Below, one piece after another: positions 1-64,000 of a stretch of DNA of 64,000 bases. The stretch spans positions 1,120,001 through 1,184,000 of the forward strand of contig CAVQYR010000001.1 in assembly GCA_963718235.1 (NCBI GenBank), given 5' to 3'. Made by a program: the position numbers and the translations under genes. This DNA is from an uncultured Actinomycetota bacterium. GTDB lineage: Bacteria > Actinomycetota > Actinomycetes > JAHEKZ01. Every line of letters begins with the position of its first letter. The stretch's first letter is position 1. The notes below the pieces were generated by a model, which was given only the letters and a program-made list of their open reading frames with translations, had not been told where the DNA came from and searched no databases.

Positions 1-110
1 GCGTGGGACCGAGTGGATGTCTCGCGACCGTCGGCGGTACCGGCCGCTAGCGAGGTCATGGTCGCTGCGACGACAAGCGTCGCAGCCGTGAGCGCGGTTC
101 GTCGAAGCAC
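1..110 (-). CDS. Secreted protein, 5' part only (continues off the window)
   Basis: GTG at 110 after a GAGGGGG RBS; reads MLRRTALTAATLVVAATMTSLAAGTADG, a signal-peptide-like sequence. Confidence 0.5.
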   Translation of the reverse strand, partial: MLRRTALTAATLVVAATMTSLAAGTADGRETSTRSH

Positions 111-305
111 AGTGACCCCCTCGCGTCGACCGTTTCGCTGCCGGTTGGCAGCGGTGGCCGAGAGTCCGACCCGATCGCCGTCGTAACCTAAAGTAAGCGT
201 TCGCTCACCGAGCGTCACAGCATACACGAAAGAGCCGGAAAAACGGTAGTGGCGCCTCCGGCGGACGCCTCAGTCCCCGAAACCCGGTCAGCGAGCAGCA
301 TCAAG

Positions 306-320
306 ATCGATCATTCCGAT
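306..320. promoter_or_regulatory. Putative LysR-type binding site (ATC-N9-GAT)
   Basis: ATCGATCATTCCGAT in an AT-rich patch upstream of an operon that ends in a LysR gene. Confidence 0.45.
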
Positions 321-462
321 TTTAATGTCCGATAACATCTGTTGGACTTCTGACCCAGCCGCACCCAGGATCGGGCCTGACCGACCGCCCCGCTGACCGA
401 CGAAGGATGCCTATGACCCGCACCGGCGAGGAGTCCAGCGCGCGCCTTCGTCACGGCCGCCG

Positions 463-885
463 ATGAAGCACCGCCGCATCCGCCCGTTCAACACCCGCGA
501 GACGTATCCCGAGCAGCGTCTCGACAACGACCTGTGTCAGGCCGTGGTGGCCGCGGGCACCGTCTACCTTCGCGGGCAGATCGGGCAGGATCTCGACACC
601 CGTGAGTCGGTCGGGGTCGGTGACGTCGAGGCTCAGGCCGAGCGGGCCATGGCCAACGTCGCGTTGTTGCTCGACGAGTGTGGCTCCAGCCTGGAGGACG
701 TCGTCAAGGTCGTCGTGTACCTCACCGACATCCGTTTCCGCGAGCCCGTCTACCGAGTGATGGGTCGCTGGCTCAAAGGGGTCTTCCCGGTCTCGACCGG
801 TCTGGTCGTCAGTGCGTTGGCCCGCCCGGAGTGGCTGGTCGAGATCGACGTGACCGCGGTCGTGTCGGAGCCGGCCCAGTCGTGA
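463..885 (+). CDS. RidA/YjgF family protein (HinL-like)
   Basis: VYLRGQIG ... PVSTGLVVSALARPEWLVEIDVTA RidA signature. Confidence 0.9.
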   Translation: MKHRRIRPFNTRETYPEQRLDNDLCQAVVAAGTVYLRGQIGQDLDTRESVGVGDVEAQAERAMANVALLLDECGSSLEDVVKVVVYLTDIRFREPVYRVMGRWLKGVFPVSTGLVVSALARPEWLVEIDVTAVVSEPAQS

Positions 886-1574
886 CGTTCAGCGTCGTCG
901 GCCGCTGCGCCATCACCGGTGCGATGGGGGTGGCGATCTCGTCGTCGTCGCCCGCTGTGGCGGCCCGCTGCGCCTGGGTGCGCGGGGGAGCAGGTGCTGT
1001 CACCACGCAGAACGTGACCGACCCGCGACTTGGCCCCGCCCTGCTCGACGCGCTGGAGCGCGGTGAGGACGCAGAGACAGCAGTGGCCGGCGTCGTGGCC
1101 CGGCAACCGCAGGAGGTCGTCGCGTGGCGCCAGCTCACGGCCGTCGACCGTCACGGACGAACCGCGGCCTGGACGGGACGGCAGGCCCTCGGCTTGCATG
1201 CCGAGGTCGTGCGCAGCGGTGTGGTGGTCGCGGGCAACCTGCTCGCGTCCCCGGCCGTGCTCGACGCCGCGGCCGAAGCGTTCGACGCCGACCACACCCT
1301 TCCGCTGGGTGCCCGACTCATCGCCGGCCTGGCCGCTGCGCTGTCGGCCGGTGGCGAGGCCGGCCCGGTCCGCTCGGCGGGGATGCTGATCGCCGACGCC
1401 GACCCGACCTACACGTGGCCGACCACGGACCTGCGGGTCGACTGGCACGACCAGCCGGTCACCGAGCTCGCCCGGCTCTGGACGGTCTGGGAGCCCCAGG
1501 CAGCTGCCTACCTGACCCGAGCCGTGGCCCCGGGCACCTCGCCGAGCTATGGAGTGCCGGGGGACCAGAGGTGA
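882..1574 (+). CDS. DUF1028 family Ntn-hydrolase-like protein (HinH-like)
   Basis: N-terminus TFSVVGRC..TGAMGVAISS; AGNLL, GGEAGPVRSAG, DLRVDWHDQP; GTGA overlap with the RidA stop. Confidence 0.85.
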   Translation: MTFSVVGRCAITGAMGVAISSSSPAVAARCAWVRGGAGAVTTQNVTDPRLGPALLDALERGEDAETAVAGVVARQPQEVVAWRQLTAVDRHGRTAAWTGRQALGLHAEVVRSGVVVAGNLLASPAVLDAAAEAFDADHTLPLGARLIAGLAAALSAGGEAGPVRSAGMLIADADPTYTWPTTDLRVDWHDQPVTELARLWTVWEPQAAAYLTRAVAPGTSPSYGVPGDQR

Positions 1575-2761
1575 GCGCTGGTCCGGGCCTGCGCGCGCAC
1601 ATCCGTTCGGACGTCGACCGTCGTCGCCCGCGGCTGCTGGACCTCAGCCACCGCATCCACGGGCACCCGGAGGTGGCGTGGGAGGAGGTGCGCGCCAGTG
1701 AGTGGGTCGGGCAGGCGATGGCTGAGGGCGGGTTCGAGGTGACACCCGGTGCCTATGGCCTGCCGACCGCCGTCGAGGCGGTGCGGGGGGCTGGCCCCCT
1801 GACGATCGTGCTCTGTGCCGAGTACGACGCCCTCCCGGGAGTGGGGCATGCATGCGGACACAACGTCATCGCGGCATCGTCGGTCGGAGCAGCACTGGCG
1901 TTGGGAACGGTCGCCGACGACCTCGGGCTGCGCGTGGTGCTGCTGGGAACGCCGGCTGAAGAAGGAGGAGGGGGCAAGATCGAGCTGCTCGCTCGCGGTG
2001 CGTTCGAGCACGCCCACCTGGCGCTGATGGCCCACCCCGGCCCGGTCGACGTTGCCCGAGCCGAGGCCTTCGCCGTCTCGCACGTCCAGGTCACCTACGA
2101 CGGGAAAGCTGCGCATGCGGCTGCCTATCCCGAGGCGGGCGTGAACGCCGCTGACGCGTTTACCGTGGCGCAGGTGGCACTGGGGCTGTTGCGTCAGCAG
2201 CTACCGGCTGACGCACGCGTGCACGGGGTCGTCACGCACGGTGGCGACGCCCCGAACATCATCCCCGCCCGCACGCAGGGTCGCTGGTACGTGCGCGGAG
2301 CGACGACGACACAGCTGATCGAGGTGGAACAGCGTGCCCGGAAGTGCTTCGAGGCGGGTGCCTTGGCGACGGGGTGCCGCTTGACCGTGACTCCGGAGAG
2401 CCCTTCCTATGCCGAGTTCACCAACGACACCGATGTGTTGGCGTACTACGTGGCCAACGCCCAGGAGCTCGGACGGACCTTCGCCGCCGTTGACGACCCG
2501 GCGGGCCGGATGAACCGGGCCAGCACCGACATGGGCAACGTGTCCCAGGTGGTGCCCGCGATCCACCCCTACATCGGGATCGACTCCCTTCCGGCGGTCA
2601 ACCATCAGCCGGAGTTCGCGCTGGCGGCCGGCTCCCCGGCGGCCGACGTAGCCGTCCTCGACGCAGCGACTGCCCTGGCCTGGACCGTGGCTGATGTCGC
2701 TGCTGATCCCCGACAACGTGAGCGACTGCTCCCCGGACCAGCAAGGGGCGACGATGCGTGA
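1571..2761 (+). CDS. M20 family amidohydrolase
   Basis: AEYDALPGVGHACGHN, GTPAEEGGGGK, GKAAHAAAYP, STDMGNVS motifs. Confidence 0.9.
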   Translation: MSAGPGLRAHIRSDVDRRRPRLLDLSHRIHGHPEVAWEEVRASEWVGQAMAEGGFEVTPGAYGLPTAVEAVRGAGPLTIVLCAEYDALPGVGHACGHNVIAASSVGAALALGTVADDLGLRVVLLGTPAEEGGGGKIELLARGAFEHAHLALMAHPGPVDVARAEAFAVSHVQVTYDGKAAHAAAYPEAGVNAADAFTVAQVALGLLRQQLPADARVHGVVTHGGDAPNIIPARTQGRWYVRGATTTQLIEVEQRARKCFEAGALATGCRLTVTPESPSYAEFTNDTDVLAYYVANAQELGRTFAAVDDPAGRMNRASTDMGNVSQVVPAIHPYIGIDSLPAVNHQPEFALAAGSPAADVAVLDAATALAWTVADVAADPRQRERLLPGPARGDDA

Positions 2762-4841
2762 GCCGCGCTACGACATCCTGTTCGAGCCCGTCCAGATGGG
2801 CCCGGTCACAGCACCGAACCGCTTCTTCCAGGTACCGCACTGCAACGGCATGGGCTACCGCGACGTCACCGCACTCGCCACGATGCGAGGCGTCAAGGCC
2901 GAAGGTGGGTGGGGAGTCGTCTGCACCGAGCAGGTGGAGCTCCACTACTCGTCGGACATCACACCGTTCATCGAGCTGCGCCTGTGGGACGACCAGGACA
3001 TCCCGGCGCTGGCGCGGATGGCCGAGCGCATCCATGAGCACGGTGCGCTCGCCGGACTCGAGCTCACCTACAACGGGATGAACGGTCCGAACCTCTACAG
3101 CCGTGAGGCACCGATGGGTCCGGCGCATCTGCCGGTGGCCACCTGGTCGCTGGACCCGGTCCAGGCCCGGGCCATGACCAAGCAGGACATCGTCGACCTG
3201 CGTCGCTGGCACAAAGCCGCGGTGGGTCGTGCGCTGCAGGCTGACTACGACATCGTGTACGTGTACGCCGGGCATGCGCTGGGCGGCATCCACCACTTCC
3301 TGAGCCCACGGTTCAACCAGCGCACCGACGAGTACGGCGGCAGCACCGTCAACCGGATGCGCCTGTTGCGCGAGATTCTCGAGGACACCCGTGAGGCGTG
3401 CGACGGTCGGGCAGCTGTGGCGTGCCGGATCACGATCGACGAGCTGCTCGGCGACGGTGGGATCGACCGGGCCGAGATCGAGCACGTGATCGGCGAGCTG
3501 TCCGAGCACCCCGACGTGTGGGACTTCGTCCTCGGCTCGTGGGAGGACGACTCGGTGACCTCCCGGTTCGGTCCCGAGGCCAGCCAGGAGGAGTACGTCA
3601 AAGGCCTGAAACAGCTGACGACCCGACCGGTGGTCGGCGTGGGTCGCTTCACCTCGCCCGACACGATGGTCCGCCAGGTGAAACAAGGGATCCTCGACCT
3701 GATCGGTGCTGCTCGCCCGTCGATCGCCGACCCCTTCCTTCCGCGCAAGATCGAGGAGGGTCGGCTCGAGGAGATCCGCGAGTGCATCGGCTGCAACATC
3801 TGCGTCTCCGGCGACTTCACCATGTCGCCGATCCGCTGCACGCAGAACCCGACGATGGGAGAGGAGTGGCGGCGCGGCTGGCACCCGGAGCGGATCCAGG
3901 TGCGAGGTTCGCAGTCGTCGGTGCTGGTGGTGGGGGCTGGCCCGTCCGGCCTGGAGGCAGCGCGCGCACTCGGGCACCGCGGCTACGACGTCACGCTCAC
4001 CGAGGCCACGCGACAGCTCGGTGGTCGGGTGTGGCGCGAGTCACGACTTCCGGGACTGGCCGCCTGGGTGCGGGTGCTCGACTACCGGGAGCGGCAGATC
4101 CGCTCGCTGAAGAACGTCGAGGTGGCGCTGGAGTCGGTCATGACGGCCGACGACGTCGTCGGCAGCGGGTTCGAGCACGTGGTGGTTGCGACCGGGGCGC
4201 GGTGGAGAAGCGACGGCGTCGGCCGGTGGCACCTGACTCCTGTTCCCGTCGAGGGGTCGGCGTCCGTGCTCACTCCCGACGACCTCATGTCCGGGTCCCG
4301 CCCGGCGGGTAGCCGGGTGGTCGTGTTCGACGACGACCACTACTACATGGGTGGCGTCCTCGCCGAGCTGTTGGCCGGCGAGGGCTACGAGGTGCACCTG
4401 GTGACCCCGGCGGCCCAGGTGTCGAGCTGGACCAACAACACCCTCGAGATCATCCGGATCCAGCAGCGGGTGCTGGGTGCCGGAGTTCACGTGCGCACCG
4501 CTCGGGTCCTGACCGCCGTCGCACCGGGAGAGGTCACGATCGCCTGCGCCTACACCGGCCGCGAGGAGGCGATGGCGGCCGACGCGGTGGTGATGGTCAC
4601 CGCCCGGCTGCCGCGCGAGGAGCTGCTGCACGAGCTGACGGCGCGCGGCACGGAGTGGGAGAGCGGCGGGCTACTGAGTGTGCGCGCGATCGGTGACGCG
4701 TTCGCCCCTGCCACCATCGCTGCTGCCGTCTACGAGGGCCACAAGTACGCCGAGGAGCTGGACGGACCGCCGCGCACGGGAGACGTCGTCCCGTTCCGCC
4801 GCGAGGTGACCGCCTTGGCGCCGCACGGAGACCCCGCATGA
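2754..4841 (+). CDS. Histamine dehydrogenase-like flavoprotein (trimethylamine dehydrogenase family; covalent FMN, 4Fe-4S)
   Basis: QVPHCNGMG (Cys-FMN site), CIGCNICVSG..C cluster motif, GAGPSG nucleotide-binding motif; strongly resembles Nocardioides simplex histamine dehydrogenase as recalled. Confidence 0.85.
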   Translation: MREPRYDILFEPVQMGPVTAPNRFFQVPHCNGMGYRDVTALATMRGVKAEGGWGVVCTEQVELHYSSDITPFIELRLWDDQDIPALARMAERIHEHGALAGLELTYNGMNGPNLYSREAPMGPAHLPVATWSLDPVQARAMTKQDIVDLRRWHKAAVGRALQADYDIVYVYAGHALGGIHHFLSPRFNQRTDEYGGSTVNRMRLLREILEDTREACDGRAAVACRITIDELLGDGGIDRAEIEHVIGELSEHPDVWDFVLGSWEDDSVTSRFGPEASQEEYVKGLKQLTTRPVVGVGRFTSPDTMVRQVKQGILDLIGAARPSIADPFLPRKIEEGRLEEIRECIGCNICVSGDFTMSPIRCTQNPTMGEEWRRGWHPERIQVRGSQSSVLVVGAGPSGLEAARALGHRGYDVTLTEATRQLGGRVWRESRLPGLAAWVRVLDYRERQIRSLKNVEVALESVMTADDVVGSGFEHVVVATGARWRSDGVGRWHLTPVPVEGSASVLTPDDLMSGSRPAGSRVVVFDDDHYYMGGVLAELLAGEGYEVHLVTPAAQVSSWTNNTLEIIRIQQRVLGAGVHVRTARVLTAVAPGEVTIACAYTGREEAMAADAVVMVTARLPREELLHELTARGTEWESGGLLSVRAIGDAFAPATIAAAVYEGHKYAEELDGPPRTGDVVPFRREVTALAPHGDPA

Positions 4842-4920
4842 CTGGAGCTGCCAGCCCAGCGTCACCGACCAGCGTCGATGGGGCGCCCTGTCGCCGAGCC
4901 TCTGCCCCGAGGAGAAGAAC

Positions 4921-6412
4921 ATGCCTGAGACCCGTACCCGTGACGACTGGCAGCGGCAGGCACACGGTCTGCCGTTGCGAGGTGCCGCCTACATCGACGG
5001 GGCGCCGGTCGAGGCGGTGTCTGGGGCGACCTTCGACAACTTCAGCCCGACCACGGGCGAGGTGCTCAACCAGGTGGCCTCGACGGACACGGCCGACGTG
5101 GATCGCGCCGTCGCGGCGGCGCGGGCAGCCTTCGTCCGTGGCGACTGGGCGCACAGCTCACCAGGCGAGCGCAAGGAGGTGCTGCTGCGACTGGCCCAGC
5201 TGATCCGTGACAACGCGGACGAGCTGGCCCTGCTCGAGTGCCTGGACATGGGTAAGCCGATCACCGACGCACTGACTGGTGATGTTCCGGGGGCGGCCGC
5301 GGTATGGCAGTGGCACGCCGAGGCGATCGACAAGGTCTACGACGAGGTGGCTCCCACGGGTCGGGGCGACTTGGCGCTGGTGCGCCGCGAGCCGCTCGGC
5401 GTCGTGGCGGCAGTCGTGCCGTGGAACTTCCCCCTGGACATGGCTGCCTGGAAGTGCGCACCTGCGCTCGCCACCGGGAACTCGGTCATCCTCAAGCCCG
5501 CGGAGCAGTCGCCGCTGTCGGCGCTGCGACTGGCCGAGCTGGCCACGGAGGCCGGCGTGCCCGATGGTGTCCTGAACGTCCTTCCGGGCTTCGGCGAGAC
5601 GGCCGGCGCAGGCACTCGGGCGCCACTTGGACGTCGACTGCCTGGCGTTCACCGGGTCGACCGAGGTCGGCAAGTACTTCTTGAGGTACTCGGCGGAGTC
5701 CAACGCCAAGCAGGTCTGGCTCGAGCTCGGTGGCAAAAGCCCGAACCTGGTGTTCGCCGACGCCGGCCCGTTGGAGGAGGTCGCCGCCAAGGCGGCGTTC
5801 GGCATCTTCTTCAACCAGGGGGAGGTCTGCTCGGCCAACTCCCGCCTGCTCGTGGACCGCACGGTCAAGGACGAGCTGCTCGAGCTGCTGGTCGAGCAGG
5901 CCGCGTCGATGGCCCCAGGTCACCCGCTCGACCCGCAGACCGCGATGGGTGCGCTGGTGACCAGGGAGCACACCGACCAGGTCATGCGCTTCGTGGAGTC
6001 CGGGCGCGCGTCAGCCCGACTGGTCACCGGCGGGGAGAGGCTGACCCTGTCGAGCGACTGCTACGTCACTCCCACCATCTTTGACGACGTGACGCCCGAC
6101 CACGAGATCGGGCGCGACGAGATCTTCGGCCCCGTGCTGTCGGTGATGTCGTTCGACGACGATGCCGAGGCGGTCGCCGTCGCCAACGACAGCCGCTTCG
6201 GACTGGCGGCCTCGGTGTGGACCTCAGACCTGTCGCGAGCGCTGCGGGTGTCCGAGCAGCTGCACGTCGGAACCGTCTCGGTCAACACCGTCGACGCCCT
6301 GAGCCCGATGACCCCGTTCGGCGGGTTCAAGCAGTCGGGCATGGGCCGTGACCTGTCTCTGCACTCGTTCGACAAGTACACGGGCCTGAAGACGACCTGG
6401 ATCAGGTACTGA
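4921..6412 (+). pseudogene. Aldehyde dehydrogenase (PuuC-like) split by a +1 frameshift near 5605
   Basis: ORF 4921 carries PWNFP and KPAEQSP; ORF 5627 carries FTGST, LELGGK, GEVCSA, EIFGPV; removing one base restores GETAGQALGRH. Confidence 0.8.
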
Positions 6413-6439
6413 CATGAACGACCTCGACGCGGGGCGCAT

Positions 6440-7399
6440 GTGACCGCCGGCGCTGACCGTGGTTCGGGCACCGCCCGCTACACCCTGCGCCAGCTGGAGT
6501 ACTTCGTCGCAGTCGCCGAGTCCGGAACGGTCACTGCCGCCGCCGACCGGGTCCACCTGTCGCAGTCCGCGATGTCGACCGCGCTGGCCGATCTGGAACG
6601 GGCGCTCGGGGTGCAGCTGCTCGTGCGCCATCATGCCCGCGGCGTCACGCTGACACCGGCCGGTGAGGAGCTGCTGATCCGTGCGCGCGAGCTGCTACGC
6701 CAGGCCGAGGACCTCGACAGTGCGGCACACGCCCTGGGCGAGGCTCTGGTCGGTCGCGTGCGCCTCGGCTGCTTCTCCATCTTGTCGCCGTACCTGCTGC
6801 CGCCGCTGCTGGCGGCCGTCGACGAGCGGCTGCCCGGCCTCGAGGTCGAGCCGGTCGAGGAGTCACTCGACGGGCTGGGGGCCGGTCTGCGCGAAGGACG
6901 GTTCGAGCTGGCCCTGACGTACGACCTGGGCCTCGGTACCGGTTTCGAGTGCGAGCCGTTGCTGGAGGTCCGACCGCACGCTCTGCTGCCCGCCGACCAT
7001 CGGTTCGCCGCCCAGCCCTCGGTACGCCTCGAGGAGCTGGCGGACGAACCCTTCGTCCTGCTCGACCTTCCGCACAGCCGCGACTACTTCACGGCCGCCT
7101 TCGGCGCCGCCGGAGTCACGCCCCGGATCCGGTACCGCACCCGTAGCGCGGAGACGGCCCGGGCCCTGGTCGCGCGGGGCCTCGGCTGGAGCCTGCTCAA
7201 CCTGCGGCCGGCCACCGACGAGTCCGTTGAAGGACGGCCGGTGGTCGCCCGTCCCCTCTCCGACCCAGTTCCCGCGCTCACCGTCGTGCTCGCGCTTGCG
7301 GTCGGCTCCCGGCCGACCCGACGTGCGCAGGCACTGGCCGATCTGGCGCGGGAGGTGCTGACGCCACCGATGCTGCAGGCCGACGGCGACCAGCGGTAG
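6440..7399 (+). CDS. LysR family transcriptional regulator
   Basis: TLRQLEYFVAVAESG HTH plus substrate-binding domain. Confidence 0.95.
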   Translation: MTAGADRGSGTARYTLRQLEYFVAVAESGTVTAAADRVHLSQSAMSTALADLERALGVQLLVRHHARGVTLTPAGEELLIRARELLRQAEDLDSAAHALGEALVGRVRLGCFSILSPYLLPPLLAAVDERLPGLEVEPVEESLDGLGAGLREGRFELALTYDLGLGTGFECEPLLEVRPHALLPADHRFAAQPSVRLEELADEPFVLLDLPHSRDYFTAAFGAAGVTPRIRYRTRSAETARALVARGLGWSLLNLRPATDESVEGRPVVARPLSDPVPALTVVLALAVGSRPTRRAQALADLAREVLTPPMLQADGDQR

Positions 7400-7439
7400 T
7401 TCCCAGGGACCCGGCCAGGGACCTGACCCGCGGCCGCCG

Positions 7440-8465
7440 TCAGGGTGCCGCGGGCTGGTGCTGGGTGATGCAGTGCACGCCTCCGCCGTTGCGGAAGATC
7501 GGACGAGCGTCGACCATCACGATCCGGCGGGAGGGGAACAGGCCCTGGATCTGGTCGCGTGCCCGCGCATCGGACTCGGCGTCGCCGAAGGAGCACATCA
7601 CGATGCCGTCGTTCACGAACGAGAAGTTGATGTAGCTGTGGTCGATGGCGACGCCGTCCTCGATGGTGGTCTCGGGAGCGTCGATGGTGATGAGCTCGAG
7701 CGCGCGGCCTCTGGCGTCGGTGGCCTCCCGAAGCCGTGCCACGTTCTCCTCCATCACCGCATGGTCGTAGTGCTTGGGGTCGGGCTGCCCATGGACGACG
7801 ACCACTCCCGGTCGCACGAAGGCCGCGAGCACGTCGACGTGCCCGTTGGTCCCGATGCCTGGCCGGAACTCCTGCATGTCTCCCATCAGGCCGCGTACCA
7901 GCCAGATGACCTTGGTCACCCCGATCGTTCGCTCCAGCTCGGCCTCGACGTCAGCCTTCGACCAGCCGGGGTTCCGCCCGTCGTGCAGCTGCACCGTCTC
8001 GGTCACGAGGACGGTGCCTTCGCCGTCGACGTGGATCCCCCCACCCTCGTTCACCAGTGGGCTTGACACGAGTCTGGTGCCGGCGACCTCCGCAACGAAG
8101 GAGGCAACCTGGGCGTCGAGATCGGAGGCAACCAGGTTGGAGCCCCACCCGTTGAAGACCCAGTCGACCGCGTGGGGGACGCCCGCGTCGTCGAACACGA
8201 ACGTCGGTCCGTTGTCCCGCAGCCAGCCGTCGTTGAGCTCCGCATTGAGCAGGGTGACGCGTGGGTCGAGAAGGCTGCGCGCCTGTGCCAGGGAGTCCGG
8301 CGTCGCGAGCACCGTGACGGGCTCGAACTCGGCCACTGCGTTCGCGACGCTAGCCCATGCCGGCGCCACGTCATCCCCACTGCCCTGCACCGGGCCGCCG
8401 ATGGGTGGCCAGGACATCCAGGTGCGCAGATGAGGGACCCACTCGGCGGGCATGCGGTAGGTCAT
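7440..8465 (-). CDS. aguA: Agmatine deiminase family protein
   Basis: RMPAEW, WLRDNGP, EGGGIHVDGEG, GHVD, GGGVHCITQ. Confidence 0.9.
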   Translation of the reverse strand: MTYRMPAEWVPHLRTWMSWPPIGGPVQGSGDDVAPAWASVANAVAEFEPVTVLATPDSLAQARSLLDPRVTLLNAELNDGWLRDNGPTFVFDDAGVPHAVDWVFNGWGSNLVASDLDAQVASFVAEVAGTRLVSSPLVNEGGGIHVDGEGTVLVTETVQLHDGRNPGWSKADVEAELERTIGVTKVIWLVRGLMGDMQEFRPGIGTNGHVDVLAAFVRPGVVVVHGQPDPKHYDHAVMEENVARLREATDARGRALELITIDAPETTIEDGVAIDHSYINFSFVNDGIVMCSFGDAESDARARDQIQGLFPSRRIVMVDARPIFRNGGGVHCITQHQPAAP

Positions 8466-8668
8466 GGACTACCTCCGTGTCACGAGGAGCCGATCCTGAC
8501 ACGCGGCGAGGGAGGGTGCCAGTGCGGTGCTCGGTGCGCGTCGCTGCGCGCTGTGCCCCCATGTGCACAGCCAGGCTGGGTGAAGGCCATCCACAGCCCC
8601 GATGACAACTGCACGACCGGGGATGGATGAAAGCGAGGGTGGGCCGTCCGCTCGGCGAAAGGCAGCCC

Positions 8669-9157
8669 ATGAACGAGATCACCGTCAGCGTGGTAGGCAA
8701 CGTCGCAGGCGACGTCGTGTTCCGGAAGGTCGGCAACGGCATCTCGCGTTCGTCCTTCCGGCTGGCCTCCTCGACCCGGTTCTACGACAAGGTCCGACGT
8801 GAGTGGGCCGACGGCCCCACGACCTGGTTCACCGTCGTCTGCTTCCGCGTGTGCGCGGAGAACGTCTCGTCTTCGCTCAGCAAAGGTGATCCGGTCGTGG
8901 TCACCGGCCAACTGGCCGTCCGGGAGTGGGAGAAGGAAGGCCGGCGGGGTACAACCCTGGTAATCGAGGCCAAGCACCTCGGCCACGACCTGTCCCGAGG
9001 CTCGTCGGCGTTCAAACGGCGGGTACGCGCTGCGGGAGGCCACGACACCGAGGAGGCGCCGAAGGCGGTCGAGGTCGCGCCGACGGCCGGGTCGACCGCA
9101 GGTGAGAAGACCCCTGAGCCTGACGTCAGCACGCGGGACGCCGGTCGGGCTGCGTGA
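8669..9157 (+). CDS. ssb: Single-stranded DNA-binding protein (SsbB type)
   Basis: OB-fold VVGNVA ... FRLASS ... KGDPVVVTG; conserved position upstream of ettA. Confidence 0.9.
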   Translation: MNEITVSVVGNVAGDVVFRKVGNGISRSSFRLASSTRFYDKVRREWADGPTTWFTVVCFRVCAENVSSSLSKGDPVVVTGQLAVREWEKEGRRGTTLVIEAKHLGHDLSRGSSAFKRRVRAAGGHDTEEAPKAVEVAPTAGSTAGEKTPEPDVSTRDAGRAA

Positions 9158-9181
9158 GGTGGACCCAACTAGGCTTCGCCC

Positions 9182-10852
<1,671 letters not shown>

Positions 10853-10858
10853 CCCGTC

Positions 10859-11275
10859 GTGGCCCGCCATCGGTACGAGTGCTCGCTGCGCTGGTCCGAC
10901 ATGGATGCCTACGGGCACGTCAACAACGTCGTCTTCCTGACCTACCTGGAAGAGGCGCGGGTCGACATGCTCTTCGTGCACGCCGGCAACGACGCGGCAA
11001 CGGAGAAGCTCGCCTCGGGCATCGTGGTCGCGCGCCACGAGATCGACTACAAGGCCCCACTGGTGTTCCGGCCGGAGCCGGTGCCGATCGAGGTGTGGGT
11101 CGAGAAGCTGGGCAACGCGTCGTTCACCCTGGCCTACGAGGTCAAGGACGACGACGGCACGGTCTACGTGCGGGCCTCCAGCGTGATGGTCCCCTACGAC
11201 GTCCAGGCGGGCCGACCGCGTCGGGTGTCCGACGTCGAGCGTGAGGCCTTGCAGCGGTTCCTCGTGCCGGCATGA
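10859..11275 (+). CDS. Acyl-CoA thioesterase (hotdog fold)
   Basis: RWSDMDAYGHVNN motif. Confidence 0.9.
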   Translation: MARHRYECSLRWSDMDAYGHVNNVVFLTYLEEARVDMLFVHAGNDAATEKLASGIVVARHEIDYKAPLVFRPEPVPIEVWVEKLGNASFTLAYEVKDDDGTVYVRASSVMVPYDVQAGRPRRVSDVEREALQRFLVPA

Positions 11276-11898
11276 CCGAAGTCGCGCTCGCGGCGGGGGA
11301 GTCGCCCGGCCTCGCCGACTACCTGGACCGGCTGACCGGGCTGGACCACCGGGCGGCCGTACGCCTCCAGGCTTCGTCGTCGGTGCTGGGCGTGTGGAGC
11401 GGCCCACCCTTCGAGGCGGTCGCGCTGCGGCCGGTCGCCCTGGCCGAGCCGGCCACCTTCGACGTCACGGTCTCTGCCCAACGGTTGCGGGACCGGCTGT
11501 CTGATGCCGGAGCCATCGAGCTGCCGGGCCCGGTGCCCGGCCCGTCGTGGGTGGGGCTGCTGCCGCCGCGTTCCGGGTGGGAGGAGCGGGCCCGCGGGCA
11601 GGTCGGCTACCTCCGCGAGGCGGTGGACACGGCCAAGCACTTCTTCCGGCAGCGGGCAGAGGGGGTGACCGAACGCACGCGACTCGACTCGATCGCCGCC
11701 GACGTCTGGGAGCGCGCCTGCCTGGGTGAGGTGCCGGTGCGCGCCGCCCACGCGGCCGAGGCGCTGGGCCTGCTCGGTCCGGCCGACGGAGAAGTCGTGG
11801 CCTGGTCGGCCACCGGCTGGGTCCGGCTGTCCGCTCCCGGGGGCAGCGTCGCCGTCCGCCGTGAGCCGGTTCCCGGCCTGTCGCTCCTGTTCCCCTGA
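11272..11898 (+). CDS. Conserved actinobacterial hypothetical protein (Rv2474c-like)
   Basis: AAVRL and LLPPRSGW motifs; syntenic after the thioesterase. Confidence 0.75.
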   Translation: MTEVALAAGESPGLADYLDRLTGLDHRAAVRLQASSSVLGVWSGPPFEAVALRPVALAEPATFDVTVSAQRLRDRLSDAGAIELPGPVPGPSWVGLLPPRSGWEERARGQVGYLREAVDTAKHFFRQRAEGVTERTRLDSIAADVWERACLGEVPVRAAHAAEALGLLGPADGEVVAWSATGWVRLSAPGGSVAVRREPVPGLSLLFP

Positions 11899-11953
11899 CC
11901 TCTTCTGCTGAGACAAAGTGCCCCCTGGGGGCCCGCGATCTCAGCAAGACCGG

Positions 11954-12988
11954 TCAGCGCCGGCTGTCGTAGACGGCGAAGCGGTAGGTGCCCGGGGGGA
12001 AGCGGTCGACCTCGAACCGGATCGCTACCTGGTCGCCCGAGGCGATGCCGAGGTCGCTGAGCGAGACGCTGAACTCGTGGGACTCGCTGTCGTAGGTCCA
12101 CGAGTACTGCGTGGCGACCAGTCGGTCGTCGGCGAACAGCCGGAAGGTACCGGGAGCGACCGTCTGCAGGACCACCCGAAGCCCCTTGCTCACCGGAACC
12201 GTGTAGGTGAAACCAGTGGGATCCGAGGGGTGGGCGCCGCTGAACACGAGCCGGGGGCCGCCGTAGCGCGGCAGCAGCGCGTTGAACGCGTCGAAATCGG
12301 GAAGCAGGACCTCGGGTCGGTCGGGGAACGGGTACTCGTCCAGCGGAACGGCCTGGTAGACGCCGATCCGGAACCGGGTCCCGTCGTATCGGTGCGGATC
12401 CGGGAACTCGAAACGCACCTCCGCCGGAACGCCGGCCTTGAGCCCGTACTCGGCTGCCCAGTCGAGGCCTTTCACGCGACCCATGTCCCCGTCGCCGGAC
12501 AGGCCCAGCGACTGCCCACATCCAGTGCTTGCGTAGGGAACCCCCTTGATCGACAGCAGCGGCATGGCCTTCACCGCCGCCGGAAAGGTGCTGGTCGAGA
12601 AGTGTTCACCGGCGCAGGAGTACACGAGGCCGAAGTCCAAGGACGTGGGCGTGAACACGAGGGTGATCCCCTTCGCGTCGGTCTCCTCCTTCGAGGCCAC
12701 GAGTGTTCCGCCGCGCAGGTACTCCGGCAGCGGGACGTCGCCGTCGGCGGTCACCGTCGGTGTGGGGGTCGGCTGGTCCGACGGAGGTGGCGGGGCCGTT
12801 CGTCCAGGCAGGTTGGGCAGCACGAGCCCGGCAACGGCCACAGCAACCGCGACGACGACGACACCGGACCGTCGACGTCGGATCGTGCGGCCCCGTCGGG
12901 CGGCGCGTTCGGCCAGGTCGCCCACCACCGGCGGCTCGGCGGACACCTGGGCGAGCCGGTGCTTCAGGTCGTCGGTCGTCGGCGTCAT
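11954..12988 (-). CDS. Membrane-anchored protein, putative anti-sigma factor
   Basis: RRGRTIRRRR followed by a TM helix and Pro/Thr linker; ATGA-coupled to the ECF sigma gene. Confidence 0.7.
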   Translation of the reverse strand: MTPTTDDLKHRLAQVSAEPPVVGDLAERAARRGRTIRRRRSGVVVVAVAVAVAGLVLPNLPGRTAPPPPSDQPTPTPTVTADGDVPLPEYLRGGTLVASKEETDAKGITLVFTPTSLDFGLVYSCAGEHFSTSTFPAAVKAMPLLSIKGVPYASTGCGQSLGLSGDGDMGRVKGLDWAAEYGLKAGVPAEVRFEFPDPHRYDGTRFRIGVYQAVPLDEYPFPDRPEVLLPDFDAFNALLPRYGGPRLVFSGAHPSDPTGFTYTVPVSKGLRVVLQTVAPGTFRLFADDRLVATQYSWTYDSESHEFSVSLSDLGIASGDQVAIRFEVDRFPPGTYRFAVYDSRR

Positions 12989-13509
12989 CCGACCTCACCT
13001 CCGGGCAGTGCGGTCTCGGGCTCTCGCGGCCGGTCGGGCTGGAGGGTCGGGTCGAGGCGCAGCTTGGCCAGCGCCTTGCTGGTCTGGCTCTTGACCGTGC
13101 CGGGCGCGCATGCCATCGCGGCGGCCGTCTGTGCCTCGCTGAGGTCGAGGAAGAACCGCAGGACCAGGACGGCGCGCTGCCGGCGGGGGAGACGGCCCAG
13201 GGCGTCCCACAGGTCGGTCTCGCCGATCTGCTCGTCGGCACCCGGCGTCAGGGGACCGGGCGGCAGCTCGTCGGTCGGTACCTCTCCGCGCCACTTGCGC
13301 CGCCACCACGACGCGTAGGTGTGCGTCATCGTGCGCCAGAGGTAGGCGTCGGGGTCGTCGATCCGGGACCAGGACAGCCACACCCTGGTGAGGGTGGCCT
13401 GGAGCAGGTCCTCGGCCAGCGCCCAGTCGCGAGTCATCAGGTAGGCCGCGCGCAGTGCGGTCCGCTGGCGTGCGGCGACGTACGCCTCGAACCCGGCCTG
13501 CTCAGCCAT
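12985..13509 (-). CDS. SigE-family ECF sigma factor
   Basis: AEDLLQ, LPRRQRAVLVLRF, GTVKSQTSKALAKLR. Confidence 0.92.
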   Translation of the reverse strand: MAEQAGFEAYVAARQRTALRAAYLMTRDWALAEDLLQATLTRVWLSWSRIDDPDAYLWRTMTHTYASWWRRKWRGEVPTDELPPGPLTPGADEQIGETDLWDALGRLPRRQRAVLVLRFFLDLSEAQTAAAMACAPGTVKSQTSKALAKLRLDPTLQPDRPREPETALPGGEVG

Positions 13510-13705
13510 GCCGCGCCTCCTCCTCGGCCACCATGCTGCCTGGACGACGCCCCAGACCAGCCGAACGGTTGCCCGACCGGCTGTGGCCAAGCGGGCCGGG
13601 ACGAGGGTCTGGCCAGCCCGGCCAGCCGCCGAGCCCCCGGCCGCCGATCGGGTGAATCAGGCCTCACCCCTCAAGACCGGGGGTCCGCGGCACCGATAGG
13701 CCGAT

Positions 13706-15256
13706 ATGACTAGTCATACGCGTCGGGACCTGCTCAAGGTCGCGGGGCTGGGCGCGGCAGGGTCGGTGGCGGCGACAGCGGCCGGTGCCACCCTGGCGGT
13801 CAGCCCGGCACAGGCGGCCGCCACCGGGACGGGTCCGGACTTCGTGCCCGACGACCTGAACGTGCACCTGCTGCGCCGGGCGACGTACGGTCCGGTTCCG
13901 TCGACCGTGTCCGCGCTGAAGCGCCAGGGCCGCGCCGCCTGGGTCGACCAGCAGCTGAACCCGGCCCGGATCGACAACACGTTCTGCGACAACCTGATGG
14001 CCGACCGGTTCCCCGGCCTGCCGTGGACGATCACGCAGGCGCGGGCCAACCTCGACGCCTTCAGCTGGGACCTCATGTTCGACCTCGGCGTGGCGTCTAT
14101 CGCGCGCGCGACGTGGAGCAAGCGACAGCTGCTGGAGGTGATGGTCGACTTCTGGTCTAACCACCTCAACGTCACCAACCCCAGCGACCGGGCGTGGGAC
14201 AACCGGCACGACTACGACCGGCGGGTCATCCGCAAGTACGCCCTCGGGCGCTACGAGGACATGCTGCTCGCAAGCGCCCAGCACCCGGCGATGCTGTACT
14301 ACCTCAACAACGCCGAGTCCTCGCGCTACACGTTGAACGAGAACTACGGCCGCGAGCTGCTCGAGCTGCACAGCGTCGGCGTGGACGCGGGCTACACCGA
14401 GGAGGAGATGTACAACTCGGCGCTGATCATGACCGGGTTCAGCGTCGACTGGGAGACTGGGCTGTTCCAGTACAACGAGTACGACCACTACCGCGGCCGG
14501 GTGTCGGTCCTGGGCTTCGACCACAAGAACGCGACCGGCCCGGGTGGGTTCAACGTGGGGATCGCCTACGTCAAGTACCTGGCGAACCACCCGCGTACTG
14601 CACGCACTATCGCGACGAAGCTGTGTGAGCGCTTCATCTCGGACAAGCCGAACCCCACCCTGGTCAAGGCTCTGGCCTCTACCTACCTGGCCAACGGCAC
14701 CAACATCAAGCCGGTGCTGCGTCAGCTGCTCCTGTCCAAGGCGTTCAACAACAGCGTGGGGCGGAAGGTGCGCCGCCCGTTCGAGGACGTCGTCGCCTCC
14801 CTGCGGATCATGGGCTACAAGCCCGAGCCGACCGGCGTGGACGGCATGCGCTCGCTGTACTGGGCACTCGATGGGATGGGGCACGCGCCGATGGCCTGGC
14901 ACATGCCCAACGGCTACCCCGACGTGGCGATCGCCTGGCAGTCCGCTGGCACCACGTTGGAAAGGTGGAACACCCACCTCAGCTTCGCCGGGCACTGGTG
15001 GCCCGCTGGGGACCTGGTGCGACCTGAGCTACGCACACTCCTGCCGACGAAGCTGCCCACCACGTACGGAGCCATGGTCGATGCGCTGGCCCAGCGGCTG
15101 GTGTTCCGCAAGCTGGCAGCCGCCAAGAAGGCTGCTGTGCTGGAGTTCCTGGGCAAGCAGGCGTCGTCGCCTCTCACCGAGAACGACGTCGTGGACAACC
15201 GACTGGCCTCTGTCGTGGCGCTGATCCTCGACACCCCCTACCACGCGGTCCGGTGA
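13706..15256 (+). CDS. DUF1800 family protein with Tat signal
   Basis: TRRDLLK; FWSNH, PAMLYYLNN, NENYGRELLELH. Confidence 0.9.
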   Translation: MTSHTRRDLLKVAGLGAAGSVAATAAGATLAVSPAQAAATGTGPDFVPDDLNVHLLRRATYGPVPSTVSALKRQGRAAWVDQQLNPARIDNTFCDNLMADRFPGLPWTITQARANLDAFSWDLMFDLGVASIARATWSKRQLLEVMVDFWSNHLNVTNPSDRAWDNRHDYDRRVIRKYALGRYEDMLLASAQHPAMLYYLNNAESSRYTLNENYGRELLELHSVGVDAGYTEEEMYNSALIMTGFSVDWETGLFQYNEYDHYRGRVSVLGFDHKNATGPGGFNVGIAYVKYLANHPRTARTIATKLCERFISDKPNPTLVKALASTYLANGTNIKPVLRQLLLSKAFNNSVGRKVRRPFEDVVASLRIMGYKPEPTGVDGMRSLYWALDGMGHAPMAWHMPNGYPDVAIAWQSAGTTLERWNTHLSFAGHWWPAGDLVRPELRTLLPTKLPTTYGAMVDALAQRLVFRKLAAAKKAAVLEFLGKQASSPLTENDVVDNRLASVVALILDTPYHAVR

Positions 15257-16557
15257 TGACGATGCAGCGACGACGTCCGATGCACGGAACCTGCGACTGC
15301 GACCACGGCGCCGACACCGCGCCCGGGTTCAACCGGAGGTCCTTCCTCAAGCGGTTCGCCGCGACGGGTGCCCTCACCGGTCTGGCCGCGCAGGGCATGG
15401 CCACCCGCCTGGCCTTCGCTGACGGCCCGTACACCGGCGACGTGCTGGTCGTGGTCTCCCTGCGTGGCGGTTTCGACGGGCTCAACGTGGTCGTTCCGAC
15501 CGGTGACCCGGCCTACGCCAGCTGGCGCCCGACCATCGGCATCCCGCAGAACGCGTTGCTGCCGCTGGACGCCATGTTCGGCCTCCACCCTGCGATGCAG
15601 CCCCTGATGCCGTTCTGGAACGCGGGCACGTTCGGCGCCGTGCACGCAGTCGGGCAGGTCAACCCCACCCGCTCGCACTTCGAGGCGATGGAAGAGATGG
15701 AGCGGGCGGCCCCAGGAGCGTCGGCCCGTAGCGGCTGGATCGACCGGACGCTCGGACTGCGCACGACGGGTACCGCCTTCCAGGGCATGCAGCTGGGCAG
15801 CGGCATGGCCGCGTCCAGCTTCATCGGGCCGACCCCCGAGCTGGCCATCTGGTCGGTCGACTCCTTCGAGCTCTCCGGTGCCTACGACACCACCCAGCGC
15901 CTGCGTTGGCAGAAGGCCCTGCGGGCCGCCCACGAGGGGTCGCCTGCCACGATCGGCGGTCCGGCCACCACGACCCTGGACGCGCTGGCCAAGGCCGGAG
16001 AGCTGCAGGACGCCGGGTACACGCCGGAGAACGGCGCGGTCTACCCCGACGCCAACCTCGCCAACGCGCTGCGTGACGTCGCTCGGCTGGTCAAGGCCGA
16101 CGTGGGACTACAGGTGGCGTGCGTCGACTACGGCGACTGGGACATGCACTCCGACATGGGAACCGTGGACTCCGGATGGATGTTCGACCACCTGACCGAG
16201 ATGGGGCAGTCGTTGGCCGCGTTCGCCACGGACCTGGGCGCCAAGCTCAACGACGTGACCGTGCTCACGCTCACCGAGTTCGGTCGGCGGGTGGAGGAGA
16301 ACGGGTCGGCCGGGGTCGACCACGGACACGGTCAGGCAGTCCTGCTGCTCGGGGGCGGGGTCGACGGCGGCAAGGTGCACGGCACCTGGCCCGGTCTGGC
16401 CGAGCAGGACCTCTACGACGGTGACCTGGCCGGAACCACCGACTACCGCAGTGTGCTGGCCGAGGCGCTGGAGAAGCGGTGCGGTGCGGGCGCCTTGACG
16501 TCGGTGTTCCCCAACCTCCCGACCGACCGGGTGGGGGCGTTCAAGACCCGGACCTGA
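15253..16557 (+). CDS. DUF1501 family protein with Tat signal
   Basis: RRSFLK; LRGGFDGL, RSHF, WDMH, TEFGRR..ENG..GVDHG. Confidence 0.9.
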   Translation: MMTMQRRRPMHGTCDCDHGADTAPGFNRRSFLKRFAATGALTGLAAQGMATRLAFADGPYTGDVLVVVSLRGGFDGLNVVVPTGDPAYASWRPTIGIPQNALLPLDAMFGLHPAMQPLMPFWNAGTFGAVHAVGQVNPTRSHFEAMEEMERAAPGASARSGWIDRTLGLRTTGTAFQGMQLGSGMAASSFIGPTPELAIWSVDSFELSGAYDTTQRLRWQKALRAAHEGSPATIGGPATTTLDALAKAGELQDAGYTPENGAVYPDANLANALRDVARLVKADVGLQVACVDYGDWDMHSDMGTVDSGWMFDHLTEMGQSLAAFATDLGAKLNDVTVLTLTEFGRRVEENGSAGVDHGHGQAVLLLGGGVDGGKVHGTWPGLAEQDLYDGDLAGTTDYRSVLAEALEKRCGAGALTSVFPNLPTDRVGAFKTRT

Positions 16558-16630
16558 ACCGGGTGCCCGCTCGGACACGATTGGGTGAACGAGCGGACTG
16601 CCCTGCGCGCGGGTCGCCTAGGCTTCGGCC

Positions 16631-18631
16631 ATGCGCTCCCGCCCCTCCGCCCTGGTGGCCACGATCGGCGCCTGCTGCCTGGTCACCGCCCTCGCGGTCA
16701 CTGCGATCCCGGCGCAGGCCGCGCCGCGCTCGCTGTCCGCGAGCACGCACGGGGTCGCGGCCAGCCCGCGTGCCGTAGCTGCCAGCGTCGTCTGGGACGA
16801 GTGTCGGGCGAGTGTCCCCGCCCGTGCCCGGTGCGGGCACATCCGGACCCTGGCCGACCCCCTAAGGCCCGAGCTGGGCCGGCAGCGGGTCGGTTTCGAG
16901 CTGTACCGGCGCCACGACCGCAGCCGGCCCTCCCTAGGCACCCTCGTGGCGCACGAGGGCGGCCCCGGGTACCCCAGCACCGGTAGCCGTGGCTACTACC
17001 TGGGGCTCTTCCGGCCGTTGGCCGACCGGCACGACGTCCTGCTCGTCGACAAGCGTGGGACGGGCACCTCGGGAGCCCTGATGTGCGAGCCGCTGCAGCG
17101 CGGGACCATGCCGTACGTGAAGGCGGTCGCTGCGTGCGGCAAGCAGCTGGGCGAGCGCGCCGACACCTACGGGACGGCGTACGGGGCCGACGACATGGCG
17201 CAGGTGCTGGACGCCCTCGGCATCGACCAGATCGACCTGTACGGAGACTCGTACGGCACGTTCTTCGCCCAGACCTTCGCGCTTCGCCACCCTGACCGGG
17301 TGCGCACCCTCGTGCTGGATGCGTCGTACCCCGTGTCGGGCTCGGACCCGTGGTGGCGAGACACCAACCGGGCGATCAGCGACGCCCTGACCCGGGTCTG
17401 CTCCCGTGACCCCCGGTGCGCGGCGCTAGGGGGGTCGTCGGTCGCCCGGGTGCGCAACGCGGCCGACCAGCTGCACCGGCGTCCGATCCGGGGGGCTGCG
17501 TACGACGCGGAGGGTGACCGCCGCACGGTCAAGGTCGACGGGGTCAACCTCGCGCTGGTGACCGCCTACGCCACCTACGGCACCAGCATCTACCGGGAGC
17601 TCGATGCCGCCGTTCGGGCCTACCGCCAGGGCTACGACGCGCCACTGCTGCGGATCACCGCCGAGAACCTCAGCAGCGATCCCGACAGCGGCTCGCCGGT
17701 GGGCTACTCGGCGGCCGAGTACGTGGCCGTCATCTGCAACGACTACCCACAGCTGTGGGACGTCTCGCTGCCGCCCGGGCCGCAGCGTCGGCAGCAGTAC
17801 CGCGACGCGGTGGACGAGGTGCAGCAGAACGACCCGCGCGGCTTCGACCCGTTCCGGGTCGACGACTGGATCGACACCGGGTGGGTCGAGCCGCGCACCT
17901 GCATCGGCTGGCCCGCACCCACCGACCCGGTGCTTCCCGAGCCGCCGGGAGCGACCTACCCCGACGTCCCGACCCTCGTGCTGTCCGGTGACCTGGACTC
18001 GGTGACCTCGCCGGAGGGCGGGCTGGATGTCGCGGGTCGGTTCCCCGACTCGACGTTCGTGTCGGTGCCGAACGTCGGTCATGTGACCGCCATGGGTGAC
18101 CGCCAAGGATGCGCCGCCGGGATCGTGCGTCGGTTCGTGCGCTCGGGCGGCACGGCCGGTGACACGTCGTGCGTCTCGGAGTACGTGCCGGTGCGCGCGG
18201 TGCCGCGGTTCGCCCGTGCCGCGGCCGGCCTCGACCCGGCCACCCAGGGCACCCGGGTCACCTCGTCCCGGGCCGACCGGCAGGTGGTCTCCGGAGCGAT
18301 GTACGCCGCGGCCGACGTGCTGACCCGTTGGTACAACAACTACAGCGGCGCAGGTGTGGGGCTGCGCGGCGGCACGTTCCGGTACTCCGGGTCCGACGTC
18401 GTCGACTTCCGGCTGCGCGGGCTGGAGTTCGTCCGCGACGTCGCGGTCACCGGGACCCTCACCTGGAACCGCGACAACGGGCGCATGCGGGCGCGCGTGC
18501 TCGTCGACGGGCCGAGCAGTCGCGACGGACGCCTCACCCTGCAGTGGAACGACTGGGCGCCGTCAGCGCGGGCCACCGTGGTCGGGCGCCTCGACGGTCG
18601 ACCGGTCGACCTCAGCACCCCCGCCCCTTAG
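16631..18631 (+). CDS. Secreted alpha/beta hydrolase (TAP-like peptidase)
   Basis: Signal peptide; GGPG, DKRGTG, GDSYGT nucleophile elbow, D and GH at the C-terminus. Confidence 0.85.
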   Translation: MRSRPSALVATIGACCLVTALAVTAIPAQAAPRSLSASTHGVAASPRAVAASVVWDECRASVPARARCGHIRTLADPLRPELGRQRVGFELYRRHDRSRPSLGTLVAHEGGPGYPSTGSRGYYLGLFRPLADRHDVLLVDKRGTGTSGALMCEPLQRGTMPYVKAVAACGKQLGERADTYGTAYGADDMAQVLDALGIDQIDLYGDSYGTFFAQTFALRHPDRVRTLVLDASYPVSGSDPWWRDTNRAISDALTRVCSRDPRCAALGGSSVARVRNAADQLHRRPIRGAAYDAEGDRRTVKVDGVNLALVTAYATYGTSIYRELDAAVRAYRQGYDAPLLRITAENLSSDPDSGSPVGYSAAEYVAVICNDYPQLWDVSLPPGPQRRQQYRDAVDEVQQNDPRGFDPFRVDDWIDTGWVEPRTCIGWPAPTDPVLPEPPGATYPDVPTLVLSGDLDSVTSPEGGLDVAGRFPDSTFVSVPNVGHVTAMGDRQGCAAGIVRRFVRSGGTAGDTSCVSEYVPVRAVPRFARAAAGLDPATQGTRVTSSRADRQVVSGAMYAAADVLTRWYNNYSGAGVGLRGGTFRYSGSDVVDFRLRGLEFVRDVAVTGTLTWNRDNGRMRARVLVDGPSSRDGRLTLQWNDWAPSARATVVGRLDGRPVDLSTPAP

Positions 18632-18632
18632 G

Positions 18633-19028
18633 TCAGTGGGGGTCGTCGAGGGTGTTGACCATCGAGTGCGCGGCCATCTCCAGGTAGGACCACAGCTGCT
18701 CGCGCTGCTCGTCGGGCAGGTCGACGGTCGCGAGTGCGCGCTGCATGTGGTGCAGCCACCGGTCACGGGCCTGGGGTGTGACGGCGAACGGCGCGTGACG
18801 CAGTCGCAGTCTCGGGTGACCACGTTCGTCGGAGTACGTGCGCGGGCCACCCCAGTACTGCTCGAGGAACAGTCGCAGGCGTCGCGCCGCCGGCGCCAGG
18901 TCGGCCTCGGGGTACATCGGCCGCAGCTCCGGATCGCCGGCAACTCCCGCATAGAACGCCGAGACCAGGGCGTCGAACGTCTCCGCTCCGCCCATCAGCT
19001 CGTAGGGCGACTCCGACGGGTCGGTCAT
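18633..19028 (-). CDS. glbO: Group II truncated haemoglobin
   Basis: FLEQYWGGP ... [13 protein letters not shown]. Confidence 0.93.
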
Positions 19029-19930
19029 GGCTGCTCGTCTGGCTGGGTCGGGGTGGGCGCGGAGATGCCCGCCTCGTCGAGTGCGCTCAGGGCTCGCACC
19101 CGAAGCTCTCGACCCACGGCGAGCTGGACCCCGGCGACGGTGTGCAGCCGGATCCGGAAGGTGACGGCCTGCGGCGTCATCGACTCGGCTGCGACTTGCG
19201 CCTCGTCCGGGAGGATCTTGGGCTTCCACGCCTCGTCGTTCTGGAGCGCGACCGCTGTCCCGGTCAGCACCTGCTGGACCTGGTCGAGGTCGGCGCCGTA
19301 CGCGACGGGGATGTCGACCGTGGCCAGGGACCACCCCTGGCTGCGGTTGCCCAGCTCGGTGACCGATCCGTTGGTCACGTACCAGAGGGTGCCCTCGACG
19401 TCGCGCAGCTGGGTGATCCGAAGGCCGACGTCCTCGACGGTCCCCGTGATCCCGCTGACAGTGACGACGTCGCCGAGGCCGTACTGGTTCTCCATGATCA
19501 TGAACACCCCGGACAGGAAGTCCCTGACGATCGTCTGGGCGCCGAAACCGAGAGCGATACCGATGACACCGGCGCTGGCGATCAAGGGTGCGACGTCGAC
19601 CCCGAGCCGGGCCAGCAAGACGATCACCGTCACCGACGCGATGACGAACGTACCGACCGAGATGAGCAGCCGAGAGACGGCGTTGGCCCTGGCGCGGTAG
19701 CGCTCCAGGGAGGTCTGGTCGGCGCCGGCTGCGGTCGTGGCGAGGCGACTGCTCAGCTTGCTGACCGTCAGTGCCTCGGTCGTCTTCCGCACGAACCGGA
19801 TCCACAGCCACCGAACGAGCAGAGCGGCGAGGAGGACCAGGACGATCGCCAGCACTCGCCCGACGGGTTGCTCGGTGAACCACTCAGAGACGTTGGCGAC
19901 GATCTCGCCCGGGTCGGCGGTAACCAGCAC
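19025..19930 (-). CDS. Small-conductance mechanosensitive channel (MscS)
   Basis: [31 protein letters not shown]. Confidence 0.92.
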
Positions 19931-19934
19931 CGGG

Positions 19935-22022
19935 TCAGTCTCCCAGGGCCAGGCCGGTGACCGATGCGGCGAAGGCCAGCGTGTCGACGGAGAGGTCGAC
20001 AGCGCGGCTCACGGCACGTGCGCTGTGACCCACGTCGGACTCCCGGCGCACCAGCACCGGTGCGGGCGAGCTCGTGGCGTGCTGCAGGGCCGCGGCGAGC
20101 TTGCGGCCGTGCAGCGGGTCGACCCGGGTGTCGCCGTCGAAGACGGTGAACAGCACCGCCGGGTACGCCGCACCCTCGGTGACGTGGTGGTAGGGGGAGT
20201 AGGCCAGCAGCCAGCCGAGCTCCGTGGGGTCGTCGACCGTCCCGTACTCGTCGCTCCAGGTCGGCCCGAGGCCGTACTTCTCGTAGCGCACCATGTCGAG
20301 CAGTGGTGCTGCGCAGATGACCGCAGCGTAGAGGTCCGGGTGCTGGGTCAGGGCGGCACCGACCAGGAGCCCGCCGTTGGACCCACCGGAGATGGTCAGC
20401 TGCTCAGACGTCGTCCACCCCTGGTCGATGAGCCACTGCGCCGCCGCCTGGAAGTCGTCGAACACGTTCTGCTTGTTCTCGCGCATACCGTCGCGGTGCC
20501 ACTGCTCGCCCTCCTCAGAGCCTCCGCGCAGGTTGGCGACGGCGTAGACGCCGCCCGCCTCGACCCAGGCGAGGATCGTGGCGGCGTAGGCAGGGGTGAG
20601 CGGCACGCCGAACCCGCCGTAGCCGTAGAGGATCGTGGGGCGGGGCCCCGGGTCGGCATCGGCCCGGGTCAGGACGAACATGCGCACCGCGGTGCCGTCG
20701 AGCGACTCGTAGACGACCTGCTCGGTGCGCACCTCGGGCACCTCCACGCTGCCCGGTGAGGCGGCCCACAGACTCACCGCTCCGGTGAGCGCGTCGAACC
20801 GGTGGATCGCAACCGGCGTCGTGTGGTCGGTGTAGCCGAACCACGCCTCGTGGCCACCTTCGGGGCGCTCGGTCAGTCCGGTCACCGTCCCGAGTCCCGG
20901 CAGCGGCACCGCGCCGACCTCCTCACCAGTGGCCAGGACATGGCGGGTGATCTCGCCCACCGCGTGCCGGGTCCACGCGACGAGCAGGGACGGCTCGGCC
21001 ACCTCGTCCCCGTCGAGGATGGCCCAGCCCTCGAGCACGGCGTCGTCTCGCTCAGCGACCAGCACCTGCCACTGGTCGTAGTCCCAGGCGCCGGGGGTGG
21101 TCATCAGAATGCGACCGCGGGGCGCGTCCCGGTCGCTGTAGATGTAGACGCGCCCGTCGCGCCCGAACGACAGCGACGTCTGGGCATCGACGTCGTGCTG
21201 GACCTCGACGAGCTGCGGCCGGGCGGTGTCGCCGTCGACGAGGTCGGCGACCCACAGGTCGTTACGCGGTGCGGTGCCGGCCGACGCGCTGATCTCGAGC
21301 CACCGTCCGTCGCGGCTCACCGAGACGCCGTAGTAGTTGGTCGCGTCGAGACCCTCGCCGAACACCAGGACGTCGTCAGCGGGGTCTGTGCCCACCTCGT
21401 GCAGCCAGACCCTGCGGTGGAACTGCTCCTCGCCGTCGGGCACCAGGCCCGGCTCGAGGCGTCGGACGTAGTAGTACGCCTTGCCGCCGAGCAGCCACGC
21501 GACCGGCGAGTAGCGCACCCGGTCGATCGGTCCGTCCAGCAGGACGCCGGTGGTCACGTCGATGACCCGCAGGGACGACTCCTCGGTGCCACCCTCGGAC
21601 AGCTGGTAGGCCAGCCGGTCACCTTCCTTGGTGGGCTGCCACGAGTCGAGCGTGGTGGCTCCGGTGGGGTCGACCGCCATCGGGTCGAGGAGCACCCGCT
21701 CGGACCCGTCGGGCTCTCGGACGAGCAGGACGGCGTGCTCCTGGTCGGCGGACCGCCGCAGGAAGAACGCTCGCTCGCCGCGCCAGACCGGGGTCGTGAT
21801 CGCGCCGGCGCCCAAGAGCTCGGTCACCCGGCGGCGCAGCCGCTCCTGACCCGGCCAAGTGGCCCGGTGGGCGGCAAGCAGCGCATCCTGGCCCTGTGAC
21901 CAGGCCTGGGTTCGAGGGTCCTCGGCGTCCTCCAGCCATCGGTAGGGGTCGGCCACGGTGTGCCCGTGCAGGGTGTCGACCAGGTCGAGGCGCTCGGCGG
22001 GGGGGTACGTCGGTCCGGACAT
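19935..22022 (-). CDS. Prolyl oligopeptidase (S9A)
   Basis: DPYRWLE, YGYGGF, GGSNGG, DTRV, GH. Confidence 0.95.
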
Positions 22023-22111
22023 GACGAGCACCCTACGCAGCCGTCGGGGCTGTGGCCGCGGCGGTCAGGTGCTGGCACGAGAGCGTGTCCTCGCGTCACA
22101 CTGGGCTCACC

Positions 22112-22636
22112 ATGGGCCAGGCGTTGGTGCTCAATGCGACGTACGAGCCGCTCGGTGTCGTCAGCGACCGGCGAGCGCTCGTGCTGGTGCTCGGCCAGAA
22201 GGCGGTGACGGTGGAGGACAGCGGGCAGGTGGCCCGCAGCGCCCAGTGCAGCCTGGCCCTGCCCAGCATCGTGCGGTTGACCCGTTTCGTCCGGGTCCCA
22301 CGGCGGGTGCACGTCCCCCTCACCAGGCGCGCGGTCTTCGCCCGTGACGGCGGCCGCTGTGTCTACTGCGGCGCGCCGGCCACGAGCCTGGACCACGTCG
22401 TCCCCCGCAGCCGTGGCGGTGCCCACGTCTGGGAGAACGTGGTGTCCGCGTGTCGCCGGTGCAACCACCTCAAGGCCGATCGCAGCGTGAAGGACCTGGG
22501 CTGGCGCATGCACACCCGGCCGTGGCGCCCGACCGGGTCGGCCTGGCTGATCCTGGGCACCGGCCGCAGCGACCCGCGGTGGATCCCCTACCTCGACGGC
22601 TTCGGCCTGCTCGAGGGCGGGGTGCGCCCGGCCTGA
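22112..22636 (+). CDS. HNH endonuclease (Rv2469c-like)
   Basis: LVLNATYEPL, CVYCG, DHVVPRSRGG, CRRCN. Confidence 0.92.
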   Translation: MGQALVLNATYEPLGVVSDRRALVLVLGQKAVTVEDSGQVARSAQCSLALPSIVRLTRFVRVPRRVHVPLTRRAVFARDGGRCVYCGAPATSLDHVVPRSRGGAHVWENVVSACRRCNHLKADRSVKDLGWRMHTRPWRPTGSAWLILGTGRSDPRWIPYLDGFGLLEGGVRPA

Positions 22637-22722
22637 TCGACGGACCGAGCGGGACCGACCCGCACCGGAAGGCGTGGGCGGGGCCGTGCGGCCGTCACCC
22701 CGGGTCGGTTAACGTGTGTGCC

Positions 22723-22944
22723 ATGTCCGTGCTGCAGGTGCTGGTGGTCTTCGTGGCCCTCCCCCTCGCGTTCTTCGCCGTGGTCGCACTGCTGGTCTAC
22801 ACGCCGTCCTGGGTGCGCGGACCGAAGTACCGCCCGGGGCTGTCCTGGTGGGCTGAGCCCGTCTGGATCGGCGGCGGTGACGCCTCGGCCGTCCACACCG
22901 CCACCCCGGTGACCGAAGGGGGCGGCTGCAGTGCCCGCTGGTGA
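22723..22944 (+). CDS. Small membrane protein (CtaJ/Rv2468A-like)
   Basis: One TM helix, YRPG..W..EPVW, GG..ARW end; syntenic position. Confidence 0.7.
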   Translation: MSVLQVLVVFVALPLAFFAVVALLVYTPSWVRGPKYRPGLSWWAEPVWIGGGDASAVHTATPVTEGGGCSARW

Positions 22945-23323
22945 CGCGTTCTCCGGGCGCCAGCTCGAGTCGATCGAGCGCGCGCTTCGTCAGTCCGAGC
23001 AGAGCAGCGGTCTGACCTACTCGGTGTTCGTCGGCGACACTGAGGGCGACCCGCGGGGAGCCGGACGACGGCTCCTCGGTTCGCTGGGCGACGCCGCCGC
23101 CGATCACGTCGTCGTGGTGGTCGACCCGGCGCACCGCGACCTGGCTGTGCTGTGCGGCTCACGGGCCGCCTACCACCTCGACGACCGGGCCACTGCGCTC
23201 GCGGCGATGTCGATGACGTCGTCGTTCGCCGCCGGTGACCTGGCCGGCGGCGTGGTCGACGGGCTGCGCACCCTGGCCGAGCACGCCCGCCAGCCCCGCA
23301 CCCTGCACTTCGACGAGGTCTGA
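22931..23323 (+). CDS. DUF5130/TPM-like protein
   Basis: LDDRATALAAMSMTSSFAAGDLAGG. Confidence 0.8.
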   Translation: MPAGDAFSGRQLESIERALRQSEQSSGLTYSVFVGDTEGDPRGAGRRLLGSLGDAAADHVVVVVDPAHRDLAVLCGSRAAYHLDDRATALAAMSMTSSFAAGDLAGGVVDGLRTLAEHARQPRTLHFDEV

Positions 23324-23341
23324 GCAGACCGTTCCCGCTCG

Positions 23342-25870
<2,529 letters not shown>

Positions 25871-26089
25871 GTGGGGTCTCCTTCGCTGCTCCGCAGCCGT
25901 CGGTCCTCGCCCACGGCCGGTCCACGGTAGAACACCACGGCCCGCAGTGACGGTTTCGGGTCGAATCCGCCCCTGGAGAGCGACCCGGGGGGCGCCCGCT
26001 CGCACAGCGGTGACCAGGGTGCCCGGCCGTCCACCGACCCGCGTTGCGCTAGCGTTCCGACGCGACAGCCGCAGACTGCTGGAGGAACC

Positions 26090-26710
26090 TTGTCCGCCCT
26101 GAACCCCTCGTTGTCCGGCCCGCGGGTCCTGGCCGACGTCCTGCCCGGCGACCGGGTCCGTGACGTCCTCCTGGTCCTGGGCGGGGCGGCCGTGACCGGC
26201 ATCGCCGCCCAGATCGCCTTCACCATCCCCTCGATCTCCCCGGTGCCTTACACGTTGCAGACCTTCGCGGTGCTGCTCGTGGGGTCGTCCTTCGGATGGC
26301 TGCGTGGACTCCTGGCCATGCTGCTCTACGTCTTCGCCGGTCTCGCCGGCGTCCCCTGGTTCGCCGGCGGCGCATCCGGCTACGACGCGGCGCAGGCGAC
26401 GATGGGGTACCTCGTCGGGTTCGTGCTGGCCGCCGCCCTGCTGGGGTGGCTGTCCCAGCGAGGCAACGACCGGCGCTTCATGTCGTCGGTGGCCGAGATG
26501 TTCCTGCCGATGATCGTGATCTACACCTTGGGGGTCGCCGTCCTCATGCAGCACCTGCCGGACCTCATCGCGGGGACGACGGGGAGCCTGGCCGAGGGTC
26601 TGCAGTTCGGGCTGTACCCGTTCGTGGTGACCGACACCATCAAGGTGCTCGCCGCGGCGGGGCTGCTGCCCCTGGCCTGGCGGCTCGTCGAGAAGGTCAA
26701 GCGCGGCTGA
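26090..26710 (+). CDS. bioY: Biotin transporter BioY
   Basis: PVPYTLQTFAV, GVPWFAGG, TMGYLVGF. Confidence 0.92.
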   Translation: MSALNPSLSGPRVLADVLPGDRVRDVLLVLGGAAVTGIAAQIAFTIPSISPVPYTLQTFAVLLVGSSFGWLRGLLAMLLYVFAGLAGVPWFAGGASGYDAAQATMGYLVGFVLAAALLGWLSQRGNDRRFMSSVAEMFLPMIVIYTLGVAVLMQHLPDLIAGTTGSLAEGLQFGLYPFVVTDTIKVLAAAGLLPLAWRLVEKVKRG

Positions 26711-27180
26711 TGCGGATCCACATCGGCTCCGACCACGCGGGCTTCGAAGCCAAGCAGCGACTGGTCAGGCACCTGACCGAGCGGGGTCACGACGTCGTCG
26801 ACCACGGCCCGCCGGAGTACGACGGACTCGACGACTACCCCGCGTACTGCGTGCGCACAGCGCTGGCCGTGGTGGGTGACCTCGGCAGCCTCGGCGTCGT
26901 GCTCGGGGGTTCGGGCAACGGAGAGCAGATCGCCGCGAACAAGGTCGCGGGAGTGCGGGCGGCACTGGCCTGGAGTGTCGAGACGGCCCAGCTGGCCCGG
27001 GAGCACAACGACGCCAACGTCGTGTCGCTGGGGGCGCGGATGCACCCCTTCGACCACCTGGTCTCGTTCGTCGAGGCCTTCGTTGGCACTGCGTTCAGCG
27101 CGGACGAGCGTCACGAGCGCCGGATCGCCCAGCTCGCCGCGTACGAGCAGAACCACGTCGTCCCGCCGCTGCCGAGCTGA
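26710..27180 (+). CDS. rpiB: Ribose-5-phosphate isomerase B
   Basis: IGSDHAG, GGSGNGEQIAANKV, AREHNDAN. Confidence 0.95.
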   Translation: MRIHIGSDHAGFEAKQRLVRHLTERGHDVVDHGPPEYDGLDDYPAYCVRTALAVVGDLGSLGVVLGGSGNGEQIAANKVAGVRAALAWSVETAQLAREHNDANVVSLGARMHPFDHLVSFVEAFVGTAFSADERHERRIAQLAAYEQNHVVPPLPS

Positions 27181-27185
27181 CCGCC

Positions 27186-27794
27186 TCAGCTCGCACTGGT
27201 GTCGGGGGTGCCTCCCTCCCCGTTCGAGGGATGACTCGACGGGTGCGTCGCGTGGATGGTCACCCAGTCGTAGATCACCGACGTGCGCATGACGGCGTCC
27301 TGCACCGAGCGGTTCTCGCGGCTGATGACCGCCCAGAACAGCCCGATCGGGAAGAACACGCAGAACAGCGCCCGAAGCAGTGCCCACAGCGGACGCATCC
27401 GGGTCCCGCGGACCCCGACCACGCGCAGGCCGAGGATGTGGTCGCCGTAGGTGCGCCCCGTGGTGATCCAGGCAACCAGGAAGTACCCGACCATCAGCAT
27501 GCCGGTCACGCCCAGCCACACGGCGAAGGACGCGTTCGGCACGGTGAACGACGTGGGGTTGACCAGGAAGAGCAACGCCATCCAGCCCAGGAAGAGCGAC
27601 ACCACCGCGACCTGGACGAGGACGAAGTCGATCGTGTTGGCCAGGCAGCGGGACACGATGCCGGCCCGGTGCCCCTGGAAGTCGCGCGCCTCCTTGGGCA
27701 GGACGTCGACGTCCCGGTCGTCGGGCCGGGGCCAGCGGACCCGGGTCTTGGGCCCGGGTGTCTCGGCCGGCGAGCCACTGGGTGGCTGGGTCAC
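27186..27794 (-). CDS. RDD family membrane protein
   Basis: AGIVSRCLANTID, GRTYG...GLRVV, RSVQD. Confidence 0.85.
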   Translation of the reverse strand: MTQPPSGSPAETPGPKTRVRWPRPDDRDVDVLPKEARDFQGHRAGIVSRCLANTIDFVLVQVAVVSLFLGWMALLFLVNPTSFTVPNASFAVWLGVTGMLMVGYFLVAWITTGRTYGDHILGLRVVGVRGTRMRPLWALLRALFCVFFPIGLFWAVISRENRSVQDAVMRTSVIYDWVTIHATHPSSHPSNGEGGTPDTSAS

Positions 27795-28684
27795 GGTGCG
27801 ACCTCCGGCGGGGCGAGGGAATCCGGTTCGCCCGGGGCGTCGGTCTGCCGCCCCCTACGCCACGCCAGGACCCGGTCGACGAGCCGGGCGACCGTCTCGT
27901 CGGCGTCGACGCTCTGCAGGCGCAGCGTGCGGACTCCCTCCGACGCCACCGAGCCGGTCGACCCGCGGATGATGGCCGGCAGGTCGATCCCGTTGACGAC
28001 GTACTCGGCCAGCCCCAGGACGTCGACCTGGGTGACGACGACCTCGGTGAGGTCGAGCTCGGCGAGCGCGGCGTCGACCACCCGGCCCAGGTCGACCTGC
28101 GACACCACGATCTCGGTGAGGTCCAGGGAGGCCAGGGCGGCCCGGACGATCTCGGCCAGCTGCACCTGGTCGACGACGATGCGGGTGAGGTCGATCGGCT
28201 CGGTGGCTGCCGAGACGAGGACCGGAACCCCGCGGTCCCACGCCCGACCCGCCTCGCGCTCCAGCGTCGGCCGGTCGCGGCGCCACTGGGACAGAGCGCC
28301 TCGAAGGTGGTGGGCGGGGCGGAGCGCCTGCGGCACCAAAGGGGGGTCGACCAGCACCGCGGCCACGGGTGTCGCGACTCGCAGGGTGCCGCGCGCGGCC
28401 CGGCCGACCATCGTGGAGGCCTGCCAGCCCACGGCCAGCGCGAGCTCGGTCGCGGGGAACAGGCGAGGTGCAGCCGACGTGCCCTCGGTGGGCCGCGGGG
28501 GCGCAAGCAGCTCGACGGTGGCGGCGGCGAGCACCGAGGCCAGCCCGAACAGGACCCGGGCGGCGCTCTCGGCCGTCGCGGCGATGCCGGGGTCGACCAG
28601 GCTGACCTCGCTGACCGGCCGAGCGAGCACCGGGTCGATGGTCGGCGGGCCGGCGGGGGCCGCAGGAGCATCCATGGAGGTCAT
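27791..28684 (-). CDS. Hypothetical protein with internal ~23-aa repeats
   Basis: LDLTEIVVSQVDL-type repeats; GTGA-coupled to the RDD gene. Confidence 0.7.
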   Translation of the reverse strand: MTSMDAPAAPAGPPTIDPVLARPVSEVSLVDPGIAATAESAARVLFGLASVLAAATVELLAPPRPTEGTSAAPRLFPATELALAVGWQASTMVGRAARGTLRVATPVAAVLVDPPLVPQALRPAHHLRGALSQWRRDRPTLEREAGRAWDRGVPVLVSAATEPIDLTRIVVDQVQLAEIVRAALASLDLTEIVVSQVDLGRVVDAALAELDLTEVVVTQVDVLGLAEYVVNGIDLPAIIRGSTGSVASEGVRTLRLQSVDADETVARLVDRVLAWRRGRQTDAPGEPDSLAPPEVAP

Positions 28685-28693
28685 CCTGCCTGC

Positions 28694-29929
28694 TCAGAAC
28701 ACGAACGGACACCACGGAGCGGTGGGCCACCCGAATGCTGCGTGGGCCCGGGCGGTCGCGCCCGGGGAGCACTCCTCGACGTACCCGGCCTGGGCGAGGG
28801 TGCCCCACGACGTCCCGCCCAGGTAGGTGGCGCCCAGCACTCCGACGTCGACCGACAGGTGTGCGGCGTCGACGGTGCGCTCGCAGGTGGCGCCGGATAC
28901 ACCTCCGGACAGCCGCCAGCGCCCGGCGTTCCACGGGTGGAAATCGTCCCGGACGTCGAGCACGAGGTCGAGGTCGGAGGTGTAGCACCGCCGGGCCAGG
29001 GCGTCGCCGACCTCGCCGAGCCGGATGTACAGCTGGTCGCGTCGTCGCAGCTGCAGCTGCTTGGGATCGGCGAGCCAGGTGAGGACCGGGTCGTCGACCG
29101 GGAGGTTCCACAGCCGCGTGCTGGTCATCAGCTCTGAACCCAGCAGCGTCCGGTAGAGGGCGGCAGTGGCACCTGGGTCGACCGAGACCATCTCGCGGAC
29201 GTCGACCCGGCCGTCGCCGAAGCCCTCGGCCCAGTCGTGGTGGTACCGGAACCGGGCGTAGGCCAAGGGTTCGGACGGACCGGTGACCACGAAAGTGCGC
29301 AGAGAGGAGCCCCCGCCGCGCTCGCTCTCGGGGTCGGCCACCGCGCGCTGGTACCAGGGGTCGCTGAGCGCAGGCATGCCGGGCCTGGCCCGCCGGGCCG
29401 ACTCGTAGACGGCCCTTGTCGCGGACTCGTCATCAGCGGCCGACACCAGCTCCACAGCCAGGCCCGCCGTTGCGGTGTCCGGAGCATGGGCCAGCTGCAG
29501 GTGGTGTGGCACGGAGACCTGGAAGGAGTGCGACGCGACGCCGTAGCCGAACCGCTGGTAGATGGACCCCTGGGAGGCCCACAGGGCGAGCAGCGGTTCG
29601 CGACCCTGCGCGTATGCGGCGTCGTGCACGGTGCGCATCAACGCGGTCATCACGCCGCGACGGCGGTGGGCCGGGTGGACACCGACCCAGGTGACCCCGG
29701 TCGTGGGGACCGAGGCTCCGGGCACGCTCAGCTCGAGGCTGAAGGCGGACGCACAGCCGACCGTGGCACCGCCGTCGTGGGCCAGGACGGCCCGGTCGAA
29801 CTCCATGACGCCGTGGTCGTTGGCGGGGGAGGGCTCCTGCGGGTCTCCGCCGAAGGCGGCGGCGTCGATGGCGTTCAGCCTGGCCCAGGCCTGCTCGTCG
29901 GTGCCCAAGGGCCGGATCTCGATCGTCAC
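28694..29929 (-). CDS. Eis-family GNAT acetyltransferase
   Basis: VGVHPAHRRRG, SIYQRFGYG, SCP2-like C-terminus ending WCPFVF. Confidence 0.9.
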   Translation of the reverse strand: MTIEIRPLGTDEQAWARLNAIDAAAFGGDPQEPSPANDHGVMEFDRAVLAHDGGATVGCASAFSLELSVPGASVPTTGVTWVGVHPAHRRRGVMTALMRTVHDAAYAQGREPLLALWASQGSIYQRFGYGVASHSFQVSVPHHLQLAHAPDTATAGLAVELVSAADDESATRAVYESARRARPGMPALSDPWYQRAVADPESERGGGSSLRTFVVTGPSEPLAYARFRYHHDWAEGFGDGRVDVREMVSVDPGATAALYRTLLGSELMTSTRLWNLPVDDPVLTWLADPKQLQLRRRDQLYIRLGEVGDALARRCYTSDLDLVLDVRDDFHPWNAGRWRLSGGVSGATCERTVDAAHLSVDVGVLGATYLGGTSWGTLAQAGYVEECSPGATARAHAAFGWPTAPWCPFVF

Positions 29930-30035
29930 GAACCCTGGTCTACCAGCCAGTCGGGCTCCCGGGCGACCGGATTCCGCCTCGGGTGGTCCCGCTGCCGCCG
30001 CGCCGGTGACCGTGGGGACCCCCTACCGTGGGGAC

Positions 30036-30575
30036 ATGGCCGATGCAGAGCTCACCTCCACCAACGCGTTGCTGCAGCAGCAGATCGGCAACGAGTTCTT
30101 CGCCTCGCAGCAGTACACGGCGTTCGCCGTCTGGCTCGACCAGCAGGCGCTGCCGCAGCTGGCGGCGCACTTCTACCGCCAGGCGGTCGAGGAGCACAAC
30201 CACTCGATGATGCTGGTGCGGTACCTCATGGACCGTGACGTGGCGGTGACGATTCCCGGGGTGCCAGACGTCCGCAACGACCTCGGGTCGGTGGTCGAGC
30301 TCGTGGAGCTCGCCCTGGACCAGGAGAAGCGGGTAACCGTCGACTTCGAGCGGATCATTGCTGCCGCCCGCGCCGACGGTGACTACCTCGCCGAGCAGTT
30401 CACCCACTGGTTCCTCAAGGAGCAGGTGGAGGAGGTCGCCTCGATGTCGACGCTCCTGCAGGTGGCCCTTCGGGTCGGCGACAACCTGATGCTCCTCGAG
30501 GACTACCTGGCCCGGGAGACGACCGCCGGCGTGGGCGACCCGACCGCACCACCAGCTGCCGGTGGCGCGCTCTGA
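30036..30575 (+). CDS. Ferritin (BfrB-like)
   Basis: QIGNEFFASQQY, EEHNH, WFLKEQVEE, APPAAGGAL. Confidence 0.93.
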   Translation: MADAELTSTNALLQQQIGNEFFASQQYTAFAVWLDQQALPQLAAHFYRQAVEEHNHSMMLVRYLMDRDVAVTIPGVPDVRNDLGSVVELVELALDQEKRVTVDFERIIAAARADGDYLAEQFTHWFLKEQVEEVASMSTLLQVALRVGDNLMLLEDYLARETTAGVGDPTAPPAAGGAL

Positions 30576-30626
30576 CCGGTTGAGTGACCGTTGTCGGTCC
30601 ACCCGGCCTTGAAGGTCGCTCGATAG

Positions 30627-30640
30627 TGCAATATCATGCA
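30627..30640. promoter_or_regulatory. Palindromic operator overlapping a -10 box (leaderless XRE gene)
   Basis: TGCA-ATATCA-TGCA with TATCAT 6 nt before GTG 30644. Confidence 0.45.
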
Positions 30641-30643
30641 TCG

Positions 30644-31231
30644 GTGAGTGCACATGGCGAGGCTGACTCCGGGCTGTCGACGTCGATCGGACGGCGCGTC
30701 CGGGCCGCGCGAAGGGACCGCAGCTGGACCCTGGACGACCTCGCGGAGCGATCAGGCGTGAGTCGGCGGATGGTGGTCAACGTCGAGCAGGGGGCGTCGA
30801 ACGCCAGCATCGCGACACTGCTACGGCTGAGCACGGCGCTGGGCATCAGCCTTGCGTCTCTGGTCGACGTGGCGGACGGGGTCGCCCTGTCCGTACGGCG
30901 CAAGGGCGAGCACCACGTCCTCTGGGAGGGCGAGCACGGCGGGCAGGGGCTGCTCGTGGCGTCGACCGACGCACCAGACGTGGTCGAGCTCTGGGACTGG
31001 ACGCTCGGCCCGCACGACGTGTACGCGTCCGAGCAGCACTCAGCCGGTACCCGTGAGCTGCTCCACGTGCTGGCCGGGTCGGTGACCCTCACGGTCGCCG
31101 ATGAGAGCGTCACCCTCGGCTCCGGGGACGGCGTGTGGTTCGCCGGGGACCAGCCGCACACCTACGCCAACGGCGGTAAGCGGGCGGCCCGGTTCTCCCT
31201 GTCGGTCTACCAGCCGGGGGTCGGAGCCTGA
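30644..31231 (+). CDS. XRE-family regulator with cupin domain
   Basis: WTLDDLAERSGVSRR HTH; cupin with GDQPHTYAN. Confidence 0.9.
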   Translation: MSAHGEADSGLSTSIGRRVRAARRDRSWTLDDLAERSGVSRRMVVNVEQGASNASIATLLRLSTALGISLASLVDVADGVALSVRRKGEHHVLWEGEHGGQGLLVASTDAPDVVELWDWTLGPHDVYASEQHSAGTRELLHVLAGSVTLTVADESVTLGSGDGVWFAGDQPHTYANGGKRAARFSLSVYQPGVGA

Positions 31232-31315
31232 TGACCGACACCACCTGGGCGCTGGCATACGACGCCGTCGACCGGCCTGTCATCTCACCTCTCCTCGACA
31301 CCTGATCGGAGCCTC

Positions 31316-31984
31316 ATGCTCATCCATCCTTGGGACGCTGCCCTCGACGCCGAGGAGTGGCGAGAGTGGCTCGGCACGTCGGCGTTGTTCGGACAGCTCG
31401 TGGTCAACAACGTCGATCGGGCCGAGGCCCCGATGGTCGTGCCCACGCACGCCGTGCTCGACGGGGACGATGCGTTGCTGATCCACCTGGCGCGGCCGAA
31501 CCCGATCTGGGCGCATCTGGATGCGGCCGCGAAAGTCCTGTTCACCGTGGTCGGCGACTACGCCTACATCCCGAGCACCTGGCGCGCCAAGGCCGGGGGA
31601 CCAGACGAGGACGGCGTCCCCACCAGCTACTACGCGACGGTGCAGCTCACCTGCACACCGACGATCCTCGACGACCCCGAGGCGAAGGCCGCATTGCTGC
31701 GCGCCCAGATGATGACCCTGCAGCCCCAGGGGGGTCATGCTGAGATCGGCGTCGGCCTGCCTCCTTACGGGCGCATGCTGCCCGGTATCCGCGGCCTGCG
31801 GCTCGACATCGTTCATGTCACGGCCAAGTTCAAGTACGACGACCACAACCCGATCGACCACCGTCAACGCGTCTCGGCGAACCTGGACCAGCGCGGAGCG
31901 CTTCACGACCCCGGTGCGGCCGCTCAGCAGCGCCGCAGGCTGTCGCGCCTTTCGGGCAGTGACGACGCAGACGCCCGGCAGTGA
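31316..31984 (+). CDS. FMN-binding PaiB-like protein
   Basis: HLARPNP, YAYIPSTW, VPTSYY. Confidence 0.85.
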   Translation: MLIHPWDAALDAEEWREWLGTSALFGQLVVNNVDRAEAPMVVPTHAVLDGDDALLIHLARPNPIWAHLDAAAKVLFTVVGDYAYIPSTWRAKAGGPDEDGVPTSYYATVQLTCTPTILDDPEAKAALLRAQMMTLQPQGGHAEIGVGLPPYGRMLPGIRGLRLDIVHVTAKFKYDDHNPIDHRQRVSANLDQRGALHDPGAAAQQRRRLSRLSGSDDADARQ

Positions 31985-32589
31985 GCGTTGCCCTAGCCGG
32001 CTTCCTGACGGGGCTGTCACTGATCGTCGCCATCGGAGCCCAGAACGCCTACGTACTCAGGCTGGGGCTCGGACGAACCCGCGTTGCCCTGGCGGTGATC
32101 ATCTGCGCCGTGAGCGACGTCCTGCTCATCCTGCTCGGCATCGCGGGCATCGGTGCGATCGTCAAAGCCGCGCCTGCGGCGCTCACTGTCGTCAAGTGGG
32201 TCGGCATCGCCTACCTCGTCGCTTACGGCCTGCGCTCCCTGTGGCGGGCGGGACGTCCCGAGGTGCTCCTCCCTGCCGACAGCGCGACGCCCAGTCGCCG
32301 GGTCGTTGCCGCCACCACCCTTGCCTTCACGTTCCTCAACCCGCACGTGTACATCGACACCGTCCTGCTCCTGGGCTCGGTCGGCAACCAGTACGGAGCC
32401 CAGCGATGGCTGTTCGCCCTGGGGGCGTGTCTCGCTTCGATCCTGTGGTTCAGTGCCCTGGGGTTCGGCGCTCGGTCTGCCGCACCGCTGATGTCACGAC
32501 CGATCACCTGGCGGATCCTCGACACGGGGATCGGGTTAGTCATGCTCCTCATCGCGTGGAACCTGATGCGTACCGACCTGAGCGTGTGA
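31981..32589 (+). CDS. LysE/ArgO amino-acid exporter
   Basis: IVAIGAQNAYVL, LNPHVYIDT. Confidence 0.92.
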   Translation: MSVALAGFLTGLSLIVAIGAQNAYVLRLGLGRTRVALAVIICAVSDVLLILLGIAGIGAIVKAAPAALTVVKWVGIAYLVAYGLRSLWRAGRPEVLLPADSATPSRRVVAATTLAFTFLNPHVYIDTVLLLGSVGNQYGAQRWLFALGACLASILWFSALGFGARSAAPLMSRPITWRILDTGIGLVMLLIAWNLMRTDLSV

Positions 32590-32700
32590 CCGCTCGCCGG
32601 GCTACCCGCTCCCTCCGCGAGGTTGCTGGGGTTGCGTGCCGTTCGCGGGTCGCTTCTGCCGGGTCTTCCAGTCCCCACCGTTGGTGAGCATCATGGGGTG

Positions 32701-33288
32701 ATGACGGCCGATCGCGGCAGCTACCGCACCCGCCCACTGTCTCCGGACACGTGGCAGGACTTCGCTCGCCTTGTGGAGGCCAACAACGGAGTCTGGGGTG
32801 GATGCTGGTGCATGGGGTTTCACACTGAGGGGCTGAGCAAGGACCGGACCGCAGCGGACAACCGGGCCGCCAAACGAGCGCATGTGCGCGCTGGGACGGT
32901 GCATCAGCTGCTCGTCTATGCGGGGGACGAGTGCGTCGGCTGGTGCCAGTACGGCTCGCCTGCGGAGCTGCCCAACATCAAGAACCCTGGTGCGTACGCC
33001 AGGGAGCTCGAGGACTTGCCGGACTGGCGCATCGGCTGCATCTTCACCGGCAAGGGGCACCGAGGCCGGGGAGTCGCCCGAGCCGCGGTCGCCGGCGTGC
33101 TGGATGCCATTCGCGCGGCCGGTGGTGGGGTCGTTGAGGCTTACCCCGAGCAGGTCGATGACCGACCTCCGCAGCGGGGTGCGTACTTCCACACGGGGCC
33201 CGAGACCTTGTTCGAGGAGTTCGGTTTCACCCGCGACCGTCGGATCGCAAAGTGGCGCTGGGTCATGCGCCTGAGCGTGGACGTCTGA
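32701..33288 (+). CDS. GNAT N-acetyltransferase
   Basis: GGCWC, VGWCQYG, HRGRGVA, VEAYP. Confidence 0.88.
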   Translation: MTADRGSYRTRPLSPDTWQDFARLVEANNGVWGGCWCMGFHTEGLSKDRTAADNRAAKRAHVRAGTVHQLLVYAGDECVGWCQYGSPAELPNIKNPGAYARELEDLPDWRIGCIFTGKGHRGRGVARAAVAGVLDAIRAAGGGVVEAYPEQVDDRPPQRGAYFHTGPETLFEEFGFTRDRRIAKWRWVMRLSVDV

Positions 33289-33368
33289 GGCGCATCCGTC
33301 GTGTGCCGTGCGAGAGGAAGTCGGCGCTGCGTCCTGGCGGGTGCCCTGGACGTCGTGGACTTCGTGCG

Positions 33369-33728
33369 TCACTCGGCTTGGGGCCGCGGTTTGAAGCGGC
33401 GCACCTCCTGCGGCCAGCCGCACGCTTCGGCGATCTTGCCGGCCCACATTTTGGCGGCCTCCTGGTCGGCCACGTCCACCACGGTGAGTCCGCCCAGGTA
33501 CTCCTTGGTCTCGACGAAGGGTCCGTCGGTGAACACCAACGCGCCGCTGGTCGCGTCAGCGCTGAAGGTCTTGTCGACCTCCTCCTCCAGCCCTCCGGCG
33601 AACACGTAGACGCCCGCAGCCTTCATCTCGTCGACGACCGCCATCGCGAGTGGCCCGCGCCCGCGGAACCACTCCTCGGTGTGGTCGCCTACCCACTGCT
33701 GGTTGAAGTAGATGAGGTACTCGGTCAT
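33369..33728 (-). CDS. YciI family protein
   Basis: TDGPFVETKEYLGG. Confidence 0.88.
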   Translation of the reverse strand: MTEYLIYFNQQWVGDHTEEWFRGRGPLAMAVVDEMKAAGVYVFAGGLEEEVDKTFSADATSGALVFTDGPFVETKEYLGGLTVVDVADQEAAKMWAGKIAEACGWPQEVRRFKPRPQAE

Positions 33729-33900
33729 GGCTGCTCCTCCTGCTCTGGCAGACCACGGTGTCCGCCTTCGCCGGCGCCACGAACCGCGAGCGTGGCACTC
33801 GGCACGATAGTGCCCCACCGGCTCCTGCGGGTGGCGCCGGCTTCGGCTGCGTGGTCAGCGAGGAACCGACGACCGGGCCGGTGGTGCCACACTGTCGGGC

Positions 33901-35361
33901 GTGGGACCCACCCCCGCCCCGTTTCTCTCCCGCCGGCAGATGCTGGCCGGGGTGCTCGGTGTCGGGGCCGCAGCGGGACTGTCCGCGTGCGGGCTGCGTC
34001 CTGGACCGACCCCGGTCGGACCGGGTGCGGTGGCCGCGGCGGAGTCCGCCCGCTCCACCACTGGGCGCGTTCGCTCTCTCGCGCTTCGGGCCCAACCGGT
34101 CGAGGTCGATCTCGGTGGTCGGGTCGTCACGACCTGGGGCTACGGAGACACCGTGCCGGGGACGGCGTTCCGGGCCAGCGCAGGTGACCGGGTGCTGGTG
34201 GGGTTCACCAATGACCTGCCGGAGCCGACCAGCGTGCACTGGCACGGCCTGGCGATTCGCAACGACATGGACGGCGTCCCCGGGGTGACCACCCCAGAAG
34301 TCGTCCCTGGCGGATCCTTCGCGTTCGACTTCGTGATCCCGGATCCGGGCACGCACTGGTTCCACCCTCATCACGGGATGCAGCTCGACCGCGGCTTGTA
34401 CGCACCGCTCATCGTCGACGACCCTGCAGAGCCCGGCGGGTACGACGCGGAGTGGGTCGTGGTGCTGGACGACTGGACCGATGGTGTCGGCCCCAGCGCC
34501 GAGCAGATCTACGCCGACCTCGCGGCCGGCAGCTCCTCGGGCATGGGTGGCATGGGGATGGGCGGGATGGACGGCGGAGATGTCAGCTACCCGCTGTACC
34601 TGATCAACGGCCGTGCCCCCACCGACCCCGACGTGCTCACCGCCAAGCCAGGGCAAAGGGTCCGGCTGCGGATCATCAACGCCGGCGCGGACACGATCTT
34701 CACCGTCGCCCTGGGTGGGCATGACCTGACCGTCACCCACACCGACGGTTACCCGGTGCAGCCGGTGACGACCTCGGCGCTGCGCGTCGGGATGGGGGAG
34801 CGCTATGACGCGGTGGTCACCCTCACCGACGGGGTCTTCCCCCTGGTGGCCGAGCCGGTCGGGAAGTCTGGTCTGGCCCGCGCCCTGGTCCGCACCGGGG
34901 CCGGTCCGGCCCCTGCGGTTGACGTCCGGCCCGCCGAGCTCCAGGGCTACCCGCTGACCATGGACGCGTTGCGCGCCGCACCTGGCAGCGCCTTGGCGGC
35001 CAAGGACCCCGACACGGTGCAGGACCTGCTCCTGTCAGGATCGATGGGGCCCTACGTGTGGACGATCAACGGACGCACCTACGACGACACCGTCCCGCTC
35101 ACCATCAAGCAGGGCCAAGCAGGGCGGCTGCGGATCCGCAACCACTCGATGATGCCCCACCCGCTGCACCTGCACGGGCACACCTTCCAGCTCGGTGCCG
35201 CCGGCGGTGCCGGCCCGCGGAAGGACACCGTGCTGGTGCCCGCGATGGGCGCCGTCTCGGTCGACCTGGCCGCCGACAACCCCGGACAGTGGATGGTCCA
35301 CTGCCACAACGCCTACCACGCCGAGGCCGGGATGATGACCCGCCTCGACTACCTCACGTGA
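33901..35361 (+). CDS. Multicopper oxidase, Tat lipoprotein
   Basis: SRRQML...LSAC; HWHG, WFHPH, HPLHLHGH, HCHNAYH..GM. Confidence 0.95.
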   Translation: MGPTPAPFLSRRQMLAGVLGVGAAAGLSACGLRPGPTPVGPGAVAAAESARSTTGRVRSLALRAQPVEVDLGGRVVTTWGYGDTVPGTAFRASAGDRVLVGFTNDLPEPTSVHWHGLAIRNDMDGVPGVTTPEVVPGGSFAFDFVIPDPGTHWFHPHHGMQLDRGLYAPLIVDDPAEPGGYDAEWVVVLDDWTDGVGPSAEQIYADLAAGSSSGMGGMGMGGMDGGDVSYPLYLINGRAPTDPDVLTAKPGQRVRLRIINAGADTIFTVALGGHDLTVTHTDGYPVQPVTTSALRVGMGERYDAVVTLTDGVFPLVAEPVGKSGLARALVRTGAGPAPAVDVRPAELQGYPLTMDALRAAPGSALAAKDPDTVQDLLLSGSMGPYVWTINGRTYDDTVPLTIKQGQAGRLRIRNHSMMPHPLHLHGHTFQLGAAGGAGPRKDTVLVPAMGAVSVDLAADNPGQWMVHCHNAYHAEAGMMTRLDYLT

Positions 35362-35502
35362 CCTGACACCCACCCCCGCACACACAGCCGGGGACACGGG
35401 TGGTCGCCGGCGACTGCTTGAAGAAGACGACGCGTGCTTCCCGAACGAGCCACCACCATGTCACATGCTGCTCCCGCATACCAGGATGCCATCCGTGACG
35501 AG

Positions 35503-35534
35503 ATGAAGAATCCATCATGTGCGAAGATATCGCA
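35503..35534. promoter_or_regulatory. Two tandem palindromes, putative ArsR operator
   Basis: ATGA-AGAATCCA-TCAT and TGCGA-AGATA-TCGCA just upstream of the ArsR gene. Confidence 0.5.
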
Positions 35535-35554
35535 ATGAATGGGCGCAGACGCTG

Positions 35555-35896
35555 ATGGCCAGACCACTGCACCAGGCCAAGGCCGACTTCTTCCGGACGC
35601 TCGGGCATCCGGCGCGGATCAGGATCCTGGAGCTCTTGGCCCACCGAGACCATGCTGTGCACGAACTGCTTGACGTGATCGAGATCGAGCCCAGCAACCT
35701 CTCCCAGCAGCTGGCCGTCCTGCGCCGCGCCGGACTCGTGGACCAACGTCGTGAGGCCGGTGAGGTGGTCTACTCCGTCGCCGTGTCAGGTGTCGGCGAC
35801 CTACTCATGGCCGCTCGCGGAGTCCTGCTTCAGTTGATCTCCGACCAGGACCAGCTCAAGGCTCAGCTCCGCAGCACGCGGGCGAGCCGTCGATGA
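35555..35896 (+). CDS. ArsR/SmtB regulator (Rv0081-like)
   Basis: KADFFRTLGHPARIRILELL, SNLSQQLAVLRR. Confidence 0.92.
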   Translation: MARPLHQAKADFFRTLGHPARIRILELLAHRDHAVHELLDVIEIEPSNLSQQLAVLRRAGLVDQRREAGEVVYSVAVSGVGDLLMAARGVLLQLISDQDQLKAQLRSTRASRR

Positions 35897-36381
35897 GCCT
35901 GATCCGAGTCGCTCGCCTGATCCGTGGTGCCGGCCGGATCGCGGAGCCGGCGCCCGATGCACCCGAGGCTGCAGCCGCGACGCCACCGGAGCTGGTGGGC
36001 AGCATGCAGCTGCGACACGTCGACGCCGGCTCCTGCAACGGCTGTGAGATCGAGGTCGCCGCCTCGTTCGGTCCGGTCTACGACGCGGAGCGGTATGGGG
36101 CACGGTTGGTCGCATCCCCTCGACATGCCGACGCCGTGCTGGTGACGGGGGTCGTGACCCAGAACATGCTCGAACCACTGCGCCGCACCGTCGAGGCGAC
36201 TCCCAACCCACGCGTTGTGTTCGCAGTCGGGGACTGTGCGCTCAACTGCGGGGCGTTTGCCGGCGCCTACGGTGTCGCCGGGGCGGTTCGGGACGTCGTC
36301 GACGTCGACCTCGAGGTCCCGGGGTGCCCACCGGAGCCGCAGACTATCGTCGAGGCGCTGCGCAGGGTGACAGGCAGGTGA
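35893..36381 (+). CDS. Ehr/Hyc small Fe-S subunit (NuoB/HycG-like)
   Basis: GSCNGCEIE, SPRHAD, GDCA, PGCPP. Confidence 0.92.
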   Translation: MSLIRVARLIRGAGRIAEPAPDAPEAAAATPPELVGSMQLRHVDAGSCNGCEIEVAASFGPVYDAERYGARLVASPRHADAVLVTGVVTQNMLEPLRRTVEATPNPRVVFAVGDCALNCGAFAGAYGVAGAVRDVVDVDLEVPGCPPEPQTIVEALRRVTGR

Positions 36382-38375
36382 CCGCAGTCGAGGTCGGCCT
36401 GCTCGCACACTTGGTGCTCGCGGTTGCTGCAGTCGCGGGGGCCGTCCTGCTCGACGGTCGACGAAGGAACCTCTGGACGGGGTCGCTGTCCGCAGCGATT
36501 GGCGTTGTGGGGGTCACAACGGGAGCGCTGGTTCTGTCAGGCGAGCGAGGACGCGTCCCGCTGCCGACTGCACTCGACTTCGCCCCGTTCGCCCTCGACC
36601 CGGCGCCGTTGGGCGCCTTCTTCATGGTGGTGGTCGGGGCAGTCGGGGCGATCGCCTCGCTCTACGCGATTGGATACGCGCACGGACCGGCGGCGTCTCG
36701 AACCGCTTGGGTGGCGTGGCCACTCTTCCTTGTGGGGATGCAGTTCATCCCTTCGACGGCGGACGCCATCTCTTTCCTGCTCATGTGGGAGGTGATGGCA
36801 GTCGCGTCGGCCGCCCTCGTCCTCACGGACCACGCCCGGAGCGTGGCCGTGCGTTCGGGGGGGCTCTGGTACGCCGTGATGACCCAGCTCAGCTTCCTGT
36901 TGCTGCTGCTCGGGTTCGCCTTGCTTGCGGCTGCGGGTGGTGGCACGTCCTTCGCAGCGATGAGTGCCATCGACCCGTCGTCGGTCCAGTCATCAGCGGG
37001 ATTTGTGCTCCTCGTGGTCGGCTTCGCCACCAAGGCGGGCATCGTGCCGCTCCACGTCTGGCTGCCTAGGGCTCACCCAGTAGCACCGAGTCACGTGTCG
37101 GCGGTGATGAGTGCCGCGATGGTCAAGATGGGCGTGTACGGGGCCTTACTCGTGGCCTGGCAGCTGCTCCCCGACGGTCCGGCCTGGGAGGGGCTTCTCA
37201 TCCTGGGCCTCGGCGCCATCTCAGCGGTCTACGGAATCCTTCAGGCATCCGTTGCCACCGACCTGAAACGGCTGCTCGCCTACTCCACCACCGAGAACGT
37301 CGGACTGATGTTCGTCGCGCTGGGCGTTGCGGCGCTTCCCCACGGCACGTCTGAGGAGGGGCTCGCCGACGTGGCGGTCGCGGCATGCCTTCTTCTCGTC
37401 GTTGGCCATGCTGCGTTCAAGACCACTCTCTTTCTGGGTGCCGGCTCGGTGCTACACGTGACCGGAGAGCGAGATCTTGACCGGATGGGCGGTCTCATGC
37501 ACCGAATGCCCGCCACGGCCACCGCCTTCGGGATCGGTGCGCTTGGTGCCGCCGCCCTCCCGGTCACTGTCGGGTTCGCCTCCGAGTGGGTGCTGCTGCA
37601 GGCACTCATCCACGGAGGTGAGGCGCAAGACCGCCTTATCGCAGTCGTGCTGCCGGTCGCCATCGCACTGGTAGCGCTGACGGCGGGCCTCGCACTATTG
37701 ACCTTTGCCAAGGCGTTTGGCATTGCCTTTCTGGCGAGGGCTCGAAGTGCCGAGACCGAGGCCGCTGTCGAGAGTGGCGCTGCCATGCGCGTTGCCATGC
37801 TGGCCGCCGCCGCGATGGTTGTCGTGCTCGGACTCGTCCCGGGAGCTGTGGTGTCGGTGGCAGCGACTGCTGCAGACCTCACCGGTGTCGGGGCCGTCGG
37901 CCTCGGCGGCATCGACCTCAGCGAGGTCGGCGCGCTGCTCGACCCGGCTGCGCTGACTCTGATGGCTGCGGCGATGGCCGTGCCGGTGATCATCGTCTCG
38001 GCATTCGCCTCCCGACGCCGCGCCCGCCGTCGCGTCGAGCTAGCCTGGGGATGCGGTGGGATGCGGGTCAGCCCTCGGATGCAGTACACCGCAACGTCCT
38101 ACGCCGAGCCTCTCGCGAGAGTCTTCGACGATGCGCTGCGTCCAGAGCGCGACGTGGACGTGACCCACCTGGACGAGTCCCGCTACCTCGTCGAGCGAGT
38201 GCAGTTCCGGCAACAGGTCACCGACGTGGTCGAGGACCGGGTCTACCGGCCGATCGTCGCTGGGGCCGACTGGGTCGGCGTGCTGGCCCGCCGCATCCAG
38301 AACGGCAGTATCCACCGCTACCTCGGGTATGCCTTCGCCGCCCTACTGATCGTGCTGCTGGTGGTGTCGCTGTGA
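36378..38375 (+). CDS. Antiporter-like membrane subunit (HyfB-like)
   Basis: KAGIVPLHVWLPRAH, LKRLLAYSTTEN, MQYTATSY. Confidence 0.9.
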   Translation: MTAVEVGLLAHLVLAVAAVAGAVLLDGRRRNLWTGSLSAAIGVVGVTTGALVLSGERGRVPLPTALDFAPFALDPAPLGAFFMVVVGAVGAIASLYAIGYAHGPAASRTAWVAWPLFLVGMQFIPSTADAISFLLMWEVMAVASAALVLTDHARSVAVRSGGLWYAVMTQLSFLLLLLGFALLAAAGGGTSFAAMSAIDPSSVQSSAGFVLLVVGFATKAGIVPLHVWLPRAHPVAPSHVSAVMSAAMVKMGVYGALLVAWQLLPDGPAWEGLLILGLGAISAVYGILQASVATDLKRLLAYSTTENVGLMFVALGVAALPHGTSEEGLADVAVAACLLLVVGHAAFKTTLFLGAGSVLHVTGERDLDRMGGLMHRMPATATAFGIGALGAAALPVTVGFASEWVLLQALIHGGEAQDRLIAVVLPVAIALVALTAGLALLTFAKAFGIAFLARARSAETEAAVESGAAMRVAMLAAAAMVVVLGLVPGAVVSVAATAADLTGVGAVGLGGIDLSEVGALLDPAALTLMAAAMAVPVIIVSAFASRRRARRRVELAWGCGGMRVSPRMQYTATSYAEPLARVFDDALRPERDVDVTHLDESRYLVERVQFRQQVTDVVEDRVYRPIVAGADWVGVLARRIQNGSIHRYLGYAFAALLIVLLVVSL

Positions 38376-39331
38376 GCGTCGGGGTAGCCGTGCTTGTCGC
38401 CGTGCAGGTGGCCGTCATGGTGGTCGTGGCGCCGTTGCTCGTCGGACTCATGCGACAAGTGCGTGCACGTCTGGAGGGCCGGGTCGGCGCCGGTGTCCTT
38501 CAGCCGTGGCGAGACCTGCGCAAGCTCATACGCAAGGAGCCGCTGCAGGCGGCCGGCACCAGCTGGGTCCAGCTCGTTGGCCCCGTGGTGCTGGTCGTGT
38601 CGAGCCTTGTGGTGTGCGCGCTGACTCCCCTGATGGGCACCTCCACGTTCGAGCAGCTGCCGGATGACCTGTTCGTGGTGGTCTCGGTGTTGCTGGTCGG
38701 CACCGTCGCACTCGCTTTGGTCGGTTTGGACGCTGGCACCGCTTTCGGTGGCATGGGTTCCAGTCGGCACATGACCATCGCTGCCCTCGTCGAGCCGACC
38801 GTCCTGGTCTCCATCTACGCGCTGTCGATTCCAGTTGGGTCATCCGCGCTATCCCAGATCGTGGCGGCCCGCCTCACGGACCCGGTGAGCGTGGCGGCCC
38901 CCGTCAGCCTGCTCGCCCTGCTGGCGCTCACCGTTGCGGTGGTCGCGGAGACCGGCCGTCTGCCAGTCGACAATCCCAGCACCCATCTCGAGCTGACGAT
39001 GATCCATGAGGCGATGGTTCTGGAGAGCTCAGGTCGCGACCTGGGCTGGCTCGAGCTGGGATCCTGGCTGAGGTTGGCGGCGCTCCTCGGTCTGCTCAGC
39101 ACTCTGCTGATTCCCTGGGGAGTCGGCACCGAGGTGACTGCCTCCGCACTGCTGTTGGCGGGGTTTGCGCTCGTCGTCAAGTTGGCGCTCGCCGGTGCGT
39201 TACTCGCCGGAGCCGAGGTCTTCCTGGCCAAGGTGCGACTGTTTCGGGTACCCGAGCTCCTCGCTGGCTCCTTTGTGCTCGCCTTCCTCGCCGTGACCGC
39301 GTCGTACCTGGTGACAGGAGCCGCGGCATGA
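38372..39331 (+). CDS. NuoH/HycD/HyfC-like membrane subunit
   Basis: RARLEGRVG, AETGRLPVDNP..HLELTMIHE. Confidence 0.9.
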   Translation: MSVGVAVLVAVQVAVMVVVAPLLVGLMRQVRARLEGRVGAGVLQPWRDLRKLIRKEPLQAAGTSWVQLVGPVVLVVSSLVVCALTPLMGTSTFEQLPDDLFVVVSVLLVGTVALALVGLDAGTAFGGMGSSRHMTIAALVEPTVLVSIYALSIPVGSSALSQIVAARLTDPVSVAAPVSLLALLALTVAVVAETGRLPVDNPSTHLELTMIHEAMVLESSGRDLGWLELGSWLRLAALLGLLSTLLIPWGVGTEVTASALLLAGFALVVKLALAGALLAGAEVFLAKVRLFRVPELLAGSFVLAFLAVTASYLVTGAAA

Positions 39332-39990
39332 ACGAGTCTCTGTACGCGCAACTGCTCGGCATGACGACCGGGGTGCTGCTGCTCTCCGGAGTCCTCCTGG
39401 TCTGGCGTCGATCACTGGTCGCCCAGTGGCGTCTCCTGGCGCTTCAGGGTGTGGCCTTGGCTGCACTGATCCTGGTGCTTGCCACCCACGAGGGCAGTGT
39501 GGAGCTGGTCGGTGTCGCCCTGCTGGTGCTGTTGCTGAAAGGGCTAGTTCTGCCGGCGGTTCTGGCTCGCACGGTGGCAGCGGACACCTGGCACGTGCGC
39601 GAGGAGTCGCCCCTGATCAACACCACTGCTGCGCTCATCAGCGTCTCGCTGCTCACCATGCTCGCGTTCCTGGTCAGCCAGCCTCTGGAGGTGCTCGGCG
39701 ATAGCCCCAACATCGCGGCGGTTCCTGTGGGTGTTGCGCTGGTGCTCTACGGCTTCCTGCTGCTCGTGAGCCGACGACACGCAATCTCCCAGGTCGTCGG
39801 CTTCCTCGTACTCGACAACGGCATCGCCATCGTGGCTTTCCTGACCGCTGGAGGCGTACCTTTCGTCGTCGAGTTGGGCGTCTCCCTGGATGTGCTGCTC
39901 GTCGTCCTGGTCCTGTACATCCTCACCAGCCGGATCCGCGTGGAGTTCGGCGCTGCCGACCTCGACGACCTGAGGGCGCTGCGCGACTGA
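39328..39990 (+). CDS. HyfE-like membrane subunit
   Basis: SQVVGFLVLDNGI, VELGVSLD; position in operon. Confidence 0.85.
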   Translation: MNESLYAQLLGMTTGVLLLSGVLLVWRRSLVAQWRLLALQGVALAALILVLATHEGSVELVGVALLVLLLKGLVLPAVLARTVAADTWHVREESPLINTTAALISVSLLTMLAFLVSQPLEVLGDSPNIAAVPVGVALVLYGFLLLVSRRHAISQVVGFLVLDNGIAIVAFLTAGGVPFVVELGVSLDVLLVVLVLYILTSRIRVEFGAADLDDLRALRD

Positions 39991-41441
39991 TGGCTGCCCT
40001 CGTGCTGTTCCCAGTGCTGACCTGCTTCTCGCTGTCCGTCGGGAGCGCCGTCTTCCGGTCGCCCGTGCTGCAGCGGTTTGCAGGTGTCGCTGCGGCCACT
40101 GCGGTTCTGGGGTCTGGGGTGTGCCTGGTTGTCGAAGTCCTGGGTGGAGGTACCCCGACCGCGATCAGTGGGCAGCTTCGCGTCGATGCCCTCTCCGCCT
40201 ACATGTTGACCGTTGTCGGTGCCGTTGGTCTGACGGCGTTGTGGGGCGGCCTTGCCGACCGCACCGCGCCACCGGGTCGCGCATACCCCACCCTGGTCAC
40301 CCTCTTTCTTGGAGCGATGTCGCTGGCCGTCCTGGCAGACAACCTGGGGGTGCTGTGGGTTGCCGTCGAAGCAACGACGATCGCGACCGCGTTCCTGGTC
40401 GGCCACGCTGTCAGCCGAAGGTCGCTGGAGGCTGCTTGGAAGTACGTCGTCCTGGGTTCAGTCGGGGTCGCCATCGCCTTCCTGGGGATTGTCCTCCTCT
40501 ACGCTGCGACGCTGGCTGCTGGGACGCCGACCCTGTCTTGGTCTCAGCTCATAGTGGCGGAGCTCCCGCTCGACCCGGCCCTGATCACCGTGGCTGGTGC
40601 GCTCGCCGTCCTCGGATTTGCCACCAAGGCAGGGCTGGCCCCTGTGCACAGCTGGCTTCCCGACGCACATAGTCAGGCACCGGCGCCGGTCTCAGGCCTG
40701 ATGTCCGGTGTCCTGCTCTCAGTGGCCTTCTACGCCATTCTGCGCGTTCAGGCGGTGGTCGACCCGGTCATCGGACCAGGGTTGATGCGTGGAATGCTCG
40801 TCACCGCCGGCCTATTGTCGCTCACCATCGCGGCGCTGCTGATCTTGCGTCAGCGCGACCTGAAACGCATGCTTGCCTACTCCAGCATCGAGCACATGGG
40901 GCTACTCGCGCTGGCCGCGGCCATCGGTAGCACGTTGGCGCTGTCTGCTGCACTGCTGCACGTGCTGGGTCACGGTTTGGCCAAGTCGAGCACGTTCGTC
41001 ATCTCTGGTCGGGTACTCAGAACCGAGGGCACCACCACCATTGCGTCGATCCGCACGCTCCTGGCTCGCCGACCGGGCGTCGGCATCCCGCTTCTGTTCG
41101 GAATGCTCGCGCTGCTCGGGTTCCCCCCTTTCAGTCTCTTCTTCTCCGAGGTCGGCATCATTGTCGCGAGCGTCCAGGAGGGCATGGTGTGGGCTGCGGC
41201 ACCGGCGGTCCTGCTGCTGCTCGTGCTCTTTGCCGCCCTCGGCCGGCACACCAGAGCCATGCTCTTCGGCGGCTCCTCCGACGAAGACGACGGCCAGGAC
41301 AGGGAAGAACCCGATCGAGATGCGCACGGGCCAGTGCTGCCGATCCTTCTGGCCCTGGGTGCCACTGCAGTCATCGGCTTTGCCTCTGGTTCGTTCGCGA
41401 CCCTGCTGATCGAAGCTGCCAATGTGCTCGGGGGTGCCTGA
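39990..41441 (+). CDS. Antiporter-like membrane subunit (HyfF-like)
   Basis: LEAAWKY, KAGLAPVHSWLPDAHSQAP, KRMLAYSSIEH. Confidence 0.9.
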   Translation: MAALVLFPVLTCFSLSVGSAVFRSPVLQRFAGVAAATAVLGSGVCLVVEVLGGGTPTAISGQLRVDALSAYMLTVVGAVGLTALWGGLADRTAPPGRAYPTLVTLFLGAMSLAVLADNLGVLWVAVEATTIATAFLVGHAVSRRSLEAAWKYVVLGSVGVAIAFLGIVLLYAATLAAGTPTLSWSQLIVAELPLDPALITVAGALAVLGFATKAGLAPVHSWLPDAHSQAPAPVSGLMSGVLLSVAFYAILRVQAVVDPVIGPGLMRGMLVTAGLLSLTIAALLILRQRDLKRMLAYSSIEHMGLLALAAAIGSTLALSAALLHVLGHGLAKSSTFVISGRVLRTEGTTTIASIRTLLARRPGVGIPLLFGMLALLGFPPFSLFFSEVGIIVASVQEGMVWAAAPAVLLLLVLFAALGRHTRAMLFGGSSDEDDGQDREEPDRDAHGPVLPILLALGATAVIGFASGSFATLLIEAANVLGGA

Positions 41442-42916
41442 TGCGGAAGGTCGTTGACGTGACCTTCGACACTTTGGCCCCCGAGGTCGTGTCGCGGCTG
41501 GCCGACGGGTTCCGCGTCGCGCTGGTGAGCGGCTGCGAGGACGCTGACCGCTTGCGCGTCGTCTACGTTCTGGTGCGCAGTCGTGATGACCATCGAGTCG
41601 AGTTGAGACTGCCGGTCCCCAAACACGATCCGGTGGTCCCGAGCCTGGCCGCCTATGACTACTCCCTCGGACGGTTCGAGCGTGAGGTGCGCGACCTCTA
41701 CGGCATCATCCCTGCCGACCACCCTCTGCCCCAACGGCTGGTACGGCACGGCCACTGGCCACGTGGTTGGTACCCGATGCGTCAAGACGCCGATCCGACA
41801 CCGCGCTTTGACCTCGACGTCGGCTCCTTCCCGTTCCTGGAAGTAGCGGGCGACGGCGTGTACGAGATCCCGGTAGGTCCGGTGCACGCCGGCCTCATCG
41901 AGCCGGGACACTTCCGGTTCTCTGTCGTCGGCGAGACGATCCTGCGCCTTAAGGCGCGACTCTGGTTCGTCCACCGGGGGATCGAGAAGCTCTTCGAAGG
42001 GCGCCGGCCGGGCGACGGAGTCGAGCTGGCTGAGCGGGTCAGCGGTGACACCGCTGTCGGGCACGCGCTCTCGTACGTCATGGCCGTCGAGGACGCAGCC
42101 GGGATCGAGGTGTCCGAGGACGATCGGCTGGTTCGCGCCCTGCTGCTGGAGCTCGAGCGGCTCCACAATCACGTCGCCGACCTCGGTGCACTCGCAAATG
42201 ACGTCGGCTACGGCATCGCCAATGTGCACGCACAGCGACTTCGGGAGCAGCTGTTGCGCGTCAACAAGGGGACCACCGGCCACCGGCTGCTGCGCGGCGG
42301 GATCTCCGTTGGCGGGGCGCGGTTGCTTGCGCTGCCGGACGTCGGGCAAGTCGCTGAGGTTGCTGGCGCTGCCGCGGACCTCGCCGCCATCACGTTGGGC
42401 AACTCCACGGTGCGTGACCGGTTCGCGGGAACGGCAGTGCTCGCGACTGAGACGGCGTCCAACCTGGGCACTCTCGGCTACGTGGCACGGGCTTCCGGCA
42501 TCGAGGTCGATGCCCGCCACAACCACCCGTTCGTCGACCTCGGACCCGACTTTCACCCGGTGCTCGAAGGTGACGGCGACGTGATGGCGCGCTATCTCGT
42601 CCGACTGCGCGAGGTAGAGGTGTCCGCGCGTCTGGTCGAGAGCCTCAGCACTCGACTGGCTGGGAGACAGGGAAGCGGAAGGCACGCTGACACTCAGTCG
42701 ACGGGCGCTGGGCTGGGGCTCGTCGAGGGGTGGCGGGGCACCATTGCCCACCGCGTCGAGCTGAACCAGGCGGGAGCGGTGGCCCGGCTCAAGATCGTCG
42801 ACCCGTCGTTCTTCAACTGGCCCGCCCTCCCCGTGGCCCTGTCGGACACGATCGTTCCCGACTTCCCTCTGGTCAACAAGAGCTTCAATCAGTCGTACGC
42901 GGGTAATGACCTTTGA
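41441..42916 (+). CDS. Ehr large subunit (HycE/NuoCD-like) without NiFe ligands
   Basis: GPVHAGLIEPGHF, HRGIEK, ERVSGD (no CxxC), EGWRG, ends SFNQSYAGNDL (no DPCxxC). Confidence 0.9.
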   Translation: MRKVVDVTFDTLAPEVVSRLADGFRVALVSGCEDADRLRVVYVLVRSRDDHRVELRLPVPKHDPVVPSLAAYDYSLGRFEREVRDLYGIIPADHPLPQRLVRHGHWPRGWYPMRQDADPTPRFDLDVGSFPFLEVAGDGVYEIPVGPVHAGLIEPGHFRFSVVGETILRLKARLWFVHRGIEKLFEGRRPGDGVELAERVSGDTAVGHALSYVMAVEDAAGIEVSEDDRLVRALLLELERLHNHVADLGALANDVGYGIANVHAQRLREQLLRVNKGTTGHRLLRGGISVGGARLLALPDVGQVAEVAGAAADLAAITLGNSTVRDRFAGTAVLATETASNLGTLGYVARASGIEVDARHNHPFVDLGPDFHPVLEGDGDVMARYLVRLREVEVSARLVESLSTRLAGRQGSGRHADTQSTGAGLGLVEGWRGTIAHRVELNQAGAVARLKIVDPSFFNWPALPVALSDTIVPDFPLVNKSFNQSYAGNDL

Positions 42917-42928
42917 CATGGCATACCG

Positions 42929-43130
42929 CTATCGGTGGGAGTGATGCTCGGCGATAGGGACGCGCAGCCGCAGCCCCCCGCTGGCGTCATCGGCCTCCAC
43001 GTGGGTGAGGTCAAGGTTGTCCCAGGTCCAGCTGCCGACTGAACACTCCCCGCGGCCGTTCAATGGCAAGCGCTCGGCCTTGATGGACAGGACGATGCGT
43101 TCCACGTCGTGGTCGACGGTGGACGGGATC
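42929..43130 (-). pseudogene. Degraded Hsp20 (Hsp18-like) gene
   Basis: Across two frames: DVERIVLSIKAER / ERPRGVFSRQL / DNLDLTHVEAD..GGLRLRVPIAE. Confidence 0.65.
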
Positions 43131-43504
43131 GAGAGAGCTGCCGCCGCGAGCTGGGGGCTGGCCCGCGATGCACTCCTCGAAGGACCGCGACTGCTCGAGC
43201 TGGCCAACCTGCTCGGGCGCTGTGTCCTGTCGACCCGAGGGAGGTCTTCGACGAGGCGCTTGCCGGAGGCCGTCGCCCTGAAGGATTGGTCTCGGGCCTA
43301 GGACCAGCGCGCCTGCGCGACACGGTGGCAGCTTCTGCGCTCGCTCGCAGTACACTCAGGCCCGCTAGGCGTGTCACGTCCTCCACGCGTGTCGGCCGCC
43401 CCAAGGGCAGGTTCTGCGGCACATCGCTCAAGCAGCAGCGTGCGGAGGAGCGACAACAGTCTGGCTGGTCACAGCATGGTGCAGTCGACCCATGGGGAGT
43501 GGGA

Positions 43505-45682
43505 GTGCCACCGAGAACGCGCCGTCGCGGGACGGGCCGCGCCGGCCCGCGAGGCCGGCAACCCGCCGCCCAGCAGCCCAACACGCCCAGAAGCAGCGCA
43601 GCGAGGCGCCGCAACGACCAGGGCGGAGTCCCGGTCCTGGCCAACGCGATGCGGCGGGTCGCGTCGGCGGTTGACAAGGGCAGGGTCACCGCGTCCACGC
43701 TGGCGACGTTCCAGGCGGTGGCGACCGTGGCCCGCGAGCTGCGCACGCAGGCCAAGGCGGAGCCCAACGATCGACGCCGAACGGCCGAGCTGAAGCGCCT
43801 CGACGGTCTCGCCGAGTCCATGGCGCGTACGGCTACGCGCAACGCGTTGCTGCTGCGCTTGCTCGGCGACGACGTACCCGTCCAGCCGGGCACCAAGGAG
43901 GTGGCCCGGGAGCTGCGCGCCAAGGCGGGCCTGCCCGAGCCGGAGGCGCCGGCCGCACCCGTGCCGGATCCCGCCGCGACGCCTGAACGCCAGAAGCCGC
44001 AGGTGGTGCCGCAGTCCGTCGTCGCCCGGCAGCTGGCCAACCCGTTCCTCGCCCCGGACCACTCTGCCCCGCTGCCCGCGGCCGCCCCGGTCCGGCTGCT
44101 CGCCGACTGGGCGCTGATCGACCCGCTGCTGCGGTCCTTCGAGGAAGCCAGCGGTGGCGTCACGACGTGCATGGATCTCCCCGAACCATCCGGGGCGCAC
44201 ATCGCGCCGGGGCGCGACCTGATGCCCCACCAGGCCCGCATGGTCGCGGCTGCCAAGGCCGGGCACCGCACCTTCCTGCTCGCCGACGAGCCCGGCCTCG
44301 GCAAGACTGCCCAGGCGCTCCTCGCGGCTCAGACGACGAACGCCTTCCCGCTGCTGGTCGTCGTGCCGAACGTCGTCAAGACGAGCTGGGCGCGCGAGGC
44401 CGCGATGTGGACCCCGCAGCATCCGGCGACCGTGGTCCACAGCGACGGCGAGACCGTCGACGCCTTCTGCGACATCGTCATCGTCAACTACGACATCCTC
44501 AACCGGCACGTCGGCTGGCTGGGAACCTTCGGCTTCCGCGGGATGGTCATAGACGAGGCGCACTTCATCAAGAACAAGACGTCCCTGCGCTCGCGCAGCG
44601 TCCTCGACCTGTCGCGCAAGGTCCGGGAGCGGACCGTACGGCCGCTGCTCATGGCGCTGACCGGGACCCCCCTGATCAATGACATCGAGGACTTCCTGGC
44701 GATCTGGGAGTTCCTCGGCTGGATCGAGAACGACAAAGTGGCGCCCGCCCTGCTGCAGTCGCTCGAAAGCAACGGCCGTACGCCCGTCGAGCGGTCGTTC
44801 TACCCCGCGGCCCGGCAGAGCGTGATCGACCAGGGAATCGTTCGGCGGCGCAAGGACGAGGTGGCCAAGGACATCCCGGCCCGTCGGGTCGCGGACGTGC
44901 CGGTTGAGCTCGACGGCCCTGAGGCGACGTCGATCCGCAACGCCGAGCGCAAGCTCGTGCAGCGTCTGCTGAAGCGCTATCACAGCGCCTTGGCGGTGAA
45001 GGTCGCCGACGAGGGCGAGGAGCTCCAGGGCGGTATCGACCACGAGCTCGTCCGTCGGGTCGCGACGGGAGAGCTGAAGAAGGCGGGCGAGAAGGAGTCC
45101 GGCGAGAACGTCTTCGCCATGATGCGAAGGGTCGGTACTGCCAAGGCTGAGCTCGCCGCCGACTTCACCGCCCAGCTGTCCCGCAATGCCGGCAAGGTGG
45201 TCTTCTTCGCCAAGCACATCGACGTGATGGACACCGCCGAAGCTGCGCTGACGAAGCGGGGGATCAAGCACACGTCCATCCGCGGCGAGCAGACGCCGCG
45301 CGTGCGGAACCGCAACATCGACGCGTTCATCAACGACCGCGACGTGGAGGTGATCGTCTGCTCGCTGACCGCCGCCGGTGTCGGCGTCAACCTGCAGGTC
45401 GCGTCCAACGTCGTCCTGGCCGAGCTTTCCTGGACCTCGGCCGAGCAGACCCAGGCGATCGACCGGGTCCACCGGATCGGCCAGGACCAGCCGGTGACGG
45501 CCTGGCGGATCCTCGCGGCCCAGACGATCGACACCAAGGTGGCCGAGCTCATCGACTCCAAGGCGGGGCTGGCGGCGCGCGCCCTCGATGGGGCCGACGT
45601 CGGGGAGGGCGCCGACATCGACGTCCCGCTCGAGACGCTGGTGTCGTTGCTCACCAAGGCCCTGAACGAGACGGCGATCTAG
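43505..45682 (+). CDS. SNF2-family helicase (start codon uncertain)
   Basis: LADEPGLGKT, DEAH, LTGTP, QAIDRVHRIGQ. Confidence 0.9.
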   Translation: MPPRTRRRGTGRAGPRGRQPAAQQPNTPRSSAARRRNDQGGVPVLANAMRRVASAVDKGRVTASTLATFQAVATVARELRTQAKAEPNDRRRTAELKRLDGLAESMARTATRNALLLRLLGDDVPVQPGTKEVARELRAKAGLPEPEAPAAPVPDPAATPERQKPQVVPQSVVARQLANPFLAPDHSAPLPAAAPVRLLADWALIDPLLRSFEEASGGVTTCMDLPEPSGAHIAPGRDLMPHQARMVAAAKAGHRTFLLADEPGLGKTAQALLAAQTTNAFPLLVVVPNVVKTSWAREAAMWTPQHPATVVHSDGETVDAFCDIVIVNYDILNRHVGWLGTFGFRGMVIDEAHFIKNKTSLRSRSVLDLSRKVRERTVRPLLMALTGTPLINDIEDFLAIWEFLGWIENDKVAPALLQSLESNGRTPVERSFYPAARQSVIDQGIVRRRKDEVAKDIPARRVADVPVELDGPEATSIRNAERKLVQRLLKRYHSALAVKVADEGEELQGGIDHELVRRVATGELKKAGEKESGENVFAMMRRVGTAKAELAADFTAQLSRNAGKVVFFAKHIDVMDTAEAALTKRGIKHTSIRGEQTPRVRNRNIDAFINDRDVEVIVCSLTAAGVGVNLQVASNVVLAELSWTSAEQTQAIDRVHRIGQDQPVTAWRILAAQTIDTKVAELIDSKAGLAARALDGADVGEGADIDVPLETLVSLLTKALNETAI

Positions 45683-45720
45683 TAACTCCTGCACTCCAAG
45701 GGGGGACCACCCGGGTTGTC

Positions 45721-45990
45721 CATGAGGACCCTCCGCCTGAAGGTGACCGAGGCGCGGAGGTCAGATCGACAGGTCGCAGACGGTGGCGAAGACCCGTTGG
45801 TCGAACAGCATCCCCCGGTGACGGGGGATCGAAGAAGTCACGAGCATCGGCGGTAGCCCCGGAGTCTGGGCCGCCGTCCATGGACACGACTGGGGCACGC
45901 TGCCACAGACGGGTAAGAGCGCCGGATTCTGCCAGGCAGACAGGGGCGAGGCCGTCCGAAGCCTCATGGCACCTCTCTGTTGTCAAGGGG
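45721..45990 (-). pseudogene. Degenerate copy of the 3' end of the pRiA4b ORF-3 gene at 49431
   Basis: GGAGGTCAGATCGAC identical at 45756 and 49426, continuing (a/c)GGTCG(c/a)AGACGGTGGCGAAGA; PVCLA and FATVCDLSI remnants. Confidence 0.65.
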
Positions 45991-46187
45991 TGCCCTGAGG
46001 TGCGCGCGGATGGGCCATGATCGGGGCATGTCCTGGGACCTCGACGAGCAGGAGGAGCGCGAGTTGGTCGACGAGTACGTGGGCACTCGGGAGCCGACAC
46101 GCGGGACTGCTCCTCCTGCAATGGCCAAGGCAAACTGGACGACGACGCAGTTTCCCTTGTAACCCCACGATCCTCGGACACATAATC

Positions 46188-46237
46188 CGTCGGGTCGTCG
46201 GGTCGTCGGGTCGTCGGGTCGTCGGGTCGTCGGGTCG
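46188..46237. repeat. Tandem repeat, about 6 x CGGGTCGT
   Basis: Read directly; perfect 8-bp units. Confidence 0.95.
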
Positions 46238-46288
46238 AGTCCGACGCCCTCTACGCCGGTCGAATGATCAACGAATCCTGGAGTGCAC

Positions 46289-47527
46289 ATGGTCGGTCGG
46301 GACGCGATCAAGTACTCGCTTCCGGTGACGTCTGCACGGGATCTCGTGGTGGATCTTCCGCTCGCGGAGCTGGAGCATGATCCGTACCCGTTCTACCGCT
46401 GGATGCGCGAGGAATGCCGGATCGCCTACGTGTCTGAAACCGGGCGGGTGTGGCTGTTGACTTGGGACCTTTGTCGGGAAGCCGGGGTCAACGACGCGGT
46501 GTTTGGCCCGACACGCGAAGCGCACGAGCAGGTCTACGGCCGGCCCAACGTGATGAGCCTCACGGGCGAGGAGCACCGAGTGCTGCGGGATGCGGCGCAG
46601 GCACCGGTTCGACCGAACCAGGTTGCGCGCATGTACGAGCCGCACCTGCGCAAGACCACGAAGGCGTATCTGGACAAGATCCGACCACGCGGCGAAGCGG
46701 ATGCCACCGTGGAGCTGTTCGAGCCTCTCGCTCAACGGGCTATCGGGGATGTGCTCGGGTTCAACACGGTCGACGACTCGACGTTGAGCCGTTGGTTCCG
46801 CACCCTCGGCGATTACCTCGTGGACTACGGACGCGATGCCGACTTGGCGCAGCGAACCCTCCTCGTGAAAGACGAGATCCGTCTGTTCGTGCAGGGGCTG
46901 GTGCCGGAGCTCACAGCGAGACCGGACCACACCGCGCTGAGCCATCTGCTGCACGACGGCCTGCCGGAGGGGCAGGTGCGTTCGCTCGATGACATCCTGC
47001 CCACCGTCGGTGTCCTGATCGTGGGCGGCTTCCAGGAGCCGGCGCACCTGATCGCAAGCACGCTGTACGGCTTGCTGTTGAACCCCGACCAAGCCGAGCT
47101 GGTCAGCGCGGATCCGACCACATGGACGCGCCCCGCCATTGAGGAAGGGCTGCGCTGGTTGCCGCCCTTCGGCATGACCGAGAAGCTCACCACCGCCGAC
47201 GTCGTCCTGGGCGGCATCTTGATCCCAGCGGGTACCGAGATCGCCTTGGTGATCGGCTCCGCCAACCGTGATCCTCAGCGGTTCGACCGGCCGGACGACT
47301 TCGACATCCGACGAGCGGACCAGGGCCATGTGTCCTTCGGGTTCGGCTCGCACTTCTGCATCGGGCACAGCGTCGCACGAGCGCTGGGACAGCTTGCGCT
47401 CGAGGAGACGTTCGCGACGCTTCCGGGCCTCAGGCTCGATCCGGATCAACCGGCCCTGGTGCAAGGCTGGCAGACGCGCGCTCCGAAGTCCCTGCCGGTT
47501 CGTTGGGACACCGGGCCAGACCTCTGA
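46289..47527 (+). CDS. Cytochrome P450, GcoA/CYP255-like
   Basis: FGFGSHFCIG heme motif, EEGLR, I-helix GGFQEP, SHLLHDGLPEGQVR. Confidence 0.9.
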   Translation: MVGRDAIKYSLPVTSARDLVVDLPLAELEHDPYPFYRWMREECRIAYVSETGRVWLLTWDLCREAGVNDAVFGPTREAHEQVYGRPNVMSLTGEEHRVLRDAAQAPVRPNQVARMYEPHLRKTTKAYLDKIRPRGEADATVELFEPLAQRAIGDVLGFNTVDDSTLSRWFRTLGDYLVDYGRDADLAQRTLLVKDEIRLFVQGLVPELTARPDHTALSHLLHDGLPEGQVRSLDDILPTVGVLIVGGFQEPAHLIASTLYGLLLNPDQAELVSADPTTWTRPAIEEGLRWLPPFGMTEKLTTADVVLGGILIPAGTEIALVIGSANRDPQRFDRPDDFDIRRADQGHVSFGFGSHFCIGHSVARALGQLALEETFATLPGLRLDPDQPALVQGWQTRAPKSLPVRWDTGPDL

Positions 47528-47649
47528 CCTACGTCAGCTCACCGACCACGGTCCGGCGCGACGCGCCGAGATCGGGCACGGTTAGGGAGCGCGAGGGTTG
47601 ATCGAGGCCGGCGCGAAACCGTCGCAGGGCGTGTGAACTGCGCGTTCGA

Positions 47650-47860
47650 CCTCGTGGAAGGAGCAGGGGTCTCTCACAGTCAGCGAGGAAGACTCAGTGA
47701 TGACTGATTCCACGACTCACGTCTTGGACGACGGTGGCGCCGGTGAAGACGTGAGGTACTGGGTAGCGGACAGTCGAGAGTCGCAAACGGTCGTGGCGGT
47801 GTTCGAGTCGGTGGAGCGGTTGCCGTCGGGTCGTTTCCGGGCGCGGGTGATCGGTCCGGA
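47650..47860 (+). pseudogene. 5' remnant of an L5-type integrase (paralog of 60001)
   Basis: 28-bp identity to 59951-59978; encodes VERLPSGRFRARVIGP, then breaks off. Confidence 0.8.
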
Positions 47861-47878
47861 GCCGGTCAGCCGTCGGCG

Positions 47879-47947
47879 TCACCACCTTCGCAGCGCGTTG
47901 GCGGCGTCCCATAGCCGCCGCTCCAGCTCCCCGAGCGTCACGCTCAT
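47879..47947 (-). pseudogene. N-terminal stub of a type I restriction-modification HsdM
   Basis: MSVTLGELERRLWDAANALR, ATGA-coupled to the fic gene. Confidence 0.6.
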
Positions 47948-49254
47948 GTGTCGTACCCCGCGGTGCTCACCGTGTTCTCTTCGCCTGGCTGGGCGGTATC
48001 GCCGGGGATGGATACGACGTGCTCGGGTGCCGCGGAAGACCGGGTCCGCTCGGGTGCTTGCGTGGCCTGCTGAGCCCGTCTGCGCTCGTACTGTGGGGGC
48101 GCCTCGATGATCTCGAAGATCTGGCGAGCCACCCAGTACTGGCGACGGCCCCGACCGCGGACCTGGAGGCGTTGGAGCCACCCTCGGGACTCGGCGTCGC
48201 GGATGAGATTCCGCGCCCCTTGGTTCGTGATCTTGAGGGCTGCCTCGACACGTCGGACGGTGACGAAGGGGTTGGCAAACAACAGTGGGACCACCTCGCC
48301 GATACGGGAGCGCGAGCGCGCCGCGGCGGTCACGTACTCCTCGCGGACGCGGACCAGCTGGCCGGCGCGGTCGACACCGTCCTCGGCCTGCCGTTGGACG
48401 GCGGTGAGGAAGAACTGCAGCCACTGCTGGATCTCGCCGCGTTCACGGACCGCCTGCAGCCGTTCGTAGTACTCGCGCCGGTGGGTTTCCAGGTAGCCCG
48501 ACAGGTAGAGCAGCGGCGTAGTCAGGCGGCCCTGTTGGTGGAGCAGGAGGCCGATGAGCAGGCGACCGATGCGGCCGTTGCCGTCCAGGAAGGGGTGGAT
48601 GGTCTCGAACTGGTAGTGCATGAGGGCACACCGGACCAGAGCGGGTTGGGGCCCCGGTTCGTTGACGAACCTCTCCCAGTCGGCGAGGAGGTCGCCGAGG
48701 TGTTCGGGCAGCGGGGGAACGAACACCGCCGTGTCAGGACTGTCCGTCGGGGACCCTACCCAGACCGGGCTGCGACGCAGCTCCCCAGGTAGCCGGTCCT
48801 CGCCGCGGACTCCCGTGAGCAGCACGCGGTGAACATCGAGGACCAGCCGCTGGCTGATCGGGAGCGTCTTGATCAGTTCGAGGCCACGGTAGGTAGCCCG
48901 CACATACGACTGGACCTCGGCGACGTCGTCGGTCGTGTGCTCGGTCTCATCGACTTCGGCACCGGCCTGAAGGACCTCGGCGAGGGACGCCTGAGTGCCT
49001 TCGATCCGCGAGCTCGCGAGAGCCTCGCGGGTGACATACGGGCCGATGAGCAGCTGCGGGTCGGTGATCAGATGCCCCAGCCCCTGCAGATGCCCCAGGG
49101 CCGCGTCAGCCTCGGACAGCGCCAGCACGGTCGCAGAGTCGAGCACGAGGTCTCGAGGGATCGGCGACGGTTCGAAGTACCAGAACGCCCAGCGATCACC
49201 CGCGCGGCGGGTCGCCCGGCCGAACGCCGGTGCCTGGAAGTCCGTTGGATCCAC
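47944..49254 (-). CDS. Fic family protein
   Basis: SSRIEG inhibitory motif; HPFLDGNGRIGR; C-terminal HTH. Confidence 0.95.
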   Translation of the reverse strand: MDPTDFQAPAFGRATRRAGDRWAFWYFEPSPIPRDLVLDSATVLALSEADAALGHLQGLGHLITDPQLLIGPYVTREALASSRIEGTQASLAEVLQAGAEVDETEHTTDDVAEVQSYVRATYRGLELIKTLPISQRLVLDVHRVLLTGVRGEDRLPGELRRSPVWVGSPTDSPDTAVFVPPLPEHLGDLLADWERFVNEPGPQPALVRCALMHYQFETIHPFLDGNGRIGRLLIGLLLHQQGRLTTPLLYLSGYLETHRREYYERLQAVRERGEIQQWLQFFLTAVQRQAEDGVDRAGQLVRVREEYVTAAARSRSRIGEVVPLLFANPFVTVRRVEAALKITNQGARNLIRDAESRGWLQRLQVRGRGRRQYWVARQIFEIIEAPPQYERRRAQQATQAPERTRSSAAPEHVVSIPGDTAQPGEENTVSTAGYDT

Positions 49255-49430
49255 GAGGTGACACTACAACACTGGGCCCTATTTCGTTGGAATAGCCCGC
49301 AGAGACCCCAATGATCTTTGGAGTGAGCGGGCCGAACTCCAACGGTATCCGACTCGCGGAGGAGCCCCGATGTCTCGATGTCTCAATCATCAGGACACCC
49401 AGCCCGAAGGGTGACCCGAAAGCGTGGAGG

Positions 49431-49985
49431 TCAGATCGACCGGTCGAAGACGGTGGCGAAGATCTGGTCGACCTCGGCCGGGTCGAAGGCCTCGGGGTCG
49501 AAGCTGCCGCCGATCCACTCCAACAGCTCCGCGTGCCGCTCATGCTCGGGGTCGGTGATCGCGTCGAGGAAGTCGGCGTATCCCCACGGACCGCCGACGT
49601 CCTCTGGCGGGCAGGCCCGGCGTCCTGCCAGACAGACGGGTCGAGAACGTCCGGCTGCGGGCAGCACGTCCTCCACGACGACTTGGTGCTCCCAGCCGTC
49701 GCCGAAGTCGTACTGGAAGGTGAACGTGTCGCCCGGCCCGACCAGGTCCCCGAGTCGGACCGAGGCCGGGTCGACCGAGTCGTCCGGCCAGTCGTCGTCG
49801 ATCTCCAGGTACGACGTGCGGCCGATCTTGAAGGCGTACAGGTGGTAGCCGAACCAGCCCATCCCGGTGAGCAGGGCCTCGTGCACCTGGGCCAAGGAGT
49901 ACTCACTCGGGATGAGCAGCCGCCGCCACACTGGCGGCTTGACGCCCTTCAGGGTGATCTTCAACTGGTGACTGCTGCCCATCAC
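49431..49985 (-). CDS. Plasmid pRiA4b ORF-3 family protein
   Basis: PPVWRRL, HLYAF, YDFGDGW, ACPPEDVGG. Confidence 0.93.
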   Translation of the reverse strand: MMGSSHQLKITLKGVKPPVWRRLLIPSEYSLAQVHEALLTGMGWFGYHLYAFKIGRTSYLEIDDDWPDDSVDPASVRLGDLVGPGDTFTFQYDFGDGWEHQVVVEDVLPAAGRSRPVCLAGRRACPPEDVGGPWGYADFLDAITDPEHERHAELLEWIGGSFDPEAFDPAEVDQIFATVFDRSI

Positions 49986-50003
49986 GACATCCTGGCGTCG
50001 AGG

Positions 50004-50843
50004 TCAGTCTGTGAGGTCGGGCAGGACCTGGGTCACGAACTCCTCGACCCTCGCGGCGCCCTCCCCGGGCCACCCGCAGACGAGGTACCCGACGCCCACC
50101 GCACGCATCGCCTCGGCGTTCGCGCGGACCTCGCCCCAGGGCTCGGACAAAGACAGCGAGGACGCCCGGGTGATCGAGGCCGGGTCACGACCGGCGGCAG
50201 TGGCCAGCTCGTCCACCACGGAGGACAGCTCGCGGATGGTGCTCGGCGACTCGAAGCAGTGCCAGGCGTCCGCGAACCGGGCCACCAACGGGAGTGTGCG
50301 GGTGCGCCCGGATCCACCGATCCACAACGGCGGGTGCGGCCGCTGGACCGGGGTTGGTCGAAGCTGCGCCCCAGCCAGGCTGTGGACGGAGCCTCGGTAG
50401 TCCACGACCTCGCCGCTGAACAGCCGGGTGAGGATCTCCAAGCAGTCCTCAAGCCGGTCGAACCGCTCGGCCAGGGGCGGGAAGTCGATCCCCAGCTGCT
50501 GGTGCTCGGCCTGGTGCCATGCCGCCCCCAAGGCCAGCTCGAGTCGGCCATGGCTGGCGTGGTCGACCGTCACCGCCTGGGCGGCAAGTACCGATGGGTT
50601 TCGGTACGTCACGCCAGTGACCAGGAGACCCAGTCGGATCCGGGACGTAGCCGACGCCAAGGCCGCGAGCGTTGTCATCCCCTCGAAACAGTTGCCGGGA
50701 CCCTCGCCGTACATGGGCTCGAAGTGGTCGAAGCCCCACGCGCCGTCGAAGCCGAGGTCCTCGCTGAGGCGGACCCGACCGAGCAGGTCGTCCCACTCCA
50801 TGCGTTGCTGGGCGATGTCCAAACCGAAGCGCAGCGCTGTCAT
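50004..50843 (-). CDS. LLM-class flavin/F420-dependent oxidoreductase
   Basis: GFDGAWGFDHF, RIRLGLLVTG, PPLWIGGSG. Confidence 0.9.
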   Translation of the reverse strand: MTALRFGLDIAQQRMEWDDLLGRVRLSEDLGFDGAWGFDHFEPMYGEGPGNCFEGMTTLAALASATSRIRLGLLVTGVTYRNPSVLAAQAVTVDHASHGRLELALGAAWHQAEHQQLGIDFPPLAERFDRLEDCLEILTRLFSGEVVDYRGSVHSLAGAQLRPTPVQRPHPPLWIGGSGRTRTLPLVARFADAWHCFESPSTIRELSSVVDELATAAGRDPASITRASSLSLSEPWGEVRANAEAMRAVGVGYLVCGWPGEGAARVEEFVTQVLPDLTD

Positions 50844-50912
50844 GGCACGACCGTAGCCCGTCGATGCGGGCCGGCTTGGTGCGCACGTGGGGCTTCGGAC
50901 CGGCGCTCGATG

Positions 50913-50957
50913 TGGAGCGGGTGACCGGGATAGAACCGGCATGGCCAGCTTGGAAGG
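50913..50957 (-). mobile_element. att site: 3' half of tRNA-Gly(TCC), copy 1
   Basis: CCTTCCAAGCTGGCCATGCCGGTTCTATCCCGGTCACCCGCTCCA; no tRNA 5' half. Confidence 0.85.
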
Positions 50958-51137
50958 ACCCTCAGGACCATCCACGTTCGTCCCTCAGAGTACGTCGCCG
51001 CAGGTCAGCGCGGTATGGCCATCCACCGGTATCCACCGAGATCGATCACTTTCCAGCCGCTTTGGGCACGCGAAGGGCACGGCGGGTCCTTGGTCGCCGC
51101 CGGCTGACAGGTGCGGATCTCAGGACTGGTGAGCGTC

Positions 51138-51410
51138 TCAGCGGTGGTCGACGTCAAGGACGATCACGCGGTGGTTCGCCTCGTGGATGCGGTAGCGGAC
51201 TCGGTACTCGCCGCGGCGGGCGCGCCACAGCCCTTCGAAGGGCGCGCGCAGCGGAGCCCCTACGACGCGCGGTCGTCGGCGGAGTGGTCCGCTGATGAAC
51301 TCCCAAGCCGCGAAAGCCGCGGCGGAAGGAAGCGTCTCGGTGAGTGCTCGACGCACCCCCGGGGCGAGGACGACGGTGTACGGGGGATCGTCTGGAAGCT
51401 CAGTTGTCAC
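51138..51410 (-). CDS. RelE/ParE toxin
   Basis: GLWRARRGEYRVRYRI...VDHR; overlaps the antitoxin gene. Confidence 0.88.
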   Translation of the reverse strand: MTTELPDDPPYTVVLAPGVRRALTETLPSAAAFAAWEFISGPLRRRPRVVGAPLRAPFEGLWRARRGEYRVRYRIHEANHRVIVLDVDHR

Positions 51411-51693
51411 GGTGCTCGCGCAGCCGCCGTTCGTCCATCAGCGCCGACATGTCCACGGCGGTGGTCACGTCGCCGGCCGCAACGGCAGCATCAGCGGCGT
51501 GGATCCGTTCCATCGCCGCGTCGTCTCGCAGTAGCTCGATGGTGGTCTCGAGGGACTCCAGATCTTCAGCCGACAGCAGCACCACATACTCGCGGCCGTT
51601 CCGAGTGACGTGGACGCGTTCGTGCGTCCGGTCGACCTCGTCGGCGATCTCCGAGAGGCGCGCCTTGACTTCGGACAAGGGAAGGGTACTCAT
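51400..51693 (-). CDS. Phd/YefM antitoxin
   Basis: LSEVKARLSE, VTRNGR, LESLETT. Confidence 0.92.
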   Translation of the reverse strand: MSTLPLSEVKARLSEIADEVDRTHERVHVTRNGREYVVLLSAEDLESLETTIELLRDDAAMERIHAADAAVAAGDVTTAVDMSALMDERRLREHRDN

Positions 51694-51711
51694 AGACCAG
51701 AATAGTAGTCT
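51694..51711 (-). promoter_or_regulatory. Toxin-antitoxin operator and leaderless -10 box
   Basis: AGAC-N10-GTCT inverted repeat containing TATTCT 5 nt before the ATG. Confidence 0.5.
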
Positions 51712-51851
51712 GCTGAGCTGGGCAAGGGCAACGATCCAAGGCCACATCGCGCGGACTTGTTGGGCGAGTTCTATGGGCACATCCGTGCGCTCATGATGTC
51801 GCTCGAGGCGGGTGCCAGACTGAGTCCCGAACGAAGCCCGGGAGGCCACGC

Positions 51852-52043
51852 GTGTACGAGTACAAGCCCCTTACAGAGCGAGACAGCAAGTTCCTGGGTC
51901 GATTCGACCCGAAATCGCTGGAGGCAGTGCTCAACGGATATTCCGCCGATGGGTGGCGAGTCGTCAGCGGCTTCCTCGCCATCGGCGCGGCTACCAGTCG
52001 GGAATGGCTCAGCCGGGGTGGTAGCGGAACGCGTACTTGGTAG
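51852..52043 (+). pseudogene. DUF4177-like small protein, 3' end disrupted
   Basis: YEYK...LEAVLN..GWRVV after a GGAGG RBS; runs into the Kelch gene end. Confidence 0.55.
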
Positions 52044-53160
52044 GGGTGGGTGATGCCGTGCTGGTCTGGGTCAGGCCGCCGGTGACCAGGATCGAGCCGT
52101 TGCGCAGTCGTACGGCTCCGAAGTTGGTCGAGGGTTTGGGCATCTTCGTCCACAGAACCCATCGACGTTGACCGGGACGCCAGAGAAAGCCGGTCGCCGT
52201 GGGTTGGAGGGCGCGGTTCAGGCCGCCCAGAACCAGTGGGCGGCCGCGAAGCGCCGCGACCTGCATGTCGCCACGGGCGGCCGGGAGCGGTGCGACTGGG
52301 CGCCAGGTATTGCTCACGGGGTTGAACTCCGCCACTGATCGGCTCACGCCCGTCTGCGCCGATCCTCCGGCGATGGCGAGTACGTGACCATTCGGGAGCC
52401 GGAACAACAGCGGTTCCTGCCCGCCACGGAACTGACCGGCAGGTCGCCATACATGCTGCTTCACCACGTACCGCTCAGCGGTGCGCAGGCGCGTGGTCGA
52501 ATCGAAGGCGTCGCCCGCAACGAGGATGTCACCGTTGGGTAGGCGAGCCGACGATCCGAAGACCCGGGGCTTCGACATCGGGTCAGTCCTGCGCCATCGG
52601 TTGGTCTTGGGGTTGAAGACTTCAGCTGTGGTCGAAGAGGTCGTGAAGTAGCCCCCGGCCACCAGAACTCGCCCGTCGGGAAGCAGTTCGGCAATCGCAC
52701 CGTCTCGGCGGTCGTTCATTGGTGCGGCATACGTCCAACGGTTCGTCACCGGATGGTAGATCTCCGCCGATCGCAACACCCGAGAGCCATCCGCGCCGCC
52801 CGCCACCAGCACCCGGCCGTCACGCAGAACGACGGCACTCGCGAAGCATCGCGCGCGGTGCATCCTGCTCGCAGGAGCCCAACTGTTGGTCACCGGGGAA
52901 TACAGGTCGGCGGAACGCTTGCAGCCGGAGACAGTCGCATCCCCACCGCCCGCAACCAGCACCCGCTCGTCGTGGAGCCGCACCGTGATCTGGTTCCATC
53001 GCGAATGTGGCATCGGCCCAACCGACACCCACGAACCGTGCGTCACACCTACCCGGACGGTCTGCGAGGCCGCCACGGAACCACTCGCCGGCGCGACAGA
53101 CCCCACGGCCAGCGCCGCGCAAGCCAGCAACGGAAGGGCAACCCCCCGAGCCCTGAACAT
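52009..53160 (-). CDS. Secreted Kelch-repeat beta-propeller protein
   Basis: Signal peptide; repeated DGRVLVAGG...AE.Y.P.TN.W. Confidence 0.9.
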   Translation of the reverse strand: MFRARGVALPLLACAALAVGSVAPASGSVAASQTVRVGVTHGSWVSVGPMPHSRWNQITVRLHDERVLVAGGGDATVSGCKRSADLYSPVTNSWAPASRMHRARCFASAVVLRDGRVLVAGGADGSRVLRSAEIYHPVTNRWTYAAPMNDRRDGAIAELLPDGRVLVAGGYFTTSSTTAEVFNPKTNRWRRTDPMSKPRVFGSSARLPNGDILVAGDAFDSTTRLRTAERYVVKQHVWRPAGQFRGGQEPLLFRLPNGHVLAIAGGSAQTGVSRSVAEFNPVSNTWRPVAPLPAARGDMQVAALRGRPLVLGGLNRALQPTATGFLWRPGQRRWVLWTKMPKPSTNFGAVRLRNGSILVTGGLTQTSTASPTPTKYAFRYHPG

Positions 53161-53346
53161 GTCGAATCTCCCTCCTACCCGTGGGCAGTCTCCACGGTGA
53201 CCGGTGAACGTCCCAGAGGCAGAGGTCCCTTGGCCGGCGAGCACTTGACAACAGACGGCACCGCCGCCGAACCAAGGCCGGCGCCCAGGGCCGGTTCCTG
53301 CTGCATGACTGCACTTCGGAGCGACATCTACAGACGGTGTCCTGTG

Positions 53347-53757
53347 CTACTGCGTTGTTCCGGGTCCGAGAGTCAGTTCGTGGCGCGACTCCCTGCCTCC
53401 CGTGCGACAGACGAACACATACCGACCCGCCGCCATCCTCACGTACCTTCCGTGGCCGCGAACAACTGTCGCATCGCGTTCCGTCCCGCTCTTGTCCACG
53501 ATCCGCGCCACAGGGCGCTTCGACGGCCAAGGGCCGTAGACCGTCAAGGTGGCCTTACCAGGCATCTCGCTCCAGAACAGGATGCCGTGGGTTCCCGCGG
53601 TGTACCCGTAGTCCTGCACCAGGCATCGGCCGTGGCGCAGGATGACTTCGATGCCTGCCATGTCAGGGGTTACCTCGTCGCCCATGCATCCCCCGAGCAC
53701 CAGCGCCACGAGTGGCCCCAGCGCTCGCCCGAGAGCACCTGCCCAACGCGTCTGCAT
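53347..53757 (-). CDS. Hypothetical lipoprotein
   Basis: GAAGAGG RBS; LVALVLGGC lipobox. Confidence 0.55.
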   Translation of the reverse strand: MQTRWAGALGRALGPLVALVLGGCMGDEVTPDMAGIEVILRHGRCLVQDYGYTAGTHGILFWSEMPGKATLTVYGPWPSKRPVARIVDKSGTERDATVVRGHGRYVRMAAGRYVFVCRTGGRESRHELTLGPGTTQ

Positions 53758-53994
53758 GGCCTCTTCTGACTGTTGCCGCCAGCCTCGCTCAGATGCCGCG
53801 GTGGAAGCCAGAGTCCAACGTCCATAGGTGACGTCGGGAGTCCGCCCTGCTCGCACTTCTCCTCGGCCCGGTGAAGGCCCCCGCCACGGCACATAGCCAC
53901 TACTTGCGTTCGTTCCCTAGCTCGCGCCTAATGCCGGATATCGCTCTTCCCGGGTGGCCTTTCGGGCGCGCTTCGGTTACGGGATCATGCTGGG

Positions 53995-54603
53995 GTGAAG
54001 TGGTCGACCGCGGTGGGGCATGTCCGCAGGTTGGCGGAGCAGTGCGCTGAGATGGCCGAGCTGCCTTCGAGCCTGCGCCTGCTGCGTGTCACCGAATTGT
54101 GGGCGGTCGGTGACGTGCTGGGTGCTCCGCGGGACTTGGACTGGGTGACGGCTGCGGTGTGCGTGGATCTCCCGGTCGGGCAGGTGCCGTGGATGTGTCG
54201 GCCCGTGGGTGCGGATCGTTGGGCTGAGATGACGCGGGCGTCGAAGAACCCGGTTGGCGTGTGGTGGCGCTCGACACACGCCCCGGTGTGGAACCACCAG
54301 ATCGTGCGCCCGGTGCTGATCTGGGACCAGGTGGCCGGCATCCGCGAGGAGGCGTTGACGGCGATCCGTGAGGGCCGCGGCTCAGCTGCGGGCCTGGCTG
54401 CACCGAGTGAGGAGGAGTGCGTGGCACGCATGGACGAGGAGCTGCAGACGAGCCTGGCGGAGTTGCAGTGCCGCACTGGGGAGTACGAGACGGAGCACAC
54501 GACCCGTCTCGGGGTCCGCGCCGACGCCCTGTTCGCCGCCGCGCAGGGGTATCTCGACGTCCTGGCCGCCCAGCAGCCGCCTCGGCTGGGTGACCAGCCC
54601 TGA
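53995..54603 (+). CDS. Conserved actinobacterial hypothetical protein (possible nucleotidyltransferase-like fold)
   Basis: Clean 202-aa ORF; LWAVGDVL..D pattern; PVWNH..VRP. Confidence 0.7.
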   Translation: MKWSTAVGHVRRLAEQCAEMAELPSSLRLLRVTELWAVGDVLGAPRDLDWVTAAVCVDLPVGQVPWMCRPVGADRWAEMTRASKNPVGVWWRSTHAPVWNHQIVRPVLIWDQVAGIREEALTAIREGRGSAAGLAAPSEEECVARMDEELQTSLAELQCRTGEYETEHTTRLGVRADALFAAAQGYLDVLAAQQPPRLGDQP

Positions 54604-54615
54604 CCTGGCGGCGGG

Positions 54616-55450
54616 TTATGCAGCTCCGGCGATGAAGGCGGCGACGATGTAGTTGGCGTGGCGGTCGAGGTTGCCGCCGGCTCGGTCGTAGCGGGTGGTG
54701 GTGCTGGGGTCGGCGTGGCGGGCGGCGATCTGGACGTCGCGTAGGGGGACGCCGGCGTCCAGTGCGGCGGCGACGTAGGCGTGGCGTAGGGCGTGGCAGC
54801 CGACCTTGTGGTCGATGCCGGCCTTCTTGGCCAGGCGGGCGACGATGCGGGCGGCGGCGTTGCGGTCCACCCGGTGCCCGGTGCGGGTGCGGATCAGCGG
54901 CCCGGTCAGGCGGTCGGCGGCGGCCAGGTCCAGGGTGCGGGCCACCGGGACGGGCAGCGGGATCAAGGCGGGTTTGTTGCCCTTGCCGATCACGTGCAGG
55001 GTGCGGCGGCCCCGCTCAGCGCCGAGGTCGTCGATGTTGACCCCGCACGCTTCGGACACCCGCAGCCCGAGCAGGCCGAGCAGGGTGATCAGCGCGGCCT
55101 CGTCCGGGCCGGCGGCGCGGGCGGTGGCGACCAGGGCTCCCAGCTGCATGCGGTCCAGCCCCAGGGCTTGGGACTCCTCTGGCACGTGGGGCCGGCGCAC
55201 GTACTCCGCTGGGGAGCGGTCCAGGTAGCCGTCGATCGCGGCGAACCGGTAGAACCCGACCACCGTCGAGAGCCGCCGGGCGGTGGTGGCAGGGGCGTAG
55301 CCGCGCTCTTCCTCCATCCACCGCACGTACAGCTCCACGTGCGGGCGGGTCATCGCGAACACCTCCATCTGCCGGGTCTGGCACCAGCCGATGCTCCCGG
55401 GTCCGCTTCGGCAGCGGCTCGGGACGGACCAGAGTCGCGGAATCGGACAC
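54616..55450 (-). pseudogene. Xer-like tyrosine recombinase with an N-terminal deletion/frameshift
   Basis: LRVSE, GKGNK, HALRH, ARH, TTRYD intact in 54616-55368; start MSDSATLVRPEP (GTG 55450, GGAGG RBS) is out of frame. Confidence 0.8.
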
Positions 55451-55631
55451 TGCGGACCTCCAGGAGAGACGGGAAAGGAAGCCCGTACTCATCCAGAAGG
55501 CGGCGCATCGGTCCAGCAATCCGGTTCGACAACCGAGGAAGAACCAGCATTAGGTGCGGTCGGGGATGGGGTCGACCTTGCGAGTTTGAGGCCGTGCCCG
55601 GGCTTCGTCGTGTTGTCATGGAGAGGTGAAG

Positions 55632-56120
55632 ATGCCCTCCCGCAGACGTCCTCTGGCTGCGGTGGCCGTCGTGGCCGTCATCGTGCTCGTGGCGGGAGGT
55701 TGGTTGCTCCGCCCAGCATTGGCACATCCCGGAGAGCACTTCGTGGCTGGCGGAGCGGGGTTGACGGGTTCGGTATCCCTGCAGCCGGGACTCATGGCGG
55801 GCGAGACGGCGTACGCCGATGCCAGCGGCTCATGTTTGTACGACGCTGGCAGGCACGTTGCTCTGGTGCCGGTGCAGGTCAAGGGGCGTGGCGAAGGAGC
55901 GATGACACTCCACGTCACCGCGACGGTCGCGAAGCAGGCGTCCGGTGACGAAGCCATCCAGACCGCTGACACTGACATCCCTTACCAAGCCTCGGCGCAC
56001 GGCCACATGGGGACGTGGATCCAGATCCCGTTGGACCAGGCAGCCTGGCAGGCCGGAGCGACCGACTGCCGGGTGCGCTGGACGATGACCGCCGGTGCCT
56101 GGTTTCCCAACGACGATTGA
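55632..56120 (+). CDS. Hypothetical exported or membrane-anchored protein
   Basis: GAGAGG RBS; RRR followed by a hydrophobic segment; Cys pair. Confidence 0.6.
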   Translation: MPSRRRPLAAVAVVAVIVLVAGGWLLRPALAHPGEHFVAGGAGLTGSVSLQPGLMAGETAYADASGSCLYDAGRHVALVPVQVKGRGEGAMTLHVTATVAKQASGDEAIQTADTDIPYQASAHGHMGTWIQIPLDQAAWQAGATDCRVRWTMTAGAWFPNDD

Positions 56121-56190
56121 CCACCCGGCCCAGCCCGTAAGTGCCGATAGGGAGTGGTCCGACACCGACCGAGCAGGCCCGTGTCACGGG

Positions 56191-56508
56191 CTAGGAACCG
56201 GGCATGTCCAGCATCTGCAAGATCTCGATCGAGCCGATCTGGTTGTGGGGGTGACCCGAGAGCACAGCTCGGACCGCATCCACGTCCTCGGCTTGGAGGA
56301 TCGAGTACCCGCCGACCCAGCCCGCCGGACCCGGGTCCTCATCGCTCGTCGGTTGGGTCGGGACGCCCCAGTCGACGAGAGCATCCCCAGCGGCCGCACC
56401 CCAAGCCATCCAGGCGTCCATGCTCGCCTGGCGCTCCTCGGGGGTCGTGCTCGCCATCTGCTCACCCATGGACATCGTGGAGCGGTAGAGCACAAGGAAC
56501 TTCTGCAT
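56191..56508 (-). CDS. YciI-like protein
   Basis: KFLVLY, AWMAW..LVDWG, GGYSILQA, HPH. Confidence 0.8.
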   Translation of the reverse strand: MQKFLVLYRSTMSMGEQMASTTPEERQASMDAWMAWGAAAGDALVDWGVPTQPTSDEDPGPAGWVGGYSILQAEDVDAVRAVLSGHPHNQIGSIEILQMLDMPGS

Positions 56509-56967
56509 GGCTTAGTCCTCTCGGTTGAGGCCCACGGCGAATGCCGGAGACCGTCAGCGTCGCCCAGCCGCGCCTTCATGGCAAGGGTCAACTGCAAGCA
56601 CTCAGGCGACGCGAGGCACCCTGCCGATGTGCCGTTAGGCATCATCCGCGTTGAGGGGTCGTCAGGCTCGACCTGGGGCGTCGTCGAGGTAACAGTCGGT
56701 GTGCCGGGAGATGGGCTTGAACGCGCCGAGGCTCTCCTTGCCGGGCGGCTGGTGGATGACCAGGGCCTCGCCCGCGGCGGGTCGTGCATAGGGCCGATCG
56801 CTGGTGCAGACCGAGCGCGTTGTCCGGCATCTGGCGCGGCTTACGAGCGCCTGGGGACCTATGGCCCAGTGAAGTCGGTCTGATTCGAGACGAGCATGGG
56901 TCGGGGCGGTCGCATGAGCCCGACAGTGTTGCCGCTTCTTCCGGAGCCTGGAAGGAGGTCGGTGTCG

Positions 56968-57921
56968 ATGTCCGTTAGCCACCATCTGACCCATCCTTCG
57001 GACACCTTGCTTGGTGCCGATCCGTGCCACGATGTCGAGAGCCTTTCGGCTGAGGTTGCCCTCTACGGTGTGCCTTGGGATGCCGGGAGCGTGAACATGC
57101 TTGTGGCACCGGGGACCCGCTTCGGTCCGACCGCACTTCGTCGCAACAACGTCAGACTTGGCGGGTGTGTCGCCGACGCACACATCATCGACCTGGAGAC
57201 AGGCAAGGAGCGGCTCGACGGATGCACCTTGGCCGACCTCGGTGATATCGACCTGATGCCATCGCTGGGAGCCGAAGAGAACTTCGAACGGATCACTGAG
57301 GTGGCCCGGCTGGTTGCTTCCCGTGACGCGTTGCCCGTCGCGGTTGGCGGCGATCACTCGATCAGCTTCCCCGCTGGTCGTGGAGCGATGTCCCGCTACG
57401 ACAGCGTCGACATCGTGCATCTCGACGCGCACGCAGACTTCGACGACGAGATTGGCGGCTCCAAACTGACTCATGGTTCAAACCTGCGACGGCTCTCTGA
57501 ACTGCCTAACGTTCGGTACATCACCGCCCTCGGGCTCCGTCACGTGTGGCGAACCGCGTACGAGCCGATGCTCGAGTACGGAGTGAAGTTCGCGTCATCT
57601 CGTCTGATGTTCCAGGAATCACCTACCGACATCGTCGGCCAGCTGGTCCCGAAAGCAGAGAACATCTACGTCAGCATCGACATCGACGTGCTCGACGCCT
57701 CCGTCGTCCCCGGAACCTCACTACCCGAACCCGGCGGGTTGACCTACAACATGCTCATCGAGACCCTCGCAGCCGTCGCCACGCGAGGCCGGATCATTGG
57801 GGTGGACATCGTCGAGATCAATCCGATGAACGACGCCAGCAATAGCTACTCGATGGCAGCGCGAGTCTCGTCGTGGGTCCTGTTTGAGTTCCTTTCTGCG
57901 ATCCGCGAGGCGCGCCTATAG
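56968..57921 (+). CDS. Ureohydrolase (agmatinase/arginase family)
   Basis: GVPWD, GTRFGP, GGDHS, DAHAD, SIDIDVLD, PEPGG, EINP. Confidence 0.92.
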   Translation: MSVSHHLTHPSDTLLGADPCHDVESLSAEVALYGVPWDAGSVNMLVAPGTRFGPTALRRNNVRLGGCVADAHIIDLETGKERLDGCTLADLGDIDLMPSLGAEENFERITEVARLVASRDALPVAVGGDHSISFPAGRGAMSRYDSVDIVHLDAHADFDDEIGGSKLTHGSNLRRLSELPNVRYITALGLRHVWRTAYEPMLEYGVKFASSRLMFQESPTDIVGQLVPKAENIYVSIDIDVLDASVVPGTSLPEPGGLTYNMLIETLAAVATRGRIIGVDIVEINPMNDASNSYSMAARVSSWVLFEFLSAIREARL

Positions 57922-57981
57922 TCGAGCCAAAGCCGACAGCCCCCAAGGAAGAGCTGAGGGCCGCACCGAGGTGCCGTTCGG

Positions 57982-58180
57982 CGCGGTCCGGTTGCACGTA
58001 TCGCTGGGTAGATCGCTGCTCGGCCAAGGACGATGCCCTATCGCCCTCGGCCGCTATGCCGAGGCCGCACCCGTCCTGCAGCAGGCGCGGATCATCTTCG
58101 AAGGACTCCACGCCACCCCCGCCCTCGCCCTCGCCGACATCGACAACCTCCTCGGCGAAGCCACCGCGCTGAGTTCCTGA
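57982..58180 (+). pseudogene. C-terminal fragment of a TPR-type protein
   Basis: GRSLLGQGRC..ALGRYAEAAPVLQQARIIFEGL; no start codon. Confidence 0.55.
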
Positions 58181-58243
58181 GCTGTCTGGGCGGGATCGAC
58201 CGGTGGCCTCGTTCCGTCCGTTCAACTGCCGATCGTGTGTTTC

Positions 58244-58440
58244 TCAGGCCGCTGAACCCCAGCGGGCAGACCGAAGCCCCCGGTACACCGACGCCCGACT
58301 CACCCCGAGCACCCGCGCGATGGTGGCGACGTCATGCTCACCGGACTCGTGCATCGCCTTCGCAGTGGCCAGCTTCTCCGCAGTCCACACGGTCGGCCGC
58401 CCACCCGTACGGACACGGGCCCGAGCCGCCCCAAACCAGC
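58244..58440 (-). pseudogene. C-terminal HTH remnant of a serine resolvase/invertase
   Basis: ARAR..GGRP ... IARVLGVSRASVYR. Confidence 0.75.
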
Positions 58441-58540
58441 ATGCGGGCGTTCGCGCTTCGGGTCCGCTCGGGCGGGGCGAAGGCCTCTGGGCACCGTCCA
58501 ACCTCGGGGAACATGATGAACCAAGAGCGGGAGGTTAGCC

Positions 58541-58888
58541 ATGAGCGCCCCAGAAGCCGAACGCCCGACCCGAATGCCCTGGCTTCGGCGAGCGTGGGTC
58601 GCCGTCGCCGTGATTCCACTTGTCTTCGTGCTTTCCAGTGCTGTGGGCTTCAGTCTGTACAAGGCGACGAACTCCCCGCGCGAGAACATCGACGCTTCCC
58701 TGTGGATGGACCTGTTCAGCGGCGTGCTGTCCGCCGCGATCTTCCTGGTGCCTTGCGCGGCGGCAGCGATCTACGGGAAGCGGGCGATCAGCGATGACGA
58801 CAGGCGCGGCTTGGTCCCTGCAGTCATCGGGGCACTGGCGGGTCTGGGGTACACGGTCGTCGCACTCGTTGCGCTGATTGCCGCCTAG
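58541..58888 (+). CDS. Small membrane protein (3 TM)
   Basis: GGAGG RBS; three hydrophobic segments. Confidence 0.7.
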   Translation: MSAPEAERPTRMPWLRRAWVAVAVIPLVFVLSSAVGFSLYKATNSPRENIDASLWMDLFSGVLSAAIFLVPCAAAAIYGKRAISDDDRRGLVPAVIGALAGLGYTVVALVALIAA

Positions 58889-59035
58889 TTGATCTGTTCA
58901 TGGACGCTGTTGACACGAGTTGAGACCTCCGGCGAGGTATTCACTCCCTCTTCCGCTGGGCAAGCACGCGACTGAACCGACCCATGTGCCATTCCAGGGC
59001 TGGTCTGATGGCGTGACGTGAAGCGGTTCTTGGTC

Positions 59036-59440
59036 TTAGAAGACGCCCGCGTGGTGCTCGGCCACCGGTAGGCCGGTGTCGCGCCAGGCCGCCAGGCCGC
59101 CGTCGATGCTGGCGACGCTTTGGTAGCCGATCTGGCTCAGGGTGACTGCGGCCAGGGCGGCTCGTCCCCCGGTGTTGCAGTAGACGATCACGCGTCGGGT
59201 CGGGTCCAAGCCCACCTGCAGGCTGGCCGGGAGTCGAGGGCCGCATTCTGGGTCGGCGACGAACTCCAATAGCCCCCGGGGCACCAGGACGGCCCCGGAG
59301 ATGTGGACCTCCGACTCGTTCGGTTCGCGGACGTCGACTAGCAGTGGCACACCGGTTGCCAACTCGTTCTGGGCGTCCTGGGGTGAGATGAGTTCGATGC
59401 TGGTCTTGGCTTGCTCCACCAGGTCACGGGTGGACTTCAT
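59036..59440 (-). CDS. Rhodanese-like protein
   Basis: VDVREP, PRGLLEF, YCNTGGRA, GGLAAW. Confidence 0.9.
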   Translation of the reverse strand: MKSTRDLVEQAKTSIELISPQDAQNELATGVPLLVDVREPNESEVHISGAVLVPRGLLEFVADPECGPRLPASLQVGLDPTRRVIVYCNTGGRAALAAVTLSQIGYQSVASIDGGLAAWRDTGLPVAEHHAGVF

Positions 59441-59823
59441 GGCGCACCACACCTTCTGTCGGAGGCGGTCCGGCCGACCTCACTGCCTCCAGGCTGCCCA
59501 GCCGCAACCCACCAGCGATAGGACCGATGGTCCGGACCTGGAACGGCTGTCCACCACCCCGAAGTGCCGATATGCAGCGCTCAGGTGGATTCCTGCGGCG
59601 CTCGTCTGGGCTCGCTTGGTCACCCGGGGCGGACAGCGACGGGCACTGCGTTGAGCGACGACGAAGGCGGTACTGCGAGCGTGGTGAGTGACCTTCGGGC
59701 TCTCCTAGTGACCGTTGGCTATTCCACGCTCCCGTTCAGCGATGAAGCCTCTGACGTGGAATGTGATGCCGCTGATTCCGCCCCGCACGTGGCGTCGATC
59801 GGCGTTTGCGCTGGTCAGGGATC

Positions 59824-59868
59824 TGGAGCGGGTGACCGGGATCGAACCGGCATGGCCAGCTTGGAAGG
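59824..59868 (-). mobile_element. att site: 3' half of tRNA-Gly(TCC), copy 2
   Basis: 44/45 identical to 50913-50957; lies next to the integrase; no tRNA 5' half. Confidence 0.88.
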
Positions 59869-60000
59869 GCGGGCTTGTCCGGGTCGTGTCCAAGTCGGTG
59901 ACCTGCAGTCCCTCGTCTTCAGGGGTGTTCTGCACACCTCCTTGTGGGGGCCTCGTGGAAGGAGCAGGGGTCTCTCACGGTCACCAAGGAGGACGAAGTG

Positions 60001-61407
60001 ATGAAGGACCCCACGATTCACGGCTGGGACGACGGCAAGCATCTCGCTGCAGCAACCGGCGGCGGGCATGACGAGCCTCCTTCTGGTCTCTCGGCTGTCC
60101 GGATTTCCGGGACGACGGGACTGACAGATGGAGGTGTGCACAATGCAGGCGAAGACCGAGGGCCTGGGCCGCGCAAGGCCGCCGGTCGCAGGCGGTCACG
60201 GCGGGTGTTCGGGACGGTGGAGCGGTTGCCGTCGGGTCGGTTCCGGGCTCGGGTGATCGGTCCGGATGGTCGGTATGTGTCGGCGCCGGCGACGTTCGCG
60301 AACCGGACGGATGCTTCGTTGTGGGTGGACGTGCAGCACGCCGACCTGGTTCGCGGCAGTTGGCGGGCGCCGGTCATGGTGTCGGCGTCACCATCGGTGG
60401 CCGTTTACGTGGCGCGGTGGATCGAGGAGCATCCGACCGCCAGGGAGTCGACCAAGGAGCTGTACCGGGGCCTGTTACGCACCTGCATCACCCCGACCAT
60501 GGGTCGCGCCTCGGTGGCGGGGCTGACTGCTGCGGCTGTGAGGCGCTAGCGCCACGCCCTGGGGGAGCGGCTGGCCGCAGACGCCGAACGCCGCCGCGCT
60601 GACCTGCAGACCAAGGGTCGGCAGGGGAGTGCGGCGTCGGTGCGGGACGGCGGCGCGAGGCAGGCGCAGGCGTACCGGTTGCTGCGGGCGGCGATGACCG
60701 CCGCGGTCGGTGATGGGCTGCTGCAGGCGAACCCGTGCACGATCCGCGGCGGCGCCGTCCCGCGTCGGGCGCTCGGCCGGTCTCGGCCGGTCACGGAGCG
60801 TCTGCTTTCCCCGGCCCAGGTCGCCGACGCGGCGGCAGCGATGCCCGCGAGGTATCGGGTGCTGGTGCTGATGGCGGCCTGGTCGGGATTGCGCCAAGGC
60901 GAGCTTCTCGCCCTGACCCGGGCCGACCTGGACCTGGATGCGCTCCCGGCGCGAGTGATGGTTCGCAAGGCGGTGCGCCGCACCGACACCGGCCAGGTGC
61001 GGGTCGATGTGCCTAAGACCGCGTCCTCGGTGCGCACGGTCACGTTGCCCGACCCGCTCACTGGGGCCCTACGGGGACATCTGGAGGAGTTCGTGGCCCT
61101 CGATCGTGAGGCATTGGTGTTCGCCACTCGTACCGGCACGACCCCGGCCCGGTCCAACCTCGGCGCCACCTGGCGCCGCGCCTGCATCAGCGCCGGCGTT
61201 CCACTGGTCCGGTTGCACGACCTACGCCACGTCGCCCAGGTGTTCGCTGCAGAGGCCGGCGCTACCCTGCCCGAGCTGATGGCCAGACTCGGCCACGCCA
61301 CCCCCGCCGCCGCACTGGTGTACCTGCACGCCCGGACCGACCGCGACCTGAAACTCACCCAAGCTCTGGCCACCGCGATGACCGACGCGGCCGGCGCCTC
61401 CGGCTAG
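60001..61407 (+). pseudogene. L5-type tyrosine integrase with in-frame TAG at 60547
   Basis: FGTVERLPSGRFRAR arm-binding domain; GLRQGE, PKT, HDLRH, LGH, Y; both ORF halves share one frame. Confidence 0.9.
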
Positions 61408-61502
61408 CCGAAGCTGACAACGATCCCTGATCAGTGAGCGAATAGTGAGGCGAGCGCGAACGGCACTTCGGTGCGCTCTTTGGGGGCCGCCGACGAGCCC
61501 CC

Positions 61503-61886
61503 TCAGGCGAGAGCAGCCGCATTGGCTGCCTGATCCTCCTGGATGGCCCAGCATTCGACGGCCTTGCCGTCTCGGACGTGCCAGACGAACACGGTTCGGC
61601 CTGAGAAGTGGCGCGGCTTGTCGAACCCGGCTTCTGTCATGACCACGACGTGGTCATCGTCGGCCAGGATCGCGTGGATCTCCTGGTGGAACGTCCCTTC
61701 GGTGATTTGCGCGAGCTTGCCGAAAAGGCCGAATACCTCGTCTCGCCCATGGAAGTCACCACTCAGCACGCTGGTTCCCGGTGCATGCCACGCAATGTCA
61801 TCGGAGAACAGCCCGGCGATGGTATCCATGTCGCCCTTGGCGAATGCCTCGAAGCCCGACTGGATCAACTCAGCGTTTGGGTGCAT
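61503..61886 (-). CDS. SnoaL/NTF2-like protein
   Basis: FEAFAKGD, SGDFHGRDEV, DGKAVE. Confidence 0.88.
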   Translation of the reverse strand: MHPNAELIQSGFEAFAKGDMDTIAGLFSDDIAWHAPGTSVLSGDFHGRDEVFGLFGKLAQITEGTFHQEIHAILADDDHVVVMTEAGFDKPRHFSGRTVFVWHVRDGKAVECWAIQEDQAANAAALA

Positions 61887-62019
61887 GTGCGGACTCCCCT
61901 CAAGGGGCCGCAGACGCAGCCCTTGGGCACGGTCTTACACCCTCCTCATGAGGCGGTCAACGGCTTCCTCTGCTCAGAGGGTGGCGTGCACCAGATCGGC
62001 ACATCGGTTCGGGTCCCGC

Positions 62020-62661
62020 CTAGGTCACCTTGAGGATGATGTCCTTCAACTCGATGAGAGCCGCAACCCGATAGGTCGCCGCTGAGAAGTCTTGTCCACT
62101 CGAGAAGTCGTTGTGGACAACGGCGCAGTCGATACCGGCCGCCACGGCCGAGGTCAGTCCTCTGGAGGAATCCTCGACCACCAACGTCTCTTCCTTGGTG
62201 GCTCCGAAGCGCTTCAAGCCGGTCAAGTACGGCTCCGGGTGCGGCTTGGCGTGCTCGTAGTCCTCGCGAACTAGGACGAAGTCCATGAACTTCCTGATCT
62301 GCCGCTTCTCATGGATGAGGTCGAAGTCGACCTTCTTTGCCGTTGTCACGATGGCCATATGGACGAACATCGACAACTCAGCAAGAGCCTCTGCGACACC
62401 ATCGATCTCAATGGCCTCGGTTCTCAGATACTCCTGGTAGTAGCGGTCGCGAACCTCACGCTGTCTGCTGATCGTCTGCTCATCGACGCCCGCGGCCCTG
62501 GCTTGCGCCCAAGTGCCCAGCCCCAGGTTCATATCGCGGAGGTAGCGGTCTCTTTCCAAGATCACACCGATGTCCTCTAGGGCGCGCTCCCCGGCTTTGA
62601 AGTACCAGAATTCGGTGTCGACAAGGACCCCGTCGTGGTCGAAGAGGACGTACTGCTTCAC
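62020..62661 (-). CDS. HAD-superfamily phosphatase
   Basis: FDHDGVLVDT, KPHPEPY, VEDS..G. Confidence 0.92.
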   Translation of the reverse strand: MKQYVLFDHDGVLVDTEFWYFKAGERALEDIGVILERDRYLRDMNLGLGTWAQARAAGVDEQTISRQREVRDRYYQEYLRTEAIEIDGVAEALAELSMFVHMAIVTTAKKVDFDLIHEKRQIRKFMDFVLVREDYEHAKPHPEPYLTGLKRFGATKEETLVVEDSSRGLTSAVAAGIDCAVVHNDFSSGQDFSAATYRVAALIELKDIILKVT

Positions 62662-62771
62662 TCCCGATTCCTTCCGCCATCCGCCCCAGGACACCTCAAC
62701 GGACGGACCGATGATGCCGTTTCATCGCCCCGTGAGGCGAGCCATAGCGGCACGTCGGCAGCGGAGCGCTC

Positions 62772-63059
62772 TCAGGCGTCGGCCTGGATCTCCACGACGC
62801 GCAGCCCCGCCCGCTCGATCCCAACCTCCGCCTGAGCCGGCGCGTTGGCGGTTACTGCCGCGAGGAACCCGCGTGCCTGCTCAAGGGTCTCGAAGACGAT
62901 GAACGTGACACTCACGTCCGGCTCGTCCACGTCGCCCGCCCAGAACCCCCGGACGAATCCTGGGTTCTGGCTCACACCCGCGACGAGCTTCGGCAGCAGC
63001 CCGGCCTGCTCCTCCCTCATCGAGTTGTCCATTCGCCACGTCCCGGCAACGGCAAACAT
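62772..63059 (-). CDS. Small dimeric alpha-beta barrel (ABM-like) protein
   Basis: GAGGGGAG RBS; PGFVRGFW, VFETLEQA. Confidence 0.7.
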   Translation of the reverse strand: MFAVAGTWRMDNSMREEQAGLLPKLVAGVSQNPGFVRGFWAGDVDEPDVSVTFIVFETLEQARGFLAAVTANAPAQAEVGIERAGLRVVEIQADA

Positions 63060-63266
63060 CAGACTCCCCTCTCGCGATGACGCCAGCAGGACTTGCCATT
63101 CTGCCGTGAGCGCGTGAAGGCGCTAGTGCCTTCTCTTGTCCGATTCATGCGAGAACGGCACGTGACGCGCTACGTCCGCGCTGGTTGCAGGGCGGTTAGT
63201 CTGGCCGAACGAGCCAACTCGGCTCCGCAGTCGTCAACGATACGACGAGCCACCCCGGGAGCACTC

Positions 63267-63731
63267 ATGAGCAGCTTCGACGCCACCAACGGCACCCGTG
63301 GTGCACGGCAGCCCGGCGGCGCCCTTATGGCGTGGTTCAACAAGCGCATGGCCAAGCGGATCCGCGGTGGCGGCGGCAAGGCGCTGGGCCTCGATCCGCT
63401 GCTGCTCATCACCCTGGGGGCCAAGTCGGGCCAAACCCGCGAGACGCCCGTCGCCCGCTTCGCCGGCCCTGACGGCTCCTGGTACGTCGTCGCCTCGGCC
63501 AACGGCGCCGCACGCAACCCGGCCTGGTACTACAACGTCGCCGCCCACCCAGACCAGATCCGCATCGTGATCGACGGGGTCGAGACACCGGTGACGGCGC
63601 AACAACTCCACGGCGACGACCGCGCAGAGGCCTGGAAAGCGATCACACAGGCTCAGGCCCGGTTCGCCAAGTACGAGACCAAGACTGACCGAGACATCCC
63701 AGTCATCCAGCTCACCCCACGTTCGGCCTAG
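63267..63731 (+). CDS. Deazaflavin-dependent nitroreductase (Ddn-like)
   Basis: GAKSGQTRETP, ASANG..NPAWYYN, TDRDIPV. Confidence 0.9.
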   Translation: MSSFDATNGTRGARQPGGALMAWFNKRMAKRIRGGGGKALGLDPLLLITLGAKSGQTRETPVARFAGPDGSWYVVASANGAARNPAWYYNVAAHPDQIRIVIDGVETPVTAQQLHGDDRAEAWKAITQAQARFAKYETKTDRDIPVIQLTPRSA

Positions 63732-63837
63732 ATCAGCCTCGTCCCCGAGTTCAACCGCCATGTCCCGCGAGCACCGCGTCAGAACGGCACATCGGGGCGG
63801 CTCGTAGCGGCAAGCGATCGGCGTATCTGCGACACGG

Positions 63838-64000
63838 CTACAGCGTCACCACTTCCTCCACCTCGCCCGTGGCCGTGTTGGTGATCCCGACGGACGCAAC
63901 GACGGAGTGGATCGGGTGATAGCCGAGCACGGCACCCATGGCGACCAGGACCTGCCGGGGGCCCAGCCGCTGCGTCAGCGTGCAATGCGGCACCCAGCGG
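63838..64000 (-). CDS. 2H phosphoesterase / 2'-5' RNA ligase family, 3' end only
   Basis: WVPHCTL motif; stop at 63838-63840. Confidence 0.6.
   Translation of the reverse strand, partial: RWVPHCTLTQRLGPRQVLVAMGAVLGYHPIHSVVASVGITNTATGEVEEVVTL

Follow-up and report, generated by a model that had tools for sequence, protein, structure and literature searches.

A short motif recurs between the intact genes near one end of a 64,000-nt stretch of an uncultured Actinomycetota genome (hereafter the window), raising the question of whether the genes it separates can move as units. The first-pass annotation described the motif as inverted 5-bp arms around a 6-bp overlap and read the genes as excisable cassettes captured by a tyrosine recombinase. 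We find that reading supported by the specificity of the motif, by breaks of likeness at its copies and by changed cassette neighbours.

Distribution of the T1 site and its cargo

We define the site, T1, as a 13-mer read as CCGAW-GTGCCG-WT, in which GTGCCG spans indices 5-10. The ten main and three weak copies reported earlier were all confirmed in place (Table 1), those on the minus strand beginning, as 16-mers, 3 nt before the 13-mer coordinate, and they form the like-oriented runs claimed for them (minus 51.8-53.9 kb, plus 56.1-59.6 kb, minus 61.5-63.8 kb). The strict pattern CCGAWGTGCCGWT has five exact matches in the window (56624+, 59559+, 61459-, 61995- and 63783-). In 100 dinucleotide shuffles it averaged 0.02 matches and never exceeded one, whilst the looser pattern CCGANGTGCCG gives 9 window matches against 0.98 expected. 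Genome-wide (3.17 Mb) there are eight strict 13-mers, seven at C1:1176.6-1188.0 kb and one at C1:529574. Two arrays contain 18 of the 19 best genome-wide profile matches (E<0.1), and the motif is not common elsewhere, whereas equal abundance in core or coding DNA had been named as a finding that would count against the cassette reading; the profile was built including this genome's own sites, so this specificity test is partly circular. The first array extends ~7.4 kb past the window end with nine more sites (window-equivalent 64418-71368), the second (array B) occupies C1:525.8-534.6 kb, and similar arrays are present in four sister genera. Neighbouring sites lie a median of 881 bp apart.

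Table 1. Sites, genes and repeats of the two tandem islands within the window
Feature	Position	Strand	Remarks
49-bp copy of tRNA-Gly(TCC) 3' half	50909..50957	.	Left edge of island pair
T1, degenerate CGGATGTGCCCAT	51773..51785	-	Likeness to G005:C7 starts exactly here
Kelch-repeat protein, cassette gene	52009..53244	-	Pfam Kelch_6, 1.4e-38
T1, degenerate CCGAAGTGCAGTC	53307..53319	-	28 nt past stop of 53347-53892 ORF
Weak T1-like site GCTATGTGCCGTG	53885..53897	-	
DUF7711 gene	53995..54603	+	Convergent with recombinase gene; Pfam DUF7711, 1.8e-66
Xer-like tyrosine recombinase, broken	54616..55450	-	Pfam Phage_integrase, 1.2e-18
Degenerate T2 repeat CTAATGCTGGTTCTTCCTCGGTT	55531..55553	-	Upstream of recombinase gene
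T1 CGTAAGTGCCGAT	56136..56148	+	
YCII family, cassette gene	56191..56508	-	Strand opposite to its sites; Pfam YCII, 7.6e-07; nt match 79% in G001:C16, 74% in G005:C5
T1, exact	56624..56636	+	Metagenome contigs break at 56627, 56629, 56636
Arginase family, cassette gene	56896..57921	+	Pfam Arginase, 1.9e-60
T1 CCGAGGTGCCGTT	57966..57978	+	45 nt past arginase stop; run X1 and X2 contigs break at 57971
Weak T1-like site CCCATGTGCCATT	58981..58993	+	
Rhodanese, cassette gene	59036..59452	-	Strand opposite to its sites; Pfam Rhodanese, 1.8e-17
T1, exact	59559..59571	+	Final site of island 1
305-bp repeat, tRNA-side island end	59564..59868	+	99% identical to window-equivalent 71373-71677
Phage-type tyrosine integrase	59944..61407	+	Frameshifted near 60550; Pfam Phage_integrase, 6.6e-13
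T1, exact	61459..61471	-	32 nt past SnoaL stop; likeness to G001:C67 ends inside; run X6 contig breaks at 61466
SnoaL-like, cassette gene	61503..61886	-	Pfam SnoaL_2, 4.1e-18
T1, exact	61995..62007	-	13 nt past HAD stop; run X6 contig breaks at 62002
HAD hydrolase, cassette gene	62020..62694	-	Pfam HAD_2, 4.6e-31
T1 CCGACGTGCCGCT	62746..62758	-	14 nt past stop of 62772-63059 ORF; run X1 and X2 contigs break at 62748
F420H2-dependent quinone reductase, cassette gene	63093..63731	+	Strand opposite to its sites; Pfam F420H2_quin_red, 1.6e-29, over residues 85-208; true start probably later
Weak T1-like site TCACGTGCCGTTC	63153..63165	-	
T1, exact	63783..63795	-	Array continues past window

Wherever a same-strand gene precedes a T1 site, the site lies 11-72 nt past its stop codon; in the minus run (window-equivalent 61459-66428) this holds for seven of eight sites. 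Spacing to the following start codon varies, and the fixed distance from promoters by which an operator had been expected to reveal itself was not seen. The orientation bias of the cargo is only moderate, with nine Pfam-supported genes on the site strand and four opposite; a crude ORF caller applied to 70 segments placed 41 on the same strand as the site and 27 opposite, with none in the remaining two. Many of the cargo genes belong to detoxification or antibiotic-modifying types (MST/DinB, Arr, APH, GNAT, NUDIX). About a quarter of the sites have a second inverted arm, absent from the earlier description: CGGCA lies 20-60 nt downstream in 28 of 105 sites, compared with 6 of 105 in the upstream control.

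Shared cassettes and breaks of likeness

As predicted for shuffled order, the same cassettes stand beside different neighbours in related genomes and in sediment-metagenome contigs. G001:C67 carries the SnoaL cassette at 93% identity beside different neighbours, with likeness lost inside the downstream T1, and the Arr and S51 peptidase cassettes each occur in three contexts. Between L033 and L037, a 457-bp ORF-bearing insert sits at a T1 of a backbone that is otherwise 91-97% identical. In the window repeat (59564/71373), in L035 versus L038 and in L013 versus L052, likeness begins at the first G of GTGCCG (index 5). Homology ends at the sites in genome comparisons and metagenome contigs alike, as had been anticipated, and because the breaks fall at the first or last base of the invariant GTGCCG they support the 5-6-5 phase originally proposed. 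In the SnoaL and S51 cassette pairs, likeness of the next cassette returns only ~31 nt past the 13-mer, a gap that is not explained by a single crossover point and that counts against the explanation preferred below.

Among the 32 of 402 metagenome contig pieces listed, which include runs X1, X2 and X6 (these may represent one sampled population), 12 of the 14 ends that run on unlike the window fall inside the T1 13-mer. Nine of these matches keep the downstream side, starting at index 5 in seven cases and otherwise at 3 or 1, and three keep the upstream side, ending at index 10 in two cases and otherwise at 12. Within 56000-64000, seven of the eight strong sites have such a break among the listed pieces, and one run X1 contig exits window likeness at 63790 and re-enters at 62776. 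The 24 loose ends listed, of 159, lie off T1, in the integrase gene, the tRNA repeat or cassette interiors, making T1 a major class of break rather than the sole one.

Recombinase genes and tRNA-Gly islands

The recombinase gene at 54616 retains the first ~15 residues and residues 48-303 of a 303-aa family (87% identity to P0006 over residues 48-303); the stretch ~16-47 is lost and the frame changed, leaving the N-terminal remnant in another frame. The 303-aa enzyme has a core-binding and a catalytic domain without an arm-binding domain, and the solved structure closest to it is that of E. coli XerD (1a0p, E 1e-17). T1 hits occur at 17 of the 18 loci with a close homologue (identity of 70% or more across at least 100 residues), compared with 4 of 37 other loci, and 47 of 54 sites at recombinase loci point away from the gene, the seven exceptions being more than 5 kb distant. 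Three candidate enzymes had been put forward, the 54616 recombinase, the integrase at 60001 and XerCD; the 17 of 18 loci favour the 54616 type, and homologues of the integrase in three genomes of one sister genus have no sites nearby. The DUF7711 gene adjoins the recombinase in four other loci (L034, L035, L039 and L052).

Inverted repeats of 19-50 bp bracket the recombinase gene in nine loci; each includes TGCCGG, the core of a sister motif, T2 (CGAATGCCGGWT), if not more of it. T2 corresponds to T1 displaced by one base. In three of the nine loci (L034, L035 and L052) a T2-type pair also encloses the neighbouring gene. The 55531 repeat matches the inverted repeats around intact homologues, such as CGAATGCCGGTTCTTTCTCGGTT in L038, and the recombinase and repeat layout of window island 1 is that of the related loci. 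Compared by eye, T2 and its extension resemble the tRNA-Gly T-arm.

At tRNA-Gly, two islands stand in tandem and the 49-bp tRNA segment is present three times: the copy at 50909 is 96% identical to those at 59820-59868 and window-equivalent 71629-71677, the last of which overlaps the intact tRNA-Gly. The 305-bp repeat includes the 59820-59868 copy, begins at 59564, the first G of GTGCCG in T1 59559, and matches the same island end in L052 at 88-89%. The adjoining 59944-61407 gene, whose frameshift is seen from translations in two frames, is the probable integrase of the tRNA-Gly island and has 77% nt homologues in sister-genus genomes; no T1 hit of at least 9 bits was found at three such loci (L026-L028). 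Related loci adjoin tRNA genes for Phe, Ser, Pro, Lys, Gly and Leu, and a phage-type integrase is also carried by L052, L042 and L036. With residues ~16-47 missing from the Xer-like gene and the integrase frameshifted, the window copy is probably inactive and its arrays frozen.

Proposed mechanism and alternatives

On balance, we consider it probable that the arrays form a gene-cassette platform, an integron analogue built from the T1 core site, the Xer-like recombinase and tRNA islands. T1 would be its core recombination site, the 303-aa enzyme binding the partly symmetric arms GAW / WTC and exchanging strands inside the invariant GTGCCG, the putative overlap region. A gene lying between two direct T1 copies could be cut out as a circle with a single T1; recombination of that circle with a resident T1 would insert the cassette, and repeated insertions would build mostly single-gene arrays to either side of the recombinase gene, every site directed outward and the gene itself bracketed by inverted T2 copies. 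A separate phage-type integrase would place small platform-bearing islands into the 3' half of tRNA genes, here presumably by insertion at tRNA-Gly(TCC) with a 49-bp duplication, giving two islands in tandem. Several points count against this explanation. The 5-bp arm is short for a tyrosine-recombinase site, the orientation bias of the cargo is only moderate and a number of breaks lie off T1. Arrays also persist without the enzyme: among the five genomes of this order that bear arrays, none was found to have an intact Xer-like recombinase, the gene being truncated in G000, split in G005 and reduced to fragments in G001, with no copy detected in G003 or G006.

The breakage of every copy in this order is also what would be expected if T1 were recombined by host XerC/XerD or another recombinase in trans, as happens with pdif modules and Xer-exploiting elements, the Xer-like gene and its inverted repeats being a passenger or a small mobile module favouring the same sites, an alternative we regard as unlikely but deserving of some weight. 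G003, 100% complete, carries a 10-site array yet encodes no tyrosine recombinases beyond XerC, XerD and a single distant one, and none lies within 20 kb of array B. The recombinase unit forms a discrete module whose homology edges are sharp at the inverted repeat, and GCCGATA is common to T1 and the XerC-side arm of C1:1739243, which we take to be a candidate dif site from the general dif pattern. T1 has, however, no counterpart of the XerD arm or the dif central region, the consistently outward sites flanking the gene at 17 of 18 loci would be unexpected for a passenger, and the T2 beside the gene is T1 shifted by one base. Less likely again is that T1 is a small self-spreading palindromic repeat (REP/MITE-like), homologous or illegitimate exchange between its copies having shuffled the cassettes incidentally. 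The inverted CGGCA arm would fit such a repeat, as would a 57-60-nt site unit that is 90% identical at two junctions (65617-65676 and 67984-68042) despite unrelated flanking genes and shares 84% identity with array B; yet, where REPs are dispersed, these sites are confined to two loci of the genome, which at 95% completeness yielded no Y1 transposase. Folding of six correctly windowed sites does not surpass that of shuffles (z -1.83 to +0.74), and the breaks keep to one fixed position of an invariant whose 6 bp are too few for RecA-type exchange.

It is very unlikely, in our assessment, that the arrays are scars of repeated tandem island integration by a phage-type integrase, with T1 and T2 as decayed attachment sites. 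The tandem islands with their three tRNA segments, the range of tRNA genes adjoined by related loci, the integrases of L052, L042 and L036 and the T-arm likeness of T2 accord with this, but T1 lies outside the 49-bp repeat, the integrase homologue loci L026-L028 have no T1 hit reaching 9 bits, the cassettes are gene-sized and without integrases, and the sites are inverted across the recombinase where tandem accretion gives direct repeats. Least probable of all is a regulatory or transcription-end signal of accessory genes (operator- or stoperator-like), the breaks reflecting a plastic island. Intergenic, transcription-oriented sites near stop codons would suit a signal of this kind, and detoxification or antibiotic-modifying cargo could share a regulator; against this, the last site of each run (61459, 59559 and window-equivalent 71368) has no same-strand gene after it, the spacing to start codons varies, likeness breaks at exact GTGCCG edges, the recombinase gene is itself flanked by sites, and no Rfam family matches them.

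In our reading the platform is analogous to an integron but relies on another enzyme clade and another site. Like integrons, it comprises mostly single-gene cassettes of unrelated accessory functions at gene-sized spacing, with a recombination site after each gene, site families common to unrelated cassettes, and a tyrosine recombinase gene heading arrays whose cassettes point away; arrays without recombinase, such as array B and that of G003, recall CALINs. Unlike IntI, the 303-aa enzyme has no extra domain and reaches 71 bits on the integron-integrase model, where the cut-off is 265, the core is a compact 13-16 bp rather than a folded attC of 57-141 nt (six sites fold like shuffles), crossover appears to map inside the core, upstream of the variable part, and arrays occupy both sides of the recombinase gene. 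The available text of one survey records no complete integron in the host phylum (PMC4889954). Our literature search found no description of such a cassette system, which looks like integron-type gene capture in a bacterial group thought to lack one.

Other known systems share individual features. The pdif modules of Acinetobacter plasmids and other Xer-dependent elements are likewise gene modules bounded by short Xer-type sites, and the enzyme here falls in the Xer-like clade; pdif sites are 28-bp dif look-alikes (11-6-11) in alternating orientation that use host XerCD, whereas T1 differs from this genome's candidate dif, occurs in directly oriented runs and goes with a recombinase gene of its own. 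Tandem tRNA islands resemble the platform islands in being bounded by direct tRNA 3'-half copies, but accretion explains island placement and not gene-sized units, 13-mer junctions or divergent arrays. The stoperators and start-associated sequences of mycobacteriophages, which are repressor-binding sites within a fixed gene order, are similarly 13-bp asymmetric motifs with many intergenic, transcription-oriented copies; here, in contrast, genomes differ in gene order, and the motif is where likeness breaks.

Site arrays within tandem islands at tRNA-Gly

A first-pass annotation had read part of this region as integron-like cassettes bounded by a 5-6-5 tyrosine-recombinase-type site, and the motif copies on which it relied were confirmed at their positions. 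For the 13-mer core of this site, CCGAW-GTGCCG-WT (T1), the window contained five occurrences of CCGAWGTGCCGWT (mean in 100 shuffles, 0.02) and nine of CCGANGTGCCG (0.98 expected). Across the whole genome (3.17 Mb, 70% GC, two contigs), the strict 13-mer was found eight times, seven times in the interval C1:1176.6-1188.0 kb and once at C1:529574, C1 being the contig that carries the window (C1:1120001-1184000). When two mismatches were tolerated, two arrays emerged genome-wide, array A, which extends 7.4 kb beyond the window end, and array B at a second locus (Table). A T1 profile based on 48 sites, drawn from this genome and related ones, placed 18 of its 19 top genome-wide matches (E < 0.1) in one or other array, a test that is partly circular as the genome's own sites are in the profile; the strict-pattern count is free of that circularity. 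Runs of directly oriented T1 sites comprised 3 to 8 members, with adjacent like-oriented sites a median of 881 bp apart (quartiles 601 and 1405 bp, 27 loci). The strict 13-mer was also present in 31 of 41 genomes from other families of the class (a tally including the unpublished G025), with few occurrences for the reversed control. The 15 strict-match loci fetched, 13 from these other families, held lone sites without arrays and were treated as chance or coding matches.

Copies of a 49-bp piece of the tRNA-Gly gene, together with a 305-bp repeat whose first base is the initial G of GTGCCG within a T1, define two islands in tandem. Island 1 carries an Xer-like tyrosine recombinase and island 2 a phage-type integrase that is broken, its coding split over two frames. 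A remnant of the 5' part of an integrase gene, situated 3 kb to the left of the island edge, is perhaps the scar of an older island. The tRNA was the sole match of the 20-kb island to Rfam at a permissive threshold. Homologues of the window integrase were present in three genomes belonging to the fifth genus of the order, and T1 was not found near them.

Coordinates of features in the window, in its continuation past the window end (window-equivalent) and elsewhere in the genome
Feature	Position	Strand	Remarks
Array A	51773 to window-equivalent 71368		about 20 sites, two-mismatch search
Array B	C1:525.8-534.6 kb (525800-534650; locus L002 5800-14650)		about 11 sites; outside window
Minus run of T1 sites	61459-66428	minus	
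Plus run of T1 sites	67269-71368	plus	
Island 1	50957-59820		contains Xer-like recombinase
Island 2	59868-71629		contains phage-type integrase
tRNA-Gly(TCC) gene	window-equivalent 71633-71706	minus	just beyond window
49-bp tRNA-Gly piece	59820-59868 and 50909-50957		anticodon loop to 3' end
305-bp repeat	59564-59868 and window-equivalent 71373-71677		copies 99% identical
Xer-like recombinase gene	54616-55450	minus	broken
Phage-type integrase gene	59944-61407		broken
Integrase gene remnant	47650-47860		85-89% nucleotide identity to 59951-60266
DUF7711 gene	53995-54603		tail-to-tail with Xer-like gene
Decayed T2	55531-55553		
SnoaL cassette	61470-61965		
HAD cassette	62141-62674		
Mycothiol S-transferase cassette	window-equivalent 64462-65025		
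Chromosomal paralogue of preceding	C1:29449-30015		outside window
XerC/D-type genes	C1:1704622 and C2:800775		
Candidate dif	C1:1739243 (C1:1739231-1739268)	reverse	

Pfam assignments for the cargo of array A comprised Kelch, DUF7711, YCII, arginase family, rhodanese, SnoaL (two), HAD, F420H2-dependent quinone reductase, mycothiol S-transferase/DinB (two), NUDIX, methyltransferase, APH-family kinase and epimerase, and those for array B beta-lactamase family, Zn-dehydrogenase, peptidase S51, rifampin ADP-ribosyltransferase (Arr-ms), HAD and GNAT. Seven of the eight T1 sites in the minus run stood 11-72 nt past a same-strand stop codon, placement after stops was similar in the plus run, and the terminal site of each run had no same-strand gene beyond it. 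Nine Pfam-supported genes lay on the site strand and four on the opposite one (YCII, rhodanese, quinone reductase and NUDIX). A crude ORF strand test over 70 segments (41 same, 27 opposite, 2 with none) carries little weight, as ORF calls made in this way are imprecise at high GC.

Breakpoints in related genomes and metagenome contigs

Arrays of T1 were found in four further genomes of the order (G001, G003, G005 and G006), which comprises 20 genomes in one family; with the home genome they span four genera, and no T1 arrays were seen in the fifth. Contig C5 of G005 held 12 sites in 20 kb and contig C5 of G003 held 10. Parts of the 20-kb array A query were matched one by one in other genomes. 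The SnoaL cassette was 93% identical to a segment of G001:C67 with different neighbours, the likeness ending inside the downstream T1 and, upstream, about 31 nt past the upstream T1. The Arr cassette of array B recurred in G006 and G001 at 84-86% identity in different surroundings. The S51 peptidase cassette was also present in G003 (81% identity), and array A contained a 256-bp remnant of it with its T1 (91% identity). Two of the loci fetched around recombinase homologues, L033 and L037, had backbones 91-97% identical and were set apart by a 457-bp ORF-bearing insert at T1. In three genome comparisons (window 59564 with 71373, and loci L035 with L038 and L013 with L052), likeness started at index 5 of the 13-mer, the first G of GTGCCG, which occupies indices 5-10.

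Metagenomes provided a second set of breakpoints. Parts of 56000-64000 were found in twenty runs, mostly from sediment metagenomes and under 16 study codes, and contigs from four runs were aligned at 90% likeness or more, with 32 of 402 pieces examined. Among these 32, 12 of the 14 ends that ran on unlike the window fell inside a T1 13-mer. Of the nine listed matches that retained the downstream side, seven started at index 5 (56629 in runs X1 and X6, 57971 in X1 and X2, and 61466, 62002 and 63790), one at index 3 and one at index 1. Of the three listed that retained the upstream side, two ended at index 10 (62748, X1 and X2) and one at index 12. Such a break was present among the pieces listed at seven of the eight strong T1 sites in 56000-64000. 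Against the reading that follows, runs X1, X2 and X6 may be samples of one population, and none of the 24 loose ends listed (of 159) lay at T1; they fell in the integrase gene, the tRNA repeat or cassette interiors. As read from these alignments, the break pattern is that predicted by exchange inside the invariant hexamer GTGCCG. Breaks at the hexamer edges agree with the proposed 5-6-5 phase, and the cassette reading itself is supported from both sources: homology ends at the GTGCCG spacer in genomes and metagenome contigs alike, and the SnoaL and Arr cassettes keep other neighbours elsewhere, as expected of a shuffled order.

One X1 contig followed the window to 63790, inside T1, and continued through CTAT to 62776. 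This joint reflects either a circle or tandem copy of a 1.0-kb T1-T1 unit, in which the quinone reductase gene and a 95-aa ORF lie, or another copy that has diverged. Across the HAD cassette, metagenome coverage dropped almost to zero in each of the four runs, with the neighbouring cassettes covered; we do not count this dip as evidence, as no contig bridged the gap.

Outside the 13-mer, the profile preferred CCGCR upstream of T1, and the first following base was C in 30 of 48 sites, so that the arms are symmetric over GAW/WTC at least. A second arm, CGGCA, occurred 20-60 nt downstream in 28 of 105 sites, most often 22-31 nt past the 13-mer; the control on the upstream side gave 6 of 105. This arm is the reverse of T2, a sister motif beside the recombinase gene. 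In two cassette pairs likeness resumed only after this second arm. Pairing of the variable T1 base with it, judged by eye, was mixed (several fits, three misfits and one C-G change), and single-strand folding of six sites gave z-scores of -1.83 to +0.74, none clearly more stable than shuffles.

The Xer-like recombinase and its flanking repeats

The Xer-like gene of island 1 belongs to a 303-aa family, of which it retains approximately the first 15 codons as well as residues 48-303; the stretch between is lost and the frame changed, which breaks the N-terminal domain. Its catalytic domain matched Phage_integrase (PF00589, 1.2e-18), placing it in the tyrosine recombinase superfamily, and the catalytic residues R, K, H-x-x-R, H and Y could be read by eye (LRVSE, GKGNK, HALRH, RHADP...TRY). 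The full-length family is abundant in metagenomes. Among solved structures, E. coli XerD (1a0p) is the closest to it, and the curated equivalog models returned scores below their cut-offs for XerD (125 bits against 329.6) and XerC (120 against 335), so it was rejected as XerC or XerD proper; the genome has separate XerC/D-type genes. Besides the two island genes, four further tyrosine recombinases are encoded in this genome, and none was found within 20 kb of array B.

T1 and this recombinase occur together. Among 55 loci fetched around recombinase homologues, T1 matches of at least 11 bits were present in 17 of the 18 with a homologue of at least 70% identity over at least 100 residues, compared with 4 of the remaining 37. 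Of 54 sites, 47 were oriented away from the recombinase gene, and the seven exceptions were more than 5 kb distant, those in L052 lying outside the island's repeats. Island 1 is arranged likewise, with T1 on both sides of the Xer-like gene pointing outward. Several of these loci adjoin tRNA genes with 30-49-bp direct repeats, some with a phage-type integrase in addition. In the 20 loci with distant homologues (44-60% identity), T1 was absent, flanking inverted repeats were absent from 18, and no co-varying site could be derived; in the plasmid collection, the closest relative reached only 44% identity.

In nine loci the recombinase gene was bracketed by 19-50-bp inverted repeats, every one of which has at least the TGCCGG core of T2 (CGAATGCCGGWT), itself T1 with one G moved. 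With its extension (e.g. ATGCCGGTTCTTTCTCGG; the decayed window copy, L033, L037, L038 and L045), T2 resembles by eye the T-arm region of tRNA-Gly, ATGCCGGTTCGATCCCGG, which may be a clue to the origin of the site or chance. The DUF7711 gene lies tail-to-tail with the recombinase gene in four related loci as well and is enclosed by the inverted-repeat pair in three (L034, L035 and L052); its product may be an accessory of the platform. Several recombinase loci in long-read MAGs were at or near contig ends (L033, L036, L037, L040 and L041), and two from a single MAG, L040 and L041, were 96% alike across 7.7 kb. There may be several copies of the platform per genome, or enough variability in it to interrupt assembly.

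Relation to integrons and other repeat systems

Integrons are the classic system by which single genes are collected and reshuffled. Like them, the system described here has cassettes with the site after the gene, the same cassettes in different arrays and a tyrosine recombinase at the array head, and arrays without the enzyme exist. Integron integrases are marked by an IntI-specific insertion in the catalytic domain, and the enzyme here is not of that type: a full-length homologue (P0006, 303 aa) scored 71 bits against the TIGR02249 cut-off of 265 and 29.7 bits against the NF011946 cut-off of 435, and the PDB match to IntI4 was weak and confined to residues 219-292. The initial proposal of a system distinct from attC integrons, whose sites are imperfect inverted repeats (R''-L''...L'-R') folding as single strands, holds for the enzyme and probably for the site. 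The further distinction from canonical pdif modules stands on both site form and orientation. Such Xer modules have 28-bp dif-like sites (XerC arm, 6-bp centre, XerD arm) in alternating orientation, whereas T1 sites lie in direct runs and share only GCCGATA with TTCGCCGATAA-TAGACA-TTATGTCATTT. This sequence is a candidate chromosomal dif; apart from it, the genome has a single further match to ATAA-N6-TTAT. REP/RAYT repeats would be dispersed and accompanied by a Y1 transposase, but 18 of the 19 best T1 matches are confined to two loci, and no Y1 transposase (PF01797) was matched in this 95%-complete genome.

The Xer-like recombinase is the likely responsible enzyme, judging from its co-occurrence with T1; activity in this genome is doubtful as both recombinase genes are broken. 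On balance, we lean slightly towards an integron-independent gene-capture platform of uncultured Actinomycetota, in which an Xer-like recombinase would insert and excise single-gene cassettes at the compact CCGAW-GTGCCG-WT core, two divergent arrays would be built around the recombinase's own gene, and the entire platform would be carried in tRNA-targeting islands. A survey, as far as consulted, found no complete integrons in Actinobacteria (PMC4889954), and the proposed platform would be a functional counterpart in that phylum. The sections consulted of a recombinase classification paper (PMC8138268) contain no description of this system, nor did a search of full-text literature, with supplements and subscription journals outside its scope, return one. 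Cassette capture would, on this reading, have evolved more than once, the second solution being unrelated to the integron and its site much simpler. Exchange inside GTGCCG is a prediction directly testable at the bench, and so compact a recombinase-and-site pair would be a possible tool.

The platform, if real, would also open a way to follow gene flux among actinobacteria of soils and sediments; antibiotic-modifying families (rifampin ADP-ribosyltransferase, APH-family kinase and GNAT) and detoxification enzymes are represented in the cargo of the present arrays. The mycothiol S-transferase cassette has a chromosomal paralogue of 76% nucleotide identity, and the core genome may be a source or sink of cassette genes.
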